Shown: one piece after another, positions 1 to 64,000 of the stretch
Layout of the letters: each line of letters opens with the position of its first letter
Numbering within the stretch: position 1 is the stretch's first letter
Assembly (NCBI GenBank): GCA_013239625.1
Contig: MU053645.1
Span: 620,001-684,000 of the forward strand
Direction: 5' to 3'
Origin: Lama guanicoe
Taxonomy: Eukaryota
Length of the DNA stretch: 64,000 bases
Made by a program: the position numbers and the translations under genes
Notes under the pieces: model-generated
Told to the model about the DNA's origin: nothing
The model's input: only the letters and a program-made list of their open reading frames with translations
Databases searched by the model: none

Positions 1-1350
1 TCAAAGTCCTAAACTTAAAACTAAAATTATAAAACCCTTAAAATAAATTCTTAATAGCATTAGATTCGGAAATATTTTATTGGATATGGCACCAAAAGAT
101 CAGGCAACAACAAAATAAAATTAGACCTCACTAAAATTAAGAACTTTTGCACATTGAAGGACACTATCAAGAAGAAGAAAAGATAACTACAGAGTGTGAG
201 AAAATATTTGCAAATCTTATAAGAGATTAATATCCAGAATATATTTTGAAAAACCCTATAATTCAATAACAAAGTCAATACAATTCAAAAATGGACAAAG
301 GACTTGAATAGACACTTCTTTCAAAGAAGATGTACAAATGATCAATAAGCACATAAAAAGCTGCTCAACATCATCCGTCATTAGGTAAGTACAATTACAA
401 ATCAGAATGTATAGCACAGGGAAATATACACAAAATGTTATGATAAATCACAGAGAAAAAAAATGTGACAATGAGTGTGTATATGTCTATGAATGACTGA
501 AAAATTGTGCTGAACACTGGAATTTGACACAGCATTGTAAAATGATTATAAATCAATAAAAAAAATCCTGAAAAAAAATTACAAATCAGAATGAGATACT
601 ACTTCAAACCTATTAAGATGACTATCATTTTTAAAAAACAAAAAACACATAAAATAAGTATTGGAGGTAATGTGGAGAAATTGGAGATCTGTGCATCACT
701 GATAGGAATATAAATTGTACAACCACTGTGGAAACTAGTGATTTCTCAAAAGTTTAAACACAGATCTATCACATAACCCAGTAACTCCACTCCTAAGGAT
801 ATGGTGAAAAGAATTGAAGGCAGGGATTCAAACAGATATCTGAACACTGATGTTTTAGCAGCATTATTCAGAATAACCAAAAGATGGAAACAATCCAAGT
901 ATTCATCAGTAAATGAATGGAAAAACAAAATGTAGTATATAAATAAAATGAAATATATGATATGTGATGAAATATTACTCAGCCATAAAAAAGTAATGGA
1001 ATTTTGATATATGTTACAACATGGATGGACCTTGAAAACATCACGGTAAGTGAAGTAAACCAGAGATATTAAGACAAATATTATATGATTTATATGAAGT
1101 ACCTAGCATAAGCAAATTCATAGAGACAGAATAGAGGTTACCAGAGGATGGGGAAGAAGGGAAATGGGGAGTGAATGTTTTATGTGTACAGTTTATGTTT
1201 GAAATCTGGGATATAGATACTGGTGATAGATACACAACATTGTGAATGCATTTAAAATGCCACTGAATCATACATTTATAAATTGTTAAAATGATAAATA
1301 CCATGTATATTTTACTATAATAAAATGGTTAAAAATAATAAATAAATAAA
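1..1350 (+). mobile_element. Old LINE-1 (L1MB-like), decayed ORF2 3' part plus 3' UTR and A-rich tail; runs off the left edge
   Basis: L1 ORF2 3' motifs (aaaatggacaaaggacttgaatagacac; tcaacatcatccgtcattagg; tattactcagccataaaaa). L1MB-type 3' end (ggtgatagatacacaacattgtgaatgc...tatattttactataataaaa) and A-rich tail to ~1350. Many stops and frameshifts. Confidence 0.9.
410..576 (+). mobile_element. Young, heavily 5'-truncated camelid-type L1 3' end inserted in the older L1
   Basis: Cetartiodactyl/camelid L1 3' UTR (tatagcacagggaa...tgactgaaaaattgtgctgaacactggaatttgacacagcattgtaaa...aatcaataaaa) with A tail. Perfect 17-bp TSD AATTACAAATCAGAATG at 393-409 and 577-593. Confidence 0.88.
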
Positions 1351-1851
1351 ATGTTTATCTTAAATATAAATAGTCTAAATGCACCAATCAAAAGTGTTAT
1401 GATTAGCAGAGTGGATAAAAGAGTAAGATTCAAATATATACTGTTTACAAGAACTCATTTGAATTTCAATAACATAGGTATGTTTAATGTAAAAGGGCGG
1501 GAAAAGATATAGTATGAAATAATGAATACAAAAAGGAGCAGGAGTATCTATATTAATATTAGAGAAAGTAGATTTCAGAGCAAAGAAAACAACTAGAGAC
1601 AAACAGGTATATGACTTAATGATATAATAATCTATCAGGAAGACAAGATGACCCTAAAATGTGTGTGCACCAAACAACACAGCCTAGAAATACAAGAAGC
1701 AAAAACAGATGGAACTATAAAAAGGAATAGACAAATCAACAATTATAGTTGGATACTTCAAGATCCCCATCTCAGCAACTGATAGAACTAATAGACATAA
1801 GATCAGCAATTACATAGAACTGAAAACACAATCAAACAATAAGATCTAATT

Positions 1852-1882
1852 GACGAGATCGGGCACGTTCAGGGTGGTATGG
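1852..1882 (-). pseudogene. 5S rRNA 5'-end fragment (about nt 9-39), antisense, at the 5' end of a chimeric retrocopy
   Basis: GACGAGATCGGGCACGTTCAGGGTGGTATGG matches the reverse complement of vertebrate 5S rRNA nt 9-39 (CCATACCACCCTGAACGCGCCCGATCTCGTC) at 30/31. The single mismatch is a CpG-type transition. Confidence 0.9.
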
Positions 1883-1889
1883 AGTAAAA

Positions 1890-2397
1890 TATCTGAGGGT
1901 GGAATGAGACAGGAGGGAAGGGGGCAGGCCACAGCCACTCAAGGAATGACAGTAACCAAAATGGTAGAAGATTCACCTCCTAGTTGGCCTTGAGGATTAA
2001 GAGGTTTAACTTCTAGCAGAACTTGAGCTTCATTATACACTCATTGTAATATATTAACATGGTGAATAACATGCCCACAGGCACCATGACAGTCCCAAGG
2101 CTAGCCACAAAAGGTCAAAGAGTGGGAAATGGCCAGCTTCCTGGGAATCCCAGCCCCTTCCCCTTAGACTGGTCCTTCTACTTATTAGCATATGAAGTCA
2201 CCAAGCCCATAAAAACAAGCAACATGGCACGCTGCCCCTCTCTCTCTCCCTCTTCGGAGACGGCCGGAATTCTGTCTATGGAATGCGTACCTACTTTTAA
2301 TCTGAGCACCCAACCCCCACACCTCATGGCCTTTCTCTTGCCTTTTAATGTATCTCTCTGAATAAATCTACCTTTACTCAACTGTGAAAAAAAAAAA
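1890..2397 (+). mobile_element. L1-mediated retrocopy of an ERV RNA 3' end (PPT + U3 + R + poly(A)), probably ERV1 class
   Basis: Purine-rich tract GAGGGTGGAA (1895-1904) directly precedes the TG start (1905). TATA-like CATAAAA at 2208-2214, AATAAA at 2361-2366, A run at 2387-2397 in place of U5...CA. 13-bp TSD AAGATCTAATTGA (1841-1853) / AAGATCTCATTGA (2396-2408). Confidence 0.82.
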
Positions 2398-5300
2398 GAT
2401 CTCATTGAAATCAAGAGTGCTCCTCTTAACATCCGACTACATAATTTTTCTGTGTCCAAAGAACATTCTGATCACATTCTGCACCATAATACAAACATGA
2501 ACAAATTTAAAATAGTGAAATCATACAGGTTATGTTATCTGATCATAGTGGAATCAAAACAGAAATCAACGACAGAATGAAAACAGGAAAAATCTCCAAA
2601 CACTTGGAAATCAAACAACACATATCTAAAGAATGCATGGGCCAAAGAGGAAGTCACAAAGGAAATTTAAAAATACACAGAGCTGAATGTAAATAAATTC
2701 TCAACATATCAATTATGAGACGTAGGTAAAGAAGTTCTGAGAGGGAAATTTGTAGCACTAAATTCTTATATTAGAAACAAGGAAAGATCTGAAATCTATA
2801 GTCTAAGGTTCCTACTTCAAGAAACTAGAAAGATAAAGCAAAATAAGTCCAAAGCAAGAAGGAAGGAATAAACAGAAAAAATCAATAAAATTGAAAATGG
2901 GAAAACAAATTAAGAAAATCCATGAAACAAAAAGCTGGATTTTGGGGGAAAAAAATCAATGAAATGGATTATCATGTAGCAAGACTGACAAAAACTGAGA
3001 GAAGACATAAATCACCAATACCAGAAATGAAATAAGGGCTATTACTACAGATTGTACAGCCATTAAAAAAATAATAGGGGATTATTATGAACAACTTTAC
3101 TGGAGAATTCTACTAAATATTTAAAGAAAAATAAGCACCAGATTTTCCCAGTGTCTTCTAAAATATAGAGAGGAGAGAACATTTGCCAACTCATTATTTG
3201 AGGACAGTATTACTCTGATAACAAACCTAGAAAAAAAGTTCAAAAAAAGAAAACAGAGCAATGTCTCTCACAAGCTTAGATGTAAAAATCCTCAACAAAA
3301 TATCAGCAACAGAATTCAACAATGTATAAAAAACAATTATACACTGTGACCAAGTGGCATTTATACCAAGTAAGCCAAGATGGTTCAACATTTGAAATTC
3401 AATTAGTGTAATCTACCATATTAACAAGCTAAAGAAGAAAAATCATAGGATCATGTCAATTGACCGAGAAAAAGCATTTGACAAAATCCAACACTAATTT
3501 GTACATCTATATGATAAAACTCTTATCAAGTTAAAAATAGGAGCAAATTACCTCAAAATGATAAAAAAAAGCATTTGCCAAAAATCAATAGCTAACATCA
3601 TACTTAATTGTGAAAGACTGAATATTTTCCTTTGAATATCATCCACAAGGCAAGGATGTCTGCTGTTACCACACTTATCCAACATAATACTGGAAGTTCA
3701 AGGTACTGCAATAAGTCAAAAAAGGGTGAGGGCGGAAGCATACAGATTGTAAAGGAAGAAATAAATTTGAAGACGACATGATTGCCTAAATAGAAAATCC
3801 CAGGGAACCTACCAAAAACAGTAGAACTAATAAATAAGTTTAGCAATTTCACAAGATACAAGATAAGCATGCAAAAACTCAACTGCGTTTCTATATATGA
3901 ATAATAAACATGTGGAAACAAAAATTAAAAACACAATACCATTTATAATCTCTCCAAGGAAATGAAATAGTTAGGCATATACTTAATAAACCATGTACAG
4001 GACTTGTATGTTGAAAACTACAAAATACTGATGAAGGATATCAAAGAACAGTATATACATGGAGATAAATCATCTGTTCATAGACTGGAAGATTCAACAT
4101 AGTAAATATATCAACTCTCCCCAAATGGATTTTTAAGTATAATGTAATTCCTTTCCTAATCTCAGCCAGGTATTTTTCATAGACAGGCTTATTCCAAAAT
4201 TTATATGAAAAGTCACAGGCCCTAGAATAGTGAAAACAATCTTGACAAGGTAGAATTAATTAGGAAGAATTACTGTACCTAAAATAAGTTTTATTATATA
4301 GCTACACTTATCAAGATGGTATGGTATTTGTGGGGGATAAACACAAAGATCAATTGAAAAGATATCAAAGCCAGAAACAAATCCACAGAATCATGCAAAA
4401 TAGATTTCTGACAAAGGTGAAAAGTAATTCAACAGATGGAGGATAGCATTTTCAACGAATGATGCCAGAAAATTTGTACATCTATATGAAAAAAGAACTT
4501 TGACCTAAAACTCATTTATTGTATAAAAATTAAAATGGATCATAGACTTAAATATAAAATTTTAAACTATAAAGCTTTTAGGAAAAAATAGGAGAATATC
4601 TTAAGAATCTAGGGTTAGGCAAAGAGTTCTTAGACTTGACAACAAAAGCACAATCCATAAAAGGAAAAAAAATAATAAATCAGACATCATCAAATTAAAA
4701 ACATTTGCTCTTTTAAAGACACTTTTAAAGGAGGAAAAGATAACTTACACAGTGGAAGAAAATACTTACAAACCAAATATCCAACAAAGGGATAATATGT
4801 AGAATAAAAAAAAAACTCTAAAAAGAACAGTTAAAAAAAAACCAAAAACAAATCCAAATGATTCAATTAGAAAATGACCAGAAGACAGGGAGAGACAGTC
4901 CACCAAAGAGGATATACTGATGGCAAATAAGCACATGAAAAGCACTTAAAAAGTCATCAGGGAAATGCAAACTAAAACCTTGATGAAACATCAGTACACA
5001 GTTATTAGAGTGGCTAAAATAAAACAAAACTGACAATACCAAATGATGGCAAGGATGCAGGGAAACTGAATTGCTCATACATTGCTGTCAGGAATGTAAA
5101 ATGATACAGCCACTCTAGAAAACACTTTGTTAGTATCTTATAAAACTAAATATTTTACTACCATATAACCTAGAAATTTCAGTTTGGGGCATTTATCCCA
5201 GAGTAACGCTAACTTATTTCACACAAAAAGCTGTACACAGAAGTTTATAGCAGCTTTATTCATAAATGGCTCAAAACTGGAGAGAGCTCAGATATCCTTC

Positions 5301-8300
5301 AACAAGTGAATGGACGAACAAACTGTGATGCACCTATAACATGGACTACTACTCAGCGATACAAAGGAATGAACTTTCTATACTTGGATCAACTTAGATG
5401 AATATCCAGAGAATCATTCTGAGAGGGGAAAAAAGCCATCCCAAAGGGTTACACACCATATCATTCAATTCATGAAACATATTTGAAATGACAAAATTTT
5501 AGAAATGGAGAACAGATTAGTGATTGGCAGAATTCAGTGCCAGTGAAGAAGGTAGGGATGGGAGCAAGAGGGAGGTTGATATAGTTATAAAAAAGCAAAT
5601 CCTTATGATGGTCACTATCTTGACTGTGGTGATAGTTGTATAAATCCAGATATTTGTAACAAAATAGCATAAAACTAAATACACACACATGCACAATTAA
5701 TTAAAAGTAAAACTGGGAAATCTGAATAAAATGAATGGGTCATATCAATGTCAAATCGTGGTTATGATACTTTGTAACAGTTTTGCAAGATGTTACCATC
5801 AGGGGAAACTATGTAAAAAGTACATGGATCTCTGTATTATTTCTTATGACTGCATGTGAATCTGCAATTATTTCAAAGTACAAGTAATTTTTTTAAAACT
5901 TCTGAAAGAAGCTAAGATGGTTGCAGTCTAACTGAAAATAATTGGTACCACAGCTTTCCTAGACTCATTCTATTCCACACGCTAGAAATGTAATAAACAT
6001 ACAGTATTTTTTGATATTTTTATGACATGATATCCTAAAAAAAAAGTGTATTTCTTTAGGCATTTGTTTCTTCGCTGCCGACTTGGCACTCTAATCTCAC
6101 TCCAGAGCAATTACTGAAGGAGTAGCAGATATATATGGCAAAGAAGAGGGGAGCTGAGAGGAGAGGAGGGGAAGGGGAGGGAGGGGAGACAGCTAGAGAT
6201 ATAAGTATATCATGAAGGCGAACAATATGAATGTATGTCTTCTTTCCTTGCCCTGGAGGAAGGAAATTGAGAGGATCTAAGAGGAAGAGGGACTTGGTAT
6301 TATGGATCTGCATAATTGCTGTATCTTTACTCCTGGCTGGATTGGCTATTTATGGGTCAACTGTTAGGCGATAGATTGGACTGGAAAAAAAAGTCAATCT
6401 GATTTGACTTTTTGGACATACAAAATTACTAGGATGCAAATTTTTTCTGGGTCATGTGATTTGCTTTAATGATTAAATAGGATTGAATAAGTAGGTTGGA
6501 TTAGATTCAGTGTCAATGGTCAGAATAAATGAATGGAACTCAGATGACTGATTTGACTTGGAGTATACACAGCCTAAATTGTTTCGGAATCATGAATGTA
6601 GAATTCATTATAAAGCAAGCCTTGTGCATGGGAAAAAGTGGCTAAAATAAAGTCAAAGGGACCTTCATCTTTGTCATTAGGCAACATTTACCAGGTGTTT
6701 ACCTTATGTTTTAGATGTGGAATATTCTGTGTGTGCTTGTGTGTCAGTTTGAAGACCTAAGACACTTGATTGATGGGAGTCTACCAAAAAAAGGAAAAAA
6801 AAGCAGATATGGAGAGTGGGATGGAGGGATCCTAAAAACATACTTAGACTATTTCCCAATTTTACTTCCCAGTAGAGGTAAGGTACATTAAATATTCCAG
6901 CTTTCCTCCTCTAAAAAAAAAAAAAAGAAACAAGATATCAAACATTTAAAGACTTTCCATAATGTTCATCTTGTATTTTTGCAGTGGATGCACACCATGC
7001 ATCATCTTACCATCCTATAAAGTCACTTCAAATCTGTCATTTGTAAGTTTTTAAGAAACTCTCAAAACACCAATGAAAATGTAAAATTGCAGTGGTAAGA
7101 TTATTAAAGCCTAAAACCCAACACCAAATCTGTCAGGATTCTCAGTTTCCATTCTTTTGTGGCATGGACAATTGGCACATACAAGCTACATATGCCACGT
7201 CAGTTGAGTCTGGAAAAATCTTTGATTGAAAGTTCTGGTCCTTTGAGAGCATCAGATCTCTATTTATGATATTGAGAATCTTTAAGAATTCTTACGTTCC
7301 TTTTAATATCTATGACATATAAATGTGAAAAGAAACACATTCTTGCTATCCCAGGAGCAACAGCGTCCAATAAAAGTAGGAAAGATATGCATTAACAAAG
7401 CCAAGTCTTTCCCATGAGGAACCTTTTATGATTGTCCTGGAGTACAGAGGGTCAAAATAAGATCTCTTATATGGAATGCCAACTTCTGGAAAGTTCTCTG
7501 CATAGAAGTTTTACTGGGGCTTCCATAGCAGTGTTCCTAAATTATCAGTTGGTTGTGTAATATTATTCACTAGTTTGGGCAGGATGTTGGCTATAATCAT
7601 TTCTGAAACTTCCTTGAATCTAAAGTCCATGATTTCTGATAACCAACTGTATTCTGGTTTTCAAATTATCATCAGAAAAAAGCAAGTTAAAAAGATCAAT
7701 AACAGCCTCAAAAATAGGATAAAGTTTCAATTTAGTTTTAAAATTGACCAAAATTGCAGGGGTTTCTTTTTTGGATAGGAACTGGTTTTTCCATCCCTTA
7801 TTTTAATATACACATCAAGTTTAGATCATTGCAAGATGACGCAAAATTCTTTCAATGGTATTATTTATCATAACAGGAAGGATTCAACACCAGAGATTTT
7901 GCCAAGGATGAAGCATAGCTTTAAGCACATCCTATATCAAAAAGTACAACTGAAAATGTAGTCTCAGGAAGCTTCTAACGGTGTTATAAAAAGTATTTTT
8001 AAGGCCACATGATTATATTTGGATTAGTAATTATATACTGGAGGAATTTTCACAGGGCAATCAGGAGACAAAGCCTATAAGTTCATGATTATCAGTGGCA
8101 AAAAACTACCCATTTCTCTATTGAATGTGGTTAATGGGTTACTCACCAAATATCTTTGCATCTTTCACTCAGCATACACACAAAGGCAGCATTAAATTGA
8201 ACTGGATGACATGTACAGGCAGACAATAAGTATGCAGAAGTGGTTTTAACCTCTCTTTATAGATATTATGCTTACACACATACCTCATCTTTTCACAGAT

Positions 8301-8494
8301 GTTATTATGGATAGACTAATCTGGGAAACAGGAGTGTTTATGTAATCAAAGCACAGATGTTCATAGAAGGAACAGTGTAACTGCAAGCACGCCTAAAGCC
8401 AAAGGGAATCACTAAGAAGGCTAAAAAAGACTTAAAACAATGTCTTTCCTTTCTCTCACTCTTTCCAAAACTTTAATATCTGCATCATACACTA

Positions 8495-8640
8495 GTAGCT
8501 GCTATTTACTGAGTGCCTTACCATGTGCCAGAAACTATACCAGGTACTTTTGTATTTATTCTCATTCAACTGTCACAGTCCTGCAAAACAATAATTATTA
8601 TCCCCATCTGTAAGGCAAGAAAAGTAAGAGAAAGACACAT
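8495..8640 (-). mobile_element. MIR SINE fragment
   Basis: tatttactgagtgccttaccatgtgccag...attattatccccatctgtaag, antisense MIR 3' end and core. Confidence 0.75.
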
Positions 8641-8689
8641 TTGACACTTCCTCTGTTGAAGGTATAACTCTGGGTACAGGCCATCAGAT

Positions 8690-8980
8690 AAGCCCATGGG
8701 AGAAAGCAGAGGTAGGTTAAGGGATACAGATGTTTAAAGGTCATTTGTACAAAGAGAACAGTGTCTGTTTCATTCCTACAGTTCAATTTGGACATAATAT
8801 AAGACAGGAAAAACTAAATGCTGAATTTTAGAGTATAAACTAGAAATTCTGAAAAGATAAAGCGCCAGGAATAATCAGGGAGGGCTTCACGGAGGAGGCA
8901 GGATTTGAGCTAGTGCCAGAAGAAAAGGGAGGAGACATTCCAGGCAAGAGGAAACACTGTGAAAGGATACAGATGAGTAA
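8690..8980 (-). mobile_element. L2 LINE fragment(s)
   Basis: atcagggagggcttcacggaggaggcaggatttgagct...ggagacattccaggcaagaggaaacac, typical antisense L2. Confidence 0.6.
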
Positions 8981-9044
8981 TGTCATTATTCAATCCAGCT
9001 CATTTAAAAAACCCGATACCAACAATGATGATTGTAATTCTAAC

Positions 9045-9240
9045 AGAGAAGTACAAAATACAGATTTTGGATTGAGTTCTGGCCACCATCATTTATGTCT
9101 GTGTATCCTTAACAAAGTCTGTAAAATGGGAATAACGAGACATGTCCTACTTTCCTCATAAGGCTTTTGTAGAAATCAAATCCTCAAATGTGTGTGATTG
9201 TGTTGTGTAAACACGAAGATTTACTCAAAGAGATTATTAT
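9045..9240 (+). mobile_element. MIR SINE
   Basis: ggattgagttctggccacc...tctgtaaaatgggaataacg...cctcataaggcttttgtagaaatcaaa. Confidence 0.75.
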
Positions 9241-12200
9241 TCCATATTATGCAAAGTTGATTTTCCTCACAAACATCCATTCTTGGAAAATCCCCAGCTA
9301 CACACTGAGAACTTTAATTACAAATAGCTTTGCTTACTCCTCTCCGAGTTCTTCACTGGATATTTATAAAGTACTTCATGAGTACAATTGAGGGTCTGAG
9401 GCTAGCCTTCAGACAAAGCCCAAATTTATTACTAGTTTAATGGATTTAACTGGTTACTGATTGGCTGTCAGACTGAATTAGTAGAAAGAGTATACTTGAA
9501 GCCTAAGTCAGCATGAATAAACCAAGGTACTACTACACTTGCAAAGGAACTTGGTCTCTCACTTCTGGGCACCCTGTTATCTCACTGTACTTGAGGCACC
9601 ATCTAAAGACTTGACAGAAACACATATCAAAAATTCAGATAAGTTCACACTTGCATCAACTTTACACATGCAGACACACATAAACATCTCCCCAGCCCAC
9701 CCCCAGATCTGGAACAGAATGGAGGTGACTACCTATAAATAAGTTCCATCTCACACCGTATTCATTACTCAGGGTCATGTTTATATGTCTTTAACCCATC
9801 ATCTCTTAGTTTGATTTTAATTAAAAAAAAAGTATACCTCAGTTGAAGGCTGTCAGTGTGAAAAACTGGCTTGAATGCTGTACACATGATATATATGAAC
9901 TGGTATGTTTTAGGAGAGGTCTGGGTTCATTCAATATTAAGGATGTTGAGGGTTCTCTCCAAGGCCTAGAGGCTGAAGTGAATACTTCATTATCTGGCAC
10001 TACAAAAGAGATGGCCTCATCTCTTATCAACTCATTTCCAAAATTATCTTTCTTCTCCATTCACAGAACTTAGCTATTGGTGTTCATGTAGCTCAGTGTC
10101 ATACTATACTTGATGTGGTAGTTGCACTGAAAGAGACTATGTAGGCAAACCCTAATATTTTCTCCCCCCCAGTGAGATTTACTAAGTAAGAGCAAAACTA
10201 TTATTCTTCACTTAGGAAAAGACCAAGCTGAAAATATATAATACATACAATTTCTTCTAAAGTTTTAGGGTACTCACCCTAAATCGGATATACATCAGAC
10301 TCCAAATAAAACTGCGTAAGGTAAAACAGCAGGCCTACAGTCTAATTGCCAACACTTTACAATGTGCACAGTTATATTCATAAACCTTGAAATTACCTGA
10401 AGATACCGTAACCACTTTTGGGGAATGCTGGTATTTCTGAACAAAACTGTTTATTTAGCCCTCTTATTTATTTTAATATTACAACTATTGGTGATATTTT
10501 TCCCTCAGGAGCTCAGCTGTACAAACTACTTAAGTTACTGTTAGTGGCACATACAGATTTTGCTAGGTACTCAAAACTGCAAAGTTATTTCATATCAAAG
10601 CGATGCAGCCTTCGTCTTTTGCATCTCTGAATGATGAGCAACATTACTTTAAATGACATCTTTTTGTCAGAGTTGCTTGGGATAAAGACAAAATGAATCC
10701 ATTTGTATAAATTGTGGCTTCACTATTGAAGGATTATAAAAATATATTATGCTACACTTAAACCTAAAACTATTAAGATAGTTAAACTATGCCATCTTTT
10801 CACTGGAAAAACTAGCAAGTGCTTAAAATGTTATCATCAATCACAAGTAATTCACTAAATATACAATTGAAGCAGCAATAGAAGAAAGAAAACACTGTTG
10901 GGCAGATCATCTGTCACTAAGTCAAACATCTCCATTTTTCATTGGACGAAGTGACTAAAGACTTTCAAGGACTACGGTATTGATAATGCAAAACTGAATT
11001 CCTTTTCCAAGGGGACAACCCTTCACATGCTGTCATTTTGGGGGATGTTTTCTGGGTTGGTATATGAATTTATTTTGAAAGGTAACCTTCTATGCCTTTT
11101 TTCTGTGTGAGTCTGTGTGTCTCAATTCAGCTGTGAAAAACATTCACCAAGGCACTCGTCACCTTGTTTTTGCAGTCACAAATAGTTGTCAAAAAGGAAA
11201 TAATACCTAAAGACTCTTGTTCCTAAAGCCCCAAACCATCTTTTAAATCAGGTTTAATTTAGGAGTCGGCTAAGGTCACCAGATGTTTCTCATTATGCCG
11301 GATAATCTTGGATTTCAACTTCCTATGCCGTTCTCATTGATATTTTCTGTCCTCATTGAGCCTGGCTCCTTTCCAGACCTACATAACACTACTCTGGGCC
11401 AGAGCAATTATCCGTCCTGTGCAGTATGTTTTTCTCTGACCTGTACCAAGAAACAATTTAAAGGAGAAGGTGGTTCTTTTTCCCTGTGAAATAAAATACA
11501 AAATGCTAGGGATCTCTGAGCTGACCTGTCTCCTCGGTATTATTTCTCTTCTGTCCTTCTTACCCCACTTTTCCTGTGCAGCAAAAGTTACATTGCTAGG
11601 GGACGGGTCTTGGGCACTTTTGGCTGCGACAATCTAGTGGGATTAATAGGAATCATAGTACAGTACAAGTAAAAATTCCGAAACCAAACATTCTGGCAAG
11701 GGGCAATTAAGACTTGTGGTTGAGCTTTTAGGCTTAGAAACACAGGATCTAATAAGGATCTGAAGTAAAGCAGATGCAGCAGAAAGGAAGTGAGGTCATA
11801 AGTATACAAGAACTGGGCCAATGGCCAAGCCAAGATCACAGAAGTGGGGTTCAAGTTCACAAATGGCAACTGGGTAGGGACAAAAAGCCAGGTCACTAAC
11901 TGACAGGAGAGAGGGCACTATGGCTTCTCATTTTCTACATGAACCTGAGGTCAGCATAACTTCCTTATTCCCAGTTTTTTGTCTTCTCTTTGGGGTCTTG
12001 AGGACTAATGGAAGAGGAGGGATGTCATAGCAATACTTTACAATCTTGCCACTCTGATGTGTTGAAAGACCCAATTTTAAGTAAAGCCAACTTTTTGTTG
12101 CACGTCACCACAAACCAGCCCGTCTGACGGGAGGGAAAGCTGCAATGATGTCAGCTTAGTCCAAACTATGGGTACAAAAAAAAAGGATTCTACCTCTCCA

Positions 12201-14239
12201 GGACTCATTTTTCCCAACACAGCACTTCTCCCTGATGCACACAGATACTCCATCACTAACTCATCTCTTAAGTCATCCCAAAACTGAGTTTTCAATGGTT
12301 ACTCCTTTGGGTTACCAAGTTTGGTCTTTTACCTCTTTTCCCTAATTCTCTCCTGATCTAACATTCCTGATTTCCTTATCTGGAAATGGCTGCTTCACTA
12401 ACTTATGTCTTATGCCATTTCAATCTTTCTCTTGTTCCTAGTCAAAACTTAGTCTTTGGCATATACATCTGGTGCCTAACCAGGGCAGTATTTCCCAAGT
12501 AACCCACCTCTGTGCCATTGCTCAAATCTTCATTTAATCTTAGACATTTCCCTAATTAGAAGGGACTGGGGGAAGGTCGAAGATGCTTAGAGTTGAGGGG
12601 TGGGACCTAGGATACCTGGAAGAACAAGGAGCCAATAATATTTAAACATTGAATCACAACCAACTTATTTTGATGAAATGCAAATATTTAGGTTTACTCT
12701 GACTGTTAGTTTTGATGAAGTCTTTTCTTTCTTGTGTTAAAATAATTTCTTCAGTGGCTTTATTGGCCTGATTCCAAATTATCCGTCTCATAATTTTAAA
12801 CTCGTAACAGTAATTTTTGAAACAAAATTTTCATCCTGAATTCAAATCATTGAACTTAAAGGTTAATGGATATGACTAAATATTCAGCCACTCAACTGTT
12901 TTCTTAACTCACTGTAACTTTTCCTGTTTCACCATTATTCTCCTCAAGGAAGATTCTGGATTGGAGTGCTTTTAAATGGAATTGATCAATGATACTGGGA
13001 TTGGTTGGATACAATCCCAGACCAAGAGTTCCTAGCATCTGCCTCTAGATGGGTAGTTTTAGGAATTCCTTCTTTCCAGTTCATCTGATTTGGACAGTAG
13101 CAAAAAAACAAAAAAAAATGTACAATTAGGCTCATATGCCTTACGAGCACAGGAAGTACACTTGAAATACCTTTTCAAAATTGACATGAAAATCAACATA
13201 GGTAAAATATTCCAATTCAGACCCATGGTTACTGGGGTCATTTTGGAAAGAACTGCAGTACAAGTTTATTTTGAGTTTCTTTATTACTTTTACTGTGATC
13301 TAATAAACAGAAATTTATTTATATGATAGATGTACAGACACTCACTATACTGTTTGCAGCATGGCTTGTGAAGTCTGGTTTACCTACATTTGATATCAGT
13401 AAGAATGAAAAAAGAAGTAAGCAATAAATTCTGCAGTGTTCAAAATCTCCTAATTCTTGCACAGGTGTACCTCACTTTATAGAAACCTAACATGCAAATT
13501 TACCTCTGAAAATAAATTATGGGCCACCTTTTGCTTTAAAAATTCTGTATTTTATAAAAAGACTCTCATTAGATAACTTATAAAAAATTTACATGCAACT
13601 ATAGTTACTGATCCCTCAGAATGTGACAATAAAATTTATACATATATGCAAATAATGAGCTTGCATAGTTTCAGAATGTTTATGTAAGAAATTCGTCAAT
13701 TAAGTTATTTAGTAAGAAGCTAAGATTTCAAGACACTTCTCATTCCAACTATGATTTCCTTTCCTGGTCTGAGTATATTCAGTATACGGGAAAGTCACAT
13801 ACATATCTATATATTCATCTACAGTACCACACAGACTATGCCATCTTCTTCCACAACCTCCAGAATAAAATTTGAAAAGCTAAGCAAATATGTTTTAGTG
13901 CCAGAAATGCATAGAAGGTTGCCCTAGTTCTTCCCCACTAAAATGTCTCCTTCACTCAGTGGCCAATGTTTGCAATTCAACTAACTGAGATGCATTACTT
14001 CAACTTAAAACTGTGGTGACTTGTTCAAGTGAAAATCACTCTATTAAAGTAAATACGTGTAGCTACTAGTAGTCATTTGAAAGTTTGTGTGAATTGGTTC
14101 ACCAGATTGTATCCTGAAAGCTGAGAGAAGGAACTGAGTAGACATTAGAGACTAGATGCCTAGAAGAATATTGCTGATAAGATAAAAAAGTTTTTAGTGT
14201 TGAATTCATATCTCATTTATTTTTAACTTTTGGCTAGGG

Positions 14240-15960
14240 TGAATTTTAACTATATGCATTAATATGTAATAATTATTTAAAAAATATTTTTGCATGTAAA
14301 ATTCTAGTTTTAACACATGTGTAGACTATGTAACTACCACCATTGACAGGATACAGAACAGTTCTAACACACCAGAGATTTCCTTTGTGCTGCCCACTGC
14401 CTTTTTTGTATATATATATATATATTTTTTTTATTGAAGTATAGCCGGTTTACAGTGTGTCAATTTCTGGTGCACAGCATAATGCTTCAGTCATACATGA
14501 ACATACATATATTCTTTTTCACCATAAGTTACTACAAGATATTAAATATACTTCCCTGTGCTATATAGTATGAACTTGTTGTTTTTCTATTTTATATATG
14601 TTAGTTGGTATCTGCACATCTCAAGTTCGCAATTTATCCCTTCCCATCTCCTTCCCCTTGGTAACCATAAGTTTGTTTTTCATGTCTGTAAGTCTGTTTC
14701 TGTTTTGTAAATAAGTTCATTTGTGTCAATTTTTTTTAGATTTCACATTAAGTGATATCATATGGTATTTTTCTTTCTCTTTCTGACTTACTTCACTTAG
14801 AATGACCTCCTCCAGGGACATCCATGTTGCTGCAGATGGCATTATTTTATTTTATTCTTTTTTATGGCTGAGGAGTATTCCATTGTATAAATATACCACA
14901 ACTTCTTTACCCAGTCATCTGTTGATGGCCATTTAGGTTGTTTCCATGTCTTGGCTATTGTACATAGTGCTGTTATGAACATTGGGGTACATGTACCTTT
15001 TTGAATTAAGGTTCCCTCTGGATATATGTCCATGAGTGGGATTGCTGGATCATACAGTAAATCTATTTTTAGTCTTTTGAGGAATCTCCATACTGTTTTA
15101 CATAATGCCTTGTGCTATCCCCTCTCAATCTCTTTCCCCATCGGTAACCCCTTGGTAGCCACTGAACTGTTCTATCTCCATATAGTTTCACCTTTGCCAG
15201 AATGTTGTCTAAATAGAATTATACAGTATGTAATCTCTTGTGTCTGATTTCTTACTGTTGCATGTATCAGTGGTTCATTATACTATTTCATTGTGTGGAT
15301 GTACTACAATTTCTTTATCCATTCACTTGTTAAAGGCCATTTGGGCTGTTTTCAGTTTTAGGCAATTATGAATCATGCTGTTCTAAATATTGTGTACAGA
15401 TTTTTTGTGCAAACACAAGTTTTCATTTTAAGATTGCTCGGTCACATTTTACACATAATTTTTATGTTTAAATTTATAAGAACTTGCTAAGTCATTTTCC
15501 AGAGTGGCTATGCCATCTTTCATTCCAACTAGGAGTATATGAAAGTTTCAGTTGCTCCACATTCTTGTCAGCACTTCATGTTATCAGTATTTTAATTTTA
15601 ATGTTAGCTATTTTAATCAGTAGGTAATGGTAGCTCAATGTGGTTTTAATTTGCATTCCCTAATGATTAATAATTTTTAACATCTTTTCACGTGCCTTTT
15701 AGCCATCTGTTTATCTTCTTGGTTAAATATCTGTTCAATCTGTTTTAAACTGAATTGTCTTTCTCATTAATAAGTTTTGAGAGTTTTTTTAATATATTCT
15801 GGATTCAAGTACTTTGTTATACATGTGATTTGCAAATGTGTTCTTCCATTCTGTGACTTGTCTTTTCATTATTTTAGCAGTGTCTTTTGTAGGACAAAGT
15901 TCTACATTTTGACGAAGTCCAATTTATCATTTTTTTCATGCTTTTGGTGACACATCCATA
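14240..15960 (-). mobile_element. Old L1 (L1MC/ME-like) 3' region, split by a younger L1
   Basis: Antisense ORF2 3' motifs: ttttccagagtggctatgccatctttcattccaac, gtggttttaatttgcattccctaatgattaat, ttttgacgaagtccaatttatc. Confidence 0.8.
14404..15105 (-). mobile_element. Young camelid-type L1, 5'-truncated (ORF2 C-terminus plus 3' UTR)
   Basis: ORF 14842-15033(-) gives L1 ORF2 C-terminal peptide TCTPMFITAL.TIAKTWKQPKWPSTDDW.KKLWYIYTMEY.SAIKKN. Camelid-type 3' UTR and T/(TA) tail at 14402-14432. Possible short TSD TGCCTT (14398-14403, 15106-15111). Confidence 0.9.
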
Positions 15961-16029
15961 TCATTAACTTTCCCATTTTAGGCTGGTCCATGTACTTGCA
16001 CACAAAAGGTAGAATGGAAATATCAAAAG

Positions 16030-16310
16030 ATTAAGTCAAAATACTTGCATTTCTGTCCCAGTTATACAACTGTAAACTTTCCCAAATCACTAAATTTCTT
16101 TGACTCTCCAATTCTCACTCTTTAAAATGGGGATAATAATTCCTGAAATGTCTAACTCAGCTTTATATTCTCAGAGCCTAATGACACTGCAGACACTTAG
16201 CAGGAGCTCAGTAACTATGTAAATTAACAAGGTAATTACAAGGATCAATTAAGCTCATGTTAGTAAATTAGAAAGTACTATCAGATGTAAAGTATTGTTA
16301 TGGAATCAAA
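16030..16310 (+). mobile_element. MIR SINE, possibly with an L2 3' piece inside
   Basis: ctccaattctcactctttaaaatggggataataat...acaaggatcaattaagctcatgttagtaaa. Confidence 0.6.
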
Positions 16311-19300
16311 TCTAAACATGGATTCATAGATGTTTAGTGCTTGAAGGAATAATAGAGCACATAGTGTGGTACTTTATATCCATCCCACCAATTTCCTAAT
16401 TTCACAGGTGCAGCAACTAATAGACGCATTTAATACATTTAGGTTGGTTTATTTTGCTCCAGTAAAATGAACCAGGGGTCCCTACCAAATGGAAAGCAGT
16501 TTTAATAAGCTAAGAAAAATAGGATCATTCAAATAGTTGATGATTTTCAACTCTCAGTGGGTACAAATATAGTCACTGTAGGGAAAAAACACATTGGTGG
16601 TCACTATACTGTGTTCAGCAATAGGTGTATGTATCAGTTCCATAAGTAAGCCTGGCTGGACCAGAATATTAAACCTTAATCTATGTGGAAAGTAATAAAA
16701 AGGATAATAAAAATGTATCTGCTATACCAATGATCAAGCCATTTATTAAAGTCAAGAATAGTTTGTATATTAAAATTCAAGTTGATCTAATGATTCATGC
16801 ATAGGCATGGTCCATAATATTATAAGTGTTAGTTTCCCATCTGTCACCAAGACAAAAAAATCAATTATTATACCCACTGCCAGATAATTGTTTGAATAGA
16901 TAAAATGACTTGATGAGAAATTACTTTGGGTTAAAAACAACAAATTGGTTCTTTGATTTAGCAATGAGTTCCCTGATTGTGGAAAGTAGCTTCCCCAAGG
17001 TCTGGTTCGCACTTTATAATTGGTGTCTGTATCCTAGGGTTTTGCCCTGGACTCTCTGAATGTGCCCCCATCCAACAACTGCAAATAACTTTGTACAAAA
17101 AATAAAATACACATTTTTTTCTAGAAAATCTTGAGGTAAGTCTTTCAGGACTCCCTAGCTTTCTAATCAGAGTTTCATTTCAAGAGAACTAAATTCAAAG
17201 TGACTTCAACAAAAGCAAAAAAAAAAAAAAAAAAAGAAGCTAAAATAGACAAGCAACATACAGACACCACTTTCAGTGAAAACACTGGGAGAGCCAGCTT
17301 CTCCCAACTTCCCAACCTGTATTCCCACGGCCAACCACAGGGCAGACTTTATGAGTGACCAACTGCCTACAGGTACTGTGATTTCAGTAGCGGTAAGAAA
17401 GCTAGCTTTATCATTAATACCTCTTTCATGTAACTCAGGTCAAATAGGTTATGTATTGAACCCAAGACACATCACCCTGGAAAAGGAAACACACTGAACA
17501 CTCTCACTCATCGTTAACACTTTAGAGTGAACTTGCTCCTCAAATCTTTTTCAGATATAATTTTCCAGAGGGAGGGGTTGAGTGCCTGGGGAGGATACTG
17601 ACCATTGGCTGTAACAGTTATGGTGGGAACATTCTAGGGTAAGAAAAGTACAGAAAAGGTAGACTGAGGACACTGAATCTGCTACCCAAATTTGCAGGGG
17701 TCTGGTCCTGCCCACCTAAACCTTGGAACATGAGGATTCTTGGCTTGGTAAACTGAGCTTGTCAATAAGCAGTTTACGAGCCTGGTCAAAGTTTGGCCGG
17801 AGCGTGTCCAAAAACCATCTGGATCTGATTTCCTTCAGTATATTCAAAGCTCTCATCACAGATTTCTTAACCCCACTTTCTCTTACAACTCTCCCTTTAC
17901 ATTAACTTTTCTTTTCTACTGTCTCTTCTCTCCCTATAATTTACACATGAGTTTCATGTCTTCCATTCTTATAAACTCTCCCTACTTCCTGTCTGCTCTT
18001 TGGTAAGTGTCAAGACTAAAGAGTAAGTACCAAGAGCAGACAGGTTCTTATCCGTCTCAAAGACAGACATCAGAAAGGTGGGAAAGGTTATTTCTGGAGA
18101 TGACTCTCCCAAGAGTCTCTAACACGTGCCCTCTCTTTGCCTAAAGCTGTTGACAGTTTTGTTGAGTAGCAAGAAGAGATTTTCTGTATTTTAAGGGAAG
18201 CAAGTTGGCTAAAAATAAACACAGTCAGATCCTGTTATGGAGATGTGAGAATATCAGAGGTCAGATAATGTTTCCTGAGGCTTAACATGGGCCTGTAGGA
18301 AAAGCCTGAAGAATGTGGTTTGCTTGTAAGGGAGATTTGGGTGCTGAAACACATACTAGATATAAAGAGATGCCACTATCCATCTCTTTCATTTTGGTGT
18401 GTGAGCCTCTATCAAATTTGCTATGTCAGAAGGTGGGTATCTGATGGAGATTACCTCTCAGATCACATGCCAATGCAGAAGTCCCACTTACTGGCTGTCC
18501 TATCCTAGAAACCGGGGCAAGCCATCTAGTAGGACTGCATTAGTCCCGTGCATTTAGTTGTTAATGCAATTTGAGTTTCTGATCAACTCTTCTTCATAAC
18601 CAACCCTACTAAGAGTAAAGCACTTGCTGGCTACTCAGTAAATATTTAGATGCAGTCATATTACACATGAGCTTTATGTACCAAGATAAAATTGAAAATG
18701 CCTTGAAAACTGCTTTGCTTTGTTAAACAGTAATTTTTCTTCACGTTTTACTAAACATGTTTTACTAAAACAGCTAGCATACAACATAATGAGTTTATAG
18801 AGTCAGTACTATGCTATGCAACTGAGTCTATTTAATGTTATAAACTATATTGTACTTTGTAAGCAAACATTTCAATTATGAAGCTAAACAATGCTTTAAC
18901 AGGAAGTATTTATCAAATTGATCTAAAATGCTATCTCAAAGAATATGCTATAGTTTACAGATATCTGACCAAAAATCAGACTACAAATCTCTTTAATTTC
19001 CAAATTGCCAATAACATCAGTTTTTATGGTTTCAAATGGTTTTTAATTAGTTTACTATTAACAGGAGTATTTTTAGCATGCTAAACATTGGCATTCTAAT
19101 GAAAAAAGACACTGGATAAATCTGGCAATAAGTGTTTCTAGAGATCTCCCTGAGTAGCATGATAAATAGGCATAGTTCCTGAATTTAAAGTACTTATGTA
19201 CTTATATTATGCCACTTCACTGAGCAAGGCTTATAATTACATCGATTAAGATACAGTAGAAAAACATACTATGTGACCCCAAACAGAATAACCACAGATA

Positions 19301-19830
19301 ATAACACCACATAGCAAGGCTAGTTTATTGAGGTATAACACTTAAGTTTCATCTCACATGCCGACTTTGGTTGGTTGGTAATGAATAACTGGAATTACTG
19401 AGAGAGATTTTGTGGCCCTATGTGTACTCAGAAGGAAAGAGTACTATAAAATGGTCGGCAATGTCTGCCGTGGATATAAGAAATGGAAATGGCAGCAGAA
19501 ATGCCAGGTGTATTCCATCCTTACTCTATCAAAATGGTATTGTTCAACCCTGTTGCTCTATTATCACAGAGGGGTTCAGAACTATTACTGTGAATTGTGG
19601 AGAAAACATAAGCAAGAGAATGTGCTGGCTAATTAGAGACTGGGCTTGGTTAATCCAGGAAGATTTTTGGAGAAAATGGGTCATGAGAATTCTTCTTCAG
19701 TTTAGGTACACAACTTAAGGCAATGTGTTCTCCCATTTATTGCGTATTTACAGTAGTCAGTGGGACTAGGCTTCGACACCACAGTTGGCCAATACATGTT
19801 CCTCCCTAACAGAAACGACATACAAGCTAC

Positions 19831-19950
19831 AAAAAAGAAAAAGGAAGGAAGGAAGGAAGGAGGGAAGGAAGGAAGGAAGGAAGGAAAGAAAAGAGAAAAG
19901 AAAAAAGAAAAAAAGAAAAGAAAAAAGAAAAAAAGAAAAGGAAAGAAAAA
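19831..19950 (+). repeat. Compound (GGAA)n/(GAAAA)n polypurine microsatellite
   Basis: 120 consecutive A/G bases. Confidence 0.95.
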
Positions 19951-20000
19951 TCCTCCTGACTGGAAGTTTTTGGTTTATAAGAAGAGTTAATTCTTTAGGC

Positions 20001-20185
20001 CAGGGTTCCAGAATCTGAAAACTATGGTTATATATGTCCCATAGGTCAAATTTAGCTTTAGGCCTGCTTTTGTAAATAAAGTTTTACAGGAACACAATCA
20101 CTCCCACTTGTTTACTTATTTTCTATGGTTGTTTTCCTACAATAACAGCAGAGTTCAGTAGTCACTAAAAGTAGTCTATGGTCAA
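20001..20185 (+). mobile_element. MER58-like hAT-Charlie non-autonomous DNA transposon
   Basis: gcctgcttttgtaaataaagttttacaggaacacaatcactcccacttgtttacttattttctatggttg...acagcagagttcagtagt. Confidence 0.8.
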
Positions 20186-20194
20186 CCTGCTTTG

Positions 20195-20326
20195 TTGGTT
20201 AAAATGCAGATTCTTGGGATAACACCAAAGGCACTGAATAAAACTCTCTTTTTAAGGAGACAAAAATATGCATTTTATAAAGCATGACAATGTATTCTGA
20301 AGCATATTAAAATTTGAAAACCATTG
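20195..20326. mobile_element. MER5-like hAT fragment
   Basis: gttaaaatgcagattcttggg...atatgcatttt...aaaatttgaaaaccattg. Confidence 0.65.
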
Positions 20327-23009
20327 TTTTGTGTCACCAAATTTTGTAAGTATAGACTCTGAATCAACTACTTTGACAATGAGGGATATCTACAGCATCT
20401 TTAATCTGCCATATTGATGAGATACTTTCATAGTGTTCCTAGAGCCAAATAATGGAAATTCCATTCGCTTCTCTCGAACATTCAGCAGTCTGCCCATGCT
20501 GAAGTTGTTACAACTCATTTATAACTTGAAGCTCATTTTCACAACTTTAGATCAATATAGTAATTTATGTAATCCCATTTTTATTTAGAATCTGCAGAGC
20601 ATTAGACCATGCACTAGAGGCGAACGATTTCTGTGATAAAAACTACAATTTATGGTAAGACTCTGGGATTCATATTCCGATCTTATTTTCATGTTCTAAA
20701 GCTCTCTTCAGTGAAGTCTAGCACAGATTTCATTTTAAATCAAGATATTTCTGGGTGTTCTCGAGTCTTTAGGGCAGAATGTGTGCCCATCTAATTCAGC
20801 TGACTGCCTCTTGGGAAAGGAAAATCACAGGTTTTTCAGATTTGGGGTGGGGGAGCACTGTCCACCTAATTTCCAAGTCTCTCAACCAAATCTGAATTCT
20901 TAAGGCAACTGACCTTTCTGCACTCATTTTACATAAATTATGGTGATTGTAGGAGTAAGAAATAAATGAGGGCTAAGGATGAATGGCTAGTTTTATAAGA
21001 GGAACACTACATCCTGAAGTTCTCAGAAGACTATATACACGTGTACCACAGATTTAGTACTGACTGAATCTAGGAAGTCTACTTTAAATCCCTTCTGTTT
21101 TACCCCTCAGTTATATATGTTAGAAATTATAGATACTATTGGTTGATATCACTTGCCAAATACAAAAACAAGGTGGGCAAAGCTTCTTGTCTTTCTGAAA
21201 GAAGCAGGAACTGCATGGTGGAGGTGGAATCAAATGACATCTAGAAATTTCGGAGGAGTCTCAGACAGAGCTGGCTGCTGCTGTCAGGAACTCTTGGGGA
21301 AATGGCTTCTGAGATTATTAAGGCAAATGGCATTGAGACAAAGTAAATCTAAGTTAGCAAACTCATGACCCAGGAATGAAAATAAAGCTGAGAATTAGTG
21401 AAATTCAGTTTCAACAGAAAAAGGGAAAGCTACCACATTTATTTGTATCCGTAGAGTCTGGAAATGGGGAGTTTTTACAGTTCACAAATTTTAGACCACT
21501 GGTGCCTGTATGTAAGAAAGTTTAGGCCTTTGGAAATCCTTGATAGTTATTTAGTGCATTAAATATTTTATAGTCTTTTTCCCTTTAGATATTATTGTTT
21601 CCTTCATTTCGATACTATGTTTTGAAAACAGGGAAACCTAGACGTTGCTATATGATTCAATTTTATTTTCTGATGTAGCATTAACTAAAGTGTTTTGTTT
21701 ATGATTCTCATTTTCTTTTAAATTTTCTTATATACTTCATGCATTTGTATATATTGAAGGCATATATTTCAATATTTTAAGCCAGAATCTTTGTTGGAAT
21801 ATTCTATACCTCCAATATCTAGTTATGATGACTATATATATATATATATATGTATTATTTTATGTACTTTCAATAGTGACTAAATCAGAAACTCAATCAC
21901 AGATTTGCTAAATGACCTCTCCTGTTATGGACAGAAGCCAGCAATTAGTAATTAGTCTTAAACCATAATCTAAATCTCACTTATACATGTTACATACATA
22001 AATGTAGTTCTCAAAATGTCAAAAGGATAAAGATGTTTCCTTCTGAGGAAGACTGTCCTTTTGGGTTCTACCTCCTCTCATGACACTGATAAGCTTTCCA
22101 GTTTAATGTAATTCAATTAAACAATACTTACTGAATGCCAGGTAAAGACAAGGAGTGATGTCAGGAGCTGCAAATTAGCAAGGCCTATATAGTGTCCACA
22201 CAACTGCTGCATTTATAAACATGACTCCAGAGAGTTTAGAGAAAGGACACTAGGAAGAGTAAGAAGGCAGAAGTGATACATCTTAATGTAAATAAAATAT
22301 TTGAGGTGGCTCCACTTGGGAAAAACCCCTCCCAGGGCCTAGTTCTATAAACCCCCCTGTCGGACACATGCCTGACTCAGAGACAGAGACAACAGCTGCT
22401 CAAAGTCATGGGGTGTTAGAGAGTCCCAGAACAGGTGGGAGGATGAAGAATCAGGAGGGACAGGGAGACAGTGAGTGCTGGCAATAGGAGGCCTGACCAG
22501 GAGCCTGTACGAGCCCTAGCCCTGGCCCCCAACCCAGCAAGAGGAAGAATGGAGCCCAGCCCAGGATAGCAACTAATCCAAGGTGACCTGATTAAAATGC
22601 CTAACTAGGCCCAGCTAGCCAAACTCTCAAAAGATTCTGCAGCATCCCATTGGGAATTTGCCACTTGTGACAAAAATAACATGGTATAACATGCAAGTGT
22701 GGTGTATTTATAAAAAATCCAAGTTTTAGATCCAAGCCGTTTTGTATATAAGGAATGGAGACAAAAGTGAATCCTGGGCTTATGATTCCTCCTTTCAAAA
22801 TAAATTATTTTTATAATTTTATTTGAAATCAATGAAGTATAATTGGGGTTATCAAGAATTTCTTAACCCAAGATTTCCTCTGGTGTGGACTGAGAGCATA
22901 TGGCCATGCCTAGAATATCATAAAAACATCCGGTCTCAGGATAGCATGTCTGCATATTGAGGGATGGGGGAAGGAAAGCTGGTAATCCATTTATTAATTT
23001 CCTTACTCA

Positions 23010-23460
23010 GTTACTCATTCAATCAGTAAATATTTAATTGTCAATTGTGTACCAAAGATTGTGTTAGGTGCTGGCGATACAGAATTGAGCAAAGGCACAG
23101 TCCCAATCTTCATGGATATCACAATGGGGGAGGCAGATAATAAAGATGTAAACACACTTATAATTACACATTATTTTAAGTGCCTTGAAGGAAATAAACA
23201 GGCTGCAGTTAGAGAGAAGGTCACTGGGGAAGGGGATACTTAGATGGGATGGTCAAGGAGGTCTCACCTAGGTGCTTTTTATAATGACAACTGAAGGATT
23301 GCCAAGCCAGGGAAGAGCTTTATTGGTAAATGAAATGGCAAATGTGATACCCTGAGGTAGGAAGAGCATGGTGTGTGAGAGGAGTTAAAAGACGAGGAGA
23401 ACAGACTGAGGTTGGGGACATAGGCAGGGGTTAGAGGACACAAGGTTTTATAGTCAAGTG
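23010..23460 (-). mobile_element. L2 LINE 3' region
   Basis: actcattcaatcagtaaatatttaattg...gtgttaggtgctggcgatacag...gatggtcaaggaggtctc...ccctgaggtaggaagagcatgg. Confidence 0.8.
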
Positions 23461-23507
23461 GTTTGAGTCTCTTCTGAGGGTTTACTCTACTTGCTCAGTG
23501 AGCCTCA

Positions 23508-23765
23508 CCATTCATTCATTCATTCATTCATTCAGTAAATGTTGAATGAGTGCCTGCTGTGTCCTCTTATAGACCCTGAGAATATACAGAACAGGGAACA
23601 AAACAGTTAATCCCTGCCCTCAGGAATCTGACATTTTACTGAAAGGGAGACAGACAGTAAATAAGAAAACAGCAAAAATAAACAAGAGAATTACAGATTT
23701 TGATAGGTGCTATGACAGAAATAAAAAGTGCTATTACAGAGAATAACAGGGGGAGGGGACCCCTT
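23508..23765 (-). mobile_element. L2 LINE 3' end with (TTCA)n tail
   Basis: (cattca/ttca)n at 23509-23533, then gtaaatgttgaatgagtgcctgctgtg...tccctgccctcaggaatctgacatttt. Confidence 0.8.
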
Positions 23766-23949
23766 TAATCAATTTCATTTCCTGACAGGGAGCTCTGCAT
23801 TTGTTGGGTTTATGTTATTGTTTCTGTTGCTGCTGGGGGTGTGAGTATTTTTGCTGAAATAAGCTAAAGTAAATCTGGAAAATAACTGGCGACATCAGAG
23901 AAAGCAGAAATTCGTACTTTTGCTCTCTTGTTCTCCAACTTAAAAAATA

Positions 23950-24020
23950 CAGTTCAAAAATTACATTGTACACCCTAAATATATAAACTTTTTTGTCAAT
24001 CATACTTCAGTAAAGATGAA
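23950..24020 (+). mobile_element. Short old L1 (L1MA/MB-type) extreme 3' end
   Basis: ttacattgtacaccctaaatatataaacttttttgtcaatcatacttcagtaaag. Confidence 0.6.
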
Positions 24021-25489
24021 GGGGAGGAGAAAAAAATTCAAAACTTCACTACAGTTCCACAAAGACCTTGTGAGAATAATTAGTAGTTGGAGGAAGCAAG
24101 ATCATCACACTTTCTCAGATCTCCTTCCCCTGATAATAGGGCCTGAACACACAGACCAGCAAAGGAAAGGAAGAGGCTAGCAGGGGTTGACAGTTACACT
24201 GAGTCAAAAAACTGATTATTGTCAGTGAATTTCAAGCTTGCTGAATCCACCCATAGAAATTTATATCAAGTTAAAAAAAAACAAAAAACAAAAACAACCA
24301 GTTAAGGGTGGCTGTATTACTTACAATCCCTGGGGGGAAATGTTCTTATCATCTTTAATTATATCCCTTTCCTTTTCCTATGTCTTCAATTTCCTTATTC
24401 CTGTCTCTTCCCTAAGCTCATCTTCTTTATTCCCCCATCCTCTGTTTTTCTCTCTCTCCCTCTGCCTATCTTTGCCTTAGGTCAGCTAGGTGTTTACTTG
24501 GAAGGTGACATTTGCCTCCCTGGTTGTAGTCAGCGTTGTGTTGTTCTCAGTTAGGGGTCAGGGTCGGGGTTGAGGCAGCCCCTCCTCTCCAAGGTGAGAT
24601 TTAATCTTTCCTCTTTCCAGGTTGGCTGCACTCTGGAACTGAAAACACTGGCTTATCTGTTAGGGCTGACATATAGCTGCCCTAAATTTCTTTTCTGTCT
24701 GACCCTATCCTGGTGGCTAAGTTGGATGGAGACTCAGAGTCAACAAGCTGACCCTCCAACCCGAGCTGGCCACCCGAATACGATGCCCCTGGGTGGTGTC
24801 ATATAGGATCATGAGGCATGAGACAGCTGTTAACTGAGCTAAGCAAGACACAGGTTTACTGGGAAGGAAGACATGGTGGAAAGTAAAGGCCTGTCAGTTA
24901 CACACTCAGTTCCTTTGTTCACTGTTTAGCTTCCCACCATTCCCTCCCCTTCAGTTTCAATGTAAATCCTCTTTATCATTCCACTTCCTACCCCGATTGT
25001 ATGCTACTCTTATCCTAAGCAGTATGATTATCTTGGCACAGGTTTCCCAGGCTTGTCTTTCTTGAGGAAATTCAGAAGAAGTAGATGGAGGTCCAGGAGC
25101 AGCCAGAGGCGAGAGTTAAATACAGTTGTAACCCTGACTGTTATCTCTGAGTAGGCTAGTGGGGCTTTTCAGTCAAACTTCTCAAACTTCCCAATACTGA
25201 TTGAGTTGGTCCTGTCCTTAAAGTGACAAATGGTAAACATTCAGCCAAGATTTAAGTTGTTTTTGGAAGCCATTGCTGGGAAAGCATTTAAATAAAGCTT
25301 AGCTATTAACTAAGGGACATAAACCCATGGATACTTTTGCTTTATCAATATAAATGTACCTTGCATTACAATTTGGTTTCTTGATATACACACTCCATAG
25401 TCCCTGAGACAGAATTATCTAAGCAAAATAAGAAGTCTTAGATGGGCCAAATATATGTCTGACTGAAGGTTGCTGGAAATACACAATTG

Positions 25490-25880
25490 GCGGAAAGTTT
25501 CTAGGACATTGTTTTAACATGCAAAATCTTTCTCTCAATTATAACAATGTCTCTCAATTGTCCAACAATGGAATGGGCTGCCTTGAGTCTGAATGATCAC
25601 AAGTTAAGGATTTATAGAAGAGGATTCCACAATGGCTAGGTAGTTGGACTAGATGAGGAATTCCAAAATAGTACACGGGCCAGTTGTATTGAAAGTACCC
25701 AGTAGGCTTGTTTATAATGCAGGCTTTCAGGTCCCATTTCAGATCTCCTGAATTGAAATCTCACAGTGAATGAAAAGACTCCATTTTCAAAAAGTGCTTG
25801 TAGTTGGTTTATAATGAGAAGATACGTTTGGGAGTCAGTGAACCAAATGACTTGAAAAATCCCTTTCAGATGCAATTTTC
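25490..25880 (+). mobile_element. L3/CR1 3' remnant, apparently interrupted by a MER5-like element
   Basis: tgtccaacaatggaatgggctgccttgag...gttggactagatga. After the MER5: atgacttgaaaaatccctttca. Confidence 0.55.
25665..25840. mobile_element. MER5-like hAT DNA transposon
   Basis: cttgtttataatgcaggctttcaggtcccatttcagatctcctgaattgaaatctc...gtttgggagtcagtg. Confidence 0.65.
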
Positions 25881-26616
25881 CTTTTATCTGCTATACTTAA
25901 AACAAAACAAACAACCTGGATTTAATTTTCACATCTCAAACCAATTTTTTTAATGTGCAGGAGGCTCTGAAGCACGGGATCATATATAATATCATTTATC
26001 AGTAACAAACATGCATTTGTAATGATTTCTTCTTTTAACAAATGGCCTTTCCTTGTAACAAGGGAAAAAGGAAAAAAAAACCCTGGAGATAAAACATTTC
26101 ATATTAATTCCAACATATAGTCCATAAAAAATGACAAGATGAAAAAAATGTCTGATGAAAGTAGATGTAACTGGTTTTAAAACTCCTACTTGATTTCATT
26201 TACTGAATCAAATATTATCCATCAGTTTGGAGTTGCCTCTGGGATAGACTTGCTGATGCTGCATTCCAGCAGCTCTGTCGACCAAGCTGTCAGCAAAAGA
26301 ATATATATAATCGTTGGCACAAATTTTCTGTGATACTTGCACTGCTTTCTGGGTTTGAAATAAATATAGCACTTTTTTCTTTACATCTGTTGTCTTCTCA
26401 TGCGGGTGTGTTTGTGATCATCTGCCCAAAATATAGTAGCATGCAAGTCTATTTCTGGAAGACAACAAACAACATCCCTACTCTCAATTCAGTAGAATTC
26501 TGGCTTTGAAGAAGGCTTAGAGAAATAGTCAGACATGGAATCCTCGGTACACACAGAATGAAGGCAAATACTTAAAGTGACTATATGAGTTGCTTGTTAT
26601 GCTGAATAATATTTCT

Positions 26617-26759
26617 TCTTCTTTTTTGTTTTATTTCATTTTTTTTATTTTGGGGGGAGGGAGGTAATTAGGTTTATTTATTTATTTTATTTTTTAATGA
26701 AGGTACTGGGTATTGAACCCAGAACCTCATGCATGCTAACCACACACTCTACCTCTGAG
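26617..26759 (-). mobile_element. Camelid tRNA-derived SINE (Vic-1-like), slightly 5'-truncated
   Basis: Antisense B-box region (ggtactgggtattgaacccagaacctcatgcatgctaa), gggaggtaattaggtttattta tail motif and T-rich tail. 18-bp TSD ATGCTGAATAATATTTCT (26599-26616) / ATGCTGAATTATATTTCT (26760-26777). Confidence 0.88.
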
Positions 26760-27974
26760 ATGCTGAATTATATTTCTATCACAAGCCCGTCTGATACTTA
26801 AAAAATCAGGAAACTCTAAATAAAAACCAATGATAACAAAAGGTTATAATTGTCACATTTCTGCAGTAATAGTGGATTGATAAGGACAAACCCCATGAAA
26901 ACAGCTATTATAACAATGGAATTTTTCATTATAATAAATAGATTTTAAAGATGTGGCTGCTGGCCCACTTGTTTCGTGATGAATTTTAACAAAATAGTAT
27001 CCCTGAGTAATCACACATTGTAGATGTCCACTTGCTGATTGTTATAATGGAATTTGCCATGTGTGATTCTAAATTTTTAAAGCTCCCAGATATAGACCCA
27101 ATCTATTTTTGTTATGGTAACTAGATGATATACTTCTGGGGATTCTATATTTTCACTCCCAATCCAATGACTATATAGATTAGGAAATCTGCTAATGTTG
27201 TGAAAACAAATCAGTGGTTCTACTGAGGATGACAAAGCATGTCTGTTACGGGCTTTTGTCAGTTATGGTCCAGTCACTTTCAAAATGCCTCATTTTGTCA
27301 GATCTCCAAACACCCGGAAAGCAAAAGTAATGAGGATATTTTCTGCTTTGATTTTATCATAATAAAGTAAATGAAAAGTAAGAAATTTGTCAGCTATTTT
27401 TTAAAGAACAAATAAATCCCCATGTGCATTTTGGGATTCGTGTAGATTTAAATCAATTTTCTCTACCTGCCATATCTACCATCTAATGATCACAGAATGC
27501 CTGAACAAAAACCAGATCAAAATTCTATGATGTTTAGTATAATTCTAATGGTGAGTATGTATTTCTGCATTCTAATTTCATAAAAATTAGTCAATGATTA
27601 TTCTCTGCAAGAGGATTAATCAAAATATGCAAATTAACCAGAATACGCCTCTATTAGTTATGCTTGTTAACATTATGCTTCAGGTGATGTAATTTCACCT
27701 ACAGTCAATTTTGGTTTGTTTTTCTACACATCTCTCTGCTGGATGCTCACAGAGTCAACCATAATAACAATGGTGATAGCAAAGTCAAGGACAGACAGAA
27801 GGTATAAGGATGAACAAAAGTAAAGGAGGAGTGGAATTGAGGTGGAGAGAAATTTAACCAAGAAAAGGGAGATTTAAACTTGACACTTGGGCCCATACAA
27901 CACAATTTTACAAGTGTTCATGTTTTTTTTTTTCACCTCTTTTAGCGTATGTTTAGTAATTATTCACTGAGTCA

Positions 27975-28450
27975 TTGATTTATTCATTTTTTCACTTAAC
28001 CATGTGTTGAGCTGTAACTATATGCCAGATAACTTTGTCAGCCCTAGAATTACATGGATCAACTAGATAAATTCCCATACCTTTTGGAGTTCACATGAAA
28101 GCTGAAGAGATGATAAATAGGTAATTATGGTTCAATGTACTAAGTGCTAAGTGAGGTAAATGAAAAGAGCTACAAGTGGGCAGGGGAGAGAGGTGTTCAT
28201 TTGGCTTGGGGAGGAGATTCAGAGAGAACTTCAATACGAACATACTAGTAGAGTTATACCTTGACAAATGAATTCATTAAGTACATGAATCCACCAGACA
28301 GATGAGTTCACTAAGCAGAAAATGAGAAGACAGGCATTCTGGGCAGAAGAAATCGTGGAAGAGAGGTATAAGTGTACATACAGGTCTTATTCTCTGTGGA
28401 CAAAGTGTATGAGAGGGGGGAGAAGGGGCTAGAAAGGTGGGCTAAGGTGA
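27975..28450 (-). mobile_element. L2 LINE 3' region
   Basis: tttattcattttttcacttaaccatgtgttgagctgtaactatatgccag...ggcattctgggcagaagaaatcg. Confidence 0.7.
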
Positions 28451-28469
28451 GAATTACTGCTATTTATGT

Positions 28470-28710
28470 ATGCAGCTTGTCCTTTCTGCTAGACTGTAAG
28501 CTTCTCGAGGTTAAGATCCAAGTCTCACCCTTTCATCCTTCCATTTGGTCATTCAATAAACATCTTTTGAGCGTCCTCTACAAAACAAAGACTAGAGCAG
28601 GTAGACAGCATTACTGAGGCACTGACCGTGCCCTGAAGGAACCCCTATCATCGTGATAGAGAAAAACATTAAAACAAATAACTGCAGTATGTGTGATGAA
28701 TGCTAACCAA
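28470..28710. mobile_element. Two abutting L2 3' fragments in opposite orientation
   Basis: ctagactgtaagcttctcgagg (+), then tcattcaataaacatcttttgagcgtcc...gtgccctgaagga (-). Confidence 0.55.
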
Positions 28711-29329
28711 AGGAAAATCCTCTCTCCCAGGATTTTCTAATAATTTAACATAAATTTTATACAAATAAAATTTCCTGTTTTGGTAAAAAGAAGAGGTGGT
28801 GCCCCAAGTCTTTATGTTTCATAAAAACTCCCCTACTCCCTCTCAACTTCCTAACACAGGGTCAGTTGCTCATTAAATACTTGTTGGTCCTGAATGAAAT
28901 GAACTCAGTGGTGAAGAAGAAAGGAGAAAAACAGCACTGCAATTTACAAAACTGAGCTAGATCCTCAGCAAGGCATGAGATAGGGAACAAAGGCAAAGTA
29001 TGAAAAAATACTGTGGCCTAGGTGTCAGGAAGCTGAGACAAATAGAGTTATTAAAGAAACAGCTTTGATGTTCTGCATTGTTTCTTAATATGTTGCTTTT
29101 TGGGTTAGGATTGCATTCACTAAAGATATGGCCCTTTAATCTTGTCAGTCTCTTCTTCTTGACAATGAGAAGCAAGACAATGGTGGGGTGAGAGAAGAGG
29201 CCTTATGTTTTCTCTTTAATATAGGATGGCTACGAGGAGAGATGCTTTAAGGAGCTAGTTAAATAAATGTAGGGTATTTAGAGGGTTAGTAGTAGAAAAT
29301 TAGTAGTAGTGTCATTAATAGCATAATTT

Positions 29330-29530
29330 AAAGTAATAAAACAATAGCTCACATTTATTGTGAGTGTTATGTCAAAATACTTCACATGCGTTCCTTTTTA
29401 TCTTCATAACAATTAAAGGAGGTAGTAGCATCACTCTCCCCACTTTACAGGTGCAGACACTTAAGTACAGAAGGATCAAGGCCACAGCACTAGTAAGTGG
29501 TGAAGAGAGATTTGAACTCAGTCTGATTCG
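29330..29530 (-). mobile_element. MIR SINE
   Basis: aatagctcacatttattg...ccccactttacaggtg...aaggccacagcactagtaagtggtgaagagagatttgaactcagtctg. Confidence 0.8.
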
Positions 29531-31454
29531 AGATACTATGATTGGAGAAGGTGCAGAGGCAGAGAACGGAGCACTTGGGGCACTGTGATACAGATAAAAC
29601 AGGTGAGCGTGCTTAGGTGAGGGGAAACGTGGAGGCAAAAACAGAGGTAGAGATTTATCCAAGTCAAACAATGCCAGGTATCCAGGAATCATGTAACAGC
29701 ACTTCTCTGGTTGTGACTTATTAAATGCTATCTTCTAATAATGACACAGTCCTATTCTTCAAAACTGTCTCAAGTCTAATTACATTTATGTCTGTATCTA
29801 TACCTCTACTTACATCTCTAGCTATATAGAATATCTATCTATCTACAAATAGAAGCTAAAAGGTTTTAGTTTACTTTGGTTTTCCAAATCTGAAATGAAC
29901 AGATCAATCATGATGTTGAAGGCATTGATTCCTAGGCATTACTTCTAAAATAACTAATAAGGCTGTTTTCATTAAAGGTAGATGATTGGTTATAATAACT
30001 GTTTCTGAAGAATTAATTCAGAGACTTCAAAAATAGTGGTCTTAAACTTTGTCTGAGATATAGAGAGGTTATGCTATTAGGAAAACACAAAAACAAAACC
30101 CAGAGCAACTTTTCTAACTTAAGTAATATTTTATGTTGCTCTTTTGCAGCATCCCTATTAAATGTACTGACTACAAGGTAAACTTTTTTGTCTATTAAAA
30201 TGCTAATGGAAAGGGTAACTTTAAGTCAGAAACTACTGTTGAAAAGGCACAAAGGAAAATTTCCTTTAAGGTAATTTTAAGAAAGGCTAGGTTTAAGCTC
30301 TTATTTTGTCACTTAAAGAAGAAATTTCTTATTAGAAAAAATATAAAGAAAGCACAGTGCAATTATACTTGCTTATAGCAATACTGCTGATCATTACACC
30401 AAGGGATGCATTATCTCATTTCGGTGCTGCAAAAGCGAACAGTCTCAAGTAGACATACATCTCTGGACAGTTTCACCTACAGTACAAATAGTGAACTGAC
30501 AGACTGTGCAAATGTTTGTTACCACTGCACCCACTTTCCTAAACATGATGAACTGCACAAGGCCTTAATACCGTAGTTGCAGAATAGCTTCAGATACATA
30601 TGGGGCTTTCTGAATCTCTCAAAAGCTTTATCTGCCGCAGTATTCAATTTCCTTTTTAGACCAGAAAATAGTGACTCATGCACTACTGAGCATCACAATG
30701 GTTTGTAAAGGCTTTCCCACACCCTCTGTATATTTACCTAAGGCTACCAGACCAACCACTCCCACTCAATTCAGTAAAAAAGCTCCTGTGAATGGTGTTG
30801 TCAGTGATATATTCAGTTGTTGAAAAGACCATGGGAGATAGGATAAAAGAGACAGGAGAGACTGGACAAGTAGGAAATCAAAAGTACAAATGGATAGCAG
30901 AAATGTTTTTTTCATTGATCCTTTTGTGTTCCAATTTCCTACACTTCAACTATTACTAAAATATCCCCAATGTTGTTTTTGCTTTGCTTTCTCCACTCCT
31001 CCTACTCCATTCTCATGGTGTCCTCCACTGTGGAAACAGAGATGTATGCCTTAGAGGATGCGAGAGGGAATCTGAGTCACCAGCAAAGAGTTTTGTGAAC
31101 TTTCCTAGAAGAATAAATTCTTTAAGAAGGAAAAATAAGATATTTAAGAAAAACTTCCTTTAAGAACTTCCTTTAACGAGAAATAAGTCTTTGAAAATTT
31201 GTGTTCTTAAAAGGCAATATAATATAGCTGTCTATTGTGCTATTTATTCCCAATGGTTTGAAGATATAACCTAAGATACCAAGATAATCTATTTTAAAAT
31301 TGATGCACGGCAAAGACTTTAAAACTACTTCAATTTCTTCTCTTCTTCCTCTTCCTCCATCTCTTCCTATTATTATTACTACCATAAGGCTGACATCTAT
31401 ATAGTATATTACAGTTGACAAAGTGCATACATAGACATTACTCATTTAATTGTT

Positions 31455-31970
31455 CTGCACTCACTTAATAAACATTTACTGAGCATCTATATCTTGCCTG
31501 GCCTTAAGTATACAGCAATTTTTAAAAATCATACTCTAAGCTTGTCATTTGCAAAGGTTATTTTAAAAATAAGCAAATCAATTTATCATTACACCTTGTG
31601 AAAAGTACCATTAAGAAAAAGAATAGAGTGCTATGAATGACAGGGCACAATGGATTAGTTTATACTAGGAGGCTAGAGAAGTTCTGAGTGGGTTTGAGCT
31701 GAGATGGAAGGATGAGAAGCTTTCAGTTAGATGAAAAGTGGGACAAAGAGTTTTTCAGGCCTAGTGAACAACACGTGCAAAGGCCCTGAGGCAGGAACAG
31801 GATTGGCCCACTAGAATGGAGTAGAAGGGGCACAACATGAAGCTAGACATGTACAAGAAGCCAGATGATACAGGACCTTATAAGTTCAGGAGTTTGAAGT
31901 ATATTCCAAGCATAGTGGGAAGCTAGTGAAGGGTTTAAGTAGGGAAATTACACTATCATATTAACTTTTT
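31455..31970 (-). mobile_element. L2 LINE 3' region
   Basis: aataaacatttactgagcatcta...tttgagctgagatggaaggatgag...gtgcaaaggccctgaggcaggaac...gtgaagggtttaagtaggga. Confidence 0.85.
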
Positions 31971-31972
31971 AT

Positions 31973-32289
31973 CAGTACTATCTAATATAAATATAATGTG
32001 ACTCGTGTAAGTAATTTTAATTTCTCTAGTAGCCACAATTCAGGAAGTAAAATGAAACAGATGAAATTAATTTTAATATTGTATTTTGTTTAACCCAATA
32101 TTTTAAAATTATCATTTCAATATGAAATCAATGTAAGAATTTACTAATAAGATATTTTACATTTTTCATATTAAGTCTTGGAAATCCAGTGTGTACTTTA
32201 CACATATAGCACATTTCATTTCAGAGCAGCCACATTTCAAGTGCTCATTTGCCACATGTGGTTAGTAGCTACTGAACTGAAAAACATAG
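31973..32289. mobile_element. MER33 hAT-Charlie DNA transposon, near full length
   Basis: taattttaatttctctagtagccaca...gatgaaattaattttaatattgtattttgtttaacccaata...cagccacatttcaagtgctcatttgccacatgtggttagtagctac. Confidence 0.88.
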
Positions 32290-32353
32290 GTCTATAAGAT
32301 ATACTGTGGCTGCTATATAGACAATAAATTAGAGAGAAATGGGTGGAAGCAAG

Positions 32354-32862
32354 TATATTCATTTTTGATAACTGCTGTTAAAAAGTACCACAAACTTAGT
32401 GGCTTAAAACAACACAGATGTACTATTTTATAGTTTCTTAGGTCAGAATTCCCACATGGGTATGGGCTAAAATCAAAGTGCCAGCAGGGTTGCATTCCTT
32501 CTGTGGGTTTTAGGAGAGACTCTGTTTCCTTGTACTTTCCAGCTTCTAGAAGCCACCTACATGCCTTGGCTCATGATCCCATTTCTCCACCTACAAAGCT
32601 AGTAACCTTGGGCTGTGTTCCTCTTTTGATACCATCTCTCTCTTGTTCTCTTCTGCTTCTCTCTTCTTTTGGTAAAGACCCTTGTGATTACAATGGGTCC
32701 ACCTGGATAGTCAATATAATCTGCCTAAATCAAGGTTAACTGATTAGCAATCCTAATTCCATGTGCAATCTTAATTCCCTTTGCTATGTAACCAAACACA
32801 ATCACATGTCCCAAGGATTAGGATGTGGACATCTACCGGGGGGCATTATTCTGTCTACTACA
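32354..32862 (-). mobile_element. MaLR solo LTR (MLT1D-like), full length
   Basis: taccacaaacttagtggcttaaaacaacac...ctgattagcaatcctaattccatgtgcaatcttaattcc...ggggcattattctgtctactaca. Perfect 5-bp TSD GCAAG at 32349-32353 and 32863-32867. Confidence 0.9.
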
Positions 32863-33519
32863 GCAAGAAAACATGCTATCTCCAATAAAGCAATTTTTTA
32901 AAATAATAATGAACTTAATATTTTATAGAAACAATACCCTTTCTTACGATATAAATTCATATAGAAAAGCACAAAGAAGAAATTAAACAACAGACACTAC
33001 TGCACAAAATCTTAATATTCAGAAACATTTTACTTAAGATTTAGTAAACATTATTTCAGCTATCTCTCTATGTATACAGATATAGGTAGAAATACGGAGA
33101 GAAAATAATTCTATAAAAATAGACTCACAGTTCATATTCTATTTTGAATAAAAAGTATTACATTTAATAATTTTACTTGAATTTAACAGAAGATAAATAA
33201 ATTGAACTGAATTAGAAGAAATTACTGAACTTCAAATATATTTTTCTTCACCAGAATAGATGTAATTCCTAACATCTCTCTCTGACGGTTTAAAAAAAGT
33301 TTATAAAAAATAATTGAGCTTTGAATCATTACACATTTAAATTCCATGTTTTAAACTTTAAGTGATATCTTTTGATACATTTAAAGAGAAAAGAACCTAA
33401 TGCTAAGAGGGACCAAGTGACTTGCCCCAAATCAAAGAGTACACCATTCCTTGGTTCTCCTTAGTAGGTTCTTTTTTTCCGTGGTCTGTAATTACTATCT
33501 CATGCCTTCTCTTTCCTCC

Positions 33520-34620
33520 TCAAACCTTCTACATCTGTTCATCTGCAACCGTGGATCCTTGATTTATGACCCTGCCATGCTTCACTGAGAAAATAAGAGT
33601 ACTCAGAAATCCCCAACTCTGAATGCTCAGGGTCTTTCTTCATTCCTATAGCTTTGGATAAAAAGCTTCTCCTACTTTAAAGGCCAACAGCTCCTTGGTG
33701 CAATAGACACTGCCACTTTCACCTTTTCATGAACTTTGCCCCTACAATGACCCTGTTTCTCTCCTCTGGCAATTTTTCGTCCTCTCTACTAATTTATTTC
33801 CATCAATAAACATCAAGCTCTAGTATCTCCAGTCTTGCAACAAATAAAACATGAACCCTTCCCTGACATAGTATGCCCCTTCAGCTAGAGCCTTATATCT
33901 CTCCTCTCCTTCAGAGCAAAACTTCTTGAGTGACTTGTGTGGAACAGCTGACTTCATCTCATCACCCCACATTCTTTCCTCAATCAACATTAATTGGGCT
34001 TCCTTTACCACCACTCAGTGACCTCCATATTGCCACTTCCGGGAGCCATTTCTCAGTTCTGATCCTAATGATCTCAGCAACGTCTGACATAGTGTCATAC
34101 TCCCTCTTACTTAAAATTCTTTCTTTCTTTTGGTTTCCCTCATACTGCATCCTCTCCTTGTTCTTCTTCTACCTCACTGCATTTCTCTCTGCTAACTCCT
34201 CCTTCTCATTTAAATTCTAAATATTAGACTGCCTAATTTCCTTTCAATTCCTCAAACTTGCTGAGCTTATTTTTGCTCTGGAGCTTTATATACCACCAGC
34301 CTGGAATATTTTCCCCACTCCCCTTCATGTGGTTGACTCCTCTGTGATATGCAGATCTCAGCCTTTCCTTACTGTGTAATGCATCCCATTCTATCAGTCT
34401 CAACCACATCACATATGTTGTTTCTCTGGATGGCATGTACCACCAGCTGGGCTTTTTTTCTTGTTTATTTTCCTATCCATTTGATGCCTCTCTCCAAAAG
34501 AATATAATATCTGTAAGAGCAGGGATCTTATTTATCATTTTTATAGCACTTGCTCCTAAAAGCAATGCTTAAAACATAGTAGAGTCTCAAAAAAAACTGT
34601 TAAATGTATATAATATTTGA
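33520..34620 (+). mobile_element. L2 LINE (RT-region remnant to 3' end)
   Basis: cagtgacctccatattgccac...ttctcagttctgatccta...tcttctacctcactg...tgtaagagcagggatctt...aaacatagtagagtctcaaaaa. Confidence 0.8.
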
Positions 34621-34902
34621 AGAATGTCTTATCTATAGCATTTTTCATGGGTCAGTATTAATTTATCCTGAATTTTACATATGCTTTCAATGACTTTATT
34701 ATACACAGAAATTAATTTCCTAGAAGAACAGATACTCAAAAATGAAAGTTATGAAAAAAGTTAATTAAGGTAAATATGAATGTCTTTTTGACACTTTATG
34801 CTATATGCTTGTGGGCACATGTAAGTATTTCAAAAGAGGGAGAGATTTGGGAAATAAACCTAATAATAGCCATAAGAAAAATTTTGGTATTATGCTGTGA
34901 GT

Positions 34903-35201
34903 TAGGGGAAGAGGTGGAGAGGGATAAATTAGGAGTTTGGGATTAACAGATACACATTACTATATACAAAATAGATAAACAACAAGGACCTACTTATAGC
35001 ACAGGGAACTGTATTCAATTTCTTGCAATAAGCTATAATGGGAAAGAATTTGAAAATATGTGTGTATATACATATACATATATATATACACACACGTGTG
35101 TGTGTGTCTGTGTGTGTATATATATGTATAACTGAATCACCTGAAACTAACATTGTAAATCAACTACACATCAACAAAACATAAAATTAAGAAAAAAAAA
35201 A
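34903..35201 (+). mobile_element. Cetartiodactyl-type L1 3' end with internal (TA/CA/TG)n tract and A tail
   Basis: gggataaattaggagtttgggattaacagatacacattactatatacaaaatagataaacaacaaggacctac...aacattgtaaatcaactacac. Confidence 0.9.
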
Positions 35202-35214
35202 GAATTATCTGCTC

Positions 35215-35350
35215 TAACATTGAATTTTACAGATGGTGGCATTAAATCCCAGAGAAGAAAAATAATTTGTCCAAGATCATATGGCAAATAAGTGCTAGAA
35301 GTATATCTAAGTGCTAGGTTACATCACTCAACTTTCAGACCAAGTTCAAT
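35215..35350 (-). mobile_element. MIR fragment
   Basis: attttacagatgg...cccagagaagaaaaataatttgtccaagatcatatggcaaataagtg. Confidence 0.65.
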
Positions 35351-38300
35351 CCTATCGTATTTTATATTCAGAAGCTCCTTAAGTTCTCATACAATTATAG
35401 GATGTTAATGCAGACTTTTTAACCTTAGTGGTCGCAATTATTTCTTTCTCAATAGCAATCCAGATTTATATCATCATTAATCTTATGTTATTAAATCAAA
35501 ACAGAGTGAAACCTAGGAGTAAATAAAGGAAGAATGATTCAGTGTTTATGTGTTCAGTAGAAGTTCTGAACAGATATACGAAAATTCATGTATCAATTAT
35601 TTTACTTTTTATCATTCTGAACCAAAACAATTTTCACAGCTGTGAAATTCCAAAAATCAAACCAAACACATCTATAAAAAATCACCTGGATACAACACAT
35701 TGTAATGACACTTCCATGAACCACATATCATTTATTGAAAATATATCAATATATCACTATGTATGAGAATAAAGTATAAAAATTAACTGGCTTAGAATGC
35801 TTTCTAAACACAAACAAAAAATCTACTTGTATGGGAAATAAATAAATTTTTCATGGAATTTTTATTGGTTAGCGTAACATATCACCTAAGTGTATATTCA
35901 GTAGCAAATCATATTAACAAATTATAGTAAAATATATTAATATGTGATTTTATTCTGTTAGGCCAAAAGAGTCTTTTCTTTTCCAGTAGTACAGATTGAA
36001 TGCATACTGAGAGCCTTGCTTTAACTTCTCACGCTATGAGGGAAGAAATCTTTTTCAGATGACACATCATCGGTGCTGGAAACTGTAGGATCCCGGCCTG
36101 TATAATTGCTGAACCACTTGAATATAAATATGTAAAATAGACAATTGTAACATCAGGAGAGCCAGCCATCCCTACCAACCACCATATCTTGTTGTCTTTG
36201 TCAGAAAAAAAAAATGTCCTCCCTCCTGTCCATGAAGAAAAGAAGAAAAAAAAAAACAACAGAAAGAGAGAATAGAAAATTTGGGGGAGGAAGAAAGCCC
36301 AATCTTGCAGGGATAACAAATTATATATTAAAAATCATCTGCAACAAAAGCAACAAGTAATATTCTAGTCCATGTTAGTGAGATGAGGTAAACTAGGGGT
36401 TGGGAAAAAGGTGAGGACATGTCATCATGACATTACGCTAGTCTAGTTGATTTATAAGGCTGAACATGAGAAAATGGTTAATATCAATTAGGAAAAATCA
36501 TCTAAAGTAGTCTCATGCTCTCATAGACAAGGATGAAACTTAAAGTTTGATCCTTTTTTCTGGTGCTTCGTCACTAGGTGGCTCATATCTCTGTGGTAAG
36601 AGGAACCATGAGGCAGGATGAAAAATTCTCTGCTCCATTTATCTTCTAAACATAACGTCTAAGACTAGTTGAGTGACAGGACACAAGGATCAATCAATTA
36701 ATAGTCTTTGCTGAACACTGAGTATATAACTTTCACTGTATGAGACACACTGGGAGAGAGAAGCATGTAACTATGTACCTACCTGTAAGAAATGTGTCAT
36801 CTAAAAACACTGCATGCAAATATCAGAGTAGGAAGCAATATATTCATGTTCCGTAAAGAGAAATCAGTTGGCAAGTTATTCCACTAACAAAGAGCTTCAC
36901 AGCAGTAGGACTGAAAAACTTTATAGCCTTTTGAAGGTTTAGAGAAATTGGTTAAGGTCAGGATGTGGGGAAGAGCCTCAAATCATGCAGGCTGAGGTAG
37001 GGAGTAGCCCAAACCTTATCACCTGAGATCCTTGTGGAAGTTTGACCCTGAACCACTCCCCAGACATCTGAAGGTTACAGAGCGTGAGTCCCAAATACTC
37101 CCCAAGACATTAACATTAAAGCACATGACAAAAACATGATGAATGTGACATGTACTCCATGTGAGTTACCTAATGCCTTTCTTTTTGTTTTTGTTCTTTA
37201 TACAGATTCTGTCTATTTTCGTGAGCTTCTCTATAAATCACAGACATCTGCAACCAAATTGCACCAGTAAATCTCATAAAATAGCTACCCCGAGACTAGA
37301 TTCAAGATGTTAACACAACAAGAAGAGTTTCCTTATTTTATATAATGGCTGGGTGGGCCTTTTATTCTTTAGAAAAAATATTTCAAAATGTCATTTTCTT
37401 GGTGGAGAAGTTCCAGGAAAATGGAACTGTTGAATATCTTTAATAAACTGTATTTGTACTCGTAGAAGGCATTTAGAAAGAAAAATGTTATATTAACCTC
37501 TGTTTCGCCAAATCCCCAACTGTAAAGAAAGATGGCATTCTCCTCTCTGAGCAGAACACTTTGAAATATAGGTTCCAACTGAAGAACTTAGAACCTTCTA
37601 ATCATTACATGACTAGGTTAAGCTGGCTGGTATAACAAACCAGGGAAAGAAAAATAAACTCATATAAGTTATGCATTTTTCCATGAACCACACAATGGTT
37701 CCATTCTTCCCACTATGTTGCAGTACACTTTAATTGATGAAGTCTCTCCTTTAACATGTGCAGGATTTTCCAGATTTGCAAAGCTTTGAGTGGAACAGGT
37801 AATAAGAGAAAAATAAATAAAATAAGCTAGAAATATGAACAGCTTGAGCCTCTGTTATGAGTTCATAAATGCCTTAAATTAGGAAGAATTACAGTGGGAT
37901 TTAGAGCTATTGGGATATATTTGCATCTTGAGCTGGTCTTTTTACTACTAAGTAGAACAATTTACTGACTTATTCCTTTGTAGGAAACAAAGGCATATTG
38001 TTACCTACTGTAATCTGTTAGCATAAAATATTTTGAATGTGCCATAATGTGGGCACATAGAGCTTGAGACATATGTTCAGAACTGGAATCTGTACAAGAT
38101 TTTAATTTTAATTGAAGCCAAAGCAGTCCATGACTCAGGTCACCGTCTGTCCTCCAGCAATAAAGACAATGTGGATATTCTCAAAGGTTTTGTTTCATCC
38201 TATTTTTATCATATAAGAGTACAGTTGCTATGATGAAGAAATAAAAGATACGCACAAAAAGGGACCTAAAATAAATTCATTCAGGGAATACCTACAATAA

Positions 38301-38710
38301 TACATTCTGATAACCTTCTGCCTTTTTTTTAAATATTTATACATACTTTGAAAACAGGCTTAGAAAGTTTTCTTGTTACCCTATCTTGCTGAAAGTCTTG
38401 CCAGTATTCAAAGTTGAAATGTATGTTTACAGACGCTCTGGCTCATAATCATTAATATTTTGAAATGAGTGTATTATAACAGGATGGTATACCCTACTTG
38501 AAAAATTCTTATAATTTAATGCTAATGCCTTGAGACTGTATTGCTTTGCTGTGGATGAAATAATTAAAGATTTTTTAAAAAAAGATTATCAATGGATATT
38601 AGGTTATTTTAAATTTTTACTTCCATTTTTGCAAGTTTTGTCGACTGCTTCTCTATGAGATCTTTGGGAAACAGTCCCTGATGTGACATACCCCACTGAA
38701 TTTTAAGCAG

Positions 38711-38740
38711 TTAATTAATTGTTAATTAACAATTAATTAA
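38711..38740. repeat. Perfect 30-bp AT-rich palindrome
   Basis: TTAATTAATTGTTAATTAACAATTAATTAA equals its own reverse complement. Confidence 0.95.
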
Positions 38741-40089
38741 AATTATCTAATTTTAGGAGCATTTTTCTTTAAATGTCTGTTCAGAAAGCAGAAATTTTTT
38801 TCAAGCACCTAAACTCTGCTAGTTACCTTCAGGATGCTTAGTAGATCCTGATTATATGCTGACTAGTCTCCTCCAATAAGACAAGTGTCTTAATCAGGTT
38901 TTAGTCAACTCCAGAAATTAGGATAAATAATCATATTCTGTATACTTAGCCAAAACCTTTCTTACAGAAAAAAAAAAAAGCTAATGATCTGTGGCTGATT
39001 GCTGATCTCTATCTGGGGATTTCTCCATAACTTGCTAGTAGCATAGCAAACACAATCACAGACCTCAAGACCACAATCACAGATTTGCCTTGCAATCAGA
39101 AGCAAATTTATGTAGCCTTACTGAAAAATGCGGATGAATTGTTATCCCTACAAAACTCTGCTTTTCACATTACTGATACAATGTCTATCAAAAACTACAA
39201 TAATCACAGAGGAAATTATACTTTTGAATTACGTTAATGCTGAATGCATCCTACAATATCCACGCTTTGCATTCCTAATCTTACGGTGAGGCTGCATTTC
39301 CTATGAAAATGAAATGCATCATTTGCAAACTGCTTAAGGCTTATGACTGCCAACCAATGTATAGTACTCTTTTGGGGAATGGAAATGTGCCTATTGTTAA
39401 TAGCTATGAATACCATTTTTTAGAGCTTTTTGTTATGGTCAAAGTCATGTCATGTTCATCTTTTAATTCCAGAACCTACCTGCAAAATGGCTGTCCCATA
39501 AAATACATCCAATACATTCTTGTTAAATGAGTAAAGTGCTGATAAATGTAGTGAAAAGACAAGTCAACTTAGTGAATAATTGTCATGATATAATCAATAA
39601 AACTCCTGTATCATTGCAAAGAGTATTGGTATCAAAATATTTCCCTTCATTGATTACAAGTATGTGTTTGTATTTGGTTTCATCCTCAATGTATGTTGGT
39701 AATGCAGTATGAATAAAGTACTGGACTATGAATATTTAAGAGGTATTCAGAAGACAATTATTACACAGTGTCTTGAGCCAAAAGTCATGTATAAAACTAT
39801 TATAAAAATACAAGGTAGGATGGTATGTGAGCCATTATAATGAGTCTATGAATAGTACAATTTAGTGCTAGAAAAATCAAAAGGTTACTCTATCTAGACT
39901 AAAGTAATCACGGAATAATCTTGATTGTATCTAGTAATCAAGGAGGATGTAAGACCTGAACTACAACTGACTATCTAACAAGAGTTGAATTAGTGTAAAG
40001 GAGTGGTGATCAGAATACAAGTGGAGAATAGTGTGGTTAGAAGTACAAAGACTAAGCTTTGTGGTTTTGGAAAACAACAGACAGTTCAA

Positions 40090-40570
40090 GAGTTTTATAG
40101 GATATGTTTCCCATTGCTTTTAGGATAAAGCCAAAATCTTAACATGGCCTTTAAGTTGCTACTTGATTTAGAAACTACCTATTTCTGCACCCCATTCCTC
40201 CCTTCTGTTGCCTCTGATCAAGCCTTGCAAAGGGCACTGCTATCACTTTCTGGAAGATTTTCTTTTGCTTTTGACCTAGGTAATGCCAAGTCACCTTTCA
40301 GATCTTAGTTCAAATATCACCCTCTTTTAGATTAGGTCAACCTCCCATCCTGCCCTGTTATTAGCTATTATAGCACTAGGTACCTCTCCTTAATGACATT
40401 TACCACAGTTGTAATTTTACATTTGCATGATTATGAATCTGCTTCTTCCAATGGACTATTAGTTCTATAAGAGTAGGGATCACCTCTATATTTATTTACC
40501 ATTGTATCCACAGTACCTAACAATGCCTGATGAATAATAGGTGCTCATAAATAAATGGAGTTGGATGATT
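40090..40570 (+). mobile_element. L2 LINE 3' region
   Basis: ttcccattgcttttaggataaagccaaaatcttaacatggcc...ccattgtatccacagtacctaacaatgcctga...taggtgctcataaata. Confidence 0.8.
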
Positions 40571-40634
40571 AAAATAGGGTCAGATTAATGAAGGCCTTTA
40601 CAATGGGCTAGCAAATTTAGCTACATTGAAGCAT

Positions 40635-40860
40635 CATACATTCAGTCATCTAATAAATAAATACTGAATACTTATTATACATTAGACTTTGTATCAGGTA
40701 CAGAAGATACAAAAATGGAAGATACTTCTTGCCTGGGGTCTATTCAATATGAGGGAGACAGATAAAAATAACAGGCATTTACAATGGCACAGAAATATAG
40801 TGCTTTTGGAGCATTAACGAAAAGACCTCCTAGAAGGATAGTGATGGTAAGGGGGGACTG
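40635..40860 (-). mobile_element. L2 LINE 3' fragment
   Basis: cattcagtcatctaataaataatactgaatacttattatacattagactttgtatcaggtacagaagatacaaa. Confidence 0.6.
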
Positions 40861-42392
40861 CCTGGTAGATAAAAGTAATATTTAAATTGATTTTTTGACC
40901 TTTATTCTGCTTATAAGAACAAATACAAAAAGTAACCAATAAAGTAGCATTAGTAGATAATAGAATGCCTTTTAAAGATTGTAGATTAAAAACAAACAGG
41001 AACAAAAATGGTTCAAAGAACTGGAACCCAGAGCATCCATCCGTGCTGCCAATCAGAGCAGATGAGTTAGGAGGACGTGTTTACCAGCCTCCTATTCTGT
41101 GGTCCTTTTGAGGGGATTTCTGAAGATTATACAAATTACCTCATCGCTTTTCTGAAATTTTGTTCAGTCGGCATGTGAAGTATAACGAGCATCTGTTCTA
41201 CAGATAAAACTTTGTCTCCAGACTTAGGAAGAACCCATTTTCTAAATATAGGGTCGACAGGGATATTCTTAAGGAGGAGGTAGAGGACAAGATGTTATTT
41301 CTGTAAATTTATAAATCAAGAAGTATGGACGGAGTTTCTACTGTTTCTCCGGCACTGTGCTAGGCACTATGGAGAAGAGAGGGGAAGAAGGCTATTCTTG
41401 CCCTAGAGGAAGATTAATGTGCCCTTTATAACAGCTGACATTTGAATTGCCCTTCTAGTTGCTACAAAAAGGCACTAAGAAGGAAATAGCTCTTTTTTTG
41501 TATTTATACTGTATTTCATCTCACAGGTAACTATTAGAACTTTTAAAATCATATATAGAAGGGTTAACAACTAAACATCCGAATCTTCCTAAATAAAGCA
41601 TATTGGTTCAGTTCCAGGGTATTTGCTAAAATTAGCAGAGAGCCTTACTTTGAAATAAAAATAGCAAATTACTACTTTGGAAATTGGGCTCTTGGGCATC
41701 TCTGCTTCTATTTCAAATGGTCATTCCTAATTACGTACAAAAAAATCAAATATATCTTTAGATCAGATTTGTCCCTTAGGGCAAAAATAATTATCTTCCT
41801 TCAGCCTATGTATAATATTCCTTCTTTTACTGTGAAGTTAGTCACATCTTTTGGCAAATGACAAGTTAACAAAGTCAAAACAAAGTCTATTGAAATAAGC
41901 AAGTTTATTCTGATGCATTTTTAGAGTCACTATAAAATAGCTTCTCTGAAGCTCTTTCCAGACCAAGATGGTATACAACAAGGGTTAGTTTCTACTAGAA
42001 GAACTGAGCAGGGGATGAAAATGGAATATTTTTTTTTAGGTTGGACGGTTTGGGAAGGGGCCTGGTAGGAAGAAATGAAATGAAATGGTATCCATCAACT
42101 ATCTGCAACATATTGGAACATGACTTTCAAAGCCAACTGAATTCTACTTAGCATAGGTCAATGGGGAGGCAAACAGGGAGTCAATAATAGTATAATTATT
42201 CAGTACTTCTCTGAGTATAAAAGATCTAGTCATAACGCAGCCTCTCCTGTCTCAGAAAGGAAAACTCTGGAAATGGATGAGATCTCCTCAAGAGACTGAA
42301 TATAGTGACAAAAACAGAGAGGTGAGGATGAAAAATTAGGGAAAAATCAACAAAGCATAAGAGAGGAGAGAGGAAGTATCAAAAGAAATGAC

Positions 42393-43600
42393 CTTCATTC
42401 ATTCAACAAATATTTATGAAGCCTTGTAATATTAGGACTGACAAAGACTGTCCATTCACTTGAGGATTCTCAGTTTAGCTGAAAGAGGCAGATGATTTAA
42501 TAGATAATAAAAGCACAGTATTCAAAACTAATACCTCTTCCTGTGCCCTGAATCTTATCTCCTTACTCTTCTGAGACCTTGGCCCATCAAGTTCCTCCTT
42601 CTCTCTATTCTATCTTCAAACTTTCCTTCTTAGCTCAGTCTTTCTTTTGGATTAAACATACACAATTCTCTTAGTTAATGAAAAAAAAAATTCCACTGAT
42701 GTTGTTTCTGAATCTAGCTGTCACTGTCTCTTTCTTCCCTTCCTTTCACATACAAGTTATAAAGTTTCAACTTAACGTATTCCAATTCACTCCTCAATTT
42801 ACTGCTGTCTTCTGCTTTCAAAACTTCTCTGAAGCTTTGATTACTAAGGACATCAGTGACTCCCTAATGACAAATATAATTAATTAGTTCTTATCTTACT
42901 TGACCTGTCTATGGCATTTGATACTGTTGCCCTCATTGAACTTCTATCCTCCTGCCTCCATGGTATCAATTTTCTGGCTCTCTTCCTTACTCTCTAGCCA
43001 TTTCTGTCTTCTCTGAAGCCCTCCTTTAAATATTGGTGTTCTCTAGAACTTCATCTTTGGTCCTCTCCTCATCCTGAATGTTCTTCTTGGTTATTTAACC
43101 CATTCAGACAATATCCATTTCCATCTAGTACACTGTTGACACCAAAATCTTTATCTGTAGGTCATGACCTCTCTCCTGAAGTTCAGACTCAAATATCCAA
43201 CTTTTTACGAAACACTGACACCTGGTACACTAACACAACTCAATGTATCAAAAAGAAGACAGAAAGAAAAGAAAAGGCAAAGCATTAATTATTTTCTTCA
43301 AACCCTGACCATCATGTTTACTTAGTGTATAAGACCAGTCAAGCTGACTACTCCCTCTTCTTTAGCCTAGGCATACAAATGGTAACATAAATCAACCAAT
43401 TTTAACTCTTTAATGTCTCGTACATCTAACTTCTCTCTCATTTTTGGATTTTTTTTTTGTATTCCACTAATTGTTCCTGCTACCTTAGTTCTAATTTTTT
43501 TCATTCTGTCTTCCACATATATATCAGAATGACTTTTCTAAAATGCAGATCCTACTAGGTCACTTGCCTGCGTCAAGCCTCTCAAAGATTCCTTATTGTC
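42393..43600. mobile_element. L2 fragments: short (-) 3' end at about 42393-42520, longer (+) piece at about 42530-43600
   Basis: ttcattcattcaacaaatatttatga; cttatcttacttgacctgtctatggcatttgatactgttg; gacctctctcctgaagttcagactcaaatatccaac; ttttctaaaatgcagatc. Confidence 0.75.
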
Positions 43601-43602
43601 CG

Positions 43603-43760
43603 CAGCAGTGACTCAAACTTTCCTGTGCATAATACCCGGGAGGATTTGTTAAACTAGAGTGTTGGGCCCTATCCCCAAGGTTTCTGATTCATCAGCTCTG
43701 ATGATGGGCCTCAGAATTTACATTTATAACAATTTCCCAGGTTAATTTAGATGTACACTC
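43603..43760. mobile_element. MER5A-like hAT DNA transposon
   Basis: cagcagtgactcaaactt...gggccctatccccaaggtttctgattcatcagctctg...gggcctcagaatttacatttataacaatttcccaggt. Confidence 0.75.
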
Positions 43761-44469
43761 AACAGAATTTATCACTTGGCTTTGCAGGGAGAGAAGGAAA
43801 ACTAAGGAGTGTAGGATGACAGCTGAATTTCTGACATTAGAAACTTAAGAAACTGGGTGAGTGTTGGTGCAATCACTGAGAAGGAAGATATAAGGAGTTA
43901 GCTGGGAAGGGGACAGCAAATGTGATGAGCTTAATTTTGAAAATGTTAAGGTGTATTTTCCAATTACACTCTCTATTTCCATACCCTTACTTGCCTTGAA
44001 CCAATCCTAGGTTCCAGCCACCTTGTACTATTTAAAAGTCACTGAACGCAATGAAGATATATCATGTCTCACTTCTTCTGGGGATCTATATATATGGAAT
44101 TCCTTTGTTTCTCACCCTTCTTTCTGATGACTATCCTATTTATCTGTCATGATCCAGCTTAAGCATCTCTTTCTTATTTTAATCTTCCCTCCCAGCCTTT
44201 ACCTTCTCATCTCTAAAATGAGCTTAAGAATATCTTTTCTCCTTACGATGGCTACACGAGAATGTATATGAGAATATACTTGGCCCCAGAGGAGGAAGAC
44301 TGAATGAAGAAGTGGTCTCTAGTTTCATCTAGAGCTAAGATTTGCATGTTTGAAGAAAGCCCATACATTTGTCAATGACAAAACAATATGCATCATTGTG
44401 TACACTATTCCTAATTCCATCTAGTCAAATAATGTTAAATTCATGAAGTCTCTATACTTCCTAGCTCAT

Positions 44470-45150
44470 AAACAAACAAAATTTATTGAATTATTGGGTT
44501 CTTACTTTGTAGTACTCTGCTAGACTCTCTGGGGAGTTATAGTCTGGTTATAGAGGAAAAAAACTAACATATATCAAATAATTAGAGAGCAATTATGTAC
44601 TAAAATGTGTGCTACAATGATACTAGGGTAATCAGAGTAAGTGGAACTGAGTATCACCAGAAGTAATAGAGAAGACTTCATAGGGGACTTACAGTTTAGG
44701 TTGAAAGTTGGCAGTTGGTGACATTTGGACAGATGGAGAGGAAAGAGGACACTATGTTTTAGGGCAATATGTTTTAGGGCAAAAACAAGAACAAAATTTG
44801 GAGGCAGGACTTAGCATAGACTGTGTAGAAGACAATGAGGAAATCAGATTAACCAGAATAAATGTTAGGGACAAAGTAAAACCAGAGACTAGATTTGTGG
44901 TCAAGGGTGAGCATTTGAAAGATCTTGAAAACTATGCAGAGGCATTTGGTCTTGATACAGTGAGCAATGGGGATTATTTACAGGTTCCTGAATTAAAGAA
45001 GTAGAGTTTGGGTAAGCTAACTCGATAGGTAGTAATTACTGGAGAAAGGAGATTAGTTATAAGAGATGAAAAGGGCCTGAACAAATGTAATGCCATTGAA
45101 CTATCAAAGAAGGGTGATATTCTGAGAATTTGAGAAGGAAGGAAAAGATA
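44470..45150 (-). mobile_element. Diverged L2 region
   Basis: aacaaaatttattgaa...agaagacttcatag...ggcatttggtcttgatacagtgagcaatgggga...gagatgaaaagggcctgaac. Confidence 0.6.
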
Positions 45151-45639
45151 GTTCTTTGTAGATTTTGGAAATGATCAGTGACTCACTATCTGTGCATAAA
45201 AGAATTCCCAAGTCTCTCGAACTCAATAAGGAGCTAGATTAAGAGATTTAGAGGTCTTCAGTTCTGAAAAGATTATATCCCCAAGTACAGGTAATTCAAA
45301 GAAAACACAATTCTAAAATATAAAATAAGTTTTAGCAAATCCAAAAAAGATCTTTTTCTCATGGCTATTTCTATGCTTTAAAATATTTATCAATATTTAT
45401 AGATATCTCTGCATTGTTAATGCCATAAGGATATACTCTTTCTGCACAGCAAGCAATCCAGTATTGCTAATACAATCAGCTAACAACAACCCACTCATGG
45501 TGGTTCAGAATACACAAAAACCATTTTACAGTCACCTCGTTTGATCAGACAATACTGTGAACCTTATTTATACTCATTTTACAGAAAAGCACAAAATTAT
45601 TAAATGACTTGTCAGACACCTTTTGATCAGAGACAAATC

Positions 45640-45800
45640 ATTTTAATTCTCTGAGCCTCAGTTTCCTCATCTATGAAATAGGGAGGTTAATAATAATGCT
45701 TTCAGAGGGTAGCTGCAAAAATTAAATGAGACGTGGCATGTCTAAGTGTCTAGCATAGTCTATATATTTTTCAACAATATTTATTAAATTAACTCAGTAA
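45640..45800 (+). mobile_element. MIR SINE, with an antisense MIR fragment immediately upstream (about 45490-45625)
   Basis: ttctctgagcctcagtttcctcatctatgaaataggg...aaaattaaatgagacgtggcatg. Confidence 0.8.
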
Positions 45801-47465
45801 ATACTCAAAAGTATTTATTGAATTGACATCTTCATGAGATCAACAGATTCTTAGAAAATTCCTCATAACCAGGCTTTAATTCTAATTAACTTTCAGCAAG
45901 TATCCCAATTTTAAAATGGATGCATATCAGAATCAGGGACTTAGAGAGTATAGCAAACAAGAATGCACTAAGATTTGTTAACTTGAAAAAGGGGTCTATT
46001 CAAGATTCTGAATGTTTTCAGCAAAGTCAAAGTCTGGAGGAAACAGACACACATACACACATATACATACACATACACACTCACTCACCATCTCTTCACT
46101 GCAACCGATGGGGATACTAAAGGTACACATATATCTCCATATATGAATTTGAGAACATTGCACATTGCCATGGCTGATTTATGAGGTCCTTTCACTAAGA
46201 GGGATAAATGTATTATTAGGACTACTGAGAATAAGGCTCATAACTCAAAAATATGCCATTTGTACCTTTAAAATATGTCACTGTCAAAATTCCTCATCTT
46301 CTCCTGGGATCTGTGGCATGCTGCACAACGTCCTAAATGTGAAAAATACTTGATATACATTTTGGTGACAATTCAGTAATTCACATACTGGTGAAGTGCA
46401 AGGCAACTGTACCTAGTTTAGACCTCTATTTTTCATCAACTGAGGTCAAGATCAGAGGACATCATTTATCTATTTATGTACTTATCTATGTATTTATTTA
46501 TTGGTTTGTTTTTGTTTATTTTGGTTTTTGGGAGGGGAGAGTAACACAAGATTTTTCTATATAACCTGTGTTTCCTAAGAATGTTTCAAACAAGCTCTGT
46601 GAACTGTTGCTGATGAAAGGTCCTAAATAGACAAGTGAGTAAAACCTCTGTGGTATCTGATTATGCCTCTTAAGTATTCAGAGTAAGTAGCCAACAGAAC
46701 CTGGCTAATCTTTCTATCATTCTAATCTTCAGACACAGTAGGTCTTCTTTAAGCCTAGTGGCCTGGTTTTGCAGAACAGCATATTTTAAATAAACCAAAA
46801 TTATGCTAGAACTGAGACTCCTTAGATATCATTAATTTATTGGAGCACCTTACGACATGATTATTATTCACTCTGGAGTCTCATAAAGAATTGAAGCTAA
46901 CTATATTGGCTGAAATAAAAGAACAAAATATCACAGGCTAGTTTTCTCATGTGTAAAAAGTAGATAACAATAACTATCTTGCCTTGCCTCTGTCACAGAG
47001 CTTTCCCCACAAGTTCAAGGATTAAATGAAGAAAATGTTTGTAAAAATGTTTTATGTGCTATAATGTAAAGCATTATGGTACAGTTGGTGATAGTGATTC
47101 CAAGTTTTTAATTTATTTTATCATATATTTTCTTTACCTATCGACTTTAAAAATTCCTTTTTTTTTTCCCTTTGGTCAGTGGGTCTCTTACCAGATTTAC
47201 CTGAAGAAAGCCATCTGGAATGCTTATTACAAGCTTAGCTTTTCACTCTGGGTATACTAGAGGCAAAAACTCACACCATAGATAGTGTAACCATCTGTGA
47301 AGATATTTCCCCCACCCAGAATTACAACAAATGAAATTTGGTTAATTAGGTCTTGGGAACTGGCTTGCTGTTACTAATATATTAACGTCCCTTAAGTATA
47401 TTAAAGGCCCATAGGTAGTGGGGAATACTATTTTTTAAAGCAATGTCTTTGTACTTTGCTTAAAA

Positions 47466-47567
47466 TACACACACACACACATATATATATGTATATAGAT
47501 ACACATATATATAGATATACACACATATATATATGTATATATACATATAGATATACATATATATATA
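47466..47567. repeat. (CA)n/(TA)n compound microsatellite
   Basis: Directly visible. Confidence 0.9.
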
Positions 47568-47679
47568 AAACTTTTAATTAAGCAGCTAAAGAGGATGATG
47601 ACTGCTGTATACTAATTCATATTACAAAGAGATCACCTTAAATAAAATTCCTCCTACAACGTTTAACTCTTTATTCATG

Positions 47680-47970
47680 CTTATATTCAATAAACATTTA
47701 TTAAACAGCAATTCGGGTACTCTGCTGGATGATGGGATAATTTTTGATGGATAGGCACACTTCTTACTCCTAGGATTCAACAGTATGAATGTTTCTGTAT
47801 CCTTGTAATGCCATCTTGTGAATGGTGAGAAATTTGTGACTGATGAAATGAGGGAGGTGGAAAATGGTGGCATCTGAAGGAGTGGCCAGATCACAAAGGC
47901 CTTCATGATGGAGATCCACTGAAGTTTTAACGTCGTGGAGTTATGTGATTAGATTTGCATTTCAGAAAGA
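47680..47970 (-). mobile_element. L2 fragments
   Basis: atattcaataaacatttattaaacagc; ggccagatcacaaaggccttc...tgtgattagatttgcatttcagaaaga. Confidence 0.65.
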
Positions 47971-48267
47971 GCATGGTATCATCTTCCTTTTTCTCTGAAA
48001 GTCTGACTGTTAAAGAGGCACACTACAGAGGAGGGAAACATGGAAACATATGATGAAAATAATTTTTTAACTGACTTGAAGACAGATGAGTAGGAGATGT
48101 TTATTTTTAAGTGATCTCTAAAAAAGGGACACAAATCAATATGACTAAAGAGAATCTGAGCTCTGCATGTCTCATAGAACATTTCCATAGGCTAGGGGGA
48201 GAGGAGATAGCAGGGATGAGGAAGCATGGGAACAGGGTCGAGGCAAATCTCCATGTTGTCCCAAATT

Positions 48268-48400
48268 GAGCAGATCATACAATGCAGTTGCCTGGGACAG
48301 TCTTAACTTATGCCAGTTGTCCCAGCATAATGATTAGTAATTTATCCTCTTTCATTCTCAAAAGTTATCCAGTTGAAAGATAAATTATATAGTCATCCTA
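48268..48400. mobile_element. MER94-like hAT-Blackjack DNA transposon
   Basis: ttgcctgggacagtc...ctttcattctcaaaagt...ataaattatatagtcatccta. Confidence 0.75.
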
Positions 48401-50416
48401 CCTAAAGGTAGGCTCTACTAACAAAATATTCATTCATCACCTTGAAGTCACTGAAAAAAGAACTATCTTAGACATCCCAGCTGCTGATCTAGACAGAACA
48501 AAGAGAAACATCCTCTAGATTTACTCCACCATAGAAAGCAGTAATTCCCAAAAAGAAAAACATGAGATGACTAATGGGGTGTTTGTCAAACCTATGGCTG
48601 GCTAGCCTCCAGTTCCTACCCTGAAAACATTGAGCACAATTACCCTGAGGAAACTTCTCTAAGACATTCATAGGTCCTGAATGGTTCTTGCCTAACAACT
48701 ATGCATAATCAAGCTCAAGTCATCAAAACAGTAGAATTGGGTAATTAAGAGAGGGACTCAATGGACCATCTTTTAGGGAAAATGGCAATTTAATGCCTGT
48801 GCCAAGCTCCTGTCTGTAGAAGAAAGCAAGGAGGCCCAAAAATGGCAGTATCTAAGACTGTACTTTAATTCCAAAGAGAAAAAAAATCCAACTCAATTTG
48901 ATGCTCCACTTTATGTCAAAGAAACTTTAAAAATCACAAATAAAATAGTCTATAAGTTGTCAGTAGTAACAAAAGAGCCGTATCAAGCAAATGGTCTATC
49001 TTGGAATTCACACTAGGAATGGAGTAGGAAACCACGAAATAATCTTCTACCAAAACTGAGTAGGAAGAAAATCATTCCTGTGAGCAAATTTAAAAAACTC
49101 ATTAAAATTAAAATATAATAATTTATGCTGATAATATAGCATGCTAAGAATTCCTTCACAGTCAATTATTTATAATCAGAAATACAAGCTTTCAACTCAA
49201 GTTGTAAATTTTAATTGACTCTAATAAGGAACTAATTCCCAAAGAGTAGTATCCCTTTTACGTAATAAGACACAAAGCAAATCAAGACAAAATGATAACA
49301 AGATGCAATCAGGATGTGTTAAATAAAACTAAATTGTGGATAAAAGAGATGCTCTACACAAAAAACTTTGACAAATCCAGACAAGAAAATGCAGATTTTG
49401 TCCTAATTAAAGGGTGAATTTAAAAGCAAAATAGTCATTGGCTGTGAGATTGAGAGATGCAAGTCTTCCACTATTTTCAATGGTAAATTGGACCATTATT
49501 GAATTGGCCTCTTCATAGACTGTGGTTATTGCTCTCTCTTGTCTTTTCTTTTCCAATTGTCAGACTAGCTTGTTCTTTAAACATGTGGAAGTTAAGCTGG
49601 CAATTATAAAGATCTCTCAACTAAAAAGCATAAAGTCATTCAATTTTTTTTATATTTGCAGAAAATGTGTGGTCACAACAATTCATTTTGCCTTGTTGAT
49701 GGCATTAACTTTGAGTCATTAATAGTGAAAAAAATCATTTTGTTTTTGTACATTATTTGTTTTGACCCAAAACTTCTTGTGGTATGTCTCAATATGAGTA
49801 TAGTTTAAATGTTTTGTTTAGGCAAGCAAAATTGTGGCAGCTGACAAGGTCAGAGTTACTAATTTATGCTCTTACAGAATAGCTTGTTTTCTTCAATTAC
49901 TCATGTACTAAAGACTCAAAGCATAATATACACCAATCACTTTCTGTTTTTTTTTAATTAACCTAAGCTGAGGAGGTCTTAGTTTTTAAGTGTACTGCAA
50001 ATGCCAAGTCCTTTGTTCCCTAATTTGCAAAGACATTTTTATTAAGTTAAATGTTATGATGAAATAATTTCACATGGTAATTTACATTTTACTTACAGGG
50101 TAGTTTTACATGTTTCACAGTAAGGAAATGGCCCTAATTACTGAGATGCCATAAACAAAATAAAACAGAATTGTCCACTCATAATCATTAAATTAGATAC
50201 ATTTTTACAGCAAATGCACACAGTGAAAATTATAATGAAAGATGGATGCAGGTGACAAGTTTGACAAATAAGTATACAATTTCTGATCACAGGTCCAAAA
50301 CAGCAACAAAAAGAATATTCTTTATAATGAATTTGGCCTCATGCTCTGTCTTTACAAATAATCTGAGATTCATAGTGTTAAATAAATATTATACAATTGT
50401 GTGTATATGTATATAT

Positions 50417-50554
50417 CTTCTACTCTGAACCTCAAAAGGATGATACACTTGAAAGCTAGAAGGTACCTTAAAGATCATATTGTTTATACTGTCTCTTTCT
50501 CCAGAATTCTCATTTTATAGATGAGAAAGCTGAGGCTCAGAGAGGTAAAGTACT
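50417..50554 (+). repeat. Donor copy of a 138-bp local direct duplication
   Basis: 134/138 identical to 51233-51370. Confidence 0.95.
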
Positions 50555-50625
50555 TTCATTGATGTCCCATAAGAGGATGGTGGCAGAGCCAGGTTGAGAA
50601 CTCATGTCTTCTGCATCTCACTTTT
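50495..50625 (-). mobile_element. MIR core
   Basis: ctcattttatagatgagaaagctgaggctcagagaggtaaagtactt...tggcagagccaggttgagaactc. Confidence 0.85.
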
Positions 50626-51112
50626 ATTATTTAACAGAGCTAGGGAAATGTCCTAACGTATTAAGACAGCAAGACTGTATTTATCTCTTACATTCACATC
50701 AGTATTTCTCAAACTAGAGCTTCTTCGGGGTGAACCTTTCAATGAGAATACATATGTGCGTGTGTGTGTGTGCGCACTTCAACTTTTATGTTTCAAGTAA
50801 ATTAAATCAACAAAATATGTTTTCAATAGTCTAGGTGATCATCCCAAAATTGCATATTGCCACATGGCTTTAGTGCCAACATTTATACGTTTGTTTGTGA
50901 TTATATTGGCACCAACTAGTACTATATATAAATGTATATAAATGATGTCTTTGTATTTAATGAGAACCAAAGGACATCATGGTGCACCATAGTCCAGATA
51001 ATAAAAAGTGGTAGGGAAACTGAAACACCTCACAGCACACAGTAACACACCCATGTGCAACTCAGAAGAACATGCACTTGTCAATCAGTACATAGTCACA
51101 TTTCATGCAATG

Positions 51113-51187
51113 ATTTTTTCCTTTCTTTATTATTAAAGTATAGTTGATTTACAATATTGTGTTAGTTTCAGACATACAGCAAAGTGA

Positions 51188-51234
<47 letters not shown>

Positions 51235-51570
51235 TCTACTCTGAACCTCAAAAGGATGGTACACTTGAAAGCTAGAAGGTACCTTAAAGATTATATTGTT
51301 TATACTGTCTCTTTCTCCGGAATTCTCATTTTATAGATGAGAAAGCTGAGGCTCAGAGAGGTAAAGCACTATATATATATATATAGTATGTATTCTTTTT
51401 CAGATTCTTTTCCATTATAGGTTGTTACAGATATTGACTATAGTTCCCTGTGCTGTACAGTAGGTCCTTGTTGTTTATCTATTTTATATATAGTAGTGTG
51501 TATCTGTTTATCCCAAATGCCTAATTTTCCCTCCCTCCCTTTTCCCTTTGGTAACCATAAGTTTATTTAC
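51113..51570 (-). mobile_element. Cetartiodactyl-type L1 3' end with internal (TA)n tract holding the duplicated segment
   Basis: aagtatagttgatttacaatattgtgttagtttca...atagttccctgtgctgtacagtaggtccttgttgtttatctattttatata...ccctttggtaaccataagttt. Confidence 0.9.
51233..51370 (+). repeat. Inserted copy of the 138-bp duplication, flanked on both sides by (TA)n
   Basis: (AT)n at 51191-51232, copy, then (AT)n at 51371-51385. Confidence 0.95.
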
Positions 51571-52469
51571 TACTGCTTAACACGACTTTTAAATTTATCA
51601 GTTTTGTGGTTATATTTATGTTTCATTTGTAATTCCATTTTTGAATAAAAGTTATAGGTCTAAGGATTTACAACTAATTCAATATCTGTCTGGAATTTTA
51701 TAAAGGCATAGTAAACGTAATTTAAAACTACCACAGGGGTATACAGGAAGTTTTCTTCCTTTAAAGACCTAATTTCCTAACTGGTTCGTTTTCTGAATGG
51801 GACTACATCCTATCATCCTGTTGTGGCTTCACATTGGTGCAGACGGGTCTACAAGGCAGAGGAACATCCTAACAAATTAAATCTGAGGTTGCATCTTACT
51901 GAAACACCAACATCATGGAGAAAGAGAAGGATGAAATGCCTACAGGTTGTAAGCCTTTGCTCCTTCTAGGTTATCATCAATTCCTTTGGCTTCCACTATC
52001 GTATCTCCTCATACCTCTCTTTTGCCTTCAGAGCCTTGTTCTGTTTTCACATTTAAGCTTCAATTCCATATTTCATCTGCTTAATAGATCCTTCTACTTG
52101 GACATCTTACCACCAACTCAGTCTCAGAATGTCAGAAACCAAATTAAGTATTTTTTCTCCCATGTCTTTGATCCCTTTAGATTAAAAAATAATAATAATA
52201 ATCTCCATCAATAGGACAGTCATTCTCCTTGTCACTCAAATCTGAGATTTGGCAAATCCCATTGCTTTTTTCTCCAAAATGACTATTGCATTCATATCCT
52301 CCTTCCTGTTCTCATTGTCATTGACCCAGTTTATACCTTTATCTCCTCACATCTGGATTATTTTAAAGAATCATTCAATTGTGTTACTATGTACTATGTT
52401 GTATTATCCTGGTAATTATGACCACAATCTCTGGAAATTGGCTGCCTACATTTAAATCTCTTTTAAATA

Positions 52470-52670
52470 GGTTCTGCTACTTATCACCTGGGAGTTCTTG
52501 GCAAGTTATTTAACCTCTCTATTCTTTTCTTGTCCATCTAAATAACAAGGAGGATAATAACAAAAAACTCTATCTTATAGGGCTGCTGTAAGAATTAGAC
52601 ATATTAAAATGCATACAAAGTATGCTGGCTAACATATAGTAAGTAATCAATAAATGTTGTCTATTAATAG
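52470..52670 (+). mobile_element. MIR SINE
   Basis: tctgctacttatcacc...cttggcaagttatttaacctctct...catatagtaagtaatcaataaatgttgtctatta. Confidence 0.8.
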
Positions 52671-52954
52671 AAAATGTTTCCTATCTCCTTTCCCCAAATC
52701 AAACATCATCTGTATATCACTGTCTCTGTAGTGTGTGAGCAAGTCTACACACAACTTGCTTCATTAATATGAATGCATTACGCCTTTCTATCTTTGGTTT
52801 CCTGACCTTCATGTTTTCAGCACTATGACATAAAGCAATGATGGATACATGGGAAAGTGGGAGCTGAGACTAATGGCAGAAATAAAGTCTCTGGTGAGGT
52901 AGCATACACAGTAAAGAATAAACCTAGGAAGGAACAAGAGACAAGTATGTATGT

Positions 52955-53285
52955 AGGAGTCTGACAGATTTTGGTTCAACTTCTAAACCTAATAATTCCT
53001 GGCTGTGTGACCTTGAGTAAGTCACCGGTCAATTCTATCTTTACTCCCTAATTTGTAAATTAGGGATAATAGCTACCAATCTTATAAGGTTGTTGTGAGG
53101 TAATTAATGTAAAAACACTTGGAAAATAAACTGTGAGCTCCCCAAGGGTAGACTTCTGTCTTGTTTATTGCTATATTGCTTCCTAGATAGCACTTAGGCC
53201 ATAGTAGGCACTCAATAAATAGATGTGCATGAGTAAAGTTCCTAGCACATAATGGGTACTTGGTAAATTATAACCACTATTATTA
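52955..53285 (+). mobile_element. MIR SINE, apparently split by a short L2 3' end (about 53128-53235)
   Basis: ggctgtgtgaccttgagtaagtca...ggttgttgtgagg | aaactgtgagctccccaagggtagac...tagtaggcactcaataaata | cctagcacataatgggtacttggtaaa. Confidence 0.65.
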
Positions 53286-54384
53286 TTCATCCCCTTTCCC
53301 CTCTGTACCTGTTGCATTCGTATGAACTCTGAAGAATGCAGTGAAATCAGAGAATTCTCAGTAGTTTCAGAGTTGGGGATGGTAATCTGTACTGTCAAGT
53401 CAATAAAGAAGCCAATCAATACAAAGGAGACCTTTGTGTGTTACCTGTCTATAAGTCTCTAATTGCATTTTCATTCATCTTCTAAGAAGTGTTTTCTCTC
53501 TTTGACTAGAACAGGTCAATATCAAAATCAGGTCTAGGGAAATTCCACCGTGGAGACTGTGATGGACTCAAGACAGGATGACTGTATTTCTTTGCTTCGG
53601 AATGGAGAGACCTATGGAACAGGAAGCTGTGAAACTGGGTTAAAAATCCGACTTTGCCACAAGCTGCTTCTGTCAAACTTGCCAATTCCTTACCCCTCCA
53701 TGGGCCTCAGTTTCCTCATCTTCTCACAGGACAAACCACAAGTCACTGTCTTCACTTCAAGCACAATTATTGTGTAAAAAAAAATTACATTTAAGCTCTC
53801 AAACTCTGAAATTCTCTCTGACCACAACTTCCTATTTTTCTACCCTCCTTATTAGCCACTCTCCCTGAGCAAGAAAGGAAGCATGATGGAGTGCATTGCA
53901 CCTCAAGACTTTCAGCAACAAGGGAATTTTATTTTTCCTTCATGTTCTCCTAAGGTTTTAAAACAGAATCTCCTCAATCAACTGCATTTATTATATAAAA
54001 TTCACTTTCCCCATTTCTGTTCATTAAAGACATATATTGCTACCAATCAGTTTCTCATCAGCATGAGATAGTCAGTATTACCAAAATGAGCTGATATAAT
54101 TTCAGGCAAAAGCAAAGAAACTTGACATTTTAGTCAGGTTGTGTAATTTATCACAAGTAAATGAATGCTCTCTGTTAGGCTTCTTTCAAATATTGAAAAT
54201 GACTCATAGATTCTCATTATTACCTTCACAGATCCCCCCAGGGAGAGGGTGTGGGCAGAAAAGTCAGGCTGGGAATTACTGGTATAAGGGAAGAATACTG
54301 GATTCTAATAAATGACAAAGAACCATAGAACCTCAGTTTTGACTTTCTATTAAGAGAAAAATATCTCACACACTACCTCCTAGC

Positions 54385-54615
54385 TACTGTTTTTGAGTAC
54401 GTCCTACGTTTAAGTCACATTTCTAAGAGCGTTATATATGTAATCTTGTTTAAACCTTATAGCCATCTTGTGATTTTATCCCCATTTTACAAATGAGAAA
54501 ATTAAGGCTTAAGTGGCCAAGTGAGTATCCAAGATTATACCACTTGTAAATGGCAGATCTAGGGTATAAACCCAGGTTTGTTTGAGTCCGAAGTCATTCT
54601 CTTAATAACTCTGTC
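54385..54615 (-). mobile_element. MIR SINE
   Basis: ttatccccattttacaaatgagaaaattaaggctta...gtaaatggcagatctagggtataaacccagg. Confidence 0.8.
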
Positions 54616-55169
54616 ATATATCCTAGAAATAAGTGATATCAAAGCACTTTGCAGATTAAGCATTATACACATACAAGGGACAGCTGCTATTGGCATCCGT
54701 GGAAGAATTCTATTTCTATGACCCCTCCTTTTGCTCTCAGTCCATCATCTCCCTTTTAGCTTCACTGTCTACCACTCCAACATATATATACCTATTGGCT
54801 AGCTACTTCAAAAAAAAAAAAAAAGCTTCAAAGGTTGACTTTCCGCCATGTTTATTTTGTCAATGACAAATACTGAGTAATATCCAGGATGGAGAAAGTC
54901 CACAAAACAGGCAGAGTCATTCCCATGACCCCTATTTCTGCCTATCAAAGCCTAATCTCTCAAGACCACTCCTTCTATGAAGCTACTTATGTTATCATCC
55001 ACTGATATGATAGCTCCTTACTTTGAATCCTATAACATTTTATTTGCAATCCTCTTCTGAAGTTACTGATATCATTCTGCTTTCTCTCATAGCTTTTTTT
55101 CTTTAACAGTTTCAACCTGAACAAAATACTGGAAACTTCCTGGGGGCACAAACTGTTTTACTCACTGGA

Positions 55170-55320
55170 TGGGACCATATTGTGGCTGAAAGGGATCTTA
55201 GAGATCATCAAATCCAGCCCTTGGGCCACAAAACAGGTAATGAATCTCTAAATCACATAACTAGTAAGTGGCAGAGCTGGGATTAGAAAGCAAATCTCCT
55301 GACTCTAAGACCAATGGACT
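55170..55320 (-). mobile_element. MIR3-like fragment
   Basis: gctgaaagggatcttagagatcatcaaatccagcc...tcacataactagtaagtggcagagctgggattagaa. Confidence 0.7.
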
Positions 55321-56596
55321 GCCTACTGTGATCCTTTGCACATACTAGCTATTGAAGAAATATTGGTTGACTAGAATAGAAAATTGAACAGAACAGTCCA
55401 TTTGGAAGAAGCTGATGTATTTTGTACTTTATTAAATGTTACAGCATATGCTCCTAGTTGGTGAACATATTACAAGGAATAGGAGGTAAATGACTGACTG
55501 AAACACTTATTTGGATGAAAAAAAATTCACTAAATGTTTTACAGTTCGGATACAAAATCTGTTACTGGAATGTCATTTTTTCCCCATCCCCTGCTTTCAT
55601 CTTAACTAAATGTACTCTCTAAAAGCTGCTCATTCATTCTGTTATCACAACACATGGTCTAAAATTTTGGCTATCTAACACAGCATGCTTTCTTCCAAAT
55701 GTATTTTACCCCATTTTATCACTGTATCATTTTACTCAAATGAGTATATTAGCACAAGGAAGCCAATGGCCTACCAAAATACTGGATTCTAATCTGTACC
55801 TCTTCCATCTTTCAAAAGTCCCCAGATTCCAAGTTTGGAAATACAACTGAAAGACATAGGTAAAATACAGCATTCGTCATAAAGTGAAAATGATGATTCC
55901 TGTCTTCTCTCAAACCTTTACCCTATCTCCATATATAATATTTTAAACTTCAAGAATCTGCCTCCCACTAAAAGCCTCAAAGATTAGCAGTTTAACTGAC
56001 ATCAGCCTCCTCTCTTATTATTTCTTCTCTTTTGCTTCTCTAAAACGAGGACTTTCTTTTCCAATCAGCAGTTTACAGTGGAACAAGTTGAATGCAAGCC
56101 CTACTGAAAATGCATTAGAGTAGTCATGCCACTGCATCCATACAGTGTAGAATAACTCAGATCTGTGCACTTTAGAAAAGCTATCATTCAGTTTCTCTGA
56201 GGTCAAAGTAGCCTTGACACAGCGAAATATCATTTCAATTTCTAGTTTGATTTTGTCAGATTCGCTTACTTGTTATAAAGCTGTTTCTCTGTGAGGAAAG
56301 TAGCCTTATAGTCTTCAAAAGTTTTCCATGGTCTTCAAATTTGAGGTTAAGCCTCAGATGTCCCAGAAGTGCAGGCCGTATTCCCCATGTGGACTTCTTC
56401 TGATGGAGAGGATCACTTCACTGGCCTATACACACAGCCTACTGCCATTCTCACAGTCTCCTTGTCTATACTGAGCACCTGAGTTCACGTTAGGGCTCCT
56501 TTTCCTGTGTATCCAATTCCTGCGTTTCTGTAATTATTTCATATGTATAAATCTGGTCCGAAATACAAAGAAAACTTGTGTGAGCAGGAATTTTCT

Positions 56597-56598
<2 letters not shown>

Positions 56599-56650
<52 letters not shown>

Positions 56651-56686
56651 TATACACATATATATATATATATACACACACACACA
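56599..56686. repeat. (TA)n(CA)n compound microsatellite
   Basis: Directly visible. Confidence 0.95.
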
Positions 56687-57039
56687 ACAGTGTCTAGTAC
56701 AGTACTGAATAGAGAGTAAGCCTTCATAAATACTTAAAGAATTAAACTGATAGATTTTTCCTAACTGGCATAATTGTCAAATATCAAGAAAAAGATCATA
56801 TTAAGAAATGGTCAATCCAATCTGGCGAATTCATCCACTGAGAAATTGAATAATTAAGATTCTCTGAGCATTCTCTCTGTCTCTCTCTCCCTCTCTTTCT
56901 CCCTCTTGCACACATACACAAACATACATCTAACTAAATGTCCTAGATGGGGATGGGATTTGTTATTTGCAATAGTTTAAAAAGATGATTTGCTCAATCT
57001 GGGCTGAAAGAAAATCATCTCTAAAATATATTGTGAAGT

Positions 57040-57345
57040 GAGGAGGGGAGAGTGTGACACAAGGTATAGAACCTCATGTCAAGTTTACCCCCGTTTATTT
57101 GAAAGGAGGAAAGGGATAAATAGACAACATAGACACACTCTCCAAGCTTGTATGGTAATAGAAATTTGCGGGAAATTTAGAAAAAAATCTGTTAAGAGTA
57201 ATTGCCTCTCAGAGGCAAGACTGATCATATGGAGTGGGAGACAGACTTACTTTTGTTACATATAATATTGTACTGCTTGAACATTTTATTCCCTTTACAT
57301 ATGCATTCATTTTTCAATTAACAAAACTAATTAATTAAAAAATTT
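57040..57345 (+). mobile_element. Very old L1 (L1ME-like) 3' remnant
   Basis: ctgttaagagtaattgcctct...ggagtgggagacagacttacttttg...tgtactgcttgaacatttt. Confidence 0.5.
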
Positions 57346-59084
57346 TGATATATTAATGTATCAAATGACTAATGGTATAACTGATTTGCCATTTTTGCTC
57401 ACTGTTTGACAATCAACATATAGACTGTTCAACAAGACAAAATTACTGCAAATTTTACCTTAAGAATTCTCTATAGTTGATGGTCTAAAACAGGACATTT
57501 AAAACTAAAAAAAAAAAAAAACTCTGTAATCAATATCTAGTTTCTCTTTCACACACCTATTTCTATTATCCTGATATGACTTGAAGAAGAATGGCTGAAA
57601 TACTTATTTTTTAAAAATATCCAGACTAGAAACTTTTCAGCAGCTCTTTCAGAGTAGTGATAATTTCTGAAAAAAAAGTCTAAGAGTTTATCTTCTACCA
57701 TGAAGAACAACAAAATCTCAGGTAATCTGAGAAATGCTGAGTAGCAGACTCAAAAGCATCAGAGTAAGGTAGCTGCTATTTTTCAGCTGATCGAAGCCAG
57801 AGCAGCAGAAAAAAGGATTTTCTTCAGTAAAGATTGAAAAATAGGTTAATATAAAATCTTCATGACTGGAGACAAATTTTATATTTCTTACAGCAGGGAG
57901 AAGGAATAATACTTGCCAGGGGGAAGAGTAAATCTCTCAAAGTAAACATGTGAAGCATGACTTGGGGGAGTACTTGGCCTAATTTGTGAACACTCTTTAT
58001 CAGTGGGCCACAAAGAGCATGTTAAGGCTACAGGTAGAGACTTCAACTTGCTAGGACCAGCTCGCCTCAGTAAGTGCACTGTCTGTATGAACTGGGGCAT
58101 CTGACATCTGAGCAGCAGGTTAGGAACTTTTAATTTTTTCTTCAGCACTGAGGCCTGATTTCTTTAAGTCATCTAAACTACACTGCCCAGTTCCCATGTG
58201 TCTGAAGTCTTCCTAGAAAGCTGGGTGGGGTTACTGGCATAAACTGGAATGTCAGATGGAGCCAAACTACACAGCCCACATGCAGATCTTGTCTAGTTAA
58301 GACGTAATTATTAAGAGCTTACTGTAGGAAATGTTGTGGGGAGAAAGGGGAGGGAAAACCACAAAAGAAGACATGAGCCCTGGTTTCAAAAGGTTTCAAA
58401 AAGGTTATGAAACAGTTGGCAAGAATTGTGCACATGTACTAGAGAATAATAAAAGTCATTATGTAACCAAGTGCTAAGTTATAAAGAACAGATTATAAAT
58501 GTTATAATTCAAATCACTAGTGATTTATTTCAACAAACTGAACTAACTTCTCACATCTCATAAAGGAGGGCAGATGTCACTTATTTCAAAAGCAAGCAAT
58601 GTGACAAAAAACAGTTAACATATTTCCAAATACTGAAACAAAAGGTGTTTATGCCCATCTCAGTCTATTAGAAAACTAACTTGAACCTTCATTCCCTGAA
58701 CAGTCTATCTTTATTGAATTGAAATAAGGAAAAAGAATAAATAATATTAATGTATCATCATTACTGTAAAAATTCTTATTCTAAACACATCTATCTGTCT
58801 ATCAATGTATCTATTTACTATCAACCTACCTACCTATTTGAGAGGATTGTCTGGAAAAATATACATCAAATGTTAACTGTGGCTGACTCTGGCTGGTGGG
58901 TCTACAAATGGTTATTATTTTTATCTTCTAATTTTCCTAAAATAAAAATTTATTTTCTGCAAAATAATCAGAATTTCCAAATTCACACACTCTAGGAGGC
59001 AGACAGACAACATAAATGAATGAATGAGCCAAAGGTATAAGAAAAGAGGGAAGAGCAGTGACTTGTATAACCTGGAGAATATAT

Positions 59085-59280
59085 TCTTTTGAAAGGAGGT
59101 AGCTGCTACTCAGCTCTAGCAGTGATTGATATAAAGGTATTTAAGAGAGTCTGGAAATAGAGATTTTATGTGACTTTTAGATTTTTAAATGTTGGCAACT
59201 AATTCAAATTTTGAAAATACTGGAGGTAAAAGAAAAAAAAGATATTTGGGCCCATACCTGCTCAATTCACCACTTTTGAA
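59085..59280. mobile_element. MER102-like hAT-Charlie fragment
   Basis: gctgctactcagctc...atttttaaatgttggcaactaattcaaattttgaaaatactg. Confidence 0.6.
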
Positions 59281-60199
59281 ATGAAGAGACACATTGCAAA
59301 TCTGATATATATATCAGTTCGTGGTGCTACAGCCAGTTTCACAGAGAACACCTAAAGGTCTTTTGTAGGAGACTTAAATTTACATAGAGAAAAATTCAGT
59401 GATGTCATGTGATTAACAAACACAAACACTCTGAACAATTAAAAATGGGTTATTGAGGCTGTCATGAGATTGATAAGTTTGACAGGAAGGAAACAGTGGG
59501 AAGTCATTTAGTAGTTGGGTTTCATAGGGAGATTTGGCATGCCTTGGGAAAACGGATAGGGTAAGAGAGAAGTCAGGTAAGCTGAAATCCAAGGACAGGG
59601 AGAACAGTTCAAGTTCTAGGTATGTGCTCATTGGATGAAGTGGAATTGATTGCCTGAGGGTAGCATTCTAAATGAGAGGGCAGGAAGAGGTTAGGAATAA
59701 TGAATGGGTATCATTCAACTTTTGGAAAGTATTTCTGGTAAAGAAAATTATTATTTCAACTGTAGAATCATATATTGGAGACTTACTTATATTCAAATTC
59801 AGATTCTTCAAATCATCAATAATTATGCTTGCCAATTCAACTCTATTCTTGTTTCTTTATAATCTCTGGTATTAAGGTTTTAAGGTATTAAGGTATTAAG
59901 GCAAGGTTTAAAATTGAAAAAGTCATTTCCTAATAAAATCTTACTCCATAAGCATTTATTGTGACTCCCCACAAGAAATATATAGTGTTTCTTTTCATTG
60001 AAAGGTCAAAGTAATAGCCATGATCCAATCACTGTCCCTTTCCAACAGCCAGAAATAGAAGACCCCTAGAAAAAGTCTCGATGCATTTCCTATAAAGGGT
60101 TAATATTGATTATAGCAGAAGTTAGTCTTGAGTCCCTCTGGCTGCTGAGTTCTGCCACTGAGCAGATTATGTGGCAGCAGCAACAACTGTCCTTCAGAG

Positions 60200-60360
60200 A
60201 AGTGACACTGGAGTCGGGCAAATTTGGGTTTGAATCCTGGTTGGTGCTAGTGACCTACTGCGGGCAAGTCAATCAATCCTTTGTCTCTCTGTTTTCTTAC
60301 TAATAAAATGAGGAGATAATAGTACCCACTTCATAAGTTTGCTGTGGGGATCAAAATGGT
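60200..60360 (+). mobile_element. MIR SINE
   Basis: ctggagtcgggcaaatttgggtttgaatcctgg...aaaatgaggagataatagtacccacttcataag. Confidence 0.8.
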
Positions 60361-61029
60361 ACTTACCAGTATACATATAATGACAATGATTTTTTTTTCC
60401 TTATTCCCACTAGCATTAAAACTGACTAGTCTAATTTTCATTTTCCTGAGGGCATTGCTCTCCAGTAGGAATGGGTTAATAGCATGCCAGTGTGTGTGCA
60501 TGCATATTCAAAAAGCCTTTAAAAGTTAATGTTAATGATGAAATTGTATTCCAGGCTTGTGGAAAAACATTTAAGTTTGAGGAGGTCTTTTGATGCCCCT
60601 CAAGGCTTTTCCAACCAGGCATGTTCAGTTAGCCTTTAAGTCGGATTGCACCTATGGAAATAATTAACAATCATGCTGAAACAATGATGATGATAATTAT
60701 ACTAATAAACTGCTACAACTAATAACGTTATTGTTAATAGTAACAGTGGACAATTGACATTGAGCACTGATTATGGATAGGACATTGTACTAAAGACTTT
60801 CCATGGATTGTCTCAGTTAATGCTCATAATAACTAACCTTATGAGGTTGATACAGCTAAGAACTTCAAATAAGGCAAATTAATTTTAGCAAGGCTAACTA
60901 GTATCTAAGAAACTATATGTCTAGCATCACAGGCTTGGATTATATATGAAATTAATCTATCTTCAAAGCTTATGATCTTATTAGTCTCATTTCATGGATA
61001 AGAAAGCTTAAAGGAAAACACAATAAACC

Positions 61030-61205
61030 AGGAGCCAGGAAAACTGGCCTTTGGTTCTAATTCTGCCCTATTTACTACCCACGTGAGCTTGTACAAGTTA
61101 CTCAACTTCTCTTAGCCTCATTTTTCCTAACTATAAAAATGGAAATAAGAGTCAAGGATTTTTGTGAGAACTAAACTTTAATGCCAACTATTATTATTGT
61201 TATTA
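61030..61205 (+). mobile_element. MIR SINE
   Basis: gtgagcttgtacaagttactcaacttctcttagcctcatttttcctaactataaaaatgg. Confidence 0.75.
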
Positions 61206-61470
61206 TCATTCTTGTATTGATTATCTGTTTACAGTAGAGTCTCAGGATCATGAGAAGAGGAATCACTACTCACTGGGAAAGGCTGAAGATGGAGACAGGA
61301 AAAATGTAGAGCAATCGTATATGTATGGGATCTAAGCCATGTCAGAAGTTGTTGATTCTCTTTCTAGTAGCTCTGAAATAAGTTTGATTTCTAATGATTT
61401 AGTGATGAAAAAGTTGTGGCTAATTGAGATTCACAATGCTTTGGATATTGATTAATGAAGATTTTACTAA

Positions 61471-62022
61471 TGAAGAGGATCAGAATATGCCACCATGTTT
61501 TGACATGCCAATTTGGCACAGGGATTATTTTGAACTAAAGAAAATTAAGAAACAGCAGACACATGAGGAACTCTCTGCCCTCCCCCTTTCTGACTGAAAG
61601 TAAGGGGTATATACATATATCCCTTTGTGAAACTGTCCTCCCTTCTCCCATACCAGGAGGAAGAGAATGACACTTAGCACAGGAGATGGAAAGTCAGTAC
61701 CAAGATGAGTCTGCATTTTAAAAAAACTTAAAAAATAACCCTTTTATTCTGTTAGATTCCTTGTATATTTACCTTTTGATAATTGACTGCCCTACTAGCC
61801 CAAACCCCATCTATTTTTTCTTGTCACTTCTCCACAAAGTATTACCGTTTGTTAAAGTGGTATGTAAGTTCTCATGCCTAACTACTTCTTTGGGTTTTCT
61901 TTTCTGTGTGTGTGCATGCAAAATAAACCTTTTCTCCTGTTCACCTGTCTTCTGTCAGTTTAGTTCATAAGCTCCAGGCACTGAACCCAAAAGGGTAGAT
62001 GAAAAGTTCCTCCTTTCTTACA
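61471..62022 (+). mobile_element. ERV1 solo LTR (MER34A-like), full length
   Basis: TG...CA termini, start tgaagaggatcagaatatgccacc...ggattattttgaactaaag, AATAAA at 61922-61927, end gaacccaaaagggtagatgaaaagttcctcctttcttaca. 4-bp flanks CTAA/TTAA. Confidence 0.85.
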
Positions 62023-63197
62023 TTAATTTGGTGGCATTTGAATGGTGAGAATTAAAACCCTACAAATCCCAATGTTGGTTTAGTCCTGACTTTTCAGCTG
62101 GAACTCATCCTGAACAAAGTAAATAACTAGTTCAGTGCTGTAAATCAAATTGACTATTACCTAAATAAAATGTTTTGTTTTTGTTTTTGTTTTTATGACT
62201 GATAACCTTCCTGATTCCACAAGATATTTGCTGGAGAGTTGGCATTTTAGTGAGATAACAGACCTGTGTATTCAAAATATTTTCCTACATTGATGACACT
62301 GTACGGTCATTTATTGTTGAGGATAAAACCTGTTGTCTCTTAGGAGTAGAGTTTGAAAAAATTCCTACCCCTTCAGGCTGTGAGGAGGAAAAAAAAGCTA
62401 GACTCCCACGTGGTCTATTATAGAGAAAAGTTGTAAAATATGTCTTAAAACTTTATTATCTACTTTAATTGAGAGAATTATATAATTCCATCAATCTCCT
62501 GCATGAGAAAACGTATTAGTTTGGAGTAAAAACAGTGCCTTTCCCTTTTAAATTAAATGGAACTCTTGAACAGAAGCTGTGAGTTTTATCACACTGAATT
62601 ATGAAGCAAAAAGCACCCAACCCCTTCACATTTTCAAGGATTCCAGCAAAGACTGGAGAATGATGAAAATGCTACAGCAGGGGAACGATTCTGTTTCACA
62701 TTTGCTAAAGCAAAGAAGACAAGGATATGTGTTAATTGTAAGCTGAAAAGCTTTAAAGACATTCTGAAGATCAATGAGAATCTTACGTAATTGTTTTTGA
62801 ACAGATGATTATGTGTCTGGTGATAAAGGAATTCAGTAAATGACATTATTGTTTAGCAGTCAGTAGAGTAATTACATACTCAGTAAAGGCCTGAAGTGTT
62901 CAAAGTGCAAAAGAGCGGATGGATTCCATATAAAAGAGAGTCCCATGTGGAGGGTGGCAAACTTTATTCCAGAAGATTTAGACTGCTACATTCAAGTATC
63001 TCAAAAGCCAAGGTAGGGTTCTATATGAGGAAAGATCTTCCAGGGATCTTAAAGAGTCATGTAACCTATTTATCTTGCTTCTACGTAGAACTACAGTAAA
63101 GCACTCAGTAGGAAGTGAAAAAATTCATGGAAATTATTTCTCCAACTTCCCTTGGAGATCTATCAAGGAATGAGACCAGAGGGATGGTTTAAAGCAC

Positions 63198-63759
63198 AGC
63201 TTAGTGGTTTAAAACAATACAAGTTGATAATATCATAGTTTCCATGGATCAAGAGTCCAGGTACAACTTAGTTAGATCCACTGCTCCCAGGTCTCACCAG
63301 GGTGCAGTCCGGGCGTGGCTGGGGCTGCAGTCCCATCAGAGTCTGACCAAGGAAATACCTCTTTCCAAGTTAATCTGTTTATTGTTGGAACAGCTTATTC
63401 TCATGTGTCTATAGTACTCAAGTCCCATTTCCTTGATGGCTATCATTCAAGGGCCACTCTCTGCTTCTAGAAGTAGCAAGCTATTCCTTACCACGTGGTT
63501 CTTCTCTGTAGGCCCTCTCAAAACACGGCCACTTCTGCAAAGCTAGCAACGGAGAGTCTCCTACGGTAGTTTGCAAAGACGGAATCTTATATAACAATGT
63601 GTTATACAACCACAGTGTCATTCCATCACCTTTGCTATATTCTGTTGGTTAGAAGTAAGTTGCAAGCGTGACCACACTCAGGCGAATGGGGTTACACAGT
63701 GATGTGAGCATTTGGCTGTGGGAAATCATTGGGGGTTACCTCAGGATCTGTCTGCCACA
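63198..63759 (-). mobile_element. MaLR LTR (MLT1E/F-like)
   Basis: cttagtggtttaaaacaatac...catcacctttgctatattctgttggttagaagtaagt...tcattgggggttacctcaggatctgtctgccaca. Confidence 0.8.
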
Positions 63760-64000
63760 GAGAGGACAAAATTTCTCTCCTGTCTCTCCTGAACCTCTAG
63801 CTAGTTTTTATCTTACAGGAACTACATATTGAACAACTGATCATTTCCTGGGTTCTTTCAATTGTTTCTAGAAATATCAGAGCTAAATGTGACCTTCCCC
63901 TAGCTAACTGTGCAGAATCTTACCGCATACAGTTTAGGCAGTTTTACCCTAATATTATCATATATTATTCCTCCTCCTGTTGTTATTTACTCCTAATTTC

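Follow-up and report, generated by a model that had tools for sequence, protein, structure and literature searches.

The closest described relatives of the locus presented here are 27 human 5S/L1 chimeras (Law and Burns, Cell Genomics 2026; PMC13174262), in which the 5S piece is typically antisense and truncated, mostly comprising nt 1-45, and 20 of which have target-site duplications (TSDs). When we counted strands in Table S2 of that work, 23 of the 27 proved to be antisense. The same table includes cases with 5S nt 8-45, 10-45 and 3-40, and it scores AT/AAAG and CT/AAGA as motif-like. Twin priming is proposed there for the antisense chimeras, as it had been for inverted U5, U1, U2 and U6 copies joined to L1 (Group IV of Doucet et al., 2015; PMC4476161). 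The two components are also described one by one, namely tailless 5S rRNA retropseudogenes (Noll et al., 2015; PMC5322556) and L1-made processed pseudogenes of HERV-W (Grandi et al., 2016; PMC5016936). In addition, two-RNA insertions were reported after experimental induction of L1, where opposite orientation was read as two extended ends joined (PMC11702581), and microhomologies at tailless 3' junctions are stated to resemble those of 5'-inverted L1 (PMC2912911).

Our locus lies in a 64-kb window, i.e., the whole stretch of DNA that was analysed. As in the human 5S/L1 chimeras, an antisense 5' part of 5S is attached to the 5' end of a poly(A)-tailed retrocopy, inside one TSD pair. The locus differs in the 3' partner, which in a strict 5S/LINE-1 chimera is L1 RNA and here is the internal end and U3-R of an endogenous retrovirus (ERV), so that neither of the two RNAs is L1; the catalogue in PMC13174262 is L1-partner-based and human only. 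The inverted snRNA/L1 insertions of PMC4476161 have in common with it a 3'-truncated small RNA in opposite orientation, internal priming at the second target end and a short complementarity to the target, but they combine U5, U1, U2 or U6 with L1, while 5S and an ERV are combined here. As in that class, the small RNA is antisense at the 5' end, one TSD pair encloses the insertion (13 bp, class range 7-17 bp), and the 3' truncation lies at a favoured break point, where the RNA is complementary to the target. Tailless 5S retropseudogenes (PMC5322556) likewise have a preferred internal break, complementarity between target and RNA, and a 5S part without tail. They are, however, stand-alone, 5'-complete and have a TSD of their own, whereas the piece in the window lacks nt 1-8 and shares its TSD. 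The HERV-W pseudogenes of PMC5016936 show the same 3' LTR cut to U3-R, poly(A) and variable TSD, and their full-length members begin with R-U5 as does one relative of our copy, L014; they belong to another ERV family, and rRNA is unmentioned in the main text of that paper. Chimeras of the U6 type, attributed to template switching or ligation, carry the small RNA in sense orientation and at full length, unlike the antisense nt 9-39 found here. The original prediction was surprised by the antisense orientation. According to PMC13174262, however, this is how 5S/L1 chimeras usually look: the 5S is antisense and 3'-truncated and forms the 5' part of an insertion with poly(A), and twin priming has already been proposed as explanation. 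The class of the chimera is therefore known, and the new aspect is only the ERV transcript as partner. A full-text literature search, with most subscription papers outside its coverage, revealed no published case of an ERV retrocopy with an inverted piece of a small RNA, which does not establish absence from the literature.

Structure of the locus and its target site

The TSD pair consists of AAGATCTAATTGA (1841-1853) and AAGATCTCATTGA (2396-2408), 13 bp each and identical at 12/13 positions. On the + strand of the whole window only two 13-mers have at most one mismatch to the first TSD, i.e., the pair itself, which the repeat finder did not pick up because of the central mismatch. The last two bases of the 5' TSD, GA, are at the same time antisense 5S nt 39-38, and this overlap had been predicted. 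The 5S piece (1852-1882, - strand) represents nt 9-39 of the rRNA, antisense to the ERV part. It is followed on the + strand by the last ~24 nt of the ERV internal region (1881-1904), running to a purine tract at about 1895-1904, which is labelled PPT by its position and composition. The LTR begins with U3 (1905-2229), starting with TG at the same base as in solo LTRs, and continues into R (2230-2386) with AATAAA at 2361-2366. U5 is absent. The start of R near 2230 was placed from the 5' end of retrocopy L014. A poly(A) remnant of nine A (2387-2395) runs into the AA of the second TSD. All main parts of the layout given in the original prediction (TSD, 5S, PPT, U3-R, AATAAA, poly(A), TSD) were recovered at their positions. 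One 13-bp TSD pair brackets the antisense 5S piece and the poly(A)-tailed ERV retrocopy together, with 5S at the 5' end of the retrocopy, and the locus is a genuine single-copy chimera.

The insertion sits in a decayed, + strand L1 ORF2, whose sequence to the left of 1853 is taken up again at 2409-2871. Positions 2719-2868 (+) matched LINE-1 ORF2p residues 290-337 with E 1e-6 in a PDB sequence search; PDB searches with two other host frames gave nothing, and seven short host frames had no match in Pfam. Two more L1 3' ends, at window 1-560 and 560-1330, are situated directly upstream of the host L1.

The empty site was judged solely in host-L1 paralogues (~75-80% identical), with six stretches chosen from the left-flank search. 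In all six the alignment of the left flank stops at position 40, and that of the right flank sets in at 28-30 in the same register; hence the 13-mer is single-copy in the paralogues. This agrees with the single TSD expected beforehand, as far as paralogues with weak right-flank alignments go: three of the six alignments scored above all 200 shuffles, and the others were reached by 5, 8 and 5 shuffles. Paralogue L102 has the 13-mer of the first TSD, identical and in one copy, and the 5' TSD is accordingly native to the host L1. No host-L1 paralogues were present among the ERV and 5S loci previously collected, and the genome searches with the left and the right flank had no match in common. The L1 endonuclease motif is TTTT/AA. 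In the orientation of the retrocopy the cut site AT/AAGA agrees with TT/AAAA at 4 of 6 positions; both target ends are equal in this respect (4/6, neither perfect) and give no pointer to the end primed first. Four of the six paralogues have GAC where the right side in the window has GAA, so that the 5S priming match may have been 3 nt. Of 24 listed sequencing runs, 20 (9 studies, 5 organisms) contained 0.69-0.86 of 110 sampled words from 1600-2700, and this word content suggests that the insertion may predate several species and be common to related ones.

The 5S piece, its sister copies and the ERV partner

Window 1852-1882 matched antisense 5S from nt 39 to nt 9 at 30/31 positions, exactly as foreseen, while 0/100 shuffles gave a match. 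The sole mismatch is a CpG transition at 1865. Numbering follows a full-length 5S copy of the same genome, L038 (Rfam RF00001, 114.6 bits). The 31-nt piece went undetected in an Rfam scan of 1500-2800, which returned two sub-threshold matches only. Genome-wide the 31-mer had 119 matches at three mismatches or fewer and its reversed control had 0. Seventy of the 119 loci were examined, best-matching first. Their 5S 3' ends fell at nt 39-43 in 40 loci and at nt 86-93 in 22. In 33 of the 40 a TSD lies directly around the 5S piece, overlapping it by 1-6 nt in 30 of the 33, and these copies are tailless retropseudogenes; tailless copies of nt 1-39/40 with 13-19-bp TSDs made up 33 of the 70 loci. 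Two tailless copies of nt 1-41, L094 and L100, have near-identical flanks on different contigs and represent a duplicated locus or a repeat carrying the copy. The break in the window, nt 39, falls on the tailless-copy hot spot at nt 39-43, and together with the shared GA it is the trace normally left when a DNA end primes within 5S RNA. The window departs from the tailless copies in its second TSD, which is found 513 bases further on, behind the poly(A).

It had also been proposed that AGATC of the TSD could pair with 5S nt 41-45. This could not be upheld. AGATC is native host-L1 sequence, GATCT being present in 6/6 paralogues; the pairing would require a bulge of ~4 nt, and the 43 short-class 5S loci contained no other case of AGATC. 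Extended AGATC pairing as a necessary step was consequently rejected as unsupported, on its presence in paralogues and its absence from the other short-class loci. That longer pairing can take place is shown by locus L088, where the TSD end matches 5S at 8/9 nt.

At least three of the 70 5S loci, window included, have the inverted layout inside one TSD pair. Locus L050 (G000:C8898:14156347 region) consists of antisense 5S 1-89 and an L1 3' end, with a perfect 15-bp TSD and a TT/AAAA site. In L088/L107 (G000:C55224:20613872 region) an antisense 5S 5' piece is joined to an L1 3' end, and a perfect 14-bp TSD overlaps the 5S. L087 and L093 (the latter in the G000:C55231:21207925 region) are candidate inverted 5S/L1 chimeras, for which a second TSD was looked for and not found. 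The break of L093 is at 5S nt 9, and the L1 context, seen in L059, is ATGGGAG with the same ATGG microhomology as in the window. L099 was rejected as a chimera, being a plain tailless 5S copy within an L1. No TSD was present within the DNA examined at L044, L049 and L092.

At the other end of the 5S piece, ERV internal sequence begins directly, and comparison with ERV copies shows that TATGG (1878-1882; antisense 5S nt 13-9) is common to both RNAs. The few degenerate bases described earlier at this place do not exist, and there is no untemplated spacer. The junction has one G fewer than the ERV copies, which makes the microhomology 5 nt with loss of a G, or 2 nt (GG) without loss. The ERV sequence upstream of 1881 ends in TATGGGAGT in 16 of the 24 copies with internal sequence, while the window has TATGGAGT instead. 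ERV loci were collected by a genome search with window 1841-1960, which gave 808 candidates; 40 were scored and the best 30 taken, 29 of them other than the window. Matches of the 29 start at or near 1881 or at the LTR start, never inside the 5S piece, and since the ERV copies have their own ERV sequence upstream of 1881, the 5S is foreign to the ERV. None of the 29 carries 5S there. The 31-mer as part of the ERV internal consensus had been named as a finding that would overturn the chimera; 5S as an ERV component upstream of the PPT was ruled out, the best 5S matches in the 29 loci being just 12-14 nt.

The 5S-to-LTR junction itself was matched once genome-wide in each of two pattern searches, one of them with CpG-tolerant letters; the patterns were exact, and decayed copies could therefore escape this count. 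A multiplied 5S-LTR family, a 5S-containing ERV subfamily and a 5S-derived SINE were rejected on the single junction match and on 0/29 ERV loci. Recurrence with the same LTR family, a further expectation, was not found beyond that one match: what recurs is 5S joined to L1 tails, and the recurrent agent is thus the combination of 5S with L1 and not that with this ERV. The same counts bear on the idea that reverse transcription or recombination within a particle placed 5S in an ERV copy, whose RNA L1 subsequently retrocopied, with truncation inside the 5S piece. In favour of this idea, an association of snRNA copies with LTR elements is cited in PMC4476161. There is, however, no source element among the 29 ERV loci or behind the exact-pattern junction searches, and a truncation at random would have had to coincide with the hot spot of tailless copies and, in addition, to have GA in common with the target. 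We consider such an origin extremely improbable, and the related option of the original prediction, 5S cDNA made in an ERV particle, gained no support.

The ERV copy in the window ends after R. With an R-terminated LTR, missing U5, poly(A) and a TSD longer than that of an integrase, it has the features of an ERV processed pseudogene. An A-rich tail directly after R was present in 17 of the 29 other loci, while 10 run on into U5 and two were unclear, in a sample that is biased because the query contained internal sequence. Judging from the 17 A-tailed loci, L1 retrocopying of this ERV is common; six of them have a 15-19-bp TSD within the DNA examined. The nearest relative seen is L014, which reaches 89% across 535 alignment columns; it has the entire R-U5…U3-R-poly(A) arrangement and is flanked by a perfect 15-bp TSD. 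Five solo LTRs, 597-631 bp long, end with CA; 4-bp TSDs flank three of these five, which we take to point to class I ERVs.

Several further observations concern this family. Among loci L003-L027 it appears heavily L1-retrocopied, like HERV-W. The 5' R-U5 of L014, L010 and L013 is just ~1.5 kb from the tail, and a short (spliced or deleted) transcript therefore served as template. A primer-binding-site-like stretch after the 5' U5 (L013:927-950, L014:857-880) presumably resembles a tRNA-Lys site; the solo LTRs have 4-bp TSDs nonetheless. Polyadenylation in the window (2381-2387) lies ~7 nt downstream of the site in most other retrocopies of the family. In L005 (1483-1500) a poly(A) ERV retrocopy with a 15-bp TSD (14/15) has its 5' truncation at most 3 nt from the ERV start of the window, just upstream of the PPT, which may be chance; in L012 the ERV starts ~14 nt further upstream. 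Clustered LTR pieces were seen in L002 and L024, in the latter in inverted orientation within ~1 kb.

Origin of the chimera

The locus very probably arose by a single L1 ORF2p insertion, through twin priming in trans, with ERV poly(A) RNA and 5S RNA as templates and the two cDNAs joined at TATGG. A staggered cut, 13 bp apart, in the old L1 would have produced two 3' ends. The bottom-strand end would have primed on the poly(A) of the ERV transcript, giving a cDNA of R, U3, the PPT and a further 24 bases. The end of the top strand (…TTGA-3') may have annealed to 5S nt 38-39 over 2 (perhaps 3) bases, presumably the same priming spot as for stand-alone tailless 5S copies of this genome, and would then have copied 5S toward its 5' end. 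Joining of the two cDNAs at TATGG would have cost 5S nt 1-8 and one G. The structure, the TSD, both microhomologies, the hot-spot break, the single-copy target in paralogues and the sister chimeras are direct observations, while we infer ORF2p as the enzyme, one single event and the joining step. The first option of the original prediction, in which a separate 5S RNA served as template for the second target end within one L1-mediated event, is supported by the absence of 5S from ERV copies and by the single TSD in paralogues. The one mismatch in the TSD, the imperfect endonuclease sites, a 5S priming match of 2 nt and an empty site known from paralogues alone weaken the mechanism.

Successive insertions would leave an identical final sequence, if the TSD came from a tailless copy of 5S 1-39 and an ERV retrocopy later hit the start of the second TSD, deleting 5S nt 1-8 and producing no TSD of its own. 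Both ingredients are common, as tailless 5S copies make up 33/70 loci and ERV retrocopies 17/29, and the sequence alone is also compatible with a second insertion that deleted 8 nt of its target. This course of events is nevertheless very unlikely in our view: it demands a hit at one exact base plus the small deletion, the frequency of inverted layouts within one TSD pair (at least 3/70) would be far above that of independent hits, and in human the two parts mostly arrive together by multi-species alignment (found_by_msa_prediction column of PMC13174262 Table S2).

The microhomology at both 5S ends would equally fit end-joining, with free 5S cDNA or 5S pseudogene DNA patched in at the 5' end of a truncated ERV retrocopy. 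A filler of this kind should show no strand preference, whereas every TSD-verified case here, and 23/27 human ones (PMC13174262), have 5S in antisense orientation. No flanking DNA of a 5S pseudogene was brought along, and the target-side break coincides with the hot spot of target-primed tailless copies, which makes filler capture highly improbable.

A quite unlikely further reading concerns the ERV template, which could have been, in place of an ordinary ERV mRNA, a defined retroviral RNA piece starting just upstream of the PPT; ORF2p would have received it along with a cleaved piece of 5S out of the same particle or RNP. It draws on retrocopy L005, with its start within 3 nt of the same point. 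If true, the locus would record the L1 machinery integrating a retroviral reverse-transcription intermediate, with 5S sealing the other end.

Under twin priming in trans, the reading we prefer, the insertion is most likely a singleton that is dead and without function. Neither a new mechanism nor a function is apparent, and the locus adds one further data point for twin priming in trans. It indicates that inverted 5S capture works without L1 RNA as main template, both RNAs having here been mobilised in trans. The human 5S/L1 class is extended to another mammal, with three verified cases among 70 loci, and is tied to the tailless-5S hot spot.
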